Source: Bdellovibrionales bacterium (GTDB lineage Bacteria > Bdellovibrionota > Bdellovibrionia > Bdellovibrionales > JAUICD01). Taken from it: a stretch of DNA of 64,000 nucleotides. Shown piece by piece: positions 1-64,000 of the stretch. Each line of letters begins with the position of its first letter. Within the stretch, counting starts at the first letter, position 1. The notes under the pieces are model-generated. The model saw only the letters and a list, made by a program, of their open reading frames with translations. It did not search any database and was not told the DNA's origin. The stretch is from assembly GCA_965262715.1 (NCBI GenBank), contig OZ253553.1, forward strand, positions 480,001 to 544,000, read 5' to 3'. The position numbers and the translations under genes are program-made.

Positions 1-978
1 TGCTTCAAAAGTATGACATACTTTGTGATAAAGTTTTGAGTCATGCTATGAGAGGGGTATCTTGTCGTAATTACAATGAACTTCTTGATGATATTGTAGG
101 AGGGACGGGTCTTTCTAAGAGTACAGTGAGCAGAGTCTTTAATAAGTCATCTAGGAAGTTTCTTGAATCTTTAAATGGTCGTGATCTGAGTAAGGATAAG
201 TTTTCATCAATTATGATTGATGGTGTTGTTTTTGGATCAAGGACAGTGGTTGTAGCTCTTGGCATCACAGTTGAAGGTAAGAAGTTAGTTCTGGGTCTTA
301 GAGAGGGTCATACAGAGAACTGGGAAGTTTGCAAGGACTTATTAGAGAGTTTAATAGCAAGAGGTCTTTGTTCAGATAAGCCTTACCTTTTTGTAATTGA
401 TGGTAGCAGATCTTTAAGGACAGCTATTAATAGAGTTTTTGGTAAGAGAGCAGTAGTTCAACGCTGTATTCACCACAAGGAGAGGAATGTTTTAAGTTAT
501 TTACCTCAGGAACGTCATTTAGAGTTTAAGCGTCGCTGGAAGATGGTGCATGGTTTTAATGATTATGATTCTTCTCAGAGAGAATACAATAAGTTACTGA
601 GTTGGTTAAGCAGGATTAATTATGCAGCATTGGCTTCACTTAAGGAAGCAAAGGAGGAGACACTGACAGTTATCAAGTTGAAGGTATCTCCACTGCTAAG
701 GAGAACCTTATCTTCTACAAATCCTATTGAGTCTGCTTTTTCTATTGTAAGAGATAAAGTCAGCAGGGTTAAGAACTGGAGAAGTTCTCCAGATCAGGTT
801 ATGAGATGGGCTGCTGCTTCTTTAGTTGAAGCTGAAAAAAAGTTTAGAGCTATTAAAGGGTATAAAGATTTAAATACAATGGAAGAAAATTTAAACCTAT
901 TGACTAACAATAGAAACAGGCGTAGCAAAACATCAAGCTCTGCTTAACTTCAATTTCACCGAAACGTGGGACATCCTC
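1..978 (+). mobile_element. IS256-family insertion sequence, right part; left end lies outside the window
   Basis: Transposase ORF followed by a terminus AATTTCACCGAAACGTGGGACATCCTC ending at ~978, resembling IS256-type ends; the neighbouring gene is cut at this point. Confidence 0.8.
3..947 (+). CDS. IS256-family (mutator-type) DDE transposase, 5'-partial
   Basis: GVS.R / SKSTVSR, IMIDG, VALGIT.EG.K.VLG, FVIDG, QRC.HHKERN and STNPIES motifs; frame is open to the window edge. Confidence 0.92.
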   Translation, partial: LQKYDILCDKVLSHAMRGVSCRNYNELLDDIVGGTGLSKSTVSRVFNKSSRKFLESLNGRDLSKDKFSSIMIDGVVFGSRTVVVALGITVEGKKLVLGLREGHTENWEVCKDLLESLIARGLCSDKPYLFVIDGSRSLRTAINRVFGKRAVVQRCIHHKERNVLSYLPQERHLEFKRRWKMVHGFNDYDSSQREYNKLLSWLSRINYAALASLKEAKEETLTVIKLKVSPLLRRTLSSTNPIESAFSIVRDKVSRVKNWRSSPDQVMRWAAASLVEAEKKFRAIKGYKDLNTMEENLNLLTNNRNRRSKTSSSA

Positions 979-2015
979 CCATCATCGCAAGGATAATTGC
1001 TAAACTTTTTACTAAAAGGATGTATATATAGGTCTTTATCGGGACTAATGAGATAAGCATGAAATTCAGCTTGGCCTTCATTAATAGCAGCAATACAACC
1101 TTTATATGTATTACAACATATACTCTCAGACAAAACTCTTTTACATTCTTTTTGTGTAGATGTTGAATAATGGCCTTCATTTTCATTGGAATAAGTAAGA
1201 TTAGCATGTCCAGACTCATGCAAAAGAGTTTCAAAACTATTACCTTCAAAGAAGAGATCATCCTCATCTATTCTTAGAGCTATAGTATTTGTACCAGGAT
1301 GCCAAAGACCATTGACCCAACCAACTATATTGTATTCATCAGAAAATGTGTTCTTATCCATCAATTTCACATTTATACTTCCATCTTTTGCATAAAAAGT
1401 GCCTGCATTTAATTCCATCCATTCTTTTTGATACATAAGCCAGTGATAAACTGATGCTTGATGACCTGTTTTATTAATATCATTGAGGTTACTCTTTGTC
1501 CATTTACCCTTTGTAAGAGCAGCTTTTTTAAGTGGAGCATTATCCCAAAATGCTGATATTTTATAAGAAGCATTTTCAAGGGCATCGTTTGTAGAAGTAC
1601 CCAATATATTAACTCCAAACAAATTTTCTGTTGGAGGGTCTGACATATGTAGAGGATATTTTCTTTTAAAAATACAAGCATTAAATTCGGGATTTGTATG
1701 ACAGTCGGGCATCCTTTCTGATCCAAATCCCATTGAGGGGAGTTGAATTTCTATATCTACTGTTGTATTAGTCGTAGTAGTAACAGTAACAGTAGTCGTC
1801 GTTATAGGTGTCGCCTCTGATGTTTTTATCTCTGAATGAGATTGAGATTCTATCTTTTCAGTTGGTGATTCACAATTCTGAAAATTGATCGCTAAAAATA
1901 AAAGGGAAGAAGTTAAAATAAATATCTGTGAATATCGTTTCTCTTTTAAAAAACAATATTTCTGTCTCAGTGATCTTAACCTATAACTAAAATATTTTAA
2001 GATAGTTATAATCAT
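933..2015 (-). CDS. Putative lipoprotein zinc metalloprotease (thermolysin/gluzincin-like), C-terminus truncated by the IS256 element
   Basis: Hydrophobic stretch + FQNC lipobox-like motif, Thr-rich linker, HESGH and downstream INEGQA; last residues (RMSHVSVKLKLSRA) are read from the IS end. Confidence 0.7.
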   Translation of the reverse strand: MIITILKYFSYRLRSLRQKYCFLKEKRYSQIFILTSSLLFLAINFQNCESPTEKIESQSHSEIKTSEATPITTTTVTVTTTTNTTVDIEIQLPSMGFGSERMPDCHTNPEFNACIFKRKYPLHMSDPPTENLFGVNILGTSTNDALENASYKISAFWDNAPLKKAALTKGKWTKSNLNDINKTGHQASVYHWLMYQKEWMELNAGTFYAKDGSINVKLMDKNTFSDEYNIVGWVNGLWHPGTNTIALRIDEDDLFFEGNSFETLLHESGHANLTYSNENEGHYSTSTQKECKRVLSESICCNTYKGCIAAINEGQAEFHAYLISPDKDLYIHPFSKKFSNYPCDDGRMSHVSVKLKLSRA

Positions 2016-2041
2016 TTTAAATCCAATAAGTCATTTATAAT

Positions 2042-2070
2042 ATAATCGGTATAGGTCTTAAATAACTTTA
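2042..2070 (-). promoter_or_regulatory. Candidate sigma-28 (FliA) promoter of the metalloprotease gene
   Basis: Minus strand TAAAG-N15-ACCGATTA, ~27 bp upstream of the start codon. Confidence 0.5.
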
Positions 2071-2091
2071 GAAATATCAATAATTTATTTA

Positions 2092-2119
2092 CTTTCTACC
2101 GCCCACGCATGGGCGCAGC
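2092..2119 (-). CRISPR. Degenerate terminal CRISPR repeat (trailer end), separated from the array by a 155-bp structured element
   Basis: CTTTCTACCGCCCACGCATGGGCG matches the first 24 nt of the repeat, then cagc instead of taac. Confidence 0.9.
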
Positions 2120-2268
2120 TGTTTCCCTAAAAATGCTCTGACCTCTGGCCACTTTTTGACAACCAGCCTGACTAGCTTTCGCTGTCAGGCAAATAGCTGG
2201 TTGCCTAAAAAGATTGAGCATTTTTAGGAAGGAGAATCCTCTCATTTTTTTTTACAATGTTAAGGAAA
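2119..2268 (-). ncRNA. Structured dispersed element family A, copy 1, in the CRISPR spacer slot
   Basis: Minus-strand stems CCTAAAAATGCTC/GAGCATTTTTAGG, GCAACCAGC/GCTGGTTGT, CTGAC-AGC-GAAA-GCT-A-GTCAG and TGGCC-AGA-GGTCA; homologues elsewhere in the window. Function as an RNA is inferred. Confidence 0.6.
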
Positions 2269-2274
2269 TGAAAA

Positions 2275-3082
2275 CTTTCTACCGCCCACGCATGGGCGTA
2301 ACTCCTCAGGAAGTCTTAGATAAATTTGATTATTCTTTCTACCGCCCACGCATGGGCGTAACTTTAAGCGATGATGATTTAAACGAGATTTTCGCTTTCT
2401 ACCGCCCACGCATGGGCGTAACTCGCAGCGCGCAATAATAAAGAATAAACTATTCTTTCTACCGCCCACGCATGGGCGTAACTTAACTACGAAAAAGACT
2501 TTAAAAATTGTGCACTTTCTACCGCCCACGCATGGGCGTAACAGAATGGGTAATCGACTAAAAGTTACAGATCTCTTTCTACCGCCCACGCATGGGCGTA
2601 ACTGTTATTATTTCAACATTGAGACTGATTCAATCTTTCTACCGCCCACGCATGGGCGTAACCTAAATAAGATGATCCATCCTCTGCGATCTCCCTTTCT
2701 ACCGCCCACGCATGGGCGTAACTTCTTACACTGCACCTGTTTCTTGATATCATTCTTTCTACCGCCCACGCATGGGCGTAACTCGCAGCGCGTAATACTA
2801 AAGAATAAACTATTCTTTCTACCGCCCACGCATGGGCGTAACTTACACACTTTATGTACGCACTCAGCCTATTGCTTTCTACCGCCCACGCATGGGCGTA
2901 ACAAGTTGTATAGAAGGGATTCTCCACAATCGCTCTTTCTACCGCCCACGCATGGGCGTAACCACATTAGTAATAACCACATCATCAACACCTGCTTTCT
3001 ACCGCCCACGCATGGGCGTAACTCTTGACGCACCTATATCAAGAATAAATTCTTCTTTCTACCGCCCACGCATGGGCGTAAC
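2275..3082 (-). CRISPR. CRISPR array: 14 identical 28-bp repeats (minus strand GTTACGCCCATGCGTGGGCGGTAGAAAG) and 13 spacers of 32 bp
   Basis: Exact 60-bp period from 2275 to 3055; hairpin CGCCCA-TGCG-TGGGCG followed by an 8-nt handle GTAGAAAG; orientation inferred from the cas strand, the handle and the degenerate repeat at 2092. Confidence 0.99.
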
Positions 3083-3126
3083 ACATACATAAATATACTC
3101 AATAATATCAGTAAGTTTAAGATAAT

Positions 3127-3420
3127 TTAATGATTATTATTAATGCCTAATAGATGATTAAATATTCCTTCATTAGTTTGACGGCTTCTCAAGTCTCCAA
3201 AGACATAAGATCGAAATCCTAAATGATGAGTAGCATCAGACCATATAAATACCACTCTAAAATCTGTGTTTACTTTTTCCAATTCTTTTATAATTTCTTC
3301 TCTAATACCATTTTTTGGCCATACCCATACATCCATAGCTATTCTCCAACAGTACCTACCAATAATTCCACGAGCCTTATCACTTTTTTCTTTTAAAGCA
3401 TCATTAATAATAACAATCAT
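3127..3420 (-). CDS. cas2: Stand-alone Cas2
   Basis: 97 aa directly after cas1 and before the array; MIVIIND start and VFIWS..GF..YVFG end resemble I-E Cas2. Confidence 0.8.
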   Translation of the reverse strand: MIVIINDALKEKSDKARGIIGRYCWRIAMDVWVWPKNGIREEIIKELEKVNTDFRVVFIWSDATHHLGFRSYVFGDLRSRQTNEGIFNHLLGINNNH

Positions 3421-4296
3421 TCAATTATCCTTTTTAAAAACCTCATTTAATGTTCTCAATAAATAATTTAAAACGTCTATATCTAATACTAATTTCATAA
3501 ATTGATTTTTTATTTCTGTTAAACTCCATTTTTCTTTGGCAGCAATAAAAGAAAGATTTAAAGCAATGACAGGTTTGACAACATCTGCAAGATCATAAGA
3601 TAAACCTCCTCCTTTTGTTCTCCCATGTAGTACACCAATATTAGGATCATAACCTAAATGCAAAATGGTTAAATCTGCTAAAGAATAAGATAAAAAGTTC
3701 AAGAATGTGAGAAAATCTTTTTTCCCTCTAAAAGGTTTCCCTCTTGCCACTCTTGGAACATCATATTGCATAGCTAAAGATTTATAAGTTTCTCTTGCCC
3801 ATGCTCCTTCTTTTGATAAAAGTGTATTGATGGTGTCTTCATCCTTTCCTAAAGGAAATTCAGGTAGCTTTATAGAGGAATACTTCTTTATAAACAAAGA
3901 CCTCCTTTTAAAAAGAATTTTTGCAGATTCAATTCTTTTAACTTCATCACATATAATATTATGCTGTCTGATACGTGGAAGCGGTGACCTGTGCTGTGTA
4001 GAGCATAGATAAAGAGGAGCAGCATTGCCACCCATAACACCTATCAAACAACCCCTTGAAGATATAATCCTCATAGCTTCTGATGTGATGCTTGTGCCTG
4101 GACCTAAAAATAAGCCTCCAATGCCAGAAACTGGAATAGAATATTCTTCTTTTAAATTTGCTTTGAAGATTCTTATATCATTATCCTTTCTTTTAATCTT
4201 GCTATATTCTGTATAATAAAAAGGGATCCTTCTTGATAGAGGGATTAATGGTTGAACTTCATCAATACTGATATAATTCCGTTTAACTTGAGTCAT
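3421..4296 (-). CDS. cas1: Cas1 integrase (I-F/I-E-like)
   Basis: IP...LGPGTSIT..AM, EGAWAR, VLHGRTKGGGLSYDLAD..K (catalytic E/H/D present). Confidence 0.95.
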   Translation of the reverse strand: MTQVKRNYISIDEVQPLIPLSRRIPFYYTEYSKIKRKDNDIRIFKANLKEEYSIPVSGIGGLFLGPGTSITSEAMRIISSRGCLIGVMGGNAAPLYLCSTQHRSPLPRIRQHNIICDEVKRIESAKILFKRRSLFIKKYSSIKLPEFPLGKDEDTINTLLSKEGAWARETYKSLAMQYDVPRVARGKPFRGKKDFLTFLNFLSYSLADLTILHLGYDPNIGVLHGRTKGGGLSYDLADVVKPVIALNLSFIAAKEKWSLTEIKNQFMKLVLDIDVLNYLLRTLNEVFKKDN

Positions 4297-6899
4297 TTTT
4301 TAAAAATCTTATTTAGAGTTTCTTTTTTAACTAATCCAAATTTTTTATGATACACTCTATGTGTTGTTTTTCCACTGTCTTCATCAAAAAGTGCTTTTTT
4401 AAAACATTCGTTTATTTCTTTATCAAAATGAGAACATAATAAAGGTCGCTCTGTTTTAAACCCAAAAGTTTTTATGTACCTATTGTATTCAAATACTTCT
4501 TGATCATTGATTTTATTCGCCTTATTGCATTTTGATATTGTCTTCAAACAAGTGCTCATAGCTTCTTCTATCTTCTTTATAAACCATATTCTACTTTCAT
4601 TAAGTAAATCCTCATCTCGTAGCTGATTTTGTAATCGTCCTTTATCATCCACAACACAAGCACTTAAAAGACGAGATTCACCTCTAAATAAACTGTTAAA
4701 CACCTGTGAAGATGCTTTTTTGTTTTTACCAAGTGAAAACCTTTTTGGAATATATTTATTTAATTCTTCAATAGCCTTTTTTTGCTGTTTTTTTAAAACT
4801 CCAAGAGATATCTCGATGTTTTCTTTACTCCAAAAAGTATCATAAACTTGCATAAGTTTTCTAATAGAAATAGCTTTATTATCTTGATCTATAATAAAAG
4901 ATAAAAAATGCTTTTTCCAATTCTGATGAATTTTTTTGAAATCTGCTTTTCTTTCATCAAAAAAGTTCTCTGATTCTTCATTGTAAATAAAATGAATTTC
5001 TGCATCTGGTTTGTTTTCAAACCTATTGATTCTTCCAGCAGTCTGACAATCTGTATGAGGCTGTGATAACTCTACGAGTGCTTTATCAAAGCTAAGATTG
5101 TAAGAGGATTGCAACATTTTAGATGTAATGACTGAATTTTGACTTATATAAGCGGTTTTTTGTCCATGCTCTTTTAAAATATTTTCCAATAACTCTTTTT
5201 TGTCCTCAGTTGTAAAATAGGTATGTATCATTTTTATTTGATCTTTATAAGTTTTAAAAAGACGAGAAAAGACTTCTTGGCAAGACTCAACCCTCAAGAA
5301 AGAATACAAACAATCAGGAATAAATTCTTTAATATCTTCTATTTCTTTCTCTTGAGCAGAAATTTTAAATTTGTGACCTTCTCTTGACGATAGTTCATCT
5401 CTTTTGAAAACAAATTTATCTTCTATATTAATATTAATTAGTTTTAAAAGAGATGGTTCTGGTGTTCCACTGAGCATTAAAGTTTTAACTCCAGAATCAA
5501 GCCAGGACCTAATAGTTAATACCTCTTTTAAAGAAGGAATCATTTTAGGAATATCTTTAAATTCATGAAACTCATCAAGAACTAAATGAGATCGAAGCAT
5601 TTTTACAAACTCTGAAGACTGGCTTCTCTTATAATAAGGGCTTAAAAATCGATCAAAAACCATGATATTAATATCTAAAATTAAAAAGTCCTCCTCCTCC
5701 TCTGGGTTCCAATTACAATGTTGTCTTTGCCCATTAAAAACTCCTTCTATTTTGATTTTTTGATCCCCATAAACTCTTTGGCTATCTTCTTCTAAAGACT
5801 TAGCCCATTAAAAACTCCTTCTATTTTGATATCCCCATAAATATCTTCTTCTAAGAGACTGGCAGGTAAATAAACCAGTGATTTGATGTTGCCTTGGAAG
5901 GGCTATCATTAAAGGATACTCATTATGGCAGTGATGCCACCAATAAAGTGCAATACTGGTTTTACCTCCTGCTGGATCAACTCCGCAAACAGAAAGTTTT
6001 TTATCTGACATTTTTTGGGCTAAATCATTCTGTTCTTTACTTTTTGGATTGTTATTCAGGTTTTCTAAAAGAATAGGTTTTTCTCTTTTGTGTGAATTAG
6101 TTTTAAAATTTTTCCAGTCATTTAAAAACCCTTGTAATTCTTCTAGACTCCAAGAAGAAACTGTCCTATCAGACTCAAGAAGTAAATTTAAACAAAGCTG
6201 CTTGCAGGCATTATCTATAACAGAATCCATTTTATGTTTAAAAAATTCAGGATATTGAAATCTTTTAACATTTTTTTGATTTGGATCTTCTAAATCTGGC
6301 GGACAATTTATCTTAAGATATGTTGAAAAAGAACAAAAAAGATCACAAATAAATTTATAAATTTGAAAAAGAACAAAAAAGATCACAAATAAATTTGCTA
6401 TTTGACTTTCTTTTACACTTTCAAAAATGTCTTTAGAATTTTCAAAACGTATTTTATTTTTTTCATCACACCAATTAGCTGAGTGATGCCAATAAACAGA
6501 ATGTTGAACCGTATCTTCTATTTTTTCATTTTGAAAACCAATAAAATTAGCAATGTAAGCCCAAGATATCTCATTGTGGAATGGCCCTTTAAATGTTTTT
6601 GGTCTAGAAGATTCAGCATCTGTAGGGAGTTCTATTGAGTCATTGTTATTAGATTTTTTCTTAATGTGATTTTGAAAATTATCTGAAACTTTTCCTATAT
6701 CATGTAATAGACTGGAGTAAATCAAATATTTATTGATCTTTTCTTCTTTGTCTGACTTGAATTTTAAGGATTTTAACAATAAATGCCCATAGAGGGCTAT
6801 GGCTATGGAATGCTCTTTTAAAGGTTGCCCTTTTGTATTGGCCAATAAAGTATTTTCATTGTTTTTTTGATTCTTGTTCATTGCTTTCTTCCCAGTCAT
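4293..6899 (-). pseudogene. cas3: Cas3 HD nuclease-helicase split by an in-frame TAA at 5808-5810 (ORFs 5808..6899 and 4293..5663 share one frame)
   Basis: N part: EHS, LLHDIGK, HNEIS, YWHH and Walker A GGKT. C part: LDEFH, SGT, QTAGRINR. The sequence between them is open after the stop. No N-terminal Cas2 domain. Confidence 0.88.
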
Positions 6900-6935
6900 A
6901 TTTTTTAATTTTCATCCCTGCTTTTCTTAAATCTT

Positions 6936-7940
6936 TTATTTTATTTGTACAAAAATATCATCTTTTATCTCATAACCACGTCCCATTTCATCCAAGCCTT
7001 CATAACTTACAAATGCAACTCCACCTTCACCCCATCTGGCTAGATTTGGGCCTTGCCTTAATTTTTCGATAAGTTCATCCCAAGCCCAATGCTTAGAGAG
7101 GTCTTGTTGATCTTCAAAGGCACTTTGTGCAAAATAAACATTGAAATCCACGCAGGCAATAAACGCAGGCTTTCCTCTCACAATTTTATGATATTTTTTA
7201 TCGACCCAAAATTTTGTAAACTTGGGACAAGCAAATGAGCTAAATTGATTCTGATTAAAATTTGTAAAATTCTGTCCAAATTTAGAGTCCTTTAAACAAA
7301 GAGAGTTGACTTCATCAATTATTCCCATAGTCTTTTTATAGATTGGTGTTCCTTTTTGTTGCATCTTTTTAAAATAAATCTTCATTTCCTTACCAAGCTT
7401 TGTATTAGGTATAGCTTCACTTCTAGGATTTTTTAAATCATCATACTCTGAGTCCTTCTTTTCAACTTTACTTTCTGAAATTCCTTCATTAACTGTACCA
7501 AGTGAATTTGTTTCAAAAATATTTCTTAGTGGTTGTTTAAAAAGTTTTATTGTTGGATTTGCCGTTTCAAAAGTGTGTTGATGAAGGTTCACATTAGGAT
7601 CAGCTTTAAAGTTTTTTGTATGAACATCTCTTCTTTCAAAAAAAGTAGTAACATAAAGTTCTGATACTTTTTTACAGGCAGATGCTTGAACCATTATATC
7701 CAAAGTAGTATTCAACTTTTGAATTGAGATATCAGTGCTATTCTCTATTTTCTTTATTTTTTGAGTTTCTCCCATTAAATAAGCAAATAAACCCTTTAAA
7801 GAACTTGATCTCACAAGAGGTAAAACTTTTTGATTCTTATCTGTTGGATGATCTGAAAGATTAAGATTGACTGGATTAAAATCTTTATTTTGTTTGATAT
7901 AAATACCACCAGATCGAACTTTTAATTGAATATAAGACAT
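6936..7940 (-). CDS. cas5: Cas5, I-F2 (Cas5fv)-like large Cas5
   Basis: 334 aa after cas7; SLKGLFAYLMGE, IVRGKP and a C-terminal G-rich loop WGEGGVAFVS resemble Cas5fv as recalled (VMGVLNRLIGD, IWGNP, LGKKGLAYVS). Confidence 0.7.
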   Translation of the reverse strand: MSYIQLKVRSGGIYIKQNKDFNPVNLNLSDHPTDKNQKVLPLVRSSSLKGLFAYLMGETQKIKKIENSTDISIQKLNTTLDIMVQASACKKVSELYVTTFFERRDVHTKNFKADPNVNLHQHTFETANPTIKLFKQPLRNIFETNSLGTVNEGISESKVEKKDSEYDDLKNPRSEAIPNTKLGKEMKIYFKKMQQKGTPIYKKTMGIIDEVNSLCLKDSKFGQNFTNFNQNQFSSFACPKFTKFWVDKKYHKIVRGKPAFIACVDFNVYFAQSAFEDQQDLSKHWAWDELIEKLRQGPNLARWGEGGVAFVSYEGLDEMGRGYEIKDDIFVQIK

Positions 7941-7954
7941 AATCTTTCACCACC

Positions 7955-8911
7955 CTAAGCTGCTTTTTTAGATTCTTCAAAAAAATGATGAAACTTTATA
8001 CTATTCAATTTTTCTTTTAAATCAGATTCACCTATATCCATAGAATCTTCTCCATCAAAGAAATGAACTGTTAAAGAGCCTTTCAGATAAGCTAATCTAG
8101 CTCCTGCTTTAAGGCCATGTATCATTTTGATTCTTTGAAATACTACTTTTACCAAATGACAGATTTGCTCTTGATTAAGTAAAATACCTGTTCTTGGATT
8201 TTTATAAACTGCTGTTGAATCAATATAATCCTTCACTTCAAGAGTTTCATCCACGCCATGTTTTTTAAAGTATTCTTTAAGAAGACTTATAAACTCATCC
8301 TTTTTGTCTTTAGGGATCATTGCAAAATCATTATCAACTCCATATAAAGATAAAAATTGAAGCTCTTTGAGATTGATTCCACCTAGAAGTTCTTGTTGTC
8401 TATAAGGAACATTGTCTTTTGAGAACATAGCAATATCACCTTTTTCTTTGCCTTGTGCTTTCCCTTCTTCTTTCGGTTTTGAACTTGAACCTTGGTCAAA
8501 AACAATTTCTACATCACCAATGGTTTGAGCATCTGCTATATGTAGAGGAGAGCATCTTTTAAGACCTTTAAGACCTTTAGAATCACCTTTTTCATCCGGC
8601 GATAAATAGCCTCTCAAAAGCCCGACTTCTGAAGCGACCATTTGAATAAATTGATCAGCAAATGTTTTGCTGGAAGGCTGTCTTGGTTGAATATCTTTAA
8701 AAATCTCATGTCTTATACAACGTGAAGATGTATAGTCAATTTCTTTTTCTAAACCTTTATCATCTTTAATTTTAAATATTTTTGCACCAATATTATTCTT
8801 GTACCATTGATTACTGTCAGGATCTTTTCTATCTTTTTTAGCATTATAGTTATAGATTCCCCATACATCTAACTTTCCTTCAAAAGTAATACATTTAACT
8901 TGCTGACTCAT
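7955..8911 (-). CDS. cas7: Cas7, I-F2 (Cas7fv)-like backbone subunit
   Basis: YTSSRCIRHEIF, ASEVGLLRGY, KRCSPL, FSK, LQFLSL and GILLN are colinear with recalled Shewanella Cas7fv motifs (YISQNCIRHHLF, ASITGLIRGY, KRTSPL, LQFISL, GILLN). Confidence 0.85.
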   Translation of the reverse strand: MSQQVKCITFEGKLDVWGIYNYNAKKDRKDPDSNQWYKNNIGAKIFKIKDDKGLEKEIDYTSSRCIRHEIFKDIQPRQPSSKTFADQFIQMVASEVGLLRGYLSPDEKGDSKGLKGLKRCSPLHIADAQTIGDVEIVFDQGSSSKPKEEGKAQGKEKGDIAMFSKDNVPYRQQELLGGINLKELQFLSLYGVDNDFAMIPKDKKDEFISLLKEYFKKHGVDETLEVKDYIDSTAVYKNPRTGILLNQEQICHLVKVVFQRIKMIHGLKAGARLAYLKGSLTVHFFDGEDSMDIGESDLKEKLNSIKFHHFFEESKKAA

Positions 8912-9446
8912 ACTTTTCTCCTCCTTTAATTAAAATTAATCCATAGCCATAAGACTTTCTTGATCCTATGCCTTCTGTTAATGCTTGATTAAATTTATCA
9001 TGATCTAAGATGTGAAATAATCCTTCTATGTGAAAAGCATTATGAACATGAAATTTCTTTTCACATTGAGGACCAAGAAATTCACAAGTTGCTTTATCTT
9101 CTTTAAGACCAGATAAAAAACAAAATTTTTCCAATGCCTCTTTTGAATACATTTTTTTAGGGACAATTGTTTTTCCATCTGTATCACGAAGTGATATATG
9201 CTTGTTACAAAATGCAACATGAGTTTCTAATTCTACCATCTTACAACTCTTATTTACCAAAACAGTCTTTTGAAAATTATGATGCAGGGATTTTACAGGG
9301 GGTATTTTTGAGAGAACATATAGTAAGTCACCTTGAGATAAAGATGGACATATATTTCGAGGTGAATTAAATAATTCTCTGATCAGTGAGTGAATTGATG
9401 AGTAACCTGCTTCAAATAGAGAAAAACAATAAATATTTCTCATCAA
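8895..9446 (-). CDS. cas6: Cas6 endoribonuclease, Cas6e-like
   Basis: C-terminal EGLFHILDHDKFNQALTEGIGSRKSYGYGLI (G.G..K.yG.GL loop typical of Cas6e); first gene of the operon. Confidence 0.85.
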   Translation of the reverse strand: MMRNIYCFSLFEAGYSSIHSLIRELFNSPRNICPSLSQGDLLYVLSKIPPVKSLHHNFQKTVLVNKSCKMVELETHVAFCNKHISLRDTDGKTIVPKKMYSKEALEKFCFLSGLKEDKATCEFLGPQCEKKFHVHNAFHIEGLFHILDHDKFNQALTEGIGSRKSYGYGLILIKGGEKYESAS

Positions 9447-9551
9447 ATAATCCTATATTATTAATGATCGATTGAAAAAATACATTGATTTTACTTGCTT
9501 TAGTTGAAGTGATGATTTGACTGTGGTATGACTAGGTGCTGTATTTATAGT

Positions 9552-9578
9552 TTATCGGATAATTAAAAGTTTTCTTAA
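9552..9578 (-). promoter_or_regulatory. Candidate sigma-28 promoter of the cas operon
   Basis: Minus strand TTAAG-N14-TCCGATAA, ~105 bp upstream of cas6. Confidence 0.55.
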
Positions 9579-9856
9579 GAGATCATTTTAAATTAAATAA
9601 GAATGTATGTTTCTTGATATGTTTTTGTTTAAGTTATGTTTCTTTTTAAGAACTTACAGATATTACTGGGGCTGTTGTTGTTTTATTTTAAGCTAGTCTG
9701 TTTAAAATATTCTTTTCTGGTTTTTTAACCTATAATGCTTAACAAAATACCAAATTTAAATAATATCTATTTTTTTTAAAGTTCTAAGTCCGCAAGCTAT
9801 TATATTTTTTTGAAGATGAATGACTTGATCACCTAAGTAGATACAGTAAAGTTGAT

Positions 9857-10069
9857 CTAACTTAAGGTGTTTTCAATGATTATTTCAACCCATGCTGTTT
9901 TTTTATTGTTATGTTCTATAAAGTTGCTAAATATGTAATCTTTACCATTGATTTTGACTTTTTGTCCCGTTTTCAGGTTTTGGTCATCCAAGTTATAGTC
10001 TAGACACTGTCTAACGATTAAAAACTCTACATCTTCTATATATTCTCGTTTAAATATCATTACTTTCAT
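9857..10069 (-). CDS. Small hypothetical protein (70 aa)
   Basis: ATG with AAGGA upstream; protein-like composition; no recognised family. Confidence 0.5.
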   Translation of the reverse strand: MKVMIFKREYIEDVEFLIVRQCLDYNLDDQNLKTGQKVKINGKDYIFSNFIEHNNKKTAWVEIIIENTLS

Positions 10070-10430
10070 ATTTCATATCCTTAAAAAAAGCTACCTAGAT
10101 TAGAACCTAAAGGGCTTTCACAGAAGTCTATTCATATTTTTATTACTGTGAAGCTTCGGCTTCTTTTTTGGTTTGCGCCTCTTCCTATTCTAAGGCCTTC
10201 TCATAACCAATTCAAGGTGATTTAGCATTTTTAAATGTCGATCAATAGCTCCTTGAGTTTGAGATGAAAGACAGTTATAACGGCTTCCTTTAGAGGAGTG
10301 TGCATATGATCTCTTAAACTGAACCTTATATTACATTTCACACGTTCCAAAGCCTCTTTGAAGCTCAAAATCTTCAATGTTAGGATGTTCTTCGGTTATG
10401 TCATGATGACAGTTATTAGCTTATGACATT

Positions 10431-10641
10431 CTTTCTACCACCCACGCATGGGCGCGATTGTTTCCCTAAAAATGCTCTGGCCTCTGGCCACTTTTTGACA
10501 ACCAGCCTGACTAGCTCTCGCTGTCAGGCAAATAACTGGTTGTCTAAAAAGATTGAGCATTTTTAGGAAGGAGAATCTTCTCATTTTTTTAAACGATGTT
10601 AAGGAAATGAAAGCTTTCTACCGCCCACGCATGGGCGTAAC
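10431..10641 (-). CRISPR. CRISPR mini-array: perfect repeat (10614-10641), 155-bp family A element, degenerate repeat (10431-10458)
   Basis: Close homologue of 2092-2302, with identical 183-bp repeat-to-repeat spacing. Confidence 0.9.
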
Positions 10642-10822
10642 AAAAGTTTTCTATTCATTAATAATGAGTGTACAAGAATAATGGTTGAAAAGCTATATGA
10701 AATTTCGATATTGGATGTCGAGATTTCATACTATATTTATGTGTCTTTATGATACATTTGTCCGACTGCTTATCTTATGTACTTTTACATAGCTTATCTT
10801 GATTCATAATCTGATTATTTGT

Positions 10823-10917
10823 ATTGATTTTCTATTCAAATGAGTTGAAGTGATGATTTGATTATGATATGACTAGCTGTACTTAATAGTTATCCAGGTG
10901 ATTAAAGATTCTCTTAG
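10823..10917 (-). repeat. Diverged copy of the cas-operon upstream/promoter region (9484-9578)
   Basis: Shared AGTTGAAGTGATGATTTGA...TATGACTAG...CTGTA.TT.ATAGT...ATTAAA...TCTTA blocks. Confidence 0.75.
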
Positions 10918-10979
10918 CAGGTTATCTTAATCCAAGATATAATATATCAAGATATAATAAGTCATAAGGAGTTAAAAGT

Positions 10980-11603
10980 ATGGATATGATGGATCAAATT
11001 AAACAAAGCATTAAGGACTTAGTAGAAGCTCAAAAGAAAGGTCAAGAAGATGTAGATAAAAAGTTTAAGGAAGTTGCAGAAAGCCGAAAGAAAGGTCGAG
11101 AGGAAGTAGATAAAGAATTTAAAGAGCTTGCAGAAATCAATAAAAAAACAGATAAAAGGATCAATCAACTTATAGGTGAATGGGGTAATCAATGGGGAGA
11201 GTTTATTGAAAAGTTAGTAGACTCTAATATGATACGCCTTCTAGAACAACAAGGCATTGAGGTCAAACAAACTACAACCCGAGTTAAAGATAAAAGACCT
11301 CATCACCGTTGGGAGATTGACATTTTAGCTATAAACGGAAAAGAGATTGTTGCTATAGAAGTCAAAAAAACCTTAAAAAAAGAAGATGTAGATTATTTTA
11401 TAGAAGTTTTAAATATGTTTAAAAATGATTGGGCTGATTGTGCCAACAAAACTCTTTATGGAGGAATGGCCTATCTTGCCTGTAAAGAGCAAGTCGTCAA
11501 ATATGCAGAAAAATTGGGTTTATTTGTTTTTCAAGCTACAGGTAATAGTGCTACACTAGTGAATGAGCCTGGCTTTAAACCTAAGGCGATTTTATCAACT
11601 TAA
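10980..11603 (+). CDS. Coiled-coil + PD-(D/E)XK nuclease-fold protein (DUF3782-like)
   Basis: Repetitive charged helical N-terminus, GNQWGEFIE, EIDILAING..IVAIEVK. Confidence 0.75.
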   Translation: MDMMDQIKQSIKDLVEAQKKGQEDVDKKFKEVAESRKKGREEVDKEFKELAEINKKTDKRINQLIGEWGNQWGEFIEKLVDSNMIRLLEQQGIEVKQTTTRVKDKRPHHRWEIDILAINGKEIVAIEVKKTLKKEDVDYFIEVLNMFKNDWADCANKTLYGGMAYLACKEQVVKYAEKLGLFVFQATGNSATLVNEPGFKPKAILST

Positions 11604-11722
11604 TTGTAAAACCATTATCAATGTATTATCCACATAAGAAAAGTCATTAGATATAAGCATTCTTTAGATATTTGTAGGAAAGCTAACACCATAATAGTAT
11701 TGTTGTGTTATATCTCTTGAAT

Positions 11723-13933
11723 TTAAGATGTGTAAATCTTAGCATCCTTAGAAGAAGAAGCAAGATTCTTTAAATAAGAAGAACATTCAAAATGTCTGCC
11801 ATGTTTCTTGTGAAGTGTATCTAGTTTTTCAACAATCTTGTTAATTCCAATTGTATCTGCATACCTTAAAAGTCCTCCATGGAATGGTGGAAACCCTGTT
11901 CCCATGATCATGGCTAAATCAATATCTTCAGGCTTTTCAACTAATTGTTCTTCTAAAGCATACCCTGCTTCATTGATCATAGCATATAAAGGTCTTGTAA
12001 GGATTTTTTCTTCTGTTTCCTCTGATGGCTCTTGGCGTTTTGTAATCTTAAACTGATCATAAAAATTAATATTTACTCCAACCTCCTGTGACTTGGAGTT
12101 ATAAATGTAAAAGCCTTTCTTGCTCTTTTTACCATAATGTCCTTCAGATAGCTTTGGGTCAGATAGAGAGGACATTAAAGGAGAAGGTTTTACTCTCTCT
12201 CCAAAACTTTGATAAAAGATATTGGCAACTTTAACAGCTACATCAATACCAATTTCATCAAGCAAACGGAGTGGGCCCATTGGCATACCAAAATGAACAA
12301 AAACTTCATCAATCCAATCGATAGAGTAACCTTCTTCCAATAAATAAATAGCTTCATTTAAATAAGGTAGTAAAAGACGATTCACTAAAAATCCAGGACG
12401 ATCTTTGACCACGACCGGCATCTTGCCCATTTTTTTGGCAAGGTGAAAAGTGGTTGCGATAGCTTCATCTGAAGACTTCTCTCCTCGAATCACTTCTACC
12501 AAAGGCATCTTGTGAACAGGATTGAAAAAATGCATGCCTACTACATTTTCAGGTTTATTGTGAGCCTCTGCTATTTGAGTGACACTTAATGAGGATGTGT
12601 TTGTTGCTATAATACATTTATCATGACATTTTTTTGATAACTCAGTAATGACAGTTTTTTTGATGCTTATATCTTCAATAACAGCTTCCACTATAAAATC
12701 CATTTGCTTAAAACCATCATAAGAGATACCTGCGCTTAAAAGGCTTTGTTTTTTTTGCAGGTCAAACTTTGTCATACGTCGTCTTTTTAGTTGAGTGCCC
12801 CAAAGACGGTGGGCTTCTTTAAGCCCTAGAGACAATGCTTTTGTAGTTATATCTTTCATCCTCACTTTTAAACCTTTGTCAGCAAAGAGGTGGGCAATGC
12901 CGCCTCCCATAGTGCCAGCACCCAATACTCCTACTTGTTTAATAGGAAGTATTTCTACACTTTTATCTGAAACACCTGTTTGCTTTTTGATGGCCTCTGT
13001 CATGTAGAAAAGACGAATAAGGTTTTTACTCACATCTGTAGTGGCCACTTGACCAAAACCATGAGCCTCAATTTTCATAGCCTTCTTTCTATCAGATAAT
13101 TTGTAAGTCGATCTGATCACTTCAATAGCTTTTAGCAGCGCAGGGTAATGTCCACCTGATTTTTTCATCACCATTTTTTTCGTCTCACGAAATACAATAG
13201 GAGTTCCAATAAAGCTATTTAAAAAAGAATTTCTCCATGTCTTGGACTTGAAAGTACCTACTCGCTTCTTAGAATCTGAAGCAATTAATTGGCTTGCGAA
13301 TTTAAAAGCTTGTTCTTCTAAATTAGATGCAGAAACAAGTTGATCAATTAATTTAAGTTTCAAAGCCTTCTTACCATTAACGCTTTTTCCACCGAGAATG
13401 ATATCTAAACCAGCTTCAAGGCCAATAAGCTTTGGCAGTCTCCAACATCCTCCAAATCCTGGGATTACACCTAACTTTGTTTCAGGTAGTCCAATACGCG
13501 TCGAAGAGTCATCAGTAGCTATTCTGTAATCACAAGCAAGAGCCACCTCACATCCTCCACCTAAACAGGCTCCATTGATGGCCGCAATAAAAGGAATAGG
13601 TAAGTCTTCTATCTGATTGAGAAGATTTTGGCCTATACCACACATAGATTGGGCTTTATCAGCATCTGTTATATTTTGAATTTCGGCAATATCTGCTCCC
13701 GCAATGAAAATTCTTGGTTTTCTAGAAATCATCACAATAGCTTTGTATTTAGAAGTGTTCACTCCTTCTTGAATTTCATCTATGATTTTTTGCAATTTTT
13801 GAATCACAGGAGTAGAAAGCTTATTGACTTTTTCACCTTTCAGATCCCATTCAATCACACCTATACCCTCTGGTATGGTGTGAGAATTATCTTTTGATAA
13901 GAGGTTTAATCCTTCTGCTAAATGTTCTGTCAT
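11723..13933 (-). CDS. fadJ: Fatty-acid oxidation complex alpha subunit (enoyl-CoA hydratase / 3-hydroxyacyl-CoA dehydrogenase)
   Basis: FIAGADI, CLGGGCE, GLPETKLG, GAGTMGGGI, TNTSSL, GMHFFNP; start moved to the ATG at 13933, just after the thiolase stop. Confidence 0.93.
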   Translation of the reverse strand: MTEHLAEGLNLLSKDNSHTIPEGIGVIEWDLKGEKVNKLSTPVIQKLQKIIDEIQEGVNTSKYKAIVMISRKPRIFIAGADIAEIQNITDADKAQSMCGIGQNLLNQIEDLPIPFIAAINGACLGGGCEVALACDYRIATDDSSTRIGLPETKLGVIPGFGGCWRLPKLIGLEAGLDIILGGKSVNGKKALKLKLIDQLVSASNLEEQAFKFASQLIASDSKKRVGTFKSKTWRNSFLNSFIGTPIVFRETKKMVMKKSGGHYPALLKAIEVIRSTYKLSDRKKAMKIEAHGFGQVATTDVSKNLIRLFYMTEAIKKQTGVSDKSVEILPIKQVGVLGAGTMGGGIAHLFADKGLKVRMKDITTKALSLGLKEAHRLWGTQLKRRRMTKFDLQKKQSLLSAGISYDGFKQMDFIVEAVIEDISIKKTVITELSKKCHDKCIIATNTSSLSVTQIAEAHNKPENVVGMHFFNPVHKMPLVEVIRGEKSSDEAIATTFHLAKKMGKMPVVVKDRPGFLVNRLLLPYLNEAIYLLEEGYSIDWIDEVFVHFGMPMGPLRLLDEIGIDVAVKVANIFYQSFGERVKPSPLMSSLSDPKLSEGHYGKKSKKGFYIYNSKSQEVGVNINFYDQFKITKRQEPSEETEEKILTRPLYAMINEAGYALEEQLVEKPEDIDLAMIMGTGFPPFHGGLLRYADTIGINKIVEKLDTLHKKHGRHFECSSYLKNLASSSKDAKIYTS

Positions 13934-13935
13934 AA

Positions 13936-15252
13936 TTAATGCTCTCTCTCTAAAATCATTGCGCCTCCCTGCCCTCCACCAATGCAAAGAGTTGCTAGTC
14001 CAAATCTTACTTCTGAACGTTTTAACATTTCTGTCATAAGTGTTAAGACTAGTCGCGAACCAGTAGCACCTACTGGATGGCCTAAAGCAATGGCACCTCC
14101 ATTGACATTGAGTTTCTCAAGGTCAAGTGTGCCTATAGATTCTGTCAGTCCTAAATTGGATTTGCAGAATTGATCATCTTCAAATGCTTTTTTACAAGCT
14201 AGAACTTGCGCCGCAAAAGCCTCATTTAGCTCTATAAGGCCTATATCTTTTAAAGAGAGATTTGCTCTTTTAAGAGCTAATGCCGTAGAATAAACAGGGC
14301 CTAAACCCATCCTTTCTGGATCCAAACCACGAAAACCATAGGATCTAATAGTTACTAACGGCTTAACATCTAACTCCTGAGCTTTTGCTCTTGTCATTAG
14401 CATCACCATTGCCGCCCCATCTGTGATGGGGCAAGTGTTGCCAGCCGTTACTGTGCCATATTTTTTATCGAAAAATGGTCTTAATTTAGCTAAAGCCTTA
14501 AGTGTTTGGTTCTCTCTAGGGCCTATATCCTCTTCAGCTATAACTTTATGTTCTGGTGAAATAAAAACAGGAGTGATTTCTTCAGCTAATCTTCCTGACT
14601 TCTGGGCCTGCACCGCTCTTTGGTGACTTTGTAGGGCAAATTCATCTTGCTCCTGACGTGAAATATGAAACTCTTTAGCTAAAACTTCAGCTGTTTGTCC
14701 CATATTTAAACCACAAAAAGGATCTGTAAGTCCCTCCATAAGCGCAATTCTTGGTTTTAAGTGTTTTAGTTTCAGTTTAGATAAAGCAGAAAGTTTTTTC
14801 TGAAGAGTTTTTGCAAATATAAATTCTGAAAAAATATCTGTAAAGCTTTGTTGGAAAACTAAAGGTATTTGAGACATGCTTTCTGTACCGCCTGCAACCA
14901 CAACATCTGCCATACCTGCTTTGATTTTATCAAATCCTGTTGCAATACTCTCTAATGCAGAAGCGCAATTGCGATGGACAGTGTGTGCAGAGATAGATTT
15001 TGGAAGTCCCGCATTTAAAGCGATAACTCGTGCAATATTTACAGTATCAATAGGGTTACCAATGTTACCAACAATGACTTCTTGGATTTGATCTGAATCG
15101 ATCTCTACCTTGTATAAAAGTTCTCTTAAGGCTATGGCCCCTAGCTCTGCAGCATGGATGGCTTTCAAAGTTGTATTCGCTTTGGCAAAAGGTGTTCTTA
15201 CACCTCCGACAATCACAACATCTATTAATTTAGAATTAGAAGCTTCTATCAT
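13936..15252 (-). CDS. fadI: Acetyl-CoA C-acyltransferase (thiolase)
   Basis: [28 protein letters not shown]. Confidence 0.93.
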
Positions 15253-15607
15253 TTTAACCTAGTTCTTATTGACTGTGTTTTTTTATGTCTCTATTTAATA
15301 TGCTAAAGATCATTATAACATGTCAACTGTTTCCCTCAAAATAAACCAACCTCTATTTCACTAAAATGCACCTACTCTCTCGAGACGAGTCTCTGATCAT
15401 TTTTGGCAATGACTTCGATAGTCTTGCGTCTCAGTTCCCAGCAATGTTTGGTTATTGTTCACCATGGATACCTATCTCTTATGACCATGTATGTAGTAGA
15501 GCTTGTGATTTTTGCTAGGTATGTGAAGGTATAAGTGGCGGAAAAAGTATCTCCCTAAAAAAAGCTGCATGAAATGGCAATAATCTACATATTATATCGG
15601 GTTATAT

Positions 15608-16501
15608 CTATCGGTATCGAGCTTCTGTCACTTTCATTTTTAAATAGTCTTCAGTGAAAGAAGAACTCTCAGCCACTTGTTCGATAGGCTCATTGTCTTT
15701 TAAGACTCTGGCTACGGCCCTTTCTATTCGTGAATTGTGGGTTAAGTCTTTTGTGCCCCGATTGTCTCTGCTCTCTGGGTGAAACAATCTCAAGATTTCG
15801 TATTCGGGTATAAGAGTTATACTAGAAATCTCTGAGGCAAGTATTCCTTGTTTGAGCATTTCAGTTGCTTTATTTTTAATCCAACTATTTAGAGTAGAGA
15901 AACTTACTTGAAATAATTTAGCTAAATAACGCCGATCTATATTATAAGGAGGTAAAGCTAATTCTGCGCCTTTTAATCTTTGCTTTTCACGATAAGATAT
16001 TTTTTTCTCCCTTTCTTTAAGGTAAAAAGAAGGGAGATTACCTAGGTTGTCTGTAGTTTCTGGGTCAATTCCTAGCTTAATTAAAATATAAATAGTATCG
16101 AAGCGGGAGAAGATATTCTTATTTAAAGCAGCATAATGCAAGGCTGTTCTTTTATTTGAATCCTCTGTATTCACATCAACATTTAGTTCAGAGACAATAG
16201 CTTCAATCGAATCAGGTTCTCCTAAGAGAGAGGCGTAATAAAGTAAACTGTTGCCATTATTATGTAACTCCTCGTATGCTTTCTCCAAATAACCTTGATC
16301 TTCTAAAAGATGACCTAAATTATCTTGCTCTATAGCTTCGTATGTCTGATGTAAAAACCTAGTCGTATCCCCCAATAAAGCTTTTTTACATGCATCTAAG
16401 TTAAAATCACTAGCATGAGCCTTATTAAAATCACTAGCATGAGCTTTATAAGTTAAGATCAAAATAAGAGATATTAAAAGAGGTTTAATAAAGTATCTCA
16501 T
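15608..16501 (-). CDS. Secreted ankyrin-repeat protein
   Basis: Signal peptide; GNSLLYYA, DVN.ED...RTALHYAA, GIDP..TDNLGNLP; 24-bp tandem duplication (KAHASDFN x2) at ~16401-16448. Confidence 0.75.
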   Translation of the reverse strand: MRYFIKPLLISLILILTYKAHASDFNKAHASDFNLDACKKALLGDTTRFLHQTYEAIEQDNLGHLLEDQGYLEKAYEELHNNGNSLLYYASLLGEPDSIEAIVSELNVDVNTEDSNKRTALHYAALNKNIFSRFDTIYILIKLGIDPETTDNLGNLPSFYLKEREKKISYREKQRLKGAELALPPYNIDRRYLAKLFQVSFSTLNSWIKNKATEMLKQGILASEISSITLIPEYEILRLFHPESRDNRGTKDLTHNSRIERAVARVLKDNEPIEQVAESSSFTEDYLKMKVTEARYR

Positions 16502-16947
16502 GCTTAACAGCTATAAATTAACCGTTAGGGTTTTTCAATTGATTTTTCAAAAAAAAATATAGAACTCCAAAAACAGTAGCTCCTATAGCTGTTAGAATGA
16601 TTACTGTTAAAAAAGCCTTCTGTAGTTGCTTTAATTTTGACTTCAAGTTCCTAAAATATATCTAATAATTGACTAGCATGCCCATGATAGCCTACCGAAT
16701 CTTGACTATCTTTGTGGCACAATCTAAACACGGATATGATCTTAGCTTGTTCCATGAAGAGATTTAAATAAGGAAATACTTTTGTTTTCGTTTCCTTATT
16801 CTTTCTTGTCCTCTCACCCTTAACAACAAATCACCTAAATCTTTACAACTAGTAAAAAATTTGATGCTTTAAGCTAAAGACAATATCTTTTGCAAAGCAA
16901 TTGCCATCGGCAATTTTTTAAGGGCTTACGATTTAGTTTGAAATATT

Positions 16948-17201
16948 AGAAGCCATCTCAAAAATAAAGTTTTATATCACCCGTTGAGAAATAAAAGCAT
17001 TTCCCTTAACATTGTGTAAAAAAATGAGAGATATCTACCTTACTCAAAATAAACAGATTTTTGAGGTAGCCAGCATTTTACTGACAGTGTGAACTGTCAG
17101 GCTGGTTACCCAAAAACAACCAGAGGCCCGCCTCGAGGGGTTGGTTTATTTTGAGTGAAATAAATTAAATACAAAACATAATATAACTAAAGATGGCTTC
17201 T
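16948..17201 (+). mobile_element. MITE-like unit bounded by 11-bp inverted repeats (AGAAGCCATCT/AGATGGCTTCT) containing a family A copy at 17000-17160
   Basis: Terminal IRs seen directly; inner stems ACTCAAAATAAAC/GTTTATTTTGAGT and CTGACAGT-GTGA-ACTGTCAG. Confidence 0.65.
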
Positions 17202-17623
17202 TACTCAAAATGGACAGACTTGACAAGAGCCACGATAGTGGCCCTACGGGAAGCCGTAAAGGTCCATTACCATTCGAGTTCAATGCTTCGATTTGTAAGC
17301 ACTTTATTTGAATGCCGGATAAGTAAGAAGTGATAATAGCTAATGATATGAATGGGAAAGAGTTCTGGCCTCAGGGCAATGATTTTGAAATTCAAGAAAT
17401 AAATTGAAGGTCCAGCTCAATTTGAGTGAAACAGTTCTTTTATGCGGTACTTAAATTAAGAGGTTGTTTTGAAAACGTGGATATTAGAAGTAATTTTGAG
17501 ATGAGTTCTAAATATGTACTGAAAAGAAACATTTTTAAAAAAATAAACTTACAAACTGTTTTTAAGTAATAAAAAAATAAATTCCTCTTTCACAAAAAGA
17601 GAAAAAACTTATATACTAAGCGT

Positions 17624-19015
17624 ATGCGTATTTTATTTTCTTTTTTCATAATTATTGCTTATGTTAGCTTGTTTTTGCCCCAAACTGGTCAGGCACAAAT
17701 ACTGCGCTCTAAAAATATAGCTATTACTATAGATCAAGCTAAGATTCAAAAAAGTCTTATAGCTATGCCTGACTTTCAAGGAAATAGCTCTGCTGGCAGG
17801 GTGCTTTATAATACTATACGTAATAATTTAGATATCAATTCCTTCTTTCAATTAATTGATCCAAAAGCCTTTTTAGAAGATTCAAATGTATCATTAAGAC
17901 CTTATCCAGAAAACCCCGATGGATTTAAGTTTGAAAACTGGAAAGTCATTAATGCTGAATTTTTAATCCGTGGAAGCCATCGTATTTCAGGAGGACAGTT
18001 GTATTTTGAAAGTTATGTTTATCATGTGCCACGCTCTAAACTCATATTTAAAAAAGAATATAAAGCTCAAGCTCGTCAAGGCAGATGGATAGCTCATACA
18101 TTTTCTAATGACTTGTTTAAAACTTTAACAGGAAGAGAAGGCATGTTCTTATCCCAAGTGGTTGTCGGCAGTGATAGATCAGGAGGTAAATGGCGAGAAA
18201 TTTATGTTATGGATTGGGATGGTGATAATATGCAGAGGATGACTCGACATCGGTCTATTTCTCTTTCACCATCATGGTCTCAAGATGGAAAGTCTATCGC
18301 TTACAGCACTTACACTCTCCGACGTGATAGAGGCAGTCGTAATAAGTTTACCAATTTAGATCTTCTCCATTTGGATATAGCTTCTAGAAAGAAAAAACTT
18401 CTTTCAGGAAAAAAAGGCCTCAACTCTGGGTCAGTTTTTCATCCAAATGGAAGGCATGTATTTCTAAGTTTAATCTCTCAAGGAAGTGCTAATATTTTTC
18501 GAATCCGTACTACAGATAGGAAAGATGTGACTAGAATCACTAAGGGGCCTTATAGGGCTATGAATGTAGAGCCTTCTGTAAGTCCTGATGGTCGTAAAAT
18601 AGCTTTTTCCTCTGATAGGTCAGGTCGGCCAATGATCTATATTATGAATACAGATGGCTCGCAGCCTAAGAGATTAACTTTTGCAGGTCATTATAATTCA
18701 TCTCCATCATGGTCTCCAGATGGTAAATGGATTGCCTTTTCTAGTTATCAAAAAAGATATAATGATATTTTTGTGATTAGATCTGATGGTACAGGATTGA
18801 AAAGATTAACAAGTTCTAAAGGTAAAGATGGAAAGAGAGCTAATAATGAAGAACCTACATTCTCACCAGATAGTGGACATGTGATATTTGTGAGCGATAG
18901 AACAGGTAAAAAGCAGCTACATATAGTTGGTATTGATGGTACAAATGAAAAAAGAATTACTTCTGATAATTATAACTACTATAAACCTAAATGGGGACCT
19001 TCTTTATCCAATTAA
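17624..19015 (+). CDS. tolB: Tol-Pal system beta-propeller protein TolB
   Basis: Signal peptide, TolB_N (IAMPDF, AHTFSND), PD40 repeats SPSWSPDG. Confidence 0.9.
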   Translation: MRILFSFFIIIAYVSLFLPQTGQAQILRSKNIAITIDQAKIQKSLIAMPDFQGNSSAGRVLYNTIRNNLDINSFFQLIDPKAFLEDSNVSLRPYPENPDGFKFENWKVINAEFLIRGSHRISGGQLYFESYVYHVPRSKLIFKKEYKAQARQGRWIAHTFSNDLFKTLTGREGMFLSQVVVGSDRSGGKWREIYVMDWDGDNMQRMTRHRSISLSPSWSQDGKSIAYSTYTLRRDRGSRNKFTNLDLLHLDIASRKKKLLSGKKGLNSGSVFHPNGRHVFLSLISQGSANIFRIRTTDRKDVTRITKGPYRAMNVEPSVSPDGRKIAFSSDRSGRPMIYIMNTDGSQPKRLTFAGHYNSSPSWSPDGKWIAFSSYQKRYNDIFVIRSDGTGLKRLTSSKGKDGKRANNEEPTFSPDSGHVIFVSDRTGKKQLHIVGIDGTNEKRITSDNYNYYKPKWGPSLSN

Positions 19016-19211
19016 TTATTATTATTTCGATCTACAAGAATGACTAAAGCTCTTTTGTAGCATAGAACCTTCAATTTGTTTTTTGAACTTCAAAATCATT
19101 GCCCTAAGGCTAGACTCATGAGGTTAGCCTCTGTCTACTTGTATCATTAGAAGCAGTCTTACAAAATGCTGTGTCTATTATTTTAACTTACCTTAATGAC
19201 GCAGTGATTTA

Positions 19212-19364
19212 GAGCTATGGCAAGCTTCCTCTATAAGCAAACAGGCAACCCCCGCGCCTTGCATTCTATTATTTTATGATTTTACTCTAGAATAGAGCAC
19301 TTTAAAGAGAACTTCATTTTCTCAGGCGCTGGCCTGAGCTTATTTCAGAAGCTTGCCATAGCTC
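19212..19364. repeat. Long-hairpin dispersed element family B, copy 1
   Basis: 17-bp perfect outer stem GAGCTATGGCAAGCTTC; core homologous to 44996-45154. Confidence 0.7.
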
Positions 19365-19606
19365 CATGCTTTAGATATTCAGGGAGAGTTTTATATCAAA
19401 TATTTGGTATTTCAGATATAAGTCTAAAGTGCTCATATCAAAAACTTTATCTTTGTTATGATTTCAGATAACTTGCCAATATAGTGCTAATTAATTGTAC
19501 TTGTTATAGAGCCAACAAGGTTTTTAACTATATTTTTATTTTTATAAACTTATGTTGACTTTGGGGTTTTGTTATTGATACAAAGGACTTTATTTAGAAG
19601 GTCTTT

Positions 19607-20242
19607 ATGATGAATTGGGTTAAGTACTCTATTAAAACTTATTTGCTATGTATATTAGCAATAAGCTTTTTTATACAAACAGATATGCAGGCTCAACAGA
19701 TTTCTCAACTGCCTTGTCTACCATCTTGGTGGTCTCAAGATCATACTCCAGAAGAGGTAGAAACAGTACATGCATCTGATGATAATGTCTTACTCCAACA
19801 ATGTGATGAAGATGGAAATACTCCTCTTCATATTGCTTTAATTAGTTTAAAGCTCGATCCTTTATCTGTAGATCAAACAGGCTTAATATGTGCTTGGGCT
19901 AGAGATATTGGTAGAGATGGTCTCCAACTCTACAGGAATAGACAAGGAGAAAATCCTTTAATGCTTTTTGAGGCAAGGTTTGGAAGAATGTTAGCAGAAA
20001 TAAGTTATAGTTCATCAGAAGAACTTCAAAACTTATTTGAAGAAGAATCTTTTGTTATGGAAGTAGTTCTTTATATTTTAGTACAGACAACTATTATGGG
20101 AAATTCACGGGAAAGAGCAATGAGTGAAGTTTTAACTGCTGGAATTTCTTCTTTGCTTGACCAACTAGGTGAAGGTGCTAGAGAATTTTTTTTGGAAAGG
20201 CTTCTTGAAATGGAGTCTATGTCATCTCAAGAGCACCCTTAG
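19607..20242 (+). CDS. Secreted hypothetical protein with ankyrin-like motifs
   Basis: Signal peptide; DEDGNTPLHIAL, NRQGENPL. Confidence 0.6.
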   Translation: MMNWVKYSIKTYLLCILAISFFIQTDMQAQQISQLPCLPSWWSQDHTPEEVETVHASDDNVLLQQCDEDGNTPLHIALISLKLDPLSVDQTGLICAWARDIGRDGLQLYRNRQGENPLMLFEARFGRMLAEISYSSSEELQNLFEEESFVMEVVLYILVQTTIMGNSRERAMSEVLTAGISSLLDQLGEGAREFFLERLLEMESMSSQEHP

Positions 20243-20527
20243 ATTTAGAACTTTTTAAACTTTAATAACTCGTCCTGATAATTAATTATGTTAAAGAATC
20301 TCTCAATGAGATCATTATTGATCTATGTAGAGGAATAAATCGCCTTTTTCTAATTATCAGAAAGGGATAAAGATGGAAGATTTTTTTTATTGTGAAAGAG
20401 TGAAAGTGTTCTTATTTTGAGTCGAAAAAAAAACAAGCTGTCTTATATTGAAGCTATCTTACCTTCTTTAAGTTACTATTATTGATATCCTTACAAATTT
20501 AGATTATAATAAATAGTATATAGGGAG

Positions 20528-20806
20528 GTGGTTTTGATTTCAGCCGTATGTCCTTTGGGAATTATTTGTGTCATAGTTATGTTACCTTTTATAATTATAC
20601 TCATTCCAGTCATTACAGCTTTGCATGTTTTTAACTTCTTTACTTCAACATTTGGTACTCCTATAGGCCTTTTACTCTTTTCTGCTTTAGCCCTTATAAT
20701 GATATCTGCTTTATATAAGCTGTTTAGAGTTATACAGGCAAAAAGACAAAATCTTTGTTTGGAACAAAGAGATAGAATATTTAATGAGTACATCCTCCGA
20801 CGTTAG
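20528..20806 (+). CDS. Small membrane protein or 3' remnant of a degraded gene
   Basis: Two hydrophobic helices; an upstream ATG at ~20373 runs into stops. Confidence 0.35.
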   Translation: MVLISAVCPLGIICVIVMLPFIIILIPVITALHVFNFFTSTFGTPIGLLLFSALALIMISALYKLFRVIQAKRQNLCLEQRDRIFNEYILRR

Positions 20807-20840
20807 CTCATTTTTAAATCTTTATGTAACAACACCTTTT

Positions 20841-22802
20841 CTAAGTACTTTCTATATTAAGAAGGATTTTTTTATATTGGTCTAAACATTGAGGATTGGC
20901 AAGGCTCTGAAAACTCTCGCTATCATGACCTTCAAATAAATTGCGGATCAATATCTCCATTTTTTTACCATTTCTAGTGTAAGGAATATCATCCACTTGA
21001 AAGATATAAGAAGGGAGATGTCTTATAGTCAGTCTCTTCTTGATCCGATCACGTATAAGATGCTTAAAATCTTCGTCAAATAGATCTTTTTGACACTTTA
21101 CAAAAAGTAAGACTTTCACATCATTATCAAAGGTTTTACCTATACATAAACTGTCCTCAATACCATTAAACCCTTCAAGGACATTATAAATTTCTGCTGT
21201 GCCAATGCGCACTCCTCCAGGGTTTAAAGTGGCATCGGAACGCCCAAACATACATACAGTTCCTTTATCTGATAGGCGCACTTGATCTCCATGTCGCCAA
21301 GTATTGGGATAAACAGAAAAATAAGCTTTTTTATAATTTTCTCTATCATCCTTGAATATATCTAAAACAGGTTGTGATGGAAAACTCTGTTGACAAACAA
21401 GCTCTCCTTCTTCTCCTATGATAGCCTTTCCTTTATGATCAAAGACAGCTACATCCATGCCCAAACCAATACAAGTGATCTCTCCACTATAAACAGGTAG
21501 TATAGGATTTCCTAACATAAAGCAGCTTAAAATATCTGTGCCACCTGCAATGCTAGATAACATCACATCTGATTTTATATTGTGATACACAAACTCAAAA
21601 AGCTCATTGCTCAGCGGAGCTCCTGTGGAAAGAATGGTCTCTAATGTTGGTAGATTTAAATCTTTATTATAACCTGATTCTTTTAGCATTTGTAGAAATT
21701 TTGGACTTGTTCCAAAAATATTAATTTTATGCCTATTGATAATATCAAAAAAATGCTTTGTAGAAAGAAATTTTGGAGAGCCTTCAAAAAAGCAAATAGT
21801 ACCACCAAAAAATAAACCACTTATAAGCCAGTTCCACATCATCCATGCGCAAGTAGTAAAATAAAAAAGCGTTTTATCTAAGTTAAAATCACAATGAAGT
21901 CCCAATTCTTTGATATGCTGAAGCAGTGTTCCTCCTACACTATGGATAATGCATTTTGGCTTTCCTGTTGTTCCTGAAGAGTACATAATATAAAGTGGAC
22001 TTTTAAATGGAACTCTAACAAATTTGAGATCTACAGCCTCTGTCTTGCTGATTGTTTTTTCCCAAATATCTACTTTTTTAATGGTGCTGCCTGTATTTAA
22101 AAAGTCAATGGCAATAATCTTTTTAAGACTTTTTAGAGAAGTCATAATCTCTTGAATATTGTCTTTAAGGTGATAGCGTTTTCTGTTGTATTCATAAGCG
22201 GTAGCTGTGACGAGGACTTTGGGTTTTGTTTGAGCAAAACGATTTAAAACACTTTGAACACCAAAATCGCAACTGATAGAGGTAAAAGTGCCTCCTAAAG
22301 AGGCTGTTCCAAGCATAGCAATTACAGTCTCTACAGTATTTGGCATATAGGCGGCTACCACATCATTAACACCAACAACATCTTTGATATAGTTTTGAAA
22401 CTTTGCTACTTCTGATCGCAGTTCTTTATAAGATAGTTTTTTAACATGGCCTGACTCGCTTTCAAATGTTAAAGCAATTTGATCATCTTTTCCTTGAGAT
22501 AATAAGTTTTCGGCAAAGTTAAGCTTAAGAGAAGGAAACCAAGTGTAATCAAAAAATGTGTTTTTAGTAGAGATAAGTGTTGGGTCACCTTCATAAATCA
22601 CAGGGTAAAAGTTTAAAAGATCTCTCCAAAATGTACCTTTGTTTTTTTGTGGAGGGTTTGTTGGTGGTTGAATACTATATTGGTAAAGTTCTTGATAGGA
22701 AGAAAATCCTCTCTTTTTCATAAACTTTAACATTTGAGATTGAGCTTGCCTTTCTTGACTGGCTTGCCATATTTTCTTAAGCTTTGTAGCTTTGTCTTTC
22801 AA
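20841..22802 (-). CDS. Acetoacetate-CoA ligase (acetoacetyl-CoA synthetase)
   Basis: LNFAENLL, YSSGTTGKPKCI, WMMWNWL, GRSDATLNPGGVRIGTAEIY. Confidence 0.92.
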   Translation of the reverse strand: MKDKATKLKKIWQASQERQAQSQMLKFMKKRGFSSYQELYQYSIQPPTNPPQKNKGTFWRDLLNFYPVIYEGDPTLISTKNTFFDYTWFPSLKLNFAENLLSQGKDDQIALTFESESGHVKKLSYKELRSEVAKFQNYIKDVVGVNDVVAAYMPNTVETVIAMLGTASLGGTFTSISCDFGVQSVLNRFAQTKPKVLVTATAYEYNRKRYHLKDNIQEIMTSLKSLKKIIAIDFLNTGSTIKKVDIWEKTISKTEAVDLKFVRVPFKSPLYIMYSSGTTGKPKCIIHSVGGTLLQHIKELGLHCDFNLDKTLFYFTTCAWMMWNWLISGLFFGGTICFFEGSPKFLSTKHFFDIINRHKINIFGTSPKFLQMLKESGYNKDLNLPTLETILSTGAPLSNELFEFVYHNIKSDVMLSSIAGGTDILSCFMLGNPILPVYSGEITCIGLGMDVAVFDHKGKAIIGEEGELVCQQSFPSQPVLDIFKDDRENYKKAYFSVYPNTWRHGDQVRLSDKGTVCMFGRSDATLNPGGVRIGTAEIYNVLEGFNGIEDSLCIGKTFDNDVKVLLFVKCQKDLFDEDFKHLIRDRIKKRLTIRHLPSYIFQVDDIPYTRNGKKMEILIRNLFEGHDSESFQSLANPQCLDQYKKILLNIEST

Positions 22803-22885
22803 AATAACTCCCCTGTACTTTTTAAGTTCTTTAGCTTAATTGTATTTGTCAAGATGAATACCACACAGCACAGTAAATATAATGA

Positions 22886-25576
22886 CTAGTGGCAGGCGGC
22901 TTTAGCAGCAGCTAGTTTTGCAATAGGTATCCTGTAAGGTGAGCAGCTCACATAATCCAAACCTAACTTATGAAAAAACTCGATGCTTTTAGGATCACCA
23001 CCGTGTTCTCCACAAATACCTAACTTCAAATTTGGATTTGATTGTCGACCTAACTTCACAGCTAGCTTCATTAAAGCGCCAACTCCTTTTTGATCAATAC
23101 TTACAAAGGGATCTTGTTCATAGATTTGAAGTGCTACATAATTTTCTAAAAATAAGGCTGCATCATCTCTAGATAGTCCAAGTGTTGTTTGTGTTAAGTC
23201 ATTTGTACCAAAGCTAAAAAAGTCTACAGATAGAGCGATTTCATCAGCTGTGATAGCAGCTCTTGGAAGTTCAATCATCGTACCTATTGAAAAAGAAAAA
23301 GACACTTTTTTGTTTTGTTGCACAGATAAAACGACCTTTTTGATATCTTCTTTGATTATGTCAATTTCTTTTTTGGTTGAAGTTAGAGGAATCATAATTT
23401 CCACAAGTGGTTTTTTATCTTCTGCCATCCTTTTAAAATCATCTTGAGAAGTGCCACTGTTTATTATCAAATCTGCGATAGCTTCAGCTATGGCTCTTAT
23501 CTGCATTTTGTAAATTTCAGGGTAAGTGATAGCCAAACGACAACCTCGGTGCCCTAGCATAGGATTGGTCTCTTTCAAGTTTTGCATACGTAAGTAAAGC
23601 TTTTTTTCATCCACGTGCAATCGCTTTGCAAGAGATTTAACTTGATCTGTTGTCTGAGGTAGAAATTCATGCAGTGGAGGGTCTAATAAACGGATTGTTA
23701 CAGGCAGGCCTTTCATCTCTTGAAGTAAAGCCATAAAATCAGATTTTTGTATGGGTTGCAGTTCCCTAAGGGCATCTTGTCTTTCAGACAAACTATCTGC
23801 AAGGATCATCCTTCTTACAATATCAATACGTCTAGGATCAAAAAACATATGTTCAGTTCGACAAAGTCCAATACCTTCACTTCCAAATTGTTTTGCCAGT
23901 TTTGCGTCGCATGGTGTATCTACATTGCTGCGCACTTTTAGTTTTCTATATTTATCAGCAAGATCCATCAATCTTTGAAATTCTCCTGTCAGTTTAGGTG
24001 GATCTGTTTTTGCCTCTCCTTTTAAAATTTTTCCAGATGTACCGTCAATAGTGATCACATCTCCTAATTTCAAGAGGATATCACCAATTTTTAATGTTCT
24101 TTGGGCTTCATTGACTTCTAAGTCTCCGCAACCGACGATACAAGGCTTGCCCATACCTCTTGCTACAACGGCTGCATGGGATGTCATACCACCTCTTGCA
24201 GTTAGAATGCCAGATGAAGCAATCATTCCATGGATATCCTCAGGAGATGTTTCAAATCTGACTAGAATAGCACTTTCGCCTTGCATTTTCATGTCTTCGG
24301 CTTCTTGACTTTGAAAGACAATTTTTCCAATAGCAGCTCCTGGGCTTGCAGGAAGTCCGCGAGCCATGATACTTTTTGAAGGTATATCAGATGCTAAGTT
24401 AGGATGTAGAAATTTGTCCAAGCCAGTAGGATCAATACTTAATAAGGCCTCCTTTTCAGTGGTAAATCCCTCATCCATCATATCTATAGCTATTTTTAAT
24501 CCAGCTTGTGGAGTTCTCTTTCCACTACGTGTTTGTAAGAGCCAAAGTCGATGGTTTTCAATAGTGAATTCTAAGTCTTGCATATCTCGATAATGTCTTT
24601 CTAGTTTCTGGGCAATGACGACTAATTGTTTATAAATATCTGGCATAAGTTTTTCTAAAGATATTTGATCTGACTTTCTTATAAGATGTTCTGTAAGAGG
24701 CTGTGGAGTTCGAAGGCCAGCCACCACATCTTCTCCTTGAGCATTGAGTAAATATTCTCCAAAGAATAGCTTTTGGCCTGTGGATGGGTCACGTGTAAAA
24801 GCTACACCTGTAGCAGAATGGTTTCCTAAATTTCCAAAAACCATAGCCTGAACATTGACAGCTGTCCCCCAACCTTGGCTGTAGCCATGTAACTTACGAT
24901 AAGTTTTTGCTCTTGGTGTATTCCAACTTTCAAAAACTGATGAGATCGCAGAAAAAAGTTGATCATAAGGATCATCAGGAAAGATTTTTCCTGTTTCAGT
25001 TAGAATTTGAGATTTGAACTCTTCAACTATGGATTTTAAATCATCCACATTAAAGTCCTTACCCTTTTGAGCTTGTCTATTCTCCATGATAATTTCTAGT
25101 TGGCTATAATTCATATTCATAACAACATTAGCATACATTTGAATAAATCTACGGTAGGAATCATAAGCAAAAAAAGCGTTCTCCGAGGTTTGAGCTAACC
25201 CCTCTACAGTTTTGTCATTTAACCCTAAGTTTAAAATGGTATCCATCATACCAGGCATGCTCACTCTTGCGCCAGACCTTATGCTGAGCAATAAAGGATT
25301 TTCACCATCTCCAAATGATTTACCTGTTATTTCTTTAACTTGTGATAAGGCTTTTACAATTTGAGACTTAATTTCAGGGTGAAGTGTTTTGTTATTTTCA
25401 TAATAGATACGACAGATTTCAGTTGAGATGGTAAAGCCTGGAGGTACAGGAATGCCTAAGGATGACATTTCTGCAAGATTTGCCCCTTTGCCTCCAAGTA
25501 GGTCCTTCATTCCTGCATGACCATCTGTTTTTTGTTCTGAAAAGAAATACAAAAATTTCTTTGGTATCTGATCCAT
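22886..25576 (-). CDS. ppdK: Pyruvate, phosphate dikinase
   Basis: LGGKGANLAEM, SMPGMMDT, GGMTSHAAVVARG, GLCRTEHMF, SFGTNDLTQ. Confidence 0.97.
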   Translation of the reverse strand: MDQIPKKFLYFFSEQKTDGHAGMKDLLGGKGANLAEMSSLGIPVPPGFTISTEICRIYYENNKTLHPEIKSQIVKALSQVKEITGKSFGDGENPLLLSIRSGARVSMPGMMDTILNLGLNDKTVEGLAQTSENAFFAYDSYRRFIQMYANVVMNMNYSQLEIIMENRQAQKGKDFNVDDLKSIVEEFKSQILTETGKIFPDDPYDQLFSAISSVFESWNTPRAKTYRKLHGYSQGWGTAVNVQAMVFGNLGNHSATGVAFTRDPSTGQKLFFGEYLLNAQGEDVVAGLRTPQPLTEHLIRKSDQISLEKLMPDIYKQLVVIAQKLERHYRDMQDLEFTIENHRLWLLQTRSGKRTPQAGLKIAIDMMDEGFTTEKEALLSIDPTGLDKFLHPNLASDIPSKSIMARGLPASPGAAIGKIVFQSQEAEDMKMQGESAILVRFETSPEDIHGMIASSGILTARGGMTSHAAVVARGMGKPCIVGCGDLEVNEAQRTLKIGDILLKLGDVITIDGTSGKILKGEAKTDPPKLTGEFQRLMDLADKYRKLKVRSNVDTPCDAKLAKQFGSEGIGLCRTEHMFFDPRRIDIVRRMILADSLSERQDALRELQPIQKSDFMALLQEMKGLPVTIRLLDPPLHEFLPQTTDQVKSLAKRLHVDEKKLYLRMQNLKETNPMLGHRGCRLAITYPEIYKMQIRAIAEAIADLIINSGTSQDDFKRMAEDKKPLVEIMIPLTSTKKEIDIIKEDIKKVVLSVQQNKKVSFSFSIGTMIELPRAAITADEIALSVDFFSFGTNDLTQTTLGLSRDDAALFLENYVALQIYEQDPFVSIDQKGVGALMKLAVKLGRQSNPNLKLGICGEHGGDPKSIEFFHKLGLDYVSCSPYRIPIAKLAAAKAACH

Positions 25577-25611
25577 GATTTCTCTATATGTTAATATTAA
25601 AAATAGCCATT

Positions 25612-26964
25612 TTACTTATGTTTTAATTGATCTCTAATATAAGATGGTAACTGTGATATACTAATGCGTTCTTGTTTCATAGAATCCCTATCTCTAACAG
25701 TTACCTTTTCATCTTCTAAGGATTCAAAATCCACTGTTACACAAAATACAGTGCCAATCTCATCTTGTCTTCTATATCTTTTACCAATACTACCTGTTTC
25801 ATCATACTGCAGTGATATATCTTCTAAAGTAAAATCTTTATAGACATCTTCGTATAGTTTCTCTGCAATTTCTTTTAAAGAGGCTTTTTTAGAAAGGGGA
25901 AGGATAGCAAGTGTGACAGGAGATAAAAGAGGATGAAGTTTCATAACAACTCGCATGTCATTTTCTTGATTCTTAGAAGGTATACTTTCTTGTCTATAGG
26001 CATCACAAAGAGACATTAAAACAAATCGGTCACAACCTGCAGATGTTTCAATCACATAAGGTAAAAATTTTTCTTTACTATCTTCACTAAAAAATTCAAG
26101 ATTTTTACCTGAGAACTTTTGATGTTGTTTGAGATCAAAGTCCGAACGGTGATGTATGCCTTCCACCTCTTGCCAACCTATAGGGAACTTGTACTCAATA
26201 TCAAAAGCTGCCTTTGCATAATGGGCTAACTCATCAGATTTATGTTGTCTTATTCTTATGTTGTTTTTATCAAAGTGTTGATAAAATTTCAGACGTATAT
26301 CCTTCCACTCCTTAAGATATTTTTCATCAGTGCCTGGCTTAACAAAATATTGCATTTCCATTTGTTCAAACTCTCTAGTGCGAAAAGTAAAATTACCGGG
26401 TGTGATTTCATTTCTAAAAGCTTTTCCTATTTGAGCGATACCAAAAGGGATTTTCTTTCTCATACTCACATAAATATTTTCAAAATTAACAAAAATACCT
26501 TGTGCTGTCTCTGGTCTTAAATATATTTGGGAAGCAGAATCTTCCATAGCTCCCATAAATGTTTTGAACATAAGGTTAAATTGTTTAGGTGGTGTAAGAT
26601 TTGTGCTTTTGCAATCAGGACACTGCGTATTTTTTGCATCATCTTCTGGTCTAAATCTGATTTTACAGTCTCTACATTGAATAAGAGGATCTGAAAAGCC
26701 ATCTACATGACCTGAGGCCTCCCAGATTCTAGGGTGCATCAAAATAGCAGCATCAACTCCAACAATGTCTCTTCTAGATGTCATAGACTTCCACCAAAGC
26801 TTTTTAACATTTTGTTTTAATTGTACTCCTAGAGGGCCATAGTCATAACAGGCATTTAAGCCTCCATAGATCTGACTGCTTGGAAAAATAAATCCTCGTC
26901 TTTTGCACAAAGATACAAGAGTTTGTAAATCTTCTAATCTTTTAGATTTATCAGCTTCTTTCAT
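25612..26964 (-). CDS. glyQS: Glycine-tRNA ligase (homodimeric type)
   Basis: [39 protein letters not shown]. Confidence 0.96.
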
Positions 26965-27206
26965 GATTAGGATTCTTTTATTTGGCCTCGTTTAATTTAT
27001 CTTAACTTTCCTATGTCCTTATCCTCATTTCAATAGATGACTCAAATCTTTATAGTTAACAAAAAGATTTGGAGTGATCCGCAAATGACAGGAATTGTAA
27101 GGAATGATTTCCTTTAAATATAAAAAAATGAGTATATCTCTATTCTTTCTGGGAAACTTATCAAGCTAGTAACCTGTTTATGGCAACTGTTGCTTATGTA
27201 TCAATC

Positions 27207-27274
27207 TGTAACCTATGCCTAAATATGTACACATGTGTCAAGAATAAACTGTTACCTACGTCTCAATATGTACA
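27207..27274. mobile_element. Two IS481-like terminal remnants
   Basis: TGTAACCTATGCC..ATGTACA and AAACTGTTACCTACGTCTC..ATGTACA resemble IS481-type ends; they truncate the adjacent transposase relic. Confidence 0.45.
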
Positions 27275-27733
27275 TTTCATATAAGTAGCTGGAGAAGTGG
27301 AAGAAACTCCTTTTTTTGAAGCTTTGTATCGTCTTTTAAGGACATTTAAGAAGCGATCTAAGCTAGAGGCACTCATTTCTTGTAAAAGACTTCTAACCTG
27401 ATTATTTACATTATAATAAGGTAATCAATTTCTGAAGGCAGCTTTCATTCCTCTAGCAGATATTCGATCCATCTGTTTCCAAAGATATTCAATATGAGGT
27501 AAGAGCAACTCTTGAGGATACTTCTGTTTTACTCCGCACCTTCTTATTATTGGATAATGTACTGTCTCTTGATATCTTCAGTTGCCTGATGATAGTTTTT
27601 CTGTGAAGTCCGGTGACTTAAGTAGCATGCTTTTATATATCAGTCTTTTCAATCTTCCTAGATTCAAAGTAGAAGTTGGCTAATTCATTGATATATTCTC
27701 AGCTAGTATAGCAGATCATGATTGCCTCTCTTG
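27275..27733 (-). pseudogene. Degraded N-terminus of an integrase-core (ISNCY-like) transposase
   Basis: Manual translation VTGLHRKTIIRQL...QKYP..LW..M...SARGMKAA.RN*LPYY...MSASSLDRFL, with stops and frameshifts. Confidence 0.6.
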
Positions 27734-27810
27734 TTTGGTAAATTCATTGAAAAACTTGACTTTTTTTAATGATAAACAAGGGAGGGATTCTAAGACAAGC
27801 AATCCGAAAA

Positions 27811-27951
27811 TCAAAATTACATCACCAAGCTTTGGTAACATATATTCTGAGGTAATTCGACCAGCTTGCTTCGTTTGCCAGAATATTGAATTTTGTATGA
27901 AGTCGAGTTATACTTATTTTAAAATACGAAACTTATTTTTTGAGGACCCTT
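27811..27951 (+). repeat. ~140-bp direct repeat; second copy at 31737-31877
   Basis: Near-identical TCAAAATTACATCACCAAGC...GAGGACCCTT. Confidence 0.9.
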
Positions 27952-27971
27952 TCTAAGGTTTATTACCATAG

Positions 27972-28526
27972 CAAATTATCAATAAACTTAAAGTTGTCCT
28001 GTTGAGAGACAGATATTTTATCAATTCGCAACAAGTTTATAAATTTCTGAACTTAAATGTTGTCTTAATACTAGACTAGATAGTCCAGTGTCTTAATGAT
28101 TTCAGCTACTTAGCAGTGTAACTTACGTACATAAGTTACAGTCCTGTAACCTTAAAATCATTGATGTTTTTGGCCATGTTCCATACCAATGACCGTCAAT
28201 GAAAACCTCATTCTCTTATCCTATATCGGTAGTTATTTCAATAACTTAATACTGTAACTTATGTACGTAAGTTACAGTCCAGTTGAGCTAAAAAGCAGCC
28301 TTTTGGCTTGGTATTTAAGGTTTTCACTTCTGATATTTTTGGTCATGTTTCCTTTCAAATTAAGCATCTTGAGAAGACAGATAAAAGAAAAATGATATAG
28401 AAAATTAAATTTATTATCTTAAATAACATTTATTTTTTATTAATTAGGGAGTTTTTATCATGAAAACATTTTTAGTAAGTGGTGATTGATGAAAGATATA
28501 AAGTGTGAAAGTGAAGGAGAGCTATT
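27972..28526 (+). repeat. Upstream region duplicated at 33616-~34180 with the prepilin-like paralog
   Basis: Near-identical for ~350 bp, then gradually diverging. Confidence 0.92.
28115..28278. promoter_or_regulatory. Inverted pair of 28-bp 11-6-11 palindromic sites enclosing a minus-strand sigma-28-like promoter
   Basis: AGTGTAACTTA-CGTACA-TAAGTTACAGT (28115-28142) and ACTGTAACTTA-TGTACG-TAAGTTACAGT (28251-28278); TTAAG-N14-ACCGATAT on minus at 28249-28223. Confidence 0.6.
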
Positions 28527-31500
28527 GTGGTATCATTTCTTCGGAGGATGAATTGTCTTACTTCTAAAATTAATTCTTTAGTTAATCTCAAATTGTTTAA
28601 TCGGTTAAGTAATTTAAAAAAAACAGTCACCTCTCTCACCTTCTTTAGTGTAGGAATTAAGTTCTATGTTCGTTCTCGTGAGAGTGGAATGATGCTGGTA
28701 GAAGTTATCTTAATAGCTGTTTTTTTACTTGGCACAGCTTTAGGAGCTACTTATTTTTTTACTCAAACAGAAGTCACTATGAAGTCCTCTTCTCAAGTGA
28801 TAGAATGTCAAACTATTGTCAAACAAGCTTTAGAAGATGTTGTGTCACTAGGAACTCGTCTTTATGGTTATAAAATTAAACATGACACTTCTAACTTAAG
28901 TTACACCCCTCTTTTTATTACAAAAGACTCAAAAGCTTATAATGTGGATGATAATATAAAAGATGTGGGTGATGGAAGTGAATTAAGTTTTCCTCCTGAG
29001 ATGTATCAAGAACTCTATAGAAACCTTGTGGGTATGGACATTGATCCTCCTATAAAAGTTAGTCCAGAAAGTAACACCGGTAAACCTATTATCAGTGATA
29101 GAAATACACATCCTATTGAAGTTTCCACATCCACACTCATTGTCAATTCTACCAATGTTTTGCAATATCTCTATAATGCAGACCCTGCTTATTCTACAGG
29201 TGATGGCAAATTACTGAATAACAATAACGGTCTTATATCTTCTGTTTTACAAAAATATAAAGAACAATTTGATTTAAGTAATATCGAACTTTATTTGAAG
29301 ATCACACCTGTTAAAGGTAATACTGTTATCAGTACAATGCCTGTTTTAACTCGTCCATATTTTCTTGCAAATTCTAACGAAATATCTTCGGATTTAACAA
29401 TTTTAGGAGAAGCAGGTATTGGGTTTGAAGTTAGAGTCAAATTGCAATATGAAAGCAATAATCAAGAATTTACTTGTGACGGTGCACATCAGTTTCATCA
29501 TCAAACAACAGGGGAAAGTGGAAACCCTACAGCTTTAGATGTGACTTTAAAGGGTTTAAAAAATGGAACTGGTAAAGATTTTCTACAAGATGCAAGTTTA
29601 GTAAAGACATCTTGTGACACATATGGTGGTGGATATGAAGATATAACTGTGACATTGGACTTTAACACACTGACAAAAAGTCAACAATTTGGAACAGTTA
29701 TTTTATGTCAAATGAATACTTATTGTCGGAGTGAGGGAGACGATGGGGATTACACTGATCCTAAATCTGGAGCAATTTGCACACCTGAGAAAGGGCGTTT
29801 TCAAAGGTGTCATAATATTAATCCTAAACCTAGTTCAGATCAAGAGTGGACATTTAAGTCAAAGCTAGAGTCAGAGCAAGTTCTGGTTTTGCAATTTAAT
29901 GATATGAAGGACAATAGAAGATATGACCTAAATGTAGCAGAATTTGCTTTAGATGGAGAAATACTGAGGTCGTCTCAGAAGTTCATATTTTATATAGATG
30001 AAAGAAGACCTTATGTAGGTGATAGACAGATCACAGGAGATGATGTGGGTCTTCCCACTGATAATATAAAAGAGCGAGACTATAATGGTCCTTTTACCAA
30101 TTGGAAAAAACCAGTGGATTCTCCAAATGATAAGTGGCTTCAATGCAATAAACAACCTGTGGATTTTGGGATCACAATAGAAGATCAATTCACGCATAAT
30201 TTGAGAAACTGTGATATCTCATGGAAGAGAGAGGATGGAGCCGGTAGCACTTCCTCTGCTCCTGTCACTTCAACTTTTGATAGTCCTAATGGGACTTGCA
30301 AAGGAAGTTTGGGTACGATTGAACAAGGGCGTCAAACGATTCAGTTTAACCCAAAAGATACTTGTGAGCCAGGACCTTGGAATACAGAAAACTTAGTATG
30401 GGATACAGATCTACCAAGTAGTTACAAAGTACAAGACTTTCCAAGTACAATATGGTTACCGGGTAACAGTCAAGATGGTTATGCTATAGACACAATTGTT
30501 CCAGCAAAAAACCAAGTTGGAAAACTTCCAAAACATTACTCTGTAGATTGCCAAGAAAATTATATGGGAAACAATCCTAGAGATGACGGCGATGGTAAGC
30601 CTTTACAATGTAAAATTATAAATACCTATGCAGGGAATGACGATGGGGCCAAACTAAATACTGTAGGAGTTAGATATTATCATGTGTGTGGCAATCAAGG
30701 AAAAAGTTGTCAGAATACAACAAAACGGACAGACTGGGGTATTTACAACCCCGATGATTCAAGCTGCGATGTTACGTGTGGTCCTCAGAGTTCTTGTTGT
30801 AGAGGACTCCCATGTGAGTTTGATTATGGTGCAACGGGGATACAAAAAAGTGATGATGTATCTTCACCTCAAAACAGGCTTAAATTGTCTAAGGCTTTAG
30901 GCGACTGTGTAAAAATAAGTGGTAGTGGTTGTTATACAAGTACAGCACCTACAACCGGGGCATACGTTGGTACTTGCATGAAATCTTTTTGTTCGATAGG
31001 TTGTTCAAATCCTGTAGGCGGAACTCAAACTGGAAAGCTTGCACAAGGAGAAGGTGGCAGTGTAAAGGATGATCCAAGATATCCTGAAAGAAAAACGAGG
31101 CAGGACTTTAGGGATAACGACCCTGGCTGTCCACCTTCTGGAGTTTGTAATTGTAGTTATAATGCGCCATGTAAAGCTGACCAGCCATTTGAAGAGTACG
31201 AGAGGGTAACTTCCTCTTGTAATGGACTTCGGGAAGGGGCTGATTGTTCATTTACACAAAAGTATCGTTGTCAATTGGACAACCCTGCCAGACAGACAAC
31301 TGATGCTCCCTATAGTGGGACATGTGTTTATCTCACAATGAGAACAGGACCTGTACCTATGGGGGTATCTTGTACGGTCCCTGCTAGATGTACAAATGGT
31401 CAATATAAACGAGATAACAACGGCAACCTGGTATTCGATGCAAATGGCCAAATGATATATGAGTGTTTATCAGTATATGAACCTGGCAATACTTTTACAT

Positions 31501-31676
31501 GTAGTATTAGCTTCACAGGTGGAAAATGTCCAAAACCTAGTGGGAACTGTACTCCAAACGATGGAGATATGACTGGGGAAGCAGCTACATCAAGAGATAT
31601 AAGTTGTATTGCCTGTGATTCTAGTACGACATGCTGTCCGGGAGATTCTAGCGTGACTAATCCTAATTGCCCTTAA
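28527..31676 (+). CDS. Giant prepilin-type protein with Cys-rich C-terminus (putative pilus-associated adhesin), paralog 1
   Basis: RSRESG|MMLVEVILIAVF class III signal motif (G-1, E+5) + hydrophobic helix; many Cys in the last ~350 aa; true start uncertain. Confidence 0.75.
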   Translation: MVSFLRRMNCLTSKINSLVNLKLFNRLSNLKKTVTSLTFFSVGIKFYVRSRESGMMLVEVILIAVFLLGTALGATYFFTQTEVTMKSSSQVIECQTIVKQALEDVVSLGTRLYGYKIKHDTSNLSYTPLFITKDSKAYNVDDNIKDVGDGSELSFPPEMYQELYRNLVGMDIDPPIKVSPESNTGKPIISDRNTHPIEVSTSTLIVNSTNVLQYLYNADPAYSTGDGKLLNNNNGLISSVLQKYKEQFDLSNIELYLKITPVKGNTVISTMPVLTRPYFLANSNEISSDLTILGEAGIGFEVRVKLQYESNNQEFTCDGAHQFHHQTTGESGNPTALDVTLKGLKNGTGKDFLQDASLVKTSCDTYGGGYEDITVTLDFNTLTKSQQFGTVILCQMNTYCRSEGDDGDYTDPKSGAICTPEKGRFQRCHNINPKPSSDQEWTFKSKLESEQVLVLQFNDMKDNRRYDLNVAEFALDGEILRSSQKFIFYIDERRPYVGDRQITGDDVGLPTDNIKERDYNGPFTNWKKPVDSPNDKWLQCNKQPVDFGITIEDQFTHNLRNCDISWKREDGAGSTSSAPVTSTFDSPNGTCKGSLGTIEQGRQTIQFNPKDTCEPGPWNTENLVWDTDLPSSYKVQDFPSTIWLPGNSQDGYAIDTIVPAKNQVGKLPKHYSVDCQENYMGNNPRDDGDGKPLQCKIINTYAGNDDGAKLNTVGVRYYHVCGNQGKSCQNTTKRTDWGIYNPDDSSCDVTCGPQSSCCRGLPCEFDYGATGIQKSDDVSSPQNRLKLSKALGDCVKISGSGCYTSTAPTTGAYVGTCMKSFCSIGCSNPVGGTQTGKLAQGEGGSVKDDPRYPERKTRQDFRDNDPGCPPSGVCNCSYNAPCKADQPFEEYERVTSSCNGLREGADCSFTQKYRCQLDNPARQTTDAPYSGTCVYLTMRTGPVPMGVSCTVPARCTNGQYKRDNNGNLVFDANGQMIYECLSVYEPGNTFTCSISFTGGKCPKPSGNCTPNDGDMTGEAATSRDISCIACDSSTTCCPGDSSVTNPNCP

Positions 31677-31877
31677 GCATTGAGGAATTTGTCATCTGAA
31701 AAGTTCTCTTATTTTCATATTTATTTAGAATTCATCTCAAAATTACATCACCAAGCTTTGATAACATATATTCTGAGGTAATTCGATCAGCTTACTTCGT
31801 TTGCCAGAATATTGAATTTTGTATGAAGTTGAGTTATGCTTATTTTAAAATACGAAACTTATTTTTTGAGGACCCTT

Positions 31878-31952
31878 GTGTCATGCAACTCTTATCAAGG
31901 GGATGCTTGTTGTACAACGCTTCCATGTGAGTTTGAGTTTGGTAGTATAGGG
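31878..31952 (+). pseudogene. Orphan fragment of a further prepilin-like paralog
   Basis: Encodes CCTTLPCEFEFGSIG, similar to CCRGLPCEFDYGATG of paralog 1. Confidence 0.55.
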
Positions 31953-32137
31953 GAGACTGCGGAGACTGCGTAAAGTTGTAAAGCTTGCGTAAGGTGAGTT
32001 AATTAAGTGCTTATACAAATCACAAAATGTTTGCTAGGGAGTTTACTATCACTCAATTGATAATTAGTTGTGACCAACTATCAATTAGGTGATAATTAGT
32101 TCTTGCATATTATTTCAAGAGTGTTACTCTTACGAAT

Positions 32138-33328
32138 ATGAGTGGAATAAAAGAGAGGTATTTAAAGTTTGTTATTCAGAAGGACGCCCTTAAGCGGAAG
32201 AAAATGGCTTTTGTAAGCGGTCCTCGTCAAGTGGGAAAGACCATACTCGGCAAAAGCTTACTTCAATCAGAAGAAAACTATTTTTCATGGGATCATGTTC
32301 ACTTTCGTAAGATGTGGCTTCGTCGGCCTCAAGGTATTCTTACAGAGATCAAAGATGGACCAATAGTTTTTGATGAGCTTCACAAGCATATAAGGTGGAA
32401 ATCTCATTTAAAAGGTTTGTATGATACTTACAAAGAGGAAATAGAAATTATTGTAATAGGTTCTGCTCGTCTTGATATTTATAGAAAAGGCAATGACAGT
32501 CTGCTTGGCAGATATTTTCCTTATCGCCTACATCCTTTTTCTGTTGCAGAGGGTTTGCAATCTCCTTCTCCAGATCAAATTTTCCGCAGCAAATCTCGTA
32601 TATCATATCCATGGAAGGACCTCATGTTTTTAGGAGGTTTTCCAGAGCCTCTTTTAACAGGCAGGGAAAAAGAAGCTGAACGCTGGTCTCGCTTGCGGTT
32701 AGACAGGTTAGTTTTTGAAGACACTCGTGATATAAAAAACATCTCTAACTTGAATGCCTTTCAAACACTATTGGATTTAATTCCAGAAAGAGTTGGTTCT
32801 TTGTTTTCTTACAATGCTCTTTGTGAGGATATACAGGTGGCATATGCTACATCCCGTCAGTGGGTTTTGTTATCAGAGACATTATATTATGGATTTTTTG
32901 TACGTCCTTATGCTAAGAAACTTAAAAGCTCTATACACAGTATGCCTAAATATTATCTGTATGACATTTTACAAATCCATAAGAAAAATATAAGTCAAAG
33001 GTTAGAAAACTTAACAGCCTTACACCTTTTAAAAGCTGTGCAGTTTTGGACAGATACAGCGCAAGGGTTTTTTCAATTACATTTTATTAGGGATAAAAAG
33101 AAAAGGGAGGTTGATTTTTTAATCACAAGAGATAAAGTCCCTTGGATGCTTGTTGAGTGCAAATCAGGCTCTAAGACACCATCACCTCATTTAAGCTATT
33201 ATGCTGAAAAATTAGGGACTACTCGTAACTACCAGCTTGTGGAAGATGGATCTTATGATAGAAAGTATCGTATAAAACCTTCCGTCAGAGTTTTAAGTTA
33301 TCAAAAATTCTTTTCTCATTTTGTTTAA
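32138..33328 (+). CDS. AAA+ ATPase (AAA_14 + DUF4143-like)
   Basis: GPRQVGKT, FDELH, GSA, GGFPE, REVDF..VECK. Confidence 0.9.
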   Translation: MSGIKERYLKFVIQKDALKRKKMAFVSGPRQVGKTILGKSLLQSEENYFSWDHVHFRKMWLRRPQGILTEIKDGPIVFDELHKHIRWKSHLKGLYDTYKEEIEIIVIGSARLDIYRKGNDSLLGRYFPYRLHPFSVAEGLQSPSPDQIFRSKSRISYPWKDLMFLGGFPEPLLTGREKEAERWSRLRLDRLVFEDTRDIKNISNLNAFQTLLDLIPERVGSLFSYNALCEDIQVAYATSRQWVLLSETLYYGFFVRPYAKKLKSSIHSMPKYYLYDILQIHKKNISQRLENLTALHLLKAVQFWTDTAQGFFQLHFIRDKKKREVDFLITRDKVPWMLVECKSGSKTPSPHLSYYAEKLGTTRNYQLVEDGSYDRKYRIKPSVRVLSYQKFFSHFV

Positions 33329-33424
33329 GAATATATCTATCTTATTTTTAATCTCTTCTGGTTTCTAGGATATGTTGATATTTTATTAGAAGCGGTCTCA
33401 AAAATGAAAATATAAGAAGTTGTC

Positions 33425-33586
33425 CTGTTTCCCTAAAAATGAACTGGCCTCTCGAGGCGAGCCTCTGGCCATTTTTGGACAATCAGCCTGAAGACTTACA
33501 TCTTCAAGAAAATGCTGATTGTCTCAAAAACCTGTTCATTTTTAGGAAGGAGATTCTCTTCGTTTTTTTACATGATGTTAAGGAAA
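33425..33586 (-). repeat. Structured element family A copy
   Basis: Minus: CCTAAAAATGAAC/GTTCATTTTTAGG, GACAATCAGC/GCTGATTGTC, TTGAAGAT-GTAA-GTCTTCAG. Confidence 0.8.
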
Positions 33587-33758
33587 TTGTTTCTGAAAAC
33601 TTGGTTACTTTTTAACAAATTACCAATAAACTTAAAGTTGTCCTGTTGAGAGACAGATATTTTATCAATTCGCAACAAGTTTATAAATTTCTGAACTTAA
33701 ATGTTGTCTTAATACTAGACTAGATAGTCCAGTGTCTTAATGATTTCAGCTACTTAGC

Positions 33759-33922
33759 AGTGTAACTTACGTACATAAGTTACAGTCCTGTAACCTTAAA
33801 ATCATTGATGTTTTTGGCCATTTTCCATACCAATGACCGTCAATGAAAACCTCATTCTCTTATCCTATATCGGTAGTTATTTCAATAACTTAATACTGTA
33901 ACTTTTGTACGTAAGTTACAGT
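33759..33922. promoter_or_regulatory. Second copy of the inverted 11-6-11 site pair with internal sigma-28-like promoter
   Basis: Sites at 33759-33786 and 33895-33922; promoter on minus at 33893-33867. Confidence 0.6.
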
Positions 33923-34154
33923 CCAGTTGAGCTAAAAAGCAGCCTTTTGGCTTGGTATTTAAGGTTTTCATTTTTGATATTCTTGGTCATCTTTCCTTTC
34001 AATTTATGCGCTTTGAGAAGACATATAATAAAAGAAAAATGATATAGAAAGTTAAATTTTTTATTATCTCAAATAATATTTATTTTTTGTTAATTAGAGA
34101 GTTTTTTATCATGAAGATGTTTTTAGTAAGTATGATTGGTGAAAGATATAATAT

Positions 34155-37100
34155 GTGATGTTAAAGTGGGAGATAGTTATTGTGGCACCGTTTTTTCAAA
34201 GGATAAATTGTCTTACTTCTAAAATTGATTCTTCAGTTAGCCTCAAACTATTTAACTATTTAAAAAAGACAATCACCTCTCCTAATTCCTTTAGTATAGG
34301 AATCAAATTCTATGCTCATTCTCGTGAGAGAGGAATGATGCTGGTAGAAGTTATCTTAATAGCTGTTTTTTTAGTTGCAACAGTAACAGGAGTTGCTTAT
34401 TTCTTTGCTCAAACAAAGACGACTATGAGTTCTTCTTCTCAGGTTATGGAATGTCAATTTATTGTAAAGCAGGCTCTAGAAAATGCCGTTTCACTAGGCA
34501 CAAGACTTTATGGCTATAAAATAAAACATCACAATCCCAACTTAAGATATGATCCTTTGTTTATAACCAAAAATGCAAAGGCTTATGATGTGGACGATAA
34601 TATAAAAAGTACCGGAAGGGGAAGTCAGTTGAACTTCCCTCCTCATATGTACCAAAGTCTTTATAAGAATCTTGTAGGGATGGATATATCTACACCTATA
34701 AAAGTCAGTCCTGAAACCAATACAGGAAAAATTCTTATCAGCGATAAAAGTTTACATCCCATTGAAATATCTACTTCCACATTGATTGTTAATTCTATCA
34801 ACGCTTTGCAATATCTTTACAACTCTGATCCTGATTATTCCATGAATAATGGTAAAAATGTAAGTTCTTCTATTTATAAGAAATACGAAGAACGATTTAA
34901 ACTAGATAATATGCAGTTTTATGTGAAGATCACACCTGTAAAAGATACTACTGTTTTGAGTGTAAGACCTATTTTAACTCGACCGCGTTTTCCCCAAAAT
35001 TCTAATGCTATCTCTTCAGATCTAACAATATTAGGAGAGGTGGATATTGGATTTGAAGTGAAAGCCCAATTAGAATATCAAACAAATCAGCAGAACTTTT
35101 CTTGTGATGCAAAGCGAAGATTCAATCATCAGATGACAGGAGAAAGTGGAAACCCTAAAGCTTTAGATGTCACTTTAAGTGGTTTAAAAAATGGAGCTGG
35201 TAAAGATTTTCTACAAGATGCAAGTTTAGTAAAGACATCTTGTGACACATACGGTGGTGGATATAAAGATATAACTGTGACATTGGATTTCAACACAGTG
35301 ACAGAAAGTCCTCAAATAGGAACTGTGATTTTATGTCAGATGAACTCTTACTGTAGAAGTGAAGGGGATGATGGTGATTACACTCATCTTGGAACAACCT
35401 GCACACCAGAGATGGGGCAATGGCAGAGATGTCATCACATTCAACCAAAAACAAATTCTGATCAGAGTTGGATATTTAAAGCTAAGTTAAAAGCTCAACA
35501 GGAATTAACATTGCAATTTCATGATATGAAAATCAATAGAAGGTATGATTTAAATATAGCTGAGTTTGCTATAGATGGGGAGAAAGTCAGAGAGCAAAAA
35601 GTTATATTTTATATAGATTCAGGCAGGAGACCTTATATAGATCTAGCTGATAGAAAAATCACAGACGATAATGTGGGACTACCTGATGATAATCAGAAAG
35701 GACGTAATTATAATGGACCTAACACTGATTGGAAGATCCCAACAGATGCACTTTCAGATGAATGGTTGCAATGCAATCAAAATGATGTGGACTTTGAAGC
35801 CACGTTAAAAGATCAATTCACTCATAATTTAAAAAATTGTGATACAGAAGGAATCAGAAAAGATGGTAATGGTGATAGCGTTATAACGGCTGATATAACA
35901 AATCACATCTCTGAGGGGCAATTTTGTAAAAGCACATTAGCTTCTATACAGCATGGAAGACAAACGATCACTTTCAAACCAAAAGACACTTGTGGATATG
36001 GAACCCCTAGAGATTTGGTATGGGATACAGATTTGCCAAGTACATTCGAGTCAAAAGGGTTTTTTGATGATAGTGATGAAGATCCTAATGATGGTGTGAT
36101 ATGGTTAAGAACACAGACAGGTTATCCCATAAAGACAAAGGTTCCAGTAAAGACAACATCTGGAAAATTTCCAAAACATTATTCTTTGGATTGCCAAGAT
36201 AAATATATAGGTAATGTAATGAGAGATGATGGCAATGGTGGGCCTTTAGTCTGTACTCTCACGAATGCTAATGCAAGTGATGCTGATGGAGCTAATCCTG
36301 GTGACCTTAGTATGAAATTTTATCACGTGTGTGGAACAAGTGAATGCACGGAGTCAAAATGGGCTGTTTACCCGCCGGTGGGTGGACCTTGTATAAATGT
36401 AGAATGTGAAGGCGGTTATATTTGTTGTAATGATTCACAAGGAGGAGATTGTGGAGGAGTCCAACATCAACAGTGTCAAGAAGACAAATGGCCACATGAA
36501 TGTGATGAGCCTCCTTGTGGATCAAATACTTCTGGTTTGGAGGGATGTCCTCCTTATGGGCTTTATGATTGTGGTTATGGTTATTGGCAGTGTGTAGGTC
36601 CTAAGGATGAGCATGGGCATAGGTATGATGATATTGACTGCTCATGTGCTACATCAGCAGGACCGAAATGTGGTAATGGTGGTAGTTTCGGTGTTGACCC
36701 TATGGATAAGACTGTTGTAACTTGTACAGGAGGAGGTTTTCCATCCATTGGAACAGGTTATCAGGTAGTCATCACTGCAGGAATAAGACCAAATCAAAGC
36801 TGCTCAAATTGTTTTGCTAAAAACTTAGACACAGGTAACCTTGAAGAACCTAAGTATAAATGTAGTACTTCTTTCTACAAGAGTTGTGGTTATAGTGATA
36901 ATCCACAACCATGTTCTTTTTTTCCTGGCTCTCACGCTTGTACAGGTGCACCAATGTGTCTAAGAGAGGGTTATGATCCAAATTCAGCAGATTGTCTTCG
37001 ATGGGATAGTCCTCAAGAAACAGTGTGTTTGGAAGCATGTCTTGAACGGGAAGACCCATATGAATTATTGTGTACAGGTAGCTTTATAGGAGGAAAATGT

Positions 37101-37187
37101 CAACCACCAGGAGGAGGTTGTAGTCCACGTCCACGTGGAGGTGGCGACAAAACCAAAGAAAAAGCCACTGACCGATCTGCTTGCTAG
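34155..37187 (+). CDS. Giant prepilin-type Cys-rich protein, paralog 2 (homology continues past the TAG to 37253)
   Basis: HSRERG|MMLVEVILIAVF; N-terminal two-thirds clearly homologous to paralog 1, Cys-rich region divergent. Confidence 0.75.
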   Translation: MMLKWEIVIVAPFFQRINCLTSKIDSSVSLKLFNYLKKTITSPNSFSIGIKFYAHSRERGMMLVEVILIAVFLVATVTGVAYFFAQTKTTMSSSSQVMECQFIVKQALENAVSLGTRLYGYKIKHHNPNLRYDPLFITKNAKAYDVDDNIKSTGRGSQLNFPPHMYQSLYKNLVGMDISTPIKVSPETNTGKILISDKSLHPIEISTSTLIVNSINALQYLYNSDPDYSMNNGKNVSSSIYKKYEERFKLDNMQFYVKITPVKDTTVLSVRPILTRPRFPQNSNAISSDLTILGEVDIGFEVKAQLEYQTNQQNFSCDAKRRFNHQMTGESGNPKALDVTLSGLKNGAGKDFLQDASLVKTSCDTYGGGYKDITVTLDFNTVTESPQIGTVILCQMNSYCRSEGDDGDYTHLGTTCTPEMGQWQRCHHIQPKTNSDQSWIFKAKLKAQQELTLQFHDMKINRRYDLNIAEFAIDGEKVREQKVIFYIDSGRRPYIDLADRKITDDNVGLPDDNQKGRNYNGPNTDWKIPTDALSDEWLQCNQNDVDFEATLKDQFTHNLKNCDTEGIRKDGNGDSVITADITNHISEGQFCKSTLASIQHGRQTITFKPKDTCGYGTPRDLVWDTDLPSTFESKGFFDDSDEDPNDGVIWLRTQTGYPIKTKVPVKTTSGKFPKHYSLDCQDKYIGNVMRDDGNGGPLVCTLTNANASDADGANPGDLSMKFYHVCGTSECTESKWAVYPPVGGPCINVECEGGYICCNDSQGGDCGGVQHQQCQEDKWPHECDEPPCGSNTSGLEGCPPYGLYDCGYGYWQCVGPKDEHGHRYDDIDCSCATSAGPKCGNGGSFGVDPMDKTVVTCTGGGFPSIGTGYQVVITAGIRPNQSCSNCFAKNLDTGNLEEPKYKCSTSFYKSCGYSDNPQPCSFFPGSHACTGAPMCLREGYDPNSADCLRWDSPQETVCLEACLEREDPYELLCTGSFIGGKCQPPGGGCSPRPRGGGDKTKEKATDRSAC

Positions 37188-37437
37188 CATTGTAACTCTA
37201 AGCAAAAATGCTGTTCTGGTGATTCTTACCCCAGCAATCCTAATTGCTCTTAAGCATTGAAGAGCTTGCCATCTGAGAAGTTCTCATAAGGTGAGTTAAT
37301 TAAGTGCTTATACAAATCACAAAATTTTTGCTAGGGGATTTACTATCATTCAATTGATAATTAGTTCTTGCATAGTTTGTTTAAGGATATACCTATGAAG
37401 CCATCTCAAAAGTACTGTTAAAGATATAAAGGTAAAT
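36659..37437 (+). repeat. 779-bp direct repeat, left flank of IS1634
   Basis: Matches 39273-40051 throughout by eye and abuts the IS terminus exactly. Confidence 0.93.
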
Positions 37438-39272
37438 CCTGAGTTTGGCAGTTGAAAAAATAAAGTTGAATAATTTTAATTACTTAAAGGCGCATTGGAA
37501 TTTTGTGCCACTAGGTTTTTGTTTTGTGGTAGAGATTTAAGAGATTTTTTGTAGGTCTAAGTAGATTCTACTTTAAGTTGTTTTGATGGGATCTTTGCTC
37601 CTATAGCTTTAAATACATCAGCGTTATTGCCATAAATGTCTGTTCTTATCCAAATAGTTTTGTCTTTATATTTGACAGGTATAGCTCGTACTTCTTTCAG
37701 CTTTAACATAGCTTCTGCCACACTCAATGGCCTTGATTTTATTCTCTTATCTGTCCAATGAAACATAGGACGTGTTTTTAATGTACCCTTCAATTCTCTA
37801 AATGAATTCTCTATTTTCCATAACTGCTTATAGTTCATTATAATCTCTTCAGAACTTAAATTATCTGTATTTGTAATTATTCCAAAAAAACCATCTGTCC
37901 TCTCTGATTGTTCTATGGCTGACTTATTTAAAGTAGGTTTGCTTTTACTCTTAGGATGAACAATATACTTCTTATAATTACTATTAGATAAAAAAGATCT
38001 TGTGCTTATGGACTTCTTTGATAATTGAGCTTCTATTTTAGATAGAATATCTTCTCTTACTTTCTTATCTCGTTCTGCTCTCTTTCTCGACCAGGTAATT
38101 ATACAACGATCATTATTATAACTTGTCTCGTATATAGCTAAATCTTCATTTATAAATTTAAAATTCTTTAAATTGTATATCTCTGCATGACGATCCTTTA
38201 ATAAACCTAGCTTTAAACCTACTATAAATTCATCTCCCTTTGCTTTTAATGATTGGAGATTCTCATTAGAAAATAAACCTCTATCTCCTACTAATATAAA
38301 TCTTCTGATCTTAAACTTCTTTTTTAGCTTCTCCATAACTGAAGGTATGGTTTTACCTTCAAAGGTATTTCCAGGATAAACATCAAAGCCTAAGGGCATA
38401 CCTTCTGTATCTACTAAAAGTCCAAATACCACTTGTGTACAATCACTCCTCTTCTCTTTGCTATAACCAAATCTTCGAAGATTATCTAAATCCTCTCGGG
38501 TACTCTCAAATCTCAATGTCGTTAAATCATACAAAATAACATCACACTCATTGAAAAAACTTAACTGAGACTTACCTTGTGTATAAAGAGTCTTCTCTAT
38601 ATCTTCCTTATGCTTACTTAGAATATCTAAAGAACGATAAATATCATCGATCTTAAGATCCTTCTCTAAAAAATCAGGGTAAAATAACTTTTGCCAATGA
38701 GAATATAACTTTAACTTAGAACATGGCTCTATGAATCGATTCACAACCAATGTAAAAACTATCTTCATAAAATCAAATGAAACTTTAGGATGCTTCTGCT
38801 TCAAATCTGTTAATAATTCATAGAGGTTTAATTGTTTGAAAATAGTATCTATAATAAGTAAGGGGCCTAATATAAAAGTGTCTTTAACATCAATCTCTTT
38901 AGCTATTTCACTGGCAGATACAACATCTAAATGACGGCTTATAAGTTTAGATATGTCTTCTAATCGAGCATCTTTAGCCCGGCCTAAAGACATGAGGGTT
39001 CTGTGGTTACTTTTACCATCTTTCCAATAGCTTTCAGCTATGTGATAGTAAGTTTGGCCTCTGGAGTTTTTTGTCTTCTTTATGAACATAGAGATATACT
39101 AGAATATAAAAATAAAAAATCAAGTAAAATAAGCGTATAACGCAATGTATATATAAAGTTTGTTTCACTAGGTTTTTGACCAAAATTAAAAACCAATAAC
39201 TCCTAACTACTGTAAATAAAGCATTCCTTAAAAAAAATATCCCGAAAATTCAAATCAACTGCCAAACTCAGG
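37438..39272 (-). mobile_element. IS1634-family insertion sequence (1835 bp)
   Basis: Perfect 18-bp TIRs CCTGAGTTTGGCAGTTGA (37438-37455) and TCAACTGCCAAACTCAGG (39255-39272). Confidence 0.93.
37557..39089 (-). CDS. IS1634-family transposase, possibly with an internal deletion
   Basis: YDLTTLRFE, FGYSKEKRSD..QV, YPGN.FE, VGDRG, YKQLWKIE.SFR.LK..L..RPMFHW. Confidence 0.92.
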   Translation of the reverse strand: MFIKKTKNSRGQTYYHIAESYWKDGKSNHRTLMSLGRAKDARLEDISKLISRHLDVVSASEIAKEIDVKDTFILGPLLIIDTIFKQLNLYELLTDLKQKHPKVSFDFMKIVFTLVVNRFIEPCSKLKLYSHWQKLFYPDFLEKDLKIDDIYRSLDILSKHKEDIEKTLYTQGKSQLSFFNECDVILYDLTTLRFESTREDLDNLRRFGYSKEKRSDCTQVVFGLLVDTEGMPLGFDVYPGNTFEGKTIPSVMEKLKKKFKIRRFILVGDRGLFSNENLQSLKAKGDEFIVGLKLGLLKDRHAEIYNLKNFKFINEDLAIYETSYNNDRCIITWSRKRAERDKKVREDILSKIEAQLSKKSISTRSFLSNSNYKKYIVHPKSKSKPTLNKSAIEQSERTDGFFGIITNTDNLSSEEIIMNYKQLWKIENSFRELKGTLKTRPMFHWTDKRIKSRPLSVAEAMLKLKEVRAIPVKYKDKTIWIRTDIYGNNADVFKAIGAKIPSKQLKVEST

Positions 39273-40051
39273 AGGACCGAAATGTGGTAATGGTGGTAGT
39301 TTCGGTGTTGACCCTATGGATAAGACTGTTGTAACTTGTACAGGAGGAGGTTTTCCATCCATTGGAACAGGTTATCAGGTAGTCATCACTGCAGGAATAA
39401 GACCAAATCAAAGCTGCTCAAATTGTTTTGCTAAAAACTTAGACACAGGTAACCTTGAAGAACCTAAGTATAAATGTAGTACTTCTTTCTACAAGAGTTG
39501 TGGTTATAGTGATAATCCACAACCATGTTCTTTTTTTCCTGGCTCTCACGCTTGTACAGGTGCACCAATGTGTCTAAGAGAGGGTTATGATCCAAATTCA
39601 GCAGATTGTCTTCGATGGGATAGTCCTCAAGAAACAGTGTGTTTGGAAGCATGTCTTGAACGGGAAGACCCATATGAATTATTGTGTACAGGTAGCTTTA
39701 TAGGAGGAAAATGTCAACCACCAGGAGGAGGTTGTAGTCCACGTCCACGTGGAGGTGGCGACAAAACCAAAGAAAAAGCCACTGACCGATCTGCTTGCTA
39801 GCATTGTAACTCTAAGCAAAAATGCTGTTCTGGTGATTCTTACCCCAGCAATCCTAATTGCTCTTAAGCATTGAAGAGCTTGCCATCTGAGAAGTTCTCA
39901 TAAGGTGAGTTAATTAAGTGCTTATACAAATCACAAAATTTTTGCTAGGGGATTTACTATCATTCAATTGATAATTAGTTCTTGCATAGTTTGTTTAAGG
40001 ATATACCTATGAAGCCATCTCAAAAGTACTGTTAAAGATATAAAGGTAAAT
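39273..40051 (+). repeat. 779-bp direct repeat, right flank of IS1634; carries a duplicated 3' end of paralog 2 (ORF 39316..39801)
   Basis: Matches 36659-37437. Confidence 0.93.
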
Positions 40052-40063
40052 GGTTATTTTGCT

Positions 40064-42676
40064 TTACTGAAAGGACTTGAGGACAAAACGTAGAATGCCG
40101 CCACTTTGGTAGTATTTTAATTCATTTGGTGTATCGATACGGCAAATTGTTGAAATATTTTTTTGACCTTTTTGCTGATCTTCTAAAGATACACTGATTT
40201 TTTGACCACATTGCAGGTTGTTCAGATCTAAGATATTCACTGTTTCTTCTCCTGTAACAGCAATTTGATCTTGATCACCTGTGATTTGTAGAGGTAAAAC
40301 TCCCATTCCGATAAGGTTAGAGCGATGGATCCTCTCAAAGCTTTTAGCAATAACTGCTTTAACACCTAAAAGAAGAGTTCCTTTAGCTGCCCAATCTCTA
40401 GAAGATCCCATACCATAGTTTTTGCCTGCAAATACCACTAATGGGATATTGTCGTTTTTATATTTCATAGCTGCATCAAAGATGCTCATGATTTCATTTT
40501 TATATTTAGTAAAACCTCCTTCAAGGCCGCCGGCCATTTGATTGCGGAGCCTTATATTGCCGAAAGTTCCTCTCATCATTACTTCGTGGTTCCCTCGCCT
40601 GGAGCCAAAAGAGTTAAATTGTGCATTTATCACACCTACACTGTTTAAATGGCCTGCAGCAGGAGTGTTTGGGGCAATGGCCCCTGCAGGAGAGATATGA
40701 TCTGTGGTGATATTGTCTGGCAGGACAGCCAAAATCCTTGCATCTTTGATATCAGACGTTTCATCTTTAACATTATCTTCAAAAAATGGTGGTTTTTTGA
40801 TGTAGTTGCTATCTTTTTGCCACTGATAACAGATGGTTTCTGGTGTGTGCATCTCTTGCCATACTTTGGAACCTTCAAAAACATTTTTATATTTTTGTTG
40901 AAACATTTCAGGTGTTAAAAATTGTTTCAAAACGCTTTGAACTTCTTCATTTTTTGGCCAAATATCTTTAAGGTAAATAGGTTTTCCAGATGAGCTATGA
41001 CCTATAGGGCCTTTATAAAGATCGATTTTCATAGAGCCTGCAAGCGCATAGGCCACCACTAAACAAGGAGATGCTAAATAATTGCATTTGGTTTGAGGAT
41101 TAACCCGTCCCTCAAAGTTTCTATTACCTGAAAGCACAGAACAAACAGTGAGGTCTTCAGCTGTAATAGCCTCAGAGATACGAGGTGGTAGAGGGCCTGA
41201 GTTACCAATACAAGTGGTACAGCCATATCCTACCAAATGAAACCCACAAGTATCTAACTCTTTTTGCAGGCCTGATTCTGTGAGGTAGGCAGTGACCACT
41301 TGAGACCCAGGTGCCAGTGAAGTTTTCACCCAAGGCTTAACTTTTAATCCAAGAGCATTTGCCTTTTTAGCAAGAAGCCCTGCAGCAATCATTACAGGAG
41401 GATTAGACGTATTTGTACAGCTTGTAATGGCTGCAATCACAACATCACCATCAGAGAGTTTGCCATCTTTTTCTTGAACTGATGGTTTAGAAACCTGTTT
41501 TTTCTCTTGCAAAAAATTTTTAAAAGCGGATGCTGCCTGTTTTAAGTCAATGCGATCTTGTGGTCTAAAAGGTCCTGCAATGGAAGACACAATATCTGAA
41601 ATGTTCAATTCAAGATGTGTCGTAAATTCTGGTGAAGGCTCGTCTGGATTGTACCAAAGTCCTTGTTTTTGGGCATATATCTTTACAATTTCGACTTGTT
41701 TTACGCTGCGGCCTGTGAATTTTAAGTAATTAAGGGTTTCTTGATCAATAGGAAAAAAGCCACATGTTGCGCCATATTCTGGAGACATATTTGAGATGGT
41801 AGCTCTATCAGCTAAAGAAAGGTGCTTTAAGCCAGGTCCATAAAACTCTACAAATTTTCCAACTACGCCTAATTTTCTTAATTTTTCTGTAATATAGAGA
41901 ACAAGGTCAGTTGCTGTAGAACCTTCTTTTAAGCTTCCTGTTAAGTAAACTCCTACAACATCAGGGATCAAAATACTAATGGGTTGTCCTAAGATGGCAG
42001 CTTCAGCTTCAATGCCTCCAACTCCCCAGCCCAAAACAGAAAGTCCATTGATCATAGTGGTATGACTATCTGTACCTACGAGGGTGTCTGGATAAATAAG
42101 GTTATTTTCTGTCCAGATGACCTTAGCTAAATATTCCAAATTGACTTGATGACAAATACCTGTTCCTGGAGGGACGACACGGAAATTCTTAAAAGCTTTC
42201 TGTCCCCATTTTAAAAATTCATAACGCTCTTTATTACGTTCAAATTCTCTTTTGACATTAAAATCAAAAGCCTTAGGTGAAGCAAATTGGTCAACACTTA
42301 CAGAATGGTCAATCACTAAATCTACAGGGATCAAAGGATTAATTTTTTGAGGATCATTAGAAAGAGCTTCTCTCATGGCAGCTAAATCCACAATAGCTGG
42401 AACGCCCGTAAAATCCTGCATCAAAACCCGGCAAGGGTGATAAGAAATAGAATGCTTTACAGATTTGTTATCTACCCAAGAAGCCAGTGTCTTTATATCA
42501 TCAGTAGTGACCGTCTCACCATCTTCAAAGCGCAAGAGATTTTCTAGGAGTATTTTAAGGCTTTTAGGTAAAGAATTAATGTTTCCATACTTTTCTGCTT
42601 TTTTAAGACTGTAATAATCATAATGAGTATTTCCAATGAGCAGCTTATCTTTTGTATCTAATGTATTTTTTGACAT
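40064..42676 (-). CDS. acnA: Aconitate hydratase A
   Basis: QDFTGVP, DHSV, GTDSHTT, AITSCTNTSN, GYGCTTCIGNSG, SGNRNFEGR, GSSRDWAAKG. Confidence 0.97.
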   Translation of the reverse strand: MSKNTLDTKDKLLIGNTHYDYYSLKKAEKYGNINSLPKSLKILLENLLRFEDGETVTTDDIKTLASWVDNKSVKHSISYHPCRVLMQDFTGVPAIVDLAAMREALSNDPQKINPLIPVDLVIDHSVSVDQFASPKAFDFNVKREFERNKERYEFLKWGQKAFKNFRVVPPGTGICHQVNLEYLAKVIWTENNLIYPDTLVGTDSHTTMINGLSVLGWGVGGIEAEAAILGQPISILIPDVVGVYLTGSLKEGSTATDLVLYITEKLRKLGVVGKFVEFYGPGLKHLSLADRATISNMSPEYGATCGFFPIDQETLNYLKFTGRSVKQVEIVKIYAQKQGLWYNPDEPSPEFTTHLELNISDIVSSIAGPFRPQDRIDLKQAASAFKNFLQEKKQVSKPSVQEKDGKLSDGDVVIAAITSCTNTSNPPVMIAAGLLAKKANALGLKVKPWVKTSLAPGSQVVTAYLTESGLQKELDTCGFHLVGYGCTTCIGNSGPLPPRISEAITAEDLTVCSVLSGNRNFEGRVNPQTKCNYLASPCLVVAYALAGSMKIDLYKGPIGHSSSGKPIYLKDIWPKNEEVQSVLKQFLTPEMFQQKYKNVFEGSKVWQEMHTPETICYQWQKDSNYIKKPPFFEDNVKDETSDIKDARILAVLPDNITTDHISPAGAIAPNTPAAGHLNSVGVINAQFNSFGSRRGNHEVMMRGTFGNIRLRNQMAGGLEGGFTKYKNEIMSIFDAAMKYKNDNIPLVVFAGKNYGMGSSRDWAAKGTLLLGVKAVIAKSFERIHRSNLIGMGVLPLQITGDQDQIAVTGEETVNILDLNNLQCGQKISVSLEDQQKGQKNISTICRIDTPNELKYYQSGGILRFVLKSFQ

Positions 42677-42923
42677 TTTTTATTTATCCTTTTTTCATTA
42701 TTAGCACTTTTTATATTAAGTAGAGAAGCAGCCTTAAATTAAGGAAATAATAACTCTTTTACAATCTTGCTATAAAATTTGCTAATGACTCTATCCATTA
42801 AGCTTTTTGCATTAAAATATTTTTTTATTGCATATTTCTTTTGTAGACATTAAGAGGTTATACATAACATTAAGTTGAAGTCATTCAAAAAATTAAACTT
42901 TCTCTATTGAAGGAGGGTGTATT

Positions 42924-44126
42924 ATGAGGGTTTTTTCTTTATTTGTAGCTTTTGTCTTTTCGGCGGCTGGAATATCTGCTTTTGCGGCAACAGATGCGAT
43001 AAGTACAGATGATGATATAAATGTAGTAGCGGTAAGTGATGGCAACACCTCTGTCATTTCTAATGAAATATCTGAACGTGATTTGTCTTCTAATATTTCT
43101 CTAGATGACAGCTTAAATACTGAAGATAAAGATGAAGGAGATGATAAGGAAGATAGTAAAGGAGAGGACAAACTTAGTTATATGTTTGCAGAAGTAGATG
43201 TTGAAAATGCTAAAGGCGAGCAGGCAGAAGGTGGTGATCAAGCAGTAGATGCAGGTCAAGTAACAACAGAAGAAGCAAATTCAGAGGCAGCTCCTCAGCA
43301 AGAGGAAGAAGTTGTAGCTGATGACAAGCCCTCAAGATGGAGTCTATACGTTGAGTTTTGGGAGGAAGATAAGTTTGATAAAGGAAGCTTGGAAACTTAT
43401 GCGACTATACGTCCTCAGTATCAGCTAACAGATAAATTAAGATTAGGATTCTCTTTTGAAAGCACTGTACAATGGGCTGCATTTGGTAATAAGAAGACTA
43501 CCGAATATAAAATGGGTGACCATTACTTGATGTTAGGTACTTCCACGGCTTTAGGACCTTTTGACTTATATGGTTATATGAGGATTTATTTGCCCACATC
43601 CGAAACGACTATGGCTATAGGCCGGATAGCTCGTGTGCGTATAAAACCTTATTTAACATTTCCTGTATCTAGAAATGTCAAGTTTGCATTCAGGCTAGAA
43701 ACTAATTACTTCCAGCACACTGTAGATTCTTTTAGAAATGCAGAGGCTGACACTAATTGTAACAGTGCTCAATATTGTTCTGATGTTAATGAACAATGGA
43801 GAATAGAGCCTCTGGCTGGTTTTTTAGGTAAAATCTATGGCCCTTTCTCTTTTGAAAGTATACATGGTTTTCGATTTCATTCCTATTTTGAAAACAACAC
43901 TGTTGATACTAAAAATCAGAAAAAAGGCCATGAAGTTAAGTGGTATAATGAATCAGGTGTTACGTGGGATGTTAACATAGGTGGTGTACCTGTCACCTTT
44001 TTGGCTGGTTTTTATGACCATCGTGCAACAGGAGGTTCTTTCTTAAAGAGATTACCTATTGTTTCTTATTTTACAGGGCCTCATGAAGAATCTTATTGGG
44101 TATTTTCCATTTGGGCTTCTATTTAA
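42924..44126 (+). CDS. Putative outer-membrane protein (acidic N-terminus, beta-strand-rich C-terminus)
   Basis: Signal peptide, amphipathic aromatic-rich strands, ends WVFSIWASI. Confidence 0.65.
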   Translation: MRVFSLFVAFVFSAAGISAFAATDAISTDDDINVVAVSDGNTSVISNEISERDLSSNISLDDSLNTEDKDEGDDKEDSKGEDKLSYMFAEVDVENAKGEQAEGGDQAVDAGQVTTEEANSEAAPQQEEEVVADDKPSRWSLYVEFWEEDKFDKGSLETYATIRPQYQLTDKLRLGFSFESTVQWAAFGNKKTTEYKMGDHYLMLGTSTALGPFDLYGYMRIYLPTSETTMAIGRIARVRIKPYLTFPVSRNVKFAFRLETNYFQHTVDSFRNAEADTNCNSAQYCSDVNEQWRIEPLAGFLGKIYGPFSFESIHGFRFHSYFENNTVDTKNQKKGHEVKWYNESGVTWDVNIGGVPVTFLAGFYDHRATGGSFLKRLPIVSYFTGPHEESYWVFSIWASI

Positions 44127-44156
44127 TTAGTTAATGTCTGACTTAAAAAATCAATA

Positions 44157-44192
44157 AAACTGTGTGTATAGCAGGTGCTATACACACAGTTT
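44157..44192. terminator. Bidirectional intrinsic terminator
   Basis: AAACTGTGTGTATAGCA-GG-TGCTATACACACAGTTT between convergent genes. Confidence 0.8.
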
Positions 44193-44195
44193 ATT

Positions 44196-44927
44196 TTAAG
44201 CTAAAGAAGAATTAGTTTTTAAGTACTGAAGCTCTTCTATAAACTGCTTTCGTATTTTTTCTTTAAGTTCATGTCGATCCTTGATATCTTTGCCTTTAGT
44301 AGAAAGAGCTGGCAGAATAGAGATTTTGACTTGAGGTGATTTGAGGTTTAATAATAAACTTTTTTTAGGAAGAATACCTGTATTTCCATAAATCAGAACG
44401 GGCAATAATGGAGCTTGTGCTTGAATAGCAAAAGCAAATGGCCCACTTTTAAACTCCCTAATGTTTAAAGTATCAGATCGGCCTCCTTCAGGAGACAGCG
44501 CAATACTTTTTCCGCTGTGTACTTTTGAAATAGATTCGAGGTAGATTTTTTGTGTTTTTTTAGCATTACCTCGTGTGATGGGCAGTGTGCCTATTTTTCG
44601 CATAAAAGAAGAAAAAACTGGAATGCGAAATAGTTCTATTTTTGCGCCAAAACGTAAAGAAATATGAGATCCTAGATAAGCTTGAAGGACTAAGATATCT
44701 AACAGGCTAGTGTGATTAAATAGAAGTATATTGCCTTGATGTGGTATATTCTTTTCTCCTGTAAGGGTGACAGAAATACCACAGTTTTTTAGGGCTTTCA
44801 TGGACCAATATTGCAAAAACTTATCTAATTTTATGGGTTTAAGATAGATAAAATAAAAAGATAGGAAGCAACCAATAACTATCCATATAAATGAGTATCC
44901 TGTAAAAAAAACATTTCTAAACTTCAT
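44196..44927 (-). CDS. plsC: 1-acyl-sn-glycerol-3-phosphate acyltransferase
   Basis: NHTSLLD, AKIELF, PEGGRS, FKSG. Confidence 0.88.
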   Translation of the reverse strand: MKFRNVFFTGYSFIWIVIGCFLSFYFIYLKPIKLDKFLQYWSMKALKNCGISVTLTGEKNIPHQGNILLFNHTSLLDILVLQAYLGSHISLRFGAKIELFRIPVFSSFMRKIGTLPITRGNAKKTQKIYLESISKVHSGKSIALSPEGGRSDTLNIREFKSGPFAFAIQAQAPLLPVLIYGNTGILPKKSLLLNLKSPQVKISILPALSTKGKDIKDRHELKEKIRKQFIEELQYLKTNSSLA

Positions 44928-44995
44928 TATTCCTTCTCAAAAATAAATAAACTTTTATCTATGGACTGGTTACCTTTTTAATAAGTTCTTGAAAC

Positions 44996-45154
44996 TAAAA
45001 GTTTAAGGTAGGCTTCTTTCATAGGCAGCAGGCATCCCCCGTGCCTTGTATTACTGTCACTTTGTGATTTATTATAGAATAAAATATTTTATACAAGCCT
45101 TGCATCCTAAGGCACTGGCCTAGGCCTATTTCAGAAACCTACCTTAAACTTTTA
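44996..45154. repeat. Long-hairpin dispersed element family B, copy 2
   Basis: 17-bp outer stem TAAAAGTTTAAGGTAGG; core homologous to 19212-19364. Confidence 0.7.
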
Positions 45155-45212
45155 ATCCTAAGTTTTTTATCATTGACTTGTCCAAGATAGCCTTTCAAAA
45201 GGTAATCAGTCC

Positions 45213-47279
45213 CTAATGAAGTTCTAAATCTAAAAGCTCTAAATGTTTGATTTTATCTCTTAAGCGGGCTGCTTCTTCAAATTCTAAATTTTTAGAGGCT
45301 TTCTTCATTTGAGTTTTCATCTCCTTAATATCTTTTGAAATCTGAGAAGGTTGGGTCTTGTATTCTTCATAGAGTTTTGTTGGTATATCCACAGAATCTG
45401 TAAGAGGAAAATCTTTTTGACTATGAACCTCTATTAAACCTGCTGCAATATTTTTCTGTATGGTTTGAGGGGTGATATTGTGTTTTATATTATAATCTTC
45501 TTGAAGCTTGCGTCTCCTATTTGTTTCTTTTATAGATTTTTTTATAGAATCTGTTTTAATATCAGCGTATAAAATGACTTGCCCATTTACATTTCTGGCA
45601 GCTCGTCCCATAGTTTGTATTAAAGCCTGAGCCGACCTTAAAAAACCTTCCTTATCTGCATCTAAAACGGCAACTAAGCTGACTTCAGGCAGATCAAGTC
45701 CTTCTCTTAAAAGATTGATGCCAACGAGAACATCAAAAACTCCTAACCTTAAATCTCTTAGAATTTCTGTTCTTTCTACTGTCTTGATGTCACTGTGCAG
45801 GTATTTTACTTTTAAGCCAATGTTTTGATAATGTTCACTTAAGTCTTCTGCGCTTTTTTTCGTTAAAGTAGTGACAAGAACTCTTTCTTTTCTTCGAGTA
45901 ACTTTTTTGATCTCAGATAAAAGATCATCTACTTGATGTTTAGCAGGCTTTATTCTTACAATAGGATCTAACAGTCCTGTTGGTCGAATGATCTGTTCTA
46001 CAACACATCCTAAAGATTTTTGAAACTCATAATCCCCAGGAGTAGCCGATACATAAAGAGTCTTATGTAAGAAGTTATTAAATTCGTCAAAGTTTAAAGG
46101 ACGGTTATCTAAAGCTGAAGGCAGTCTAAAACCGTGTTCTACAAGATTGGTTTTACGAGACCGATCCCCGTGAGACATAGCTCTTAACTGAGGTAAAGTC
46201 ATGTGGCTTTCATCCACAATACATAAAAAATTCTTTGGAAAGTATTCAAGCAGTGTTGGAGGATGTTCACCTGGTTTTCGTCCTGTAAAATGTCTGGAGT
46301 AGTTTTCTATACCATGGCAAAAACCCATCTCTTGAATCATCTCAATGTCATAATAAGTTCTTTGTTCTAATCTTTGAGCTTCTAATAACCTCATATTGTT
46401 TTTTAAATTTTGCAATCGCTGTTGCAACTCCTCTTGTATAGAAACAATAGCTTTTTTTGTTATCTCTTCTGTATTGACATGATGGCTTCCTGGGTAGATA
46501 TGGATAATATCCATCTTCGAAAGAGTTGTTCCTCTTATTGGGTCTATCCATGATATCTGCTCAATATAATTTCCAAAAAACTCTACTCTGATGGCACGAT
46601 CTTCTTCATAGGGAGGGTGAATATCTACCACATCTCCTTTGACGCGAAAAGTCCCTCTGTGGAAGTCAATGTCATTTCTGTCATATAAGATACGAACAAG
46701 CTCCTTTAAAAAAGTATCCCTATTTAGCTTTTCATTGACTTTGATAGAGACTTTCATTGTTTGATAGGCCTCAGGAGATCCAAGTCCATAAATACAGGAA
46801 ACACTGCTGACAATAACAACATCTTTATGTTCAAAGAGAGAATGGGTCGCAGAGTGTCTCATTCTGTCGATTTGATCATTGATTGAAGAGTCTTTTTCTA
46901 TAAAAGTATCACTGGCAGGTAAGTAAGCTTCAGGTTGATAGTAATCATAATAACTTACAAAGTATTCAACAGCGCTACGTGGAAAGAGAGATTTAAATTC
47001 AGTAAAGAGTTGGGCAGCTAGAGTCTTATTATGAGCTAAAATCAATGTAGGTAATTTTAATTTCTGTATGACATGTGCCATAGTGAAAGTTTTTCCAGAG
47101 CCTGTAACTCCTAGTAAGGTTTGGTGATCTAATTCTTTAAAACTTTGAATAAGAGAATCTATGGCTTGAGGTTGATCTCCTGCAGGTGAATAATCAGCTA
47201 CAATTTGAAAAGCTGACTTTGTGCTTTGAGGATTTTTGACTTTATCTCTTAATCCGTTTTGTATTTTTTGATGGTCCAT
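45213..47279 (-). CDS. uvrB: Excinuclease ABC subunit B
   Basis: [33 protein letters not shown]-terminal UVR domain. Confidence 0.97.
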
Positions 47280-48745
47280 GTTGTTTCACTTATTTGTTTG
47301 TTACCTTCTTTTGAAGTTTCTTTTTTTGCATCGTATATTTCTATACCTTTTTGTAAAAGTATATCTCTAATCTTATCACTCTTTTGATAATCTTTATTTA
47401 AGCGAGCCTCATCTCTCTCTTTGATCATTTGATCAATATCTTCCCTTTTGATGTTTTGTTTGGCTAGTGATATATCTTCTAGTTTTCTTAAAAAGGTATC
47501 AGGATCTTCTTGAAAGAGAGCTAAAAGAGCTCCTTGCTTTTTAATAAACGATTGAAAAGTTTTTGCAGCTTCAGAAAGTTGCTTTAAATGGTCACTATCT
47601 TGAGAAAGAGCATTAAAAGCTCTTATGACTTCAAAGATATGCGCAAACATTTGAGGAGTGTTAAAATCATCATTAAGAGCTTCTGTGATTTTATCTTGGG
47701 TTGTATTTATGAGTGTTACAAATTCTTTAGGTGGGCTTTGAGAGAGGTGGCTTTGGGTTTTACCAGCAAAAGATAGTGCTGAGTAGATGCGCATAAGTCC
47801 CATAATAGCATTTTGTATTTGATCTTCTGAAAACATAGAAGGAGAACGGTAATGGCTGATTAACATCATATATTTTAAAATTTCAGGGTGATGGTTTTGA
47901 AGAAAGTCACGGGTAGATATGATATTTCCTAAAGATTTTGACATTTTTTCTGATCCAAATTGGATCAAGTGGTGGTGCATCCAGTATTTTACAAATGTTT
48001 TTTCTGATGATCCTTCACTCTGAGCAACTTCGTTTTCATGATGTGGAAAGATAAGGTCCATTCCTCCTCCATGGATATCAATTGTTTCACCCAGCAGTTT
48101 ACAGCTCATCACAGAACACTCAATGTGCCAACCAGGTCGACCTCTTCCCCAAGGAGAGTTCCAACCAGGAATATCCTCTTTACTGGGTTTCCAGAGGGTA
48201 AAGTCCAGTGGGTTTTGTTTTTGATCATTGATTTCTATTCTAGCTCCAGCTTGCAGCTCTCCCACATCCTTTCCAGAAAGTTTGCCATATTCTAAGAAGT
48301 TCTTAATGCAATAAAAAACCTCTCCGCTAGTAGTTATATAGGCTCGCTTCTTTTCTATCAGCTTTTGTATCATGGCAATCATGTCTTCTATGTGATCAGT
48401 AGCCCTTGGATTATGTGTGTGTGGTTTTAGACCTAAAGATTTATAGTCTTTTTCAAATTCATAAATATATTTTTCAGCTATATCTTTAGTAGGTAAAGAT
48501 TCTTTTTGGGCTTTGTTGATGATTTTATCATCAATATCTGTATAATTATAAACATAAGTGACTTGATAATTGAGATGTTCTAACCAGTTTCTCACTAAGT
48601 TAAAAAAAATAGCTCCACGAAAATTGCCTATGTGTAAAAAATCATAAACAGTTGGACCACAAACGTACATGCGAACTTTATTACTTTCGATAGGCTTAAA
48701 TCGAACTTTTTTTTTGCTGAGTGTATTGTAAATGTTAAGAGACAT
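47249..48745 (-). CDS. cysS: Cysteine-tRNA ligase
   Basis: [23 protein letters not shown]. Confidence 0.97.
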
Positions 48746-48771
48746 ATAATAGGGGTTCGAACCTTATAAAG

Positions 48772-49176
48772 TTATCGTTTAGAATATTGAAACCTTCTTC
48801 TGGCACCTCTCAATCCATATTTCTTTCTTTCCACCATACGTGAGTCTCTTGTTAGTAACCCTTCTTTTTTGAGAACTGGACGCAACTCCTGATTAAAAGC
48901 CAGTAAAGCGCGGGCAATACCATGCCTGATAGCTCCAGCTTGTCCTGATTCGCCTCCACCTTTTACAGTGATTTTTAGGTCAACTGAGGTGTTGACTTGG
49001 GATTTAATAAGAACGAGGGGTTGGTTGATAATGGCTCTAGACGCTATTTTTTTTAAGTATAAAGTAGGCTTTTTCCCATTGATAGTCACTTGTCCAGAGC
49101 CCGATTTTAAAAAAACACGTGCTGCACTGGTTTTTCTCCGACCTGTAGCATAATAAACTTTTTGGGCTTGTGCCAT
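48772..49176 (-). CDS. rpsI: 30S ribosomal protein S9
   Basis: TGRRK, GGGESGQAGAIRHG, ERKKYG..ARR..QYSKR. Confidence 0.98.
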   Translation of the reverse strand: MAQAQKVYYATGRRKTSAARVFLKSGSGQVTINGKKPTLYLKKIASRAIINQPLVLIKSQVNTSVDLKITVKGGGESGQAGAIRHGIARALLAFNQELRPVLKKEGLLTRDSRMVERKKYGLRGARRRFQYSKR

Positions 49177-49225
49177 AATATCTCCTTTAATACTCGCCTA
49201 CATGTAGGCATCAATGAAATTGCTG

Positions 49226-49684
49226 TTACGAAGGAAGAACAAGAACCTCTGGTCTTTGCGCTTGATGAGGATGTGCTGGACCTCCATAAAGTTTAAGCTT
49301 TTTTAATATTTTTTGAGCAAGCTTGTTTTTAGGTAACATACCTTGTACAGCTTTATAAAGAACTTTTTCAGGTTTAGAAGAGTTTAAGATTTTTTCAGCT
49401 GTTTTTTGCTTTAATGATCCGATAAAGCGAGAGCGAGTGTAATATAACTTTTCACTTGGCTTTTGGCCTGTTAAATGAACCTGTGCAGCATTAATGACAA
49501 TGACAAAGTCTCCCATATCTGTATGAGGGGTAAATAGGGGCTTGTTTTTACCCCTTAAAATGGTAGCAATTTGAGTGGCCATACGCCCTACTTTTTGGTC
49601 TTTACCATCTATCAACCACCACTTTTCTGCTTGATCCACATAGCCTCTATGGCCTTTTTGGTTTGTAAAAGATTGTGTCTGCAT
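49226..49684 (-). CDS. rplM: 50S ribosomal protein L13
   Basis: GR.A..IA..LRGK.KP.FTPH.D.GD, GMLPKN, HPHQAQ. Confidence 0.98.
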   Translation of the reverse strand: MQTQSFTNQKGHRGYVDQAEKWWLIDGKDQKVGRMATQIATILRGKNKPLFTPHTDMGDFVIVINAAQVHLTGQKPSEKLYYTRSRFIGSLKQKTAEKILNSSKPEKVLYKAVQGMLPKNKLAQKILKKLKLYGGPAHPHQAQRPEVLVLPS

Positions 49685-49813
49685 AGGTCAATTACCCTTA
49701 TAATTGTTATATTTATATATTTTAGAGCATTAAACTATGTTATTCAAGCCTCTTTTGTCAAACCTTTTACTCAGGTTTGTTTCATTCAAATAAAATAAGC
49801 GTTTAGCTAAGGG

Positions 49814-49962
49814 CTGTTTCAGTAAAAGTGCATCTCGCCTCTGGCGACTTTTTGGCAGTAAGCCTGGCGGTTAGAACCGTCGGCAAATAGCTTACTGCCT
49901 AGAAAGGCTAATGCATTTTAGTAGGGAGGATCTTCTTGTTTCTTAACACAATGTTAGGGAAA
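49814..49962 (-). repeat. Structured element family A copy (diverged)
   Basis: GGCAGTAAGC/GCTTACTGCC and TCGCC-AGA-GGCGA stems; same terminal motifs. Confidence 0.75.
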
Positions 49963-50091
49963 TTTTATTCTTGCCATCGGATCAGTACCTAGATTTATTT
50001 CATGGACAATCCTCAAAGAGGCTCACCTCGAGAGGCTCACCTCGAGAGGCTTGTCTTCTATTCATTTTGAGTAAAACAGAATGAAGGAAAT

Positions 50092-50253
50092 TTTCTTTAA
50101 CATGATGTAAAAGAATGAAGATATTCTCCTTACTTAAAATAAATGGATTTTTGAGGCAGTCAGCATTTTGTTGACGGGGATACATCCCGTAGTGTTAACC
50201 GTCAAGTTGGCTGCCCAAAAACAACCAGAGGTTGATTTATTTTGAGTGAAATA
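50092..50253 (+). repeat. Structured element family A copy, preceded by a partial copy (~50017-50078) and followed by a TIR-like end (~50305-50319)
   Basis: ACTTAAAATAAAT/ATTTATTTTGAGT, GGCAGTCAGC/GTTGGCTGCC, TTGACGG/CCGTCAA, CAACC-AGA-GGTTG. Confidence 0.75.
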
Positions 50254-50515
50254 AATTAAATACAAAACTGGTATCTTTTTTAAAACTTTTCTCTCTAGGA
50301 GCATTTTTGAGATGGCTTTTATTATATTTTTTGATAATAATAAAAATTACTTAGCTATTAATGACTTAAAAAGCATAGATAAACTTTAAAGGAGCTTTGG
50401 AACGACTGATTTAAGTGTGTAAATAATTCATAGTTTGTGATATATAACTATTTCTTTTTTACATACAAGTTGTTTGCTATTGATAATTTGGTTGAATTTT
50501 GATATAAGACCGGAC

Positions 50516-53152
50516 ATGAAGAAAAATATTCTATTATTACTTTATTTGCTGGTCTTAACAGTTGTTCTAATTGTAAAAGAGCCTGCCTTTGCTGTAGAAG
50601 AATCTGCTTCTGCTGTGGAGGAGTCCACTTCCTCTGAGTTGATCTGTCAAAATGCATTGATGACAAAGTTGTCAGATGAAGATAGAGATATAGTATCTGG
50701 CGCTATTATGATTGCTCAGCAACTTCGTCCTTCAGACCCTCAAGTCACTCTTTATCATATCTTCCTTGCTGCTATGACAGAAGTGCGTGTCGATGGTGCG
50801 CCTATAACTTACACAAACCCTAAGCTGCTTGCTTTCTTAAGAGAACGCAATCTGTTGGAGAATTTCCAAAACTTTCTTTTAAATAATATAGGTTTGAGCC
50901 GTGATCAGTTAGGTCCTTTATTTGAGAAAAACTCAGATGGCATGTTGATCCTCAATACAGACATACAATTTGATCGCAACTCTGCATCTGATTTTAACAA
51001 CTACACACCTGATGCAAATAGGCTTCTAGCAGAAATGACTCAAGAAAAAGAAATAGATGTTCAAGAAACAGAAAAAACAGGTGCTCTTCTTCCAAATGAT
51101 TTTTTCATTAATGTTTTGAAGTTTGATAATCCTATTCGTGATCGTTTGACAGAACCTCCTAAATTTTCAGAAAGATCTTCTGTTCAATTTCAATCTGCTA
51201 AATCTAACAAAATGTATCGTGGAACTACTCAGGAAACAATTCCAGCAAACCCTATTATTGCTTTTGATGTTATAAATAGAAGGATAATGCGTTCTAATAA
51301 TTATACGAACCCTTCTCCTTATTTCTCTATTGATGACCCATTGCTCTATTCTTTTTTTTCAGATTTGCTTTTAGATCTGGGAAGACATGAAGAATTTATA
51401 AGAATTTTAGAACAGCAGCAAACTTTAGATGACTCCAATCGCTTTATTACTTTAAAAGAAAATGATGACACCTATAATGACACCCATATTATGTATGGTA
51501 AAGTTATAGGTTTTTCAGAAGATCATACCTCTTTAGTTATAGAAGGTCTTGATGGTCAGAGGTACACTTATATTATTTATAGAGATAAGGATAGGTTATA
51601 TATATATAGAGAAGAAGAAGAGCTTGGAAGACTTGGAGATGCTTTTGATTCTGGTTATCGTACTAAAGATGTATCTGTAAGCATAACGTCAAAAAAACTT
51701 TTTGATATATATGAAGAGATCAGAGGCTTGGTCGGATATCCCATACCTTTAAATCAATACACTGGAGAACCATCTATTAATCTTTTTAGAGAATTGTTTA
51801 ATTCGATTACTCTAAATAATTATTTAAGAGAGCACTATCCAGATTTAGAAGCTCGTCAAGTTTCCTTAAGTGATTTTGATGAGGACCGTCATCTTGTTTC
51901 CTTTTTGAATTCACAAGGTGAACGTGTTCCTGGCAGACTTATTGAAGTCAATAACTATAATGTCACTATAGAAGATTTAAGTGGTCATAAAAATGTTATA
52001 GAAGGAGAAATGTTAAACACTATATCGCAAGATAAATCTATAAGATTCTTATTTCAATATCCTCATACTGATAGTGTAGATACTTCTGAAATAAATAACC
52101 TGCCAATTGTTCAAAGACAAGGAGAGGGAGGTTTTTCTTATGCAGAATTAGAAATGTCAGGTGATCCAGCGCAAGACGCCTTTAGAAAAGCTGTGATAGC
52201 GGGTCGCTTTGAGGGGGATGAACGATTTATTTCATTTTTCAATGAATATCATGGTGAGAGAAGGCTAGCTAAGATAATCTCTTGGAAGGAAGATGTGGTA
52301 ACCCTTTGGGTATATAATGGCAAGGGATATATTAATCAGGGAAGAAGATTTATTTTACCTCAATTTGATGAAGAAGATTACTTTATATTTTTAGCTGCAG
52401 CAGTTAGTCAAGCGGCAAAAGATTACTTTGAACGTAATGAGGTTTTTCTCAATAGAGGAAATATCAAATCTGCAGAGGATGAGGATTATCAATTTTTAAG
52501 TCGTTCTGTTCCCACAACCATAAGACTTGATGATACAGCTTTTCTAGAGGCAATTGATTTGACGGATACTAACTTGAGGAAATGGATAAAAAAGGCCACA
52601 GATATTATAAAAGAAAAAACGGGGATCGTGCCAGGGCCACAAAATTTGACTGCTGCTCAAAGGATTCAAATTTATCGAGTTTTTGATAATGACATCGTTC
52701 CTTTACTAGAGAGCCCTGCTCATGGGATAGAATATGGTTATTTTCGTGATTTAATATACACTAGTAACTTCTGTCGTCTCGAAGGGGATAACGGCAGACA
52801 TCCACTTCGATTTCTTGGTCATATTCTTGATACAAAATCAGCTGTTTGTGGTGAATTAAGCGCATTTGGCGTTGTTTTGCTCTCTGAATATGGTTTACAT
52901 GCAAAATATATGACAACGTCTTCACAAATGATGGAAATGGTTGAAAGTGAAGATGGGCATGCATGGATAGGAGTTCAAAGAGAGGATGGTTCTTTGGAGT
53001 TTATAGATACAAATGGTAGCCTAGTTTTCTGGAGTACAAACCTTCGTTTTCTAGAGGAGCGTTATCTAGAGCTGTCACATTTAAGTGATGATGAGCTACT
53101 TTCTCTTTCAGAAGAATATACTCTTGTGATTCCTCCTGCTTTGCCTGAATGA
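50516..53152 (+). CDS. Secreted protein with C-terminal transglutaminase-like domain, tandem paralog 1
   Basis: Signal peptide MKKNILLL (ATG 50516); AVCGELS...GHAW...FIDT Cys-His-Asp triad. Confidence 0.7.
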   Translation: MKKNILLLLYLLVLTVVLIVKEPAFAVEESASAVEESTSSELICQNALMTKLSDEDRDIVSGAIMIAQQLRPSDPQVTLYHIFLAAMTEVRVDGAPITYTNPKLLAFLRERNLLENFQNFLLNNIGLSRDQLGPLFEKNSDGMLILNTDIQFDRNSASDFNNYTPDANRLLAEMTQEKEIDVQETEKTGALLPNDFFINVLKFDNPIRDRLTEPPKFSERSSVQFQSAKSNKMYRGTTQETIPANPIIAFDVINRRIMRSNNYTNPSPYFSIDDPLLYSFFSDLLLDLGRHEEFIRILEQQQTLDDSNRFITLKENDDTYNDTHIMYGKVIGFSEDHTSLVIEGLDGQRYTYIIYRDKDRLYIYREEEELGRLGDAFDSGYRTKDVSVSITSKKLFDIYEEIRGLVGYPIPLNQYTGEPSINLFRELFNSITLNNYLREHYPDLEARQVSLSDFDEDRHLVSFLNSQGERVPGRLIEVNNYNVTIEDLSGHKNVIEGEMLNTISQDKSIRFLFQYPHTDSVDTSEINNLPIVQRQGEGGFSYAELEMSGDPAQDAFRKAVIAGRFEGDERFISFFNEYHGERRLAKIISWKEDVVTLWVYNGKGYINQGRRFILPQFDEEDYFIFLAAAVSQAAKDYFERNEVFLNRGNIKSAEDEDYQFLSRSVPTTIRLDDTAFLEAIDLTDTNLRKWIKKATDIIKEKTGIVPGPQNLTAAQRIQIYRVFDNDIVPLLESPAHGIEYGYFRDLIYTSNFCRLEGDNGRHPLRFLGHILDTKSAVCGELSAFGVVLLSEYGLHAKYMTTSSQMMEMVESEDGHAWIGVQREDGSLEFIDTNGSLVFWSTNLRFLEERYLELSHLSDDELLSLSEEYTLVIPPALPE

Positions 53153-53591
53153 ATTAAAATTCAAAAAGGCATTAATGGATCTATCTTTTTTTAATATATA
53201 AAATAGTTTACAAGAGAGGTTTTTTTATGGATGCGTAGGCAAATTGTCTACAAACAGGTTTTGTTACCTAAAGGCAATTTGCCAGATGACTGATTTACCT
53301 GATCACTGGACTTGAAATAAAGACTTAATAAGATATAGTTTATCAATTCAATATATTCTCTTGAAATGGAAACATCCTCCAGTTGTGGACTTTATTATTA
53401 TATTTTTTGATAATAGTAAAAGTTACTTGGCTATTAATGACTTAAAAAGCATAGATAAACTTTAAAGGAGCTTTGGAACGACTGATTTAAGTGTGTAAAT
53501 AATTCATAGTTTGTGATATATAACTATTTCTTTTTTACATACAAGTTGTTTGCTATTGATAATTTGGTTGAATTTTGATATAAGACCGGAC

Positions 53592-56237
53592 ATGAAGAAA
53601 AATATTCTATTGTTATTTTATTTACTGGTCTTAACAGTTGCTCTAATTTTAAAAGAGCCTGCTTCTGCTGTAGAGGAGTCTACTCTTACTGAGGCTATCT
53701 GTCGGGATGCCTTGACTACAAAGCTATCAGATGAAAACAAAGATATCGTATCTGGTGCTATTATGATTGCTCAGCAACTTCGTCCTTCATATCCTCAAGT
53801 CAACCTCTATCATATCTTCCTTGCTGCTATGACAGAAGTGCGTGTCGATGGTGCGCCTATAACCTACACAAACCCTAACTTATTGATTTTTTTAAGAGAA
53901 CAAAAGCTATTGGGGGATTTTCAAAACTTTCTTTTAAATAATTTGGGTTCAAACCGTACTCATTTAGATTCTTTGTTTGAGAAAAAATCAGATGGCACAT
54001 TCATTCTCAATTGGAATACAAGCGTGCCATTTGATGGTAATCATGTATCTAATTTTATCTATACATTTGATGTAGAAAGACTTTTGGAAGCAATGAATCA
54101 AAACAAACAGGTAGATACTAAAAATGACTTTTTTCTTTATACTTTAGAATTTGATAATCCTATTCGAAAATTTTTCTTTGATCGTTTGACAGAACATCCT
54201 ACTTTTTTAGAAAGAACTCTTGGCAGATTGTTTAGATGGCTTGACCCAACTCAAGAGAGGGCTAGAAGAATTTATTTTATGTACCCTAAGTTATTAATGC
54301 CTGAGCTCATATATGATCTGCCCAAAAAAGCCATTCCAACAAACCCTATTATTGCTTTTGATCTTATAAATAGAATAAGTAGAAACATAGCCAATGATAG
54401 TGATTATACGAATCCTTCTCCTTATTTCTCTATTGATGACCTCTGGCTCTATCCTGGCTTTTTTGATTCAGACTTTGAAAGAGATGAAACACCACCTATA
54501 TGGAAAATTTTAAAACGGTGGCAACCCTTAGATGACTCCAATCGCTTTATTACCTTTAGAAAAAATCACGCCCATGTATATGGTAAAATTATAGGTTTTT
54601 CAGAAGATCATACCTCTTTAGTTATAGAGAGCCTTGATGGTCAGAAGTATGTTTATCATTTTTCAATTACTTCTAGATTTCTTTTTATGAAAAAATTTAA
54701 AAAAGTTATTGGAGATGCTTTTCTTCCTTTTTATGTTTTTAGTGATGTACTACTTGCAAGCAGAAGGTCAAAAAAGCTTTTTGATATATATGAAGAGATC
54801 AGGGGTTTAACAGAATCTCCTATACCTCTAAATCAACACACTGGGCAGCTATCTATTGATCTTTTTAGAGAATTGTTTAACTTGATAACTCTCAATAATT
54901 ATTTAAGGAAACACTATCCAGAGTTAGAAGCTCGCCAAGTCTCTTTAAGTGATTTTGATGAAGCTCGTCACTTTGTTTCTTTTCTAAACTCACAGGGTGA
55001 ACGTGTTCCGGGCAAACTCATTGACGTGAATGACTATAGTGTCATTGTAGAAGACTTAGATGGTCATAGAAGCCGTATAGAAGGAGAGGCATTAAACAGA
55101 GTTTCACAAGATGAAACTGTGAGACTTTTATTCCAATATCCTCATATTGATAGTGTAGATACTCCTGAAATAGATGGCACTCGAATTGTTCAAAGACAGG
55201 GAGAGGGAGGCCTTTCTTATGCAGGATTAGAAATGTCAGGTGATCCAGCTCAAGATGTTTTTAGAAGAGCTTTGATAGCAGGTCGTTTTGAAGGAGATGA
55301 ACGGTTTATTTCATTTTTCGATGAAGGTGAGAAAAAACTGGCTAAGGTATTCTCTTGGGAGGGAAAAACAATGAGACTTCAAATATATGAGGGCAATACA
55401 GATTATAGACTGACAATAGTGCCTTTACCTCTAATTAATCCTACTGATCCTAGATTTTTAAAGGATGACTCCATCTTTTCAACTGCAGCAGTTAGTCAGA
55501 CGGCAAAAGATTACTTTGAACGTATTAATTCTTTTTTGAATAGGAGAAATATCAGGCTTGCAGCAGGTGAAGATTATCAATTCTTAAGCCATTCTATTTC
55601 TATAACCAAAGAACATAATGGTAGAACTATTGAAATGAAAGTTGATTTAACTGATCCTTATTTGAGAAAATGGATGAGAAAGGCTACAGATATTATAAAA
55701 GAAAAAACAGAGATCACACCAGGAGCACAAAAACTTACAGCTGCTCAAAGAATTCAAATTTATCGAGTCTTTTATGAGGATATTGTTCCTTTAGTAGAAA
55801 TGCCTATTCGAGAAAGATATGCTTATTTTCATGATTTAATATACAATTGGTATTATTTCGAAGGAAATAGCAAGCAAAATGAATTTCAGTTTCTTGGTCA
55901 TGTTCTGGATACAAAATCAGCTATTTGTACTGATTTAAGCGCATTTGGTGTTGTTTTACTCTCTGAATATGGTTTGCATACAAGATATATGCAGACATCT
56001 CCAAAAATGATTGAAATACTTAAAAATGAAGGCATGTATGGACATGCATGGATAGGTGTTCAACGGGAGGATGGCTCTTTAGAGTTTATAGATACAAATG
56101 GTCGAATTTTCTGGAGCACAAACCTTCGTTTACTAAGAGAAGGTTATGAAGGAGATTTTTCTCATTCAACTGATGATGAGCTACTTTCTCTTTCAGAAGA
56201 ACATACTCTTATGATTCCTCCTTCTTTGCCTGAATGA
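53592..56237 (+). CDS. Secreted protein with C-terminal transglutaminase-like domain, tandem paralog 2
   Basis: Homologous to paralog 1 including upstream and downstream DNA; AICTDLS...GHAW...FIDT. Confidence 0.7.
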   Translation: MKKNILLLFYLLVLTVALILKEPASAVEESTLTEAICRDALTTKLSDENKDIVSGAIMIAQQLRPSYPQVNLYHIFLAAMTEVRVDGAPITYTNPNLLIFLREQKLLGDFQNFLLNNLGSNRTHLDSLFEKKSDGTFILNWNTSVPFDGNHVSNFIYTFDVERLLEAMNQNKQVDTKNDFFLYTLEFDNPIRKFFFDRLTEHPTFLERTLGRLFRWLDPTQERARRIYFMYPKLLMPELIYDLPKKAIPTNPIIAFDLINRISRNIANDSDYTNPSPYFSIDDLWLYPGFFDSDFERDETPPIWKILKRWQPLDDSNRFITFRKNHAHVYGKIIGFSEDHTSLVIESLDGQKYVYHFSITSRFLFMKKFKKVIGDAFLPFYVFSDVLLASRRSKKLFDIYEEIRGLTESPIPLNQHTGQLSIDLFRELFNLITLNNYLRKHYPELEARQVSLSDFDEARHFVSFLNSQGERVPGKLIDVNDYSVIVEDLDGHRSRIEGEALNRVSQDETVRLLFQYPHIDSVDTPEIDGTRIVQRQGEGGLSYAGLEMSGDPAQDVFRRALIAGRFEGDERFISFFDEGEKKLAKVFSWEGKTMRLQIYEGNTDYRLTIVPLPLINPTDPRFLKDDSIFSTAAVSQTAKDYFERINSFLNRRNIRLAAGEDYQFLSHSISITKEHNGRTIEMKVDLTDPYLRKWMRKATDIIKEKTEITPGAQKLTAAQRIQIYRVFYEDIVPLVEMPIRERYAYFHDLIYNWYYFEGNSKQNEFQFLGHVLDTKSAICTDLSAFGVVLLSEYGLHTRYMQTSPKMIEILKNEGMYGHAWIGVQREDGSLEFIDTNGRIFWSTNLRLLREGYEGDFSHSTDDELLSLSEEHTLMIPPSLPE

Positions 56238-56326
56238 ACTAAAACTCAAAAAGGTGTTAATGAATCTACCTTCTTTTAATATATAAAATAGTTTATAAGA
56301 GAGGTTTTTTATGGATGTGTATGAAA

Positions 56327-56358
56327 AAAAAGCCACAAATATGAATTTGTGGCTTTTT
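56327..56358. terminator. Bidirectional intrinsic terminator
   Basis: AAAAAGCCACAAAT-ATGA-ATTTGTGGCTTTTT between convergent genes. Confidence 0.8.
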
Positions 56359-56387
56359 ATTTTCTAAGGAGGTTATTTTTGAAAATA

Positions 56388-58229
56388 CTATGTGTTCTTA
56401 GATGTACTTAATCTGTGTGCTGCAGAGAACTTTGTAATCCATGTTGCTTTTTCTTTAAATTTTATACCTACTTTATTCTCTGACATCCAAACAATTTTTC
56501 CAGAGAGTGTAACATCTTCTCCATCTTGTTTTGATAGAAGGATATCCACTTGAGAGCCTCTCTTTAACTGTTGAGTAGAGTTATCTATTGAGATACCAGC
56601 ACCACCCTGTGAGATAGAAAATAAATTCGCAGACATAAAGTGATTGTTGAATGAGAGGTGAAGTGGAATATCTACTTCATATCTCTGCTCTCTTCTCTTA
56701 GATTGTGATGTAGCCTTCTGCTTTAAGAATAACCAAACCATTAAAGGGAGGGCTAGCATAAAGCTAAAAAGTGCTCTTGGCAGATGAGCGCCTCGGCCGC
56801 CTTTTCCATTATTTTTGTATGATTTCATCTGATGCAAGTTTGAATACATATTATGAACGAGTCCACAACCTCCAGCCATTGATGAGGAAGATGAAAAGAC
56901 ACGGCTACTGTATTCTGGCATAGCAAAACTAGGATTGTATCCTTGAGCCTTTGAAACAGCTTTTAAAGCATTTAATCTTCTTTCATTTTGTACGTAGCCA
57001 TTTAAAGATGCTACAGTATCTGCAGAATTAAGTATAATTTCCTTAACTTCATATCCATTAAGCTCTGGTTGTGCATAGAGTGTTAGTGCTGTTGCGCCTG
57101 ATACATAAGGGGTTGCCATACTTGTTCCAGATAAATTAGTATTTTGGTTATTCGGATATGTACTTTGAACATTCACACCAGGAGCACTCAAATGGACAGA
57201 GGTGGTACCATAATTAGAAAAATTACTTGCAAAAATATCATTGAAGGTGGTTGCAGCAACTGAAATAACATGAGGAACTGGATAGTTGGCTGGGTAAAAA
57301 GGTATGATATCATTATTAGATGCATTATTTCCTGCTGCAGCTACAAAGACAACACCAGCATTATAACTTCTTGTAACAGCTTCATGGAGTGCATTACTGT
57401 AAGCATCGTTTCCCCAAGAGTTGTTTAAGACTTTAGCTCCATTATTAATGGCATAATCAATAGCGCCGATAGCACTGGATGTTGAGCCAACGCCATCACA
57501 TCCTAAAAACTTTAATGGCATAATACAAAAGGCAGAACTCTCTGTTGCATCACCGACAACAGTTTGCTTAACAATTCCAGCAACATGGGTGCCATGTCCA
57601 TCACAATCGCTCAAATCTTTATTATGATCTGTAAAGTTCCAACCATGTACATCATCATCAAAGCCATTGCCATCATTATCATAACCATCACCAGCCACTT
57701 CCTCTGTATTATTACAGATAATACCTTGAAGATCACTATGTGTGATGTCAGTTCCTGTATCAATGACTGCAATTTTTACCATTTCATTGTTAAGAGTTTG
57801 GATGGCATTTCTCGCGGCTTCTGCAAAAATAGGATCTGGGTTGCTATATGTAGATTGGCTGAATGTTTTATCAGTATTCGTTTTACTAATAATATAGTTA
57901 GGTTCTATATATTCTATATCTGGATGATTTCCAACTTGTTCAATAATCTCTTCAGTTGATTGACCATCTTCAATTCCACTGAAGTGGTGCATACTAAAAT
58001 TATTAAAGGATTGCTGTAGTGTCAGACTAACAGAGCCTGAAACGCCTTGAAGTGTCAAATTGCCAGTATCTTCGCTTAAGCTTTGTCTAACTGATGAACT
58101 CTCAGGAGAATCCTTAAATTTGATAATAACGTCACCTTCAACATAACCTAAAGAGGATTGCCCATATACAGTCTGAAAATTTAAAGTGACTAATAGAATA
58201 ATAGATAATTTTACTAAATGATAAAACAC
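56388..58229 (-). CDS. S8 subtilisin-like serine protease with C-terminal TM helix and PilZ-like domain
   Basis: VIDTG, GHGTHVAG, AAAGN, SGTSMATP; then GGCG, a TM helix, RREQR and SISQGG. Confidence 0.88.
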   Translation of the reverse strand: MFYHLVKLSIILLVTLNFQTVYGQSSLGYVEGDVIIKFKDSPESSSVRQSLSEDTGNLTLQGVSGSVSLTLQQSFNNFSMHHFSGIEDGQSTEEIIEQVGNHPDIEYIEPNYIISKTNTDKTFSQSTYSNPDPIFAEAARNAIQTLNNEMVKIAVIDTGTDITHSDLQGIICNNTEEVAGDGYDNDGNGFDDDVHGWNFTDHNKDLSDCDGHGTHVAGIVKQTVVGDATESSAFCIMPLKFLGCDGVGSTSSAIGAIDYAINNGAKVLNNSWGNDAYSNALHEAVTRSYNAGVVFVAAAGNNASNNDIIPFYPANYPVPHVISVAATTFNDIFASNFSNYGTTSVHLSAPGVNVQSTYPNNQNTNLSGTSMATPYVSGATALTLYAQPELNGYEVKEIILNSADTVASLNGYVQNERRLNALKAVSKAQGYNPSFAMPEYSSRVFSSSSSMAGGCGLVHNMYSNLHQMKSYKNNGKGGRGAHLPRALFSFMLALPLMVWLFLKQKATSQSKRREQRYEVDIPLHLSFNNHFMSANLFSISQGGAGISIDNSTQQLKRGSQVDILLSKQDGEDVTLSGKIVWMSENKVGIKFKEKATWITKFSAAHRLSTSKNT

Positions 58230-58876
58230 AAAAATATATCTCCCTAAAAAAGTAATGCAATCCCATTAAGATAAAGTGTTAATAAACTTTTGGTCAGTGT
58301 CTAAAAATTAGTCACTAAACTCTCTTTTAATAACCTTTAAACTCCCTACTTATATGACATTGCAAGAAGTGCACCTAGAAATGAATCAGTGGTTATTTCA
58401 AATTGAGACATGTTAAAAGAAGGGATAGGTTAATTAAAAATGGAAGTTTTATTAGATATTATAAGAGAAGCCATAGGCTTTAAGATTAAATCCTTAAATT
58501 TGATATTTATCTAATATACATGAAATTTAACTCTCCTACACATGCTTGTGCAACAAAGCTCATTTACACTAAATAGGTAAAGTTGATGCTTATCTCCATA
58601 AGACTTGATGCCGATCTCCACGAGATGCCTGAACTTCTTGAAAAGTGTTAGTTTTTCAAGAAAGCTGAAAGAGGTATCGAGGGGGGAACAGTGTCTCTTC
58701 TCTGATAGCAGTTAAAATGATAGCATAAGTTTGTGAAGTTGAGCGCAAAAGCTTGAATTGTAAAAGATAAATTAAAAGACCAAAAAGCTATTTATGTTAG
58801 AAGCGGCGCAAATATTTTGCGTGGCAATTATATAATTTTTGAGATAATAGCTATTTTTGATGGAGTGACTTTTGAA

Positions 58877-61800
58877 TTAGCTGGATAAGGGAAGTTTTAA
58901 AGGAGCAGTTTGATATCCTTGGGCAAAGTCAGGTCGTCCGCCACCTTTACCATATTTTCTTAATATATCAACTGCATTGTATTTATCTGTGAGATTCTTT
59001 GTAATAGCAACCATAAGAGGAGGTTTGTCTGGATCTTCTCCAGATAGGATCACTATACCTGATTTCATTTTGTTTCTGATTTTATCTGCAATTTGCCTTA
59101 AGCATTCTCTGTCATTTGTACGGATTGTTTTTTTGACTTCTTTAACTTCATTATCTATATCTTTTGATTCTTTAATAATCTTATTAATATCTATATCCAT
59201 TTCAATTCTTGATACGGTTAGTTTTTGTATTTGTTTGTGCAAATCTTTAACTTCTTTTTTCTTTTCATTGATCCAAGTGCTAAGGTTGTTATTGATTTGA
59301 GCTTCATTTTTTGCTTCAGCCAGCTCTCTGTGGCTTTGTGAAAGGACCTCAATGGCTTTTCGTCCGGAGAGAGCTGTGATACGACGGACATTAGCACTTA
59401 TGCTTTCTTCTGATGTGATTAAAAAGGCTTGAAGTTCACTTGTGTTTTTCACATGTGTTCCTCCACAAAGTTCCATGGAGGTATCTTCTCCTATTTTCAC
59501 AACATGCACATTTCCTTCTGGATATTTTTCGTTGAAAAAAGCAAGAGCCCCCTTTTTTTCAGCATCTTTGAAGCTCATTATGTCTGTTGTAACAGGGAGA
59601 GTTTTTATAATTTGGTCATTAACTTGTCTTTGAATTTGCTTTTTTTGTTGATTTGTAAGAGGTTTTGGATGTGTGAAATCAAATCGCAGATAGTGATCTG
59701 TGACCAAAGATCCTTTTTGTTTTGGTTTCATCTCCCTTTCTTCTTTTTCTCCTGCAGTGTTTATAATTTTTACCTTTTCTTTTAAAGTATCTCTTAAGAT
59801 AGTGTGCAATAAGTGTGTAGCTGTGTGATGTTTTGTTATCTCCTCTCGTCTTTCTTTGTTAATTTGTAGAAAAACTTTGTCATTAACATTTAAATGAGTT
59901 TTTACATCGATAGCATGGTAGTGCACTTCCTTATATTTTTGACAATCTGTAACTTGAGCTATTAATTTATTTGATGGATCTTTAATTTCACCTTGATCTC
60001 CAATCTGTCCTCCAGACTCTGCATAGAAAGGTGTTTGATCAAAAATAACAAAGCCTTTTTGACCAGGCTTTAGTTCTGTAATTTGTTTTTGGCCATCTGA
60101 TAAACCTATGACTTGCGCGTCAGTAGATAAAGTTTTGTATCCTACAAATTTTCCAACATGATTAAGTAATTTTCCAATTGACCGATTGGTAGATTGTTCA
60201 ATGATATCACTTACAAAACCTCTAAGATGTTTCTCATCTTCTTGTAAATACTTTGGTTTTGCCCTTGAAAGTTCTTGTGCTTTTCTAAGATGAGTTTCAA
60301 AAGCTTTTTCAAATACTTGATCGAACTCTTGATTAAAGCTTATCTTTTTCATCTTTCTTTTTATGAGATCTTTAGTGTTATCTTTAGAAAAACCGTGTGT
60401 TTCAAAGAGTTTAAAGGCAAACTCTCCCAGTGCTTCTGGTGTGAGAGTTTTAGATTTCATTTTTTGGTCAAGATCATCAAATTCTTTATTGAATATTTCC
60501 TCACTATCTTCAAGTTTTTTTTGAAAGGCCACTTCGATTTCTTCTGCAATTTGGTAAATTCGGCTTAGAATTTGAGACTTTTTGTTAGTTCGTTCTTGCT
60601 CTCTTCTTATAATGAGATTGATCTCTTCTCCTTCTTGGTAGAGAATCTCTTGTTGAATCTCTCTAATGAGAAGGCTCATCAACTTAGCCACATTTTTTTG
60701 GACGGGAGAGTCTTCTTGATATTGAAGGCTTTTTTGTCGATAAAACTCTTCTTGTTTTTGAAATTGATAGTGATAGATAAAAGGATCTGGGTTTTGGGTC
60801 ATGATAATGTCATATAGGTAATAGCAGTCATAAACAAAAAGAACATCAACCAATAGCACTCTTTTTAACTGAAGGAAGTTAAATGAACCAATACCAATTT
60901 GTTGAAGACAGTGCCTGACCTTTTTAAACAACTTTCTTAAAACATAACCTCTACCTTCATTTGATGGTAATATACCGTCAAGCAATAAAAAAGCTATGCC
61001 TCTAGCATGATCTGCTATTTGACAGAGAGCTATCCGATCTTTTATTTTTCTCTCTTCATCTATCTTTATCTTCTTAGGAGAAAGAAGCCCTCTTTCTTTT
61101 TGGAACTCCTCACACACAAAATCTAGAAAAGCAGTTCTAAGAGAACCATTTTCTGCTCTCTTAAGTATATAATATATCATGTTGAAATGAAGGCTTTTCT
61201 GAAATAAATATGATGCGCTTGGAGCTCTCCACTTATGAGCATCTTCCTCATTGTTTATTTTTTCTTCTTCCTCTTTGATAATTTCTTTTATTTCACTTGA
61301 CCTTTTATATAAGTCTTCTAGAAATTCCTTAATTATCTTTTTGGCTATTTCTTCTTCTACTTGCTCTTGTTTGTTTAATTGATAATGTTGGCTTTTAAAG
61401 GTTTTCCATACATCTGACTCTAGTTTGCAATTTAATACTTTATAAAAAGTATCGATAAATAAGTCAGCTTCAAAATTACTATTTACTCTTTGGGTAACAG
61501 CTGTGAGTCTTTCTAACCCAGCCCCTGTATCTACACAAGGGTGAGGTAGAGGTAGTCTACTACCATCAGCTTGTTGATCAAATTGCATAAAGACTAAGTT
61601 CCAAATCTCTACATCTTGCTGTCCATAATGATAAAAGACTTCACTGCAAGGCCCGCAAGGTCCTGTATTAGCCATTTTCCAAAAATTATCACTATCTTTT
61701 TTGATAAAATCATATAAAGAACGCTTGATATCATTTTTGTCATTTTCCCAGATTTTTTTCCAAATATTAAAGGAATCCTCATCTTCATTAAAGACTGTCA

Positions 61801-62200
61801 CATACAATCTATTTTTATCGATGCCTAAATACTTTTGGTCAGTTAAAAACTCCCATGCAAATTCAATAGCCTCTTTTTTAAAATAATCTCCAAAGGAAAA
61901 ATTGCCTAGCATTTCAAAAAAGGTATGGTGTCTGGGAGTATGACCAACTTGTTCTAAGTCATTAGCTCGAAAACATTTTTGTGCAGACACAGCTCTATTG
62001 TAAGGGAGCTTTTTAAGGCCTAAAAATACGTCTTTAAATTGATTCATACCTGCATTTGTAAAAAATAGATCTTTACCTTCTGGAGTTAAGGGGGAGCTTT
62101 TACAGTGTTTATGACCTCTACTTTCGAAGTACTCTATAAATTTATAACATGTTTCATTACAGTTAAGGGGTTTCATAAAGGGGTCCTTATTGGGGAGCAT
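58877..62200 (-). CDS. alaS: Alanine-tRNA ligase with large insertions
   Basis: FTNAGM, HHTFFEMLGNFSFGDYFK, GPCGPCSE, DTGAGLER, ADHAR, TPFYAESGGQ, HTATHLLH, ELCGGTH, GGGRPDFAQG; start 62200 or 62176 more likely than 62251. Confidence 0.95.
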   Translation of the reverse strand: MLPNKDPFMKPLNCNETCYKFIEYFESRGHKHCKSSPLTPEGKDLFFTNAGMNQFKDVFLGLKKLPYNRAVSAQKCFRANDLEQVGHTPRHHTFFEMLGNFSFGDYFKKEAIEFAWEFLTDQKYLGIDKNRLYVTVFNEDEDSFNIWKKIWENDKNDIKRSLYDFIKKDSDNFWKMANTGPCGPCSEVFYHYGQQDVEIWNLVFMQFDQQADGSRLPLPHPCVDTGAGLERLTAVTQRVNSNFEADLFIDTFYKVLNCKLESDVWKTFKSQHYQLNKQEQVEEEIAKKIIKEFLEDLYKRSSEIKEIIKEEEEKINNEEDAHKWRAPSASYLFQKSLHFNMIYYILKRAENGSLRTAFLDFVCEEFQKERGLLSPKKIKIDEERKIKDRIALCQIADHARGIAFLLLDGILPSNEGRGYVLRKLFKKVRHCLQQIGIGSFNFLQLKRVLLVDVLFVYDCYYLYDIIMTQNPDPFIYHYQFQKQEEFYRQKSLQYQEDSPVQKNVAKLMSLLIREIQQEILYQEGEEINLIIRREQERTNKKSQILSRIYQIAEEIEVAFQKKLEDSEEIFNKEFDDLDQKMKSKTLTPEALGEFAFKLFETHGFSKDNTKDLIKRKMKKISFNQEFDQVFEKAFETHLRKAQELSRAKPKYLQEDEKHLRGFVSDIIEQSTNRSIGKLLNHVGKFVGYKTLSTDAQVIGLSDGQKQITELKPGQKGFVIFDQTPFYAESGGQIGDQGEIKDPSNKLIAQVTDCQKYKEVHYHAIDVKTHLNVNDKVFLQINKERREEITKHHTATHLLHTILRDTLKEKVKIINTAGEKEEREMKPKQKGSLVTDHYLRFDFTHPKPLTNQQKKQIQRQVNDQIIKTLPVTTDIMSFKDAEKKGALAFFNEKYPEGNVHVVKIGEDTSMELCGGTHVKNTSELQAFLITSEESISANVRRITALSGRKAIEVLSQSHRELAEAKNEAQINNNLSTWINEKKKEVKDLHKQIQKLTVSRIEMDIDINKIIKESKDIDNEVKEVKKTIRTNDRECLRQIADKIRNKMKSGIVILSGEDPDKPPLMVAITKNLTDKYNAVDILRKYGKGGGRPDFAQGYQTAPLKLPLSS

Positions 62201-62295
62201 TTTTCTATAGTTAATTTTAATGAAATTCTTTATTCTTGTCAATCCTATCAATGATTGATTATAGATATAGAAAGGACTTTTGGAAGGAGAAATTC

Positions 62296-62361
62296 ATGAT
62301 AAAATTTTTAGCAACAGGTTGTTATATAGGCCTAATTCCTAAGGCTCCATGTACTTTTGGC
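62296..62361 (+). pseudogene. pgpA: 5' fragment of phosphatidylglycerophosphatase A
   Basis: GGAG RBS then MIKFLATGCYIGLIPKAPCTFG, matching the PgpA N-terminal motif (ATG...G..P.APGT.G); similarity stops abruptly. Confidence 0.6.
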
Positions 62362-62531
62362 TGTTTAACTCTCTCGCTTTTTTCTATCATTAGGAAAATG
62401 CTTTCAATAACATTCTTTAATTATTGGCCTCATTATCATTACTGAGTCTTATAGCAGGGCTTTTTTTAGCTTTTTTATATACCCAGTTGTCGGGGGTCAT
62501 CGAAAATATCTCTTTTGGGTTTGTTTTTAGG

Positions 62532-63998
62532 CTATAAATCGAATGTTTTTAAAAACCTAGATATTTTTCTCTCTTTTTCATCTCCCCAGGGCATTTTTCT
62601 TTTTTTAGGCCAAGTGACATATAAAAATCGCTTTGACCTAGTGAAGGCCACATACAGATTATTTTCTTCTTGCTTAAGATCAATACCCTTTTTTTGTATA
62701 GCTCGATAATCAGGGAATGTTTCATCATCCATACCTATTAGAAAGACGATATCAAACTCCTGCCCTTTCATTGTGTGAACTGTACTTAATGTAATACCTT
62801 TGTGTGGAATTGATTGATGAGTTTGGCCTAATGCCATTGCATTTTTGAACTGTAGTAATGACTTTGTGTCTGTTGTACTGGCGTATTTATTCCAATGTTT
62901 TATCAAATCATCAATGTCATTAAAGATCATATTTCTTTCATTTTCTTCGCTATAATCAGTAAGTGTATTTTTAAAACTTTTCAAAAGATATTTTAGATTA
63001 TTCCCATCATCATCTAAATTTATAACTAACTGGATAAGAGCCTTATGTTGTTTATTATTTATAGTTGATATAATTTCTTCCAGTGATTTTTCTTTTGAGA
63101 TATTTGATTTTAGTTTCTCAAGGAGTTTTCCTTTATGTAATTTATCTTGAGGATTTAATTTAACTTTAAGTGCAAGGTCAAACATATTGATTAGATCAGA
63201 TTCAAATTGAACTGAACCTATTCGCATTTTATAATAAAAAGGTATACCCTTAGATTTTAATTGAGTATTGATTTGATTAAAAAGATATTTATTACGGGCA
63301 AGGATAACTATTTTTTCGTAAGTGATTTGACCTTCAATATCTGGATGTTTTTGTATAGAGACTAGTTCATTGATTTTATCAATAATCCATAAGGCTTCTT
63401 TTTCTTCATCTTCTATGCCTTGCAATTCAAAGATACCTTGTTTCACTGTGTGAGGTATGTCTTTAGCACTAGGAAATATCTTTTTAGTAGCAGATAAAAC
63501 CTCTTGAGATGAACGATAGTTTTCTTCTAGTTCTATGACTTCAGGTTTAAAGTCTTTAATAAAAAACTCGGTCATATATTTTGGTGAAGATCCATTGAAA
63601 TGAAAAATGGATTGGTTAGGATCTCCAACCATCATCACATTGTCGAATTGACCTCCTGTTAGAGCCAGCAAGAATTGATATTGGGCATTATTTAAATCTT
63701 GGGCCTCATCAATACAAATTGCATAAAAACTACGGCGGTACAAGTCCGCCACATTTGGATATTCAATAAATAGTTTGTATGCTAGAATAAGCAGGTCATC
63801 AAAGTCTATACCATTTTGACTGCTTAATATATCTTGATAATTTTTATAAAGAAGTATTTTTTCATCATCTTTAGATTGAGAGTCTTCTTCAAGTTTACCC
63901 ATATTCCTTTTAACTTTGGCTATAAATTTCAATACTTGGTATAAAAATCTTTTTTTCTTTTTCTCATCTTTATTCCTATAAATATTTTCATAAGATGG
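62532..63998 (-). CDS. UvrD/Rep-family SF1 helicase, 5'-partial
   Basis: IDFDDL, IDEAQD, VGDPNQSI, ENYRS, STVHTMKGQEF, YVAFTRSK; frame open to the window edge. Confidence 0.92.
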   Translation of the reverse strand, partial: PSYENIYRNKDEKKKKRFLYQVLKFIAKVKRNMGKLEEDSQSKDDEKILLYKNYQDILSSQNGIDFDDLLILAYKLFIEYPNVADLYRRSFYAICIDEAQDLNNAQYQFLLALTGGQFDNVMMVGDPNQSIFHFNGSSPKYMTEFFIKDFKPEVIELEENYRSSQEVLSATKKIFPSAKDIPHTVKQGIFELQGIEDEEKEALWIIDKINELVSIQKHPDIEGQITYEKIVILARNKYLFNQINTQLKSKGIPFYYKMRIGSVQFESDLINMFDLALKVKLNPQDKLHKGKLLEKLKSNISKEKSLEEIISTINNKQHKALIQLVINLDDDGNNLKYLLKSFKNTLTDYSEENERNMIFNDIDDLIKHWNKYASTTDTKSLLQFKNAMALGQTHQSIPHKGITLSTVHTMKGQEFDIVFLIGMDDETFPDYRAIQKKGIDLKQEENNLYVAFTRSKRFLYVTWPKKRKMPWGDEKERKISRFLKTFDL

Positions 63999-64000
63999 GG

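Follow-up and report, generated by a model that had tools for sequence, protein, structure and literature searches.

CRISPR-Cas locus and array layout

The window analysed here, a 64,000-nt stretch of the Bdellovibrionales genome G000, carries a compact set of cas genes on the minus strand. Profile searches matched a stand-alone, I-E-like cas2 (3127..3420), cas1 (3421..4296), a Cas3fv-like cas3 (4293..6899) and a Cas6e-like cas6 (8895..9446). A cas7fv-like gene (7955..8911) matched NF040577 at 89 bits against a cut-off of 200, and a likely cas5 (6936..7940) was assigned from its position and a weak TIGR01895 match (E 0.052), Cas5fv itself being unmatched. The cas3 gene is split between two reading frames (5808-6899 and 4293-5663), with an imperfect tandem duplication of ~70 nt (5725-5860) at the break, and corresponds to one 838-aa frame in G001, a different species of the same genus; judged from the sequence, the split could be due to faulty assembly. 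The seven ORFs of the locus include no recognisable cas8.

Fusion of Cas2 to Cas3 is a trait of type I-F2, and it is absent here, with cas2 separate and following cas1. By profile analysis the system appears to work like a minimal I-F2, at scores below curated cut-offs, and the locus (3127-9446) may be an undescribed I-F2/I-E mosaic. As far as the available text of PMC4937334 describes type I-F2 (I-Fv) of Shewanella putrefaciens, the two systems share Cas7fv- and Cas3fv-like genes, the lack of a detected large subunit and 32-nt spacers, whereas the system here has a stand-alone I-E-like Cas2 and a Cas6e-like Cas6. Relatives of the Cas7 number about 50, the closest being P0001 (97%), P0002 (88%) and P0003 (74%); within the order, 5 of 384 genomes gave a Cas7 match. 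Elsewhere in the window (27969-56310), paralogous gene blocks are duplicated at spacings of 2.6, 3.1 and 5.6 kb.

The CRISPR array (2275..3082, minus strand) consists of 14 perfect 28-nt repeats and 13 spacers of 32 nt each, including a near-duplicate spacer pair at 2423 and 2783. A short 44-nt leader (3083..3126, minus strand) separates cas2 from the first repeat, and a similar AT-rich motif lies ahead of the arrays of relatives. Because this leader is on the cas2 side, the slot at the opposite end is the oldest in the array. It is there that an extra repeat with two mismatches (2092-2119) is separated from the perfect repeats by 155 nt instead of 32, as the original prediction had noted. On the minus strand the repeat forms a 6-bp stem followed by an 8-nt 3' tail, and both repeats around the slot retain this stem and the handle GTAGAAAG, again as predicted.

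The slot had been described as filled exactly by a structured element, which proved inaccurate. Its core is a 149-nt copy of a dispersed structured repeat family (2120..2268), with a GAAA loop at 2177-2180 on the minus strand, and six further bases, TGAAAA (2269..2274), lie between the element and the repeat; this hexamer is uncommon as a family tail, being absent from the family's 12 commonest right tails in G000. The outer repeat is likewise composite. It consists of a truncated repeat, R' (2092..2115, minus strand), which keeps 24 of the 28 nt with stem and handle intact, and of a 4-nt junction, CAGC (2116..2119), in place of the repeat's TAAC. Read on the array strand, it is the 5' end of the repeat that is altered, on the side of the element. 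Beyond R' lies a 32-nt AT-rich block, X (2060..2091), which is likely an old spacer.

The 211-nt unit of R', element and repeat is predicted to fold at -96.3 kcal/mol (z -9.45, with none of 200 shuffles as stable), and the apical GAAA lies on the array strand, so the GNRA loop had been placed correctly on the strand in which the array is read. Folded on the opposite strand, the 155 nt gave -50.3 (z -4.58). Rfam returned no match near its gathering score, only four weak matches (E 1.3-3.5) far under threshold, and a promoter and terminator scan gave 3 and 1 sites, the same as in shuffles.

The element belongs to an abundant hairpin repeat family

Profile searching found 455 family matches in G000, 289 of them full length, and 1307 in G001. 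Across 61 genomes the element occurs in three, all of one taxonomic family (G000, G001 and G004), and G003 is without it. It makes up ~2% of one genome and 7% of the measured part of another. Of the gaps of at least 150 nt, it occupies 210 of 1259 in G000 and, over the first 1.27 Mb of G001, 188 of 477; 5 of 172 element clusters lie inside ORFs. Two ordinary dispersed copies within the window (33426..33587 and 49815..49963, both 73% identical) are accompanied by no CRISPR repeat. The family is thus short, non-coding and present in many dispersed copies, as MITEs are, and it shows both tandem clusters that include flanking DNA and nested insertion.

Median identity within the family is 68-70%. 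In a set of 66 non-redundant copies, out of 133 of standard length and without a shuffle control, 23 of 33 predicted pairs had compensatory changes in at least three sequences; the opposite strand gave 22 of 28 pairs and did slightly better in consensus energy. In 49 of 80 copies the better fold was that of the GNRA strand. The two ends of the consensus match imperfectly over ~12 nt, a putative terminal inverted repeat, with the left end pairing with an internal copy instead. A reading of the element as an integron attC site, whose motif pairs AAC with GTT, was dropped on sequence alone, as the GTT has no AAC partner.

Direct repeats of 21-284 nt flank 37 of the 231 G000 copies with distinct flanks, compared to 0 of 231 shuffled pairings, and the remaining 194 had no duplication at the score threshold used. 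Thirteen of the 37 lie within tandem arrays of elements, 18 at the ends of such arrays, and six are lone cases. An earlier element precedes the left repeat in 16 of the 18 array-end copies, indicating that the usual unit is the element plus a right flank of variable length, rejoined to the left end 0-5 nt before TG. The six lone repeat-element-repeat cases include two of the CRISPR cassettes described below and one perfect 30-nt duplication of a tRNA 3' fragment. In G001, the same census found direct repeats at 31 of 381 copies versus 4 of 381 controls; this automated census missed the G001 CRISPR cassette, whose duplication was aligned by hand. No target duplication of fixed length was found, very short duplications being judged by eye only, and our initial reading of the flanking repeats as a classic target duplication was dropped because the census favours element-plus-flank tandems. 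Two copies in G001 (L021:11201-11348 and 11547-11689), lying within a direct repeat, have identical ends and flanks and interiors as unlike as those of unrelated members, which suggests that element bodies are overwritten within fixed flanks.

Three cassettes in one genome and a shared junction in a relative

The R'-element-R cassette is found three times in G000: at the array, at 10431..10641 on the minus strand (94% identical) and at G000:C1:476714-476925 (89%), 3.1 kb left of the window. No other family copy exceeds 82% identity with the element. Block X, the 32 nt left of the main cassette, matches the 31 nt on the right-hand side of the third at 90% identity (blastn, G000:C1:476926-476956), as if the two cassettes had once stood in one array, one spacer apart. 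The cleavable stem and 8-nt handle are intact in the main cassette, carry one change giving a G-U pair at 10431, and are broken in the third cassette, which has 9 mismatches over 52 repeat positions, stems and handles included, and 11 over the 149 positions of its element.

The second cassette has unrelated flanks and no leader motif was seen beside it. Immediately to its right, 10642-10665 match the right end and flank of an element at G000:C1:2818958 at 22 of 24 positions (score 18, against 17 for the best among 600 controls). Most of its CRISPR repeat stands between the two halves of an 11-nt near-repeat, and the cassette as a whole is bracketed by a 91-nt direct repeat (76%; 9502-9591 and 10843-10930) located in the upstream regions of cas6 and of a divergent PD-(D/E)XK-like gene.

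The array of this CRISPR type in G001 ends in the same register as that of G000, with a 24-nt truncated repeat, four junction bases and an element. In all four cassettes, the three of G000 and that of G001, the outer repeat matches over positions 1-24 only, and its last four bases are CAGC, CGAT and CAGT in G000 and AGGT in G001, compared to TAAC in a normal repeat. These four bases look family-typical in G001, where GT precedes TG in 57 of 228 copies and AC in 4, but in G000 CAGC scores no differently from TAAC. The G001 slot is 313 nt long and contains a pair of oppositely oriented elements, with more copies to the left, so that slots of 155 and 313 nt stand against a unit spacer length of 32-33 nt in these arrays. 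A direct repeat of 197 nt encloses it, whose two copies share their ends exactly, are 78% identical overall and stop at repeat position 24, which is the family's ordinary tandem pattern. The distance from element to repeat is 6 nt in G000 and 10 nt in G001.

The original prediction had raised two possibilities for related genomes, an ordinary spacer struck by a chance insertion or an array ending in the same cassette. The relative has no ordinary spacer at this place, and its array does end at the same nucleotide with family copies, within a longer slot of different content. The cas1 genes of the two species are 79% identical, and chance insertion does not account for their use of the same nucleotide, which may reflect either one old event or a preference for the base of the stem. 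Comparison of the element bodies gave no support for orthology, the G001 body being as far from the G000 cassettes as from other copies (ranks 68, 109 and 139 of 231); one ancestral event may nevertheless underlie both junctions, as bodies turn over inside identical flanks.

At the level of the locus, the element is absent from five more distant loci of this CRISPR type (G355, G366, G215, L028 and L031), which makes the repeat older than its association with the element. Named relatives of the CRISPR system fall in Bdellovibrionales and Pseudobdellovibrio. The repeat had no matches in metagenome contigs or in viral contigs, single-protein Cas7 scans found no relatives among genome or metagenome contigs, and an alignment-based scan gave six loci, four of which were already in the set. 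The L028 array (L028:15964-18432) has many internally stuttering repeats with extra GCGGTAG units, which may reflect slippage or faulty sequencing. In G355, the I-F2-like array runs directly into an apparent I-E-type repeat (L023:8766-8791), and its end repeat resembles a G000 array at 2450769.

Element copies at the ends of other CRISPR arrays and of tRNAs

Family copies were also fused to the end repeats of other CRISPR types. A 60-repeat Cas12a-type array in G000, beside a cas12a gene, has its last repeat cut at position 23 of 36 and joined to an element, and this fused unit recurs four times, each copy starting from the repeat border after one of three kinds of left neighbour. The Cas12a-type array of G001 has its end repeat cut at 31 of 36. 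The leaders of the two arrays align, placing both fusions at the leader-distal end. If crRNAs here run as in Cas12a arrays generally, the GNRA strand is antisense to the crRNA in both. A third fusion, at the end far from the cas genes, cuts a repeat at 34 of 38 in a G001 array assigned to the Cas9 type by the size and order of its genes. Beside the Cas12a-type array of G000 (G000:C1:2591988-2601755) lie two large genes, of 1334 and 1407 aa; the start of the second matches Cas12a, and the G001 locus has a relative of the first, as judged by a similar N-terminus.

In total, five of nine arrays carry the element, two of five in G000 and three of four in G001, the latter after two of six calls (1945511 and 2251012) were excluded as non-CRISPR tandem repeats. 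Element density predicts ~2.6 clusters for G000 and 2.9 for G001, a figure that still includes both excluded calls, so the count is near expectation and needs no targeting. All five insertions lie inside a repeat at the array end, and this position does call for a cause; turnover of the array, together with selection against insertions on the leader side, would account for it. Identity among the five array-linked copies is 68-82%, near the family median, and all five have a GNRA loop, compared to 77 of 215 copies family-wide by a cruder scan.

Element left ends adjoin the ends of 7 of 38 tRNAs in G000 (0.21 expected) and 4 of 37 in G001 (0.66 expected); at long ORFs they were found in 18 of 1519 cases. 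A general preference for the bases of hairpins was not found in G000 (6 of 134 versus 74 of 1500). In G001 it was weak, at 20 of 159 versus 27 of 472 with a lower threshold and 9 of 159 versus 17 of 472 with a higher one, and several of the hairpin-type flanks there are remnants of other family copies.

Proposed origin of the oversized slot

The slot holds one copy of this hairpin family, which is likely a non-autonomous mobile element. Taken together, we consider it probable that this copy is a selfish insertion brought to the array's old end, and not a purpose-made cargo. An element would have landed beside or inside a CRISPR repeat and moved to the old end as spacers were added. In the order of events that we propose, it would first have come to lie 6 nt (G000) or 10 nt (G001) from a repeat. 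Tandem copying of the element with its right flank would then have taken the first 24 bases of that repeat and joined them to the left end of an element, creating R'. Finally, the fused unit would have been trimmed and scattered through recombination between repeats, so that each of the three cassettes starts exactly at a repeat border. The fourfold recurrence of the Cas12a-type fused unit in G000 provides a model for this spreading step. No element lies left of R' in G000, so the copying step requires a later loss, and the first element may have been removed by repeat recombination. On this account, an earlier suggestion comes close: a host repeat lodged in the array and a CRISPR repeat was duplicated, apparently through the element family and repeat recombination and not through Cas1-Cas2.

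Several observations count against this proposal: the missing mobiliser, the use of the same nucleotide in two species, the placing of all five insertions in a repeat at an array end, the GNRA loop in all five array-linked copies, the lack of a general preference for hairpin bases in G000, and the rarity of lone repeat-element-repeat cases, which make up only 6 of 231 copies, two of them the cassettes themselves. Recombination between R' and R, which share 24 nt, should also be able to delete the element, yet three copies persist.

A more ambitious version has a low probability: a new protein-less element would target the ends of genes for structured RNAs (tRNAs and three CRISPR repeat types), with CRISPR repeats as its landing pads, would copy itself with variable flanks and, in I-F2-like arrays, would be cut by host Cas6 into a 183-nt RNA able to load onto or soak up Cascade.

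Search for a mobilising enzyme

Checks of element ends or of distributions among genomes found no mobilising enzyme for the family among Y1, reverse transcriptase, IS110, IS1634-like, IS30, IS256, IS5 and IS3 candidates. Among the three carriers, Y1 (PF01797) was found in G000 and not in G001 or G004, and the closest element lies ~1.8 kb from its single gene. Reverse transcriptase genes showed the same distribution, and no IS110 was found in G000, G001 or G004. The behaviour of the element resembles one-ended rolling-circle copying; a search for the IS91 Y2 transposase (PF04986) gave zero matches anywhere, 14 controls included. In the G000 assembly, which is 93% complete, no transposase was found bounded by the element's ends, and the multi-copy IS types have other ends. 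The family works like a REPIN or a MITE, but has no partner enzyme of either kind among those checked.

One candidate deserves separate discussion, as a transposase that makes long, variable target duplications could have placed the element in the end repeat, with R' as the duplicated target. G000 contains an element that we label IS1634-like, with direct repeats of 49-575 bp in 11 of the 18 copies listed. In the available part of PMC2266710, IS1549/IS1634 show repeats of this kind. PF01609 transposases (~550-aa open frames) also track the element, being present in the carriers G000, G001 and G004 and not in the element-free G003, and the perfect 30-nt duplication of a tRNA 3' fragment around one lone copy would fit such a reaction. 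However, five related IS1634-like types all have ends starting with CCTGA, unlike the ends of the element, element-plus-flank tandems account for most of the flanking repeats, and at the threshold used 194 of 231 copies lack a duplication. We regard this route as unlikely.

An IS256-family element sits inside one copy of a ~327-bp direct repeat flanking an IS1634-like element (window 1-980 and G000:C1:477462-479419). This composite insertion interrupts a gene (933-2015) for a predicted lipoprotein with an HExxH motif and no Pfam match.

Predicted RNA from the slot

If both repeats around the slot were cut by Cas6, which is plausible, the product would be a 183-nt RNA beginning GUAGAAAG. In an unrestricted fold the two repeats pair with each other and the R' hairpin has a probability of 0.09, compared to 0.73 when pairing is limited to 120 nt. 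As a guide, it had been expected to match dispersed self copies, and it does not: against its first 32 nt, the 10431 cassette has 4 mismatches, every genomic site outside the cassettes has at least 6, and the sole other site with a perfect seed has 8.

The original prediction favoured a handle-tagged cargo, scaffold or regulatory RNA. A slot domesticated as a Cas6 substrate, comparable to non-guide RNAs of the Racr or mini-array type and yielding a Cascade decoy, scaffold or regulator, would be consistent with the stem and handle kept in the main cassette and nearly so at 10431, with the R' hairpin that forms under restricted pairing, and with the recurrence of the junction in G001. In Shewanella, the accessible portions of PMC4937334 report that longer spacers add Cas7fv subunits and so lengthen the backbone, and also that interference falls beyond +9 nt. 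Against this model, the content of the slot is not conserved with the cas locus, since G001 has 313 nt with two inverted elements and five other loci have no element; the repeats of the third cassette are decayed; orientation is reversed in the Cas12a-type arrays; and the free fold sequesters the R' hairpin. We find no sign of selection for the 183-nt RNA and no support for a function besides the junction shared with G001, and we judge domestication improbable. Under the insertion-and-recombination account, any 183-nt Cas6 product would be a by-product.

Acquisition of a family copy by Cas1-Cas2 as an oversized spacer, with duplication of the repeat, appears more doubtful again. Cassette borders do coincide with repeat borders, and an oversized pseudo-spacer between perfect repeats is on record in SiL-E1, as the available text of PMC3718332 describes it. 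Yet in all four cassettes 24 of the 28 repeat bases are duplicated, with the change on the element side, the G001 duplication extends over 197 nt, far beyond the repeat, and in three other arrays the element truncates a repeat rather than sitting between two. That the array grew out of a pre-existing repeat-element-repeat cassette, as the original prediction also proposed and as two lone cassettes without spacers might suggest, is scarcely credible given the same repeat type without the element in five more distant genomes, unless every one of them lost it.

Comparison with known systems

These findings indicate a route, independent of Cas1-Cas2, to odd, oversized last spacers and degenerate end repeats, and they caution against taking such slots for cargo RNAs. 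The main puzzle becomes the repeat family itself, which adjoins tRNA ends beyond chance and five of nine array ends, with no matching transposase among those checked. If it is true that Cas6 excises the element, the locus would offer a natural experiment on the handling of a long structured RNA by a minimal Cascade. Among the papers searched, few of them from subscription journals, we found no account of the family. Mobile repeats in CRISPR arrays are known; what is new is their repeated fusion to tRNA ends and to the terminal repeats of arrays of three CRISPR types, without a known enzyme.

A close parallel is a MITE of Anabaena PCC 7120, reportedly described by Hou et al. in 2019. According to the available text of bioRxiv 10.1101/2020.04.14.041012, this 134-nt element splits CR_6 from CR_7, and like the element here it is a short non-coding mobile repeat in an array; here, by comparison, five of nine arrays of three CRISPR types in two species are affected, always at the end and with fusion to a truncated repeat. 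The oversized insert between two repeats recalls SiL-E1 of Sulfolobus islandicus LAL14/1, which the accessible sections of PMC3718332 present as foreign plasmid DNA between perfect repeats, whereas the insert here is a host repeat family beside a repeat that is cut short. IS1549/IS1634, in the part of PMC2266710 at hand, resemble our case in the long variable direct repeats around mobile DNA, seen in the same genome for the IS1634-like elements, and differ in their ends and in that the repeats here are mostly element-plus-flank tandems.

CRISPR-array-targeting Tn7-like transposons likewise place mobile DNA at tRNA genes and arrays, with 4 of 11 in the last spacer in the available part of Chacon Machado and Peters 2025 (PMC11837452); theirs encode TnsD and transposases and leave the repeat intact, whereas the element here encodes nothing and truncates it. 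The REPIN/RAYT systems, as covered in the accessible text of Bertels and Rainey 2011 (PMC3116915), share hundreds of intergenic hairpin units, tandem clusters that include flanks, and insertion into or next to existing copies. The family described here differs from them in having no shared RAYT-type partner, in a 148-nt branched fold in place of a REP doublet, and in its abutment to tRNA ends.

Follow-up and report, generated by a model that had tools for sequence, protein, structure and literature searches.

The described systems closest to the repeats reported here include the REP/REPIN/BIME sequences of the RAYT system, which are non-autonomous and extragenic, occur in hundreds of copies with bulged hairpins, form tandem arrays, insert into existing copies, and are likely recognized as single-stranded DNA (ssDNA). 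The rolling-circle IS91/ISCR elements and the one-ended derivatives of IS801 lack true terminal inverted repeats, combine one fixed with one variable end, have a structured end, and carry flanking DNA along. MITEs moved by DDE transposases, among them the Correia and RUP elements, are short, non-coding, and present in high copy number, as are those of IS1634, which also shows target duplications of variable length. Integron attC sites vary in sequence while conserving their structure and their unpaired bases. Finally, cassettes coding for four-helix-bundle proteins (TIGR02436/PF05635; e.g., Xcc0516 and Avd-like proteins) and the 23S intervening sequences have structured flanks and a mobility that has not been explained.

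We describe a repeat family that shares the above properties with these systems, found in a Bdellovibrionales genome of 2.94 Mb and 33.6% G+C (G000) and in a sister genome of the same genus, a Bdellovibrionales MAG (G001), both with a completeness rating of 90–93%. Its unit is a 148-bp three-way junction (cloverleaf), at ~150 nt per copy. It differs from attC sites, which are typified by the pairing of their R boxes, by cassette arrays, and by IntI, in having no end-to-end RYYYAAC/GTTRRRY pairing, no cassette array, and no IntI. Like REP and REPIN sequences, it is a high-copy extragenic imperfect palindrome; however, whereas a REP is a palindrome of 20–50 nt with a preceding conserved tetranucleotide, usually GTAG (as defined in PMC8266576), and forms inverted doublets, the present unit is a 148-nt three-way junction with a separate head, has no doublet, and, unlike REP, shows strongly covarying stems. 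The largely open-access literature that we consulted on repeats of Bdellovibrionota, non-autonomous MITEs of the rolling-circle type, four-helix-bundle genes accompanied by repeats, the mechanisms of REPINs, and template switching showed no account of this family. It is apparently an undescribed non-autonomous structured bacterial repeat with a non-standard insertion footprint.

The family came to attention in a 64-kb stretch of G000, the whole of which was analyzed and is hereinafter called the window (Table 1). A covariance model built from 30 copies, the six of the window among them, scores those six at 136–158 bits and the next window match at 19 bits; they can be aligned across ~150 bases, and all six lie at the positions and on the strands given in an earlier note on this DNA. 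The fragments that it listed near 15327, 27107, and 50017 are real as well, though none of them is a whole copy. Its account of the outer stems, the side hairpins with AGA loops, and the apical loops GAAA, GAGA, GTGA, and GTAA agrees with the sequences after two corrections: the side loop of the 17000 copy contains an additional mini-hairpin of 14 nt, and the apical loops are TCTA in the 49814 copy and GTTA in the 50092 copy. Across G000, a profile search recovered 532 matches (none in the reversed genome), which reduce to 488 non-overlapping ones once opposite-strand shadows are dropped: 281 of full length, 126 truncated on the 3′ side, 70 on the 5′ side, and 11 on both. Together they sum to 60,485 bp, or 2.1% of the genome, and group into 223 sites, not one of which lies wholly within an ORF of at least 100 aa.

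Table 1. Features of the focal copy and of the window, in window coordinates. Positions of the six full copies are those matched by the covariance model; the copies proper run from 17001..17163 (focal), 2119..2268, 10458..10607, 33425..33586, 49814..49962, and 50092..50254.
Feature	Position	Strand	Description
Larger non-coding host element of focal copy	16948..17509	.	~16-bp terminal inverted repeats
Full copy, focal	16999-17165	+	By covariance model; head and three-way-junction body
Leader, 34 nt, 5′ of head	16967..17000	+	Paralogous host modules are without leader and copy
Head, sequence-conserved	17001..17020	+	TTYCCYTAACAT with TTAACA-N3-TGTWAA inverted repeat
Outer stem closing the three-way junction	17042..17156	+	17042-17054 pairs with 17144-17156
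Long hairpin	17058..17116	+	Bulged A, 5-6-nt pyrimidine bulge, GNNA apical loop (GTGA at 17089-17092)
Side hairpin, C-AGA-G loop	17117..17143	+	With 14-nt mini-hairpin expansion in focal copy
Diverged relative	17172..17433	+	Outer stem and 3′ end shared with focal copy; head degenerate, inner hairpins different; ~140 bp interruption
Full copy	2117-2270	-	Flanked by last intact and degenerate repeat of CRISPR array, Cas7fv-like system
Full copy	10456-10609	-	Between two CRISPR repeats, upstream of cas genes
5′-truncated remnant	15327..15428	-	Long-hairpin end, side loop, two stacked 3′ tails
Degenerate head without body	27107..27150	+	17 bits
Full copy, side-loop expansion	33423-33588	-	Adjoins host-element inverted repeat at 33388
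Full copy	49812-49964	-	Upstream of rplM
Variant 3′-cut module, inverted side-loop expansion	49980..50082	-	Contains the fragment 50017-50078
Full copy, apical-stem expansion	50090-50256	+	Followed by host-element inverted repeat ending at 50320

Some copies are set in CRISPR arrays. Three of them (window 2091–3081 and 10431–10641; G000:C1:476742) are lodged between an intact and a degenerate CRISPR repeat of a Cas7fv-like system, where they resemble a spacer of ~158 nt, and at one G001 locus (L189) a copy lies beside a similar CRISPR repeat. The window itself has a CRISPR-Cas locus at 3130–9446 that codes for a divergent Cas1, a Cas3 whose HD and helicase parts are separate ORFs, a Cas7fv-like protein, and Cas6; there are five cas1 loci in G000. 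At G000:C1:2607185–2608435, three double-copy units alternate with 5′-truncated repeats and differing spacers where a 60-repeat array ends, close to a gene coding for a 1,343-aa Cas12-type protein, and a similar block is present at G000 2693535–2694250. A spacer of the 60-repeat array, at G000:C1:2604939, may match the apical stem-loop of one copy: 21 of its 24 bases agree, which is better than 100 shuffles, but it is the best of 115 spacers tested.

The unit is made of two parts, a head conserved in sequence and a body that folds into the three-way junction. Head pairs do not covary (across the 6 pairs, 30 sequences show one double change), and we predict the head to be a protein-binding site. 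The body combines the outer stem with a long hairpin, the bulged A of which is kept in 98%, and a 5-bp hairpin with an AGA loop; copies terminate 3–9 nt past the outer stem. Relative to shuffled sequences, the focal copy folds with z-scores of –6.4 as RNA and –6.8 as DNA. Among 220 distinct full G000 copies (mean pairwise identity 70%), the 11 best-scoring column pairs are without exception nested Watson–Crick pairs, and 5 column pairs lie above every value obtained from 20 tree-simulated null alignments in an in-house, R-scape-like test. In the 30-sequence alignment, 90.5% of cells pair vs 78.8% in shuffles, with 219 vs 77 double changes. The compensatory base changes that had been reported from the window are thus borne out as significant covariation against a tree-aware null. 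The accompanying claim of conserved GNRA loops needs qualification: GNRA is the majority apical loop, but the rule is GNNA rather than strictly GNRA (132 GNRA, 32 GNYA, and 32 ANNA loops among 220 in G000; 119 GNRA and 80 GNYA among 235 in G001). Rfam 15 gave no match at the gathering threshold in the window, and the best E over 10 copies was 0.085, in keeping with the claim that the family is an unrecognized one, and no REP or IS-end match to the repeat was found.

The evidence on the nature of the folded molecule leans toward ssDNA rather than RNA, given the GNNA loops, the low share of G–T pairs, the weak gene-orientation bias, and an excess of paired swaps. GNNA loops are described in PMC10085684 as a family of stable DNA tetraloops. 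About 92% of the stem cells are Watson–Crick, next to 167 G–T (~3% of pairs) and 129 A–C combinations; the strand preference of G–U pairs noted earlier is real but weak, with G–T to A–C counts on the top strand, in distinct contexts, of 141:109 in G000 (p=0.05) and of 18:6 in G001, where the pair list was imperfectly registered. The top strand is the better folder in 144 of 220 copies as RNA and in 165 of 220 with DNA parameters. In gaps between co-directional genes, 74 copies are co-oriented and 54 opposed (p=0.09), in tight gaps 14 and 5, and all 12 copies of the ribosomal-protein region lie on the coding strand; an RNA stage would explain such co-orientation with transcription. Copies show a weak leading-strand bias (100/169). 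Along G000, several sign changes of GC skew suggest large inversions.

Between nearest neighbors with at most 10 differences, double Watson–Crick swaps number 37 in G001 (~1.2 expected; 48 single changes) and 10 in G000 (~1.4 expected; 57 single changes). According to PMC5941160, template-switch correction of inverted repeats yields such paired swaps, and they fit correction of one arm on the other by template switching or an exchange of modules; counting against the mechanism that we favor below, G000 pairs with at most 5 differences have no double swap next to 19 single changes. As covariation can be explained by arm correction or module exchange, it is no proof of a functional RNA here, and much of it may stem from templated arm correction and module swapping instead of stepwise selection. 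The interpretation of the element in the earlier note, a selected RNA or ssDNA structure, is partly supported, with a lean toward ssDNA. A self-cleavage role is without support, since this is a high-copy mobile repeat and not a single structured RNA gene.

The repeat is a genus-restricted non-coding mobile repeat. A single copy as query recovered matches in G001 and in a further assembly (G004) and none in 38 other relatives, and the covariance model found none in 150 other genomes of the class, at 20 candidates scored per genome. The G004 matches are confined to two small contigs (G004:C1 and G004:C4), the proteins of which are mostly 84–95% identical to those of G000, vs 33–75% for a core G004 region; to judge from these sequences, the two contigs are probably a bin contamination, stemming from another, third species of this genus and binned with G004 by error. 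Searches with the head pattern across 31 of 64 parts of the genome contigs gave at least 128 loci, all of those listed coming from one record; these G001 loci, which cover part of the genome, contain 399 distinct 5′-intact and 260 full copies, with a median identity of 0.94 between nearest neighbors with unrelated flanks. The head pattern was absent from viral contigs, and its one match in metagenome contigs has no body and was set aside as a chance match to the head; one copy searched against phage and plasmid collections found no match.

For only 10 of 101 copy-flanked G001 genes does the best G000 match have a copy on the corresponding side (some of these matches being paralogues), which indicates that the two species were colonized independently. 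Among the 50 distant G000 pairs listed (93–96% identical), the identity ends within 0–11 nt of both ends in 15. The G000 pairs at 97% identity or above share their flanks and ride in larger composite blocks; as the youngest duplications are thus those of larger blocks, part of the dispersal is carriage by a host inverted-repeat element. This non-coding host element, with AGAAGCCATCTCAAAA-type inverted repeats, carries from one to 16 copies in G000; 21 of the 24 inverted-repeat pairs listed enclose at least one repeat match, some of these pairs being chance pairings across several kb. In paralogues of the host element without the focal copy, 30 other bases replace 200 (joint at 16966–17167). 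Contigs from four sequencing runs for each of two regions showed no presence/absence polymorphism. Copies are also enriched at older copies and at tRNA genes (12/34 of the latter vs 10%). At two places (G000:C1:2135437 and 1565876), tails of the element end at or supply the purine-rich stretch before the apparent starts of genes that we take to be rpsN and uppS.

The junctions have no fixed target-site duplication (TSD): the best offset accounts for 14 of 122 against 5.5 expected, and lengths are inconsistent. The bases immediately beyond the two ends do not covary, by which an extended terminal pairing is rejected, and the tetramers upstream of copies differ between G000 and G001, with no fixed target word. 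At the 3′ side, the junction lies 3–9 nt beyond a terminal GA, while the 5′ leader before the head is ragged (0–35 nt overall, 0–33 nt at the junctions of copies within copies), with leader families cut at differing points. Where copies have inserted into copies, 33 distinct G001 junctions comprise 10 that duplicate 9–110 nt, 2 blunt ones, and 21 that delete 6–73 nt, and 11 G000 junctions comprise no duplication, 2 blunt ones, and 9 deletions; this set leaves aside leaders above 34 nt and breaks at the very end, and its classes, derived from local alignment, may combine primary insertion with later recombination. Stacked 3′ tails result from 14 of the 33 G001 junctions, which resume at one CAGAGG microhomology. 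At 12 of 160 independent G000 sites (none in shuffled pairs), 21–117 nt of unrelated upstream flank are repeated within 12 nt of the 3′ end; 7 of the 12 are tandem units followed by another copy, and local slippage alone could make them. Among 201 G001 sites there is no clear case of flank duplication, the three non-element matches being inverted heads. Distances between heads show no correlation with those between long hairpins (rho 0.07 and 0.03), whereas odd and even columns within one module correlate at rho 0.82 and 0.85. With hardly any linkage among the head, the long hairpin, and the side module (rho 0.03–0.24), the copies are chimeras, as would arise from replacement-type insertion into older copies.

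We tentatively favor, at somewhat short of an even chance, the reading that the repeat is copied to new sites as ssDNA by primed synthesis and not by cut-and-paste. A free 3′ end at the target, preferably in structured DNA or in an older copy, would be extended on the donor; synthesis would begin within the leader that precedes the conserved head, at a point that varies, and proceed through the body; the new strand would fold and halt a few bases past the outer stem; and its 3′ end would be joined to the target again close by, so that a duplication or deletion of variable size is left. Such a scheme would account at once for the fixed 3′ end, the ragged leader, the duplications and deletions, the stacked tails, the chimeras and, by arm correction in the folded state, the paired swaps. 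Conservation of the head, in turn, points to a protein that recognizes its sequence.

The sole candidate for such a protein with positional support is a four-helix-bundle protein of 99 residues, which matches TIGR02436 and, weakly, Xcc0516, and which is presumably related to Avd. Xcc0516 is a pentamer whose function is given as not known in PMC4990558, where a past proposal that it aids the mobility of the 23S intervening sequence is mentioned. Matches to PF05635 number 19 in G000, 14 in G001, and 19 in G004, with none in G002 and G003. In both species the repeat adjoins or lies inside four-helix-bundle cassettes; it differs from these in having no ORF, in not occurring in rRNA genes as far as examined, and in that most copies lie far off. 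All 14 G001 loci have a copy within 300 bp, 13 of them directly downstream on the same strand, vs 24 of 98 genes when six 20-kb regions were taken without selection, and in 5 of 9 intact G001 genes a bare head was seen by eye just before the upstream heptamer arm. In G000, a copy accompanies 22 of 44 loci, where the baseline is 10–12.5% and IS or Rpn genes reach 13 of 120. Purifying selection acts on the ORFs (dN/dS 0.06 and 0.11), and in both species copies break the gene near codon 65. Among four-helix-bundle fragments, 3′-intact ones are in excess by 26 to 3, but this ratio is confounded by composites in the host inverted-repeat element and is given no weight here.

Since tRNA genes are enriched for copies too, the link may be one of target preference, and the G001 loci may be descendants of few events. 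Moreover, only 30 four-helix-bundle matches lie within 250 bp of 400 G000 copies, and 41 G001 copies taken without selection have none nearby; such a gene is present in 27 of 61 genomes of the order; none of the 17 four-helix-bundle loci of the G004 core has the repeat; and the covariance model found only weak palindrome matches (at most 28 bits) at such loci from six other genomes. We think it quite unlikely that the repeat is the non-autonomous partner of this gene, that gene and downstream cloverleaf form the full unit, of which the bare repeats would be 5′-truncated copies, and that the pentamer would bind the folded strand and recruit host polymerase for transposase-free target-primed copying. 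Elsewhere, two different four-helix-bundle genes diverge across a long palindrome (L272, L273, and L274, in G025, G035, and G031, respectively), such diverging pairs being multi-copy with a common end in G021, and four such genes of G004 (L249–L252) have an identical in-frame insertion of 22 residues.

A minor but real chance attaches to an HUH nuclease of the RAYT or IS91 type, lost or too diverged to score, which would cut the folded strand at variable distances and so spread and multiply the copies in the manner of REP/BIME; this explanation has the ssDNA fold in common with primed copying. Bulged hairpins, high extragenic copy number, tandem arrays, and insertion into copies are REPIN behavior according to PMC3116915, TnpA-REP cleaves 5′ or 3′ of the hairpin (as reported in PMC8266576), and one fixed and one variable end are given as typical of IS801 in PMC3189936. 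However, G001, the genome with the younger copies, has no match to Y1 (nor to RVT_1, maturase, or IS110), and the sole Y1 gene of G000 is IS200-like, has its own hairpin ends and is not flanked by repeat copies, as a RAYT gene would be. The repeat has neither the GTAG foot of REP, nor a fixed target word and ends that match a resident Y1 element as in IS200/IS605, nor the fixed target tetranucleotide and clean insertion of IS91/ISCR. Neither genome has a match to Rep_trans or relaxase, or to RecT; searches for Y2 were blank in 5 of 5 genomes and likewise in 14 of 14 controls, and the Rep_1 search was blank with blank controls. A possible likeness of the head to an ISCR oriIS consensus found no confirmation in the literature consulted and was set aside.

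A further alternative to which we give a low probability is a SINE-like retro-copy, in which a top-strand RNA trimmed to the outer stem would be reverse-transcribed at target nicks, possibly with help from an Avd-like protein. Target-primed reverse transcription leaves copies with a constant 3′ end, truncated at the 5′ side, with duplications of variable length and a few additional bases at the junction, a footprint seen here; moreover, GNRA loops are in the majority and the copies of the ribosomal-protein region are co-oriented with their genes. Avd, a pentamer, is reported in PMC6182149 to bind a non-coding RNA segment and to support a reverse transcriptase (RT). On the other hand, retrons, group II introns, and SINE-like elements require an RT in every host, adjacent in the case of a retron, and G001 has no match to one, while G000 has three RT matches, the repeat copy nearest to any being ~440 bp from a retron-like gene. 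The 80 GNYA loops among 235 in G001 and the paucity of G–T pairs also speak against an RNA, as do the private mutations of G000, which are strand-symmetric and without adenine bias; DGR-like adenine mutagenesis was accordingly rejected for G000. Those of G001 show a mild A>G and G>T asymmetry.

We consider it very improbable that the repeat is a MITE moved by a DDE transposase, e.g., that of IS1634. Elements of the IS1634 type are present in G000 and G001, several in G000 (e.g., those at G000:C1:294330, 599008, 1026150, and 1818410) having variable target duplications of ~40–120 bp, in line with the long variable repeats reported for the family in PMC2266710, and the ends of the repeat have an imperfect inverted match of 4–9 bp. 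However, its ends are asymmetric, without terminal inverted repeats matching a resident IS seen by us; the IS ends examined (CCTGA..., GAGGTTG..., GGTGGATT..., and others, IS3 ends excepted) match neither repeat end. The flanking bases do not covary, a fixed TSD is lacking, and DDE transposition does not yield ragged leaders or deletions of the target. Least credible of all is a host-selected regulatory RNA or terminator-like structure passively amplified within larger repeats, which the short G+C hairpin with a run of T behind it on the top strand and the copies near tRNA genes and the ribosomal-protein operon might suggest, but which is at odds with positions that are not conserved between the species, with 54 of 128 copies in co-directional gaps that oppose the genes, with copies that interrupt one another, and with the lack of a matching Rfam family.

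Other candidate mobilizers were examined along with these. The DEDD recombinase of IS110, which works with a bridge or seek RNA, has no match in G000 and G001. The TnpB-type matches are genes of 1,340–1,365 aa beside cas1 and gave no lead, and two tyrosine recombinases, whose best scores are as XerD and XerA-like proteins, led nowhere. In G001, six related small cassettes with only a resolvase gene (L280–L285; 85–96% identity), several of them behind ankyrin genes, were rejected, as their ends do not match and copies lie near one in six. By inspection, no recurrent ORF lies downstream of 13 heads that have no body.

The present family bears on how structured bacterial repeats that have no cognate transposase come about and disperse, and on the role of the widespread four-helix-bundle (23S-IVS, Avd-like) proteins. 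It offers ~750 copies that can be read in two species, and their junctions agree with none of the standard chemistries of transposition; the 99-residue candidate protein and a 150-nt substrate are a concrete pair for a direct binding test. For the discovery of RNA motifs, it matters that a repeat of high copy number can show strong covariation without being a functional RNA. If the mobilizer were a lost RAYT-like enzyme, the repeats would be a new REP-like family; if the four-helix-bundle reading were true, they would represent a class of mobile DNA new to bacteria, and TIGR02436 proteins would have their first function beyond DGRs.
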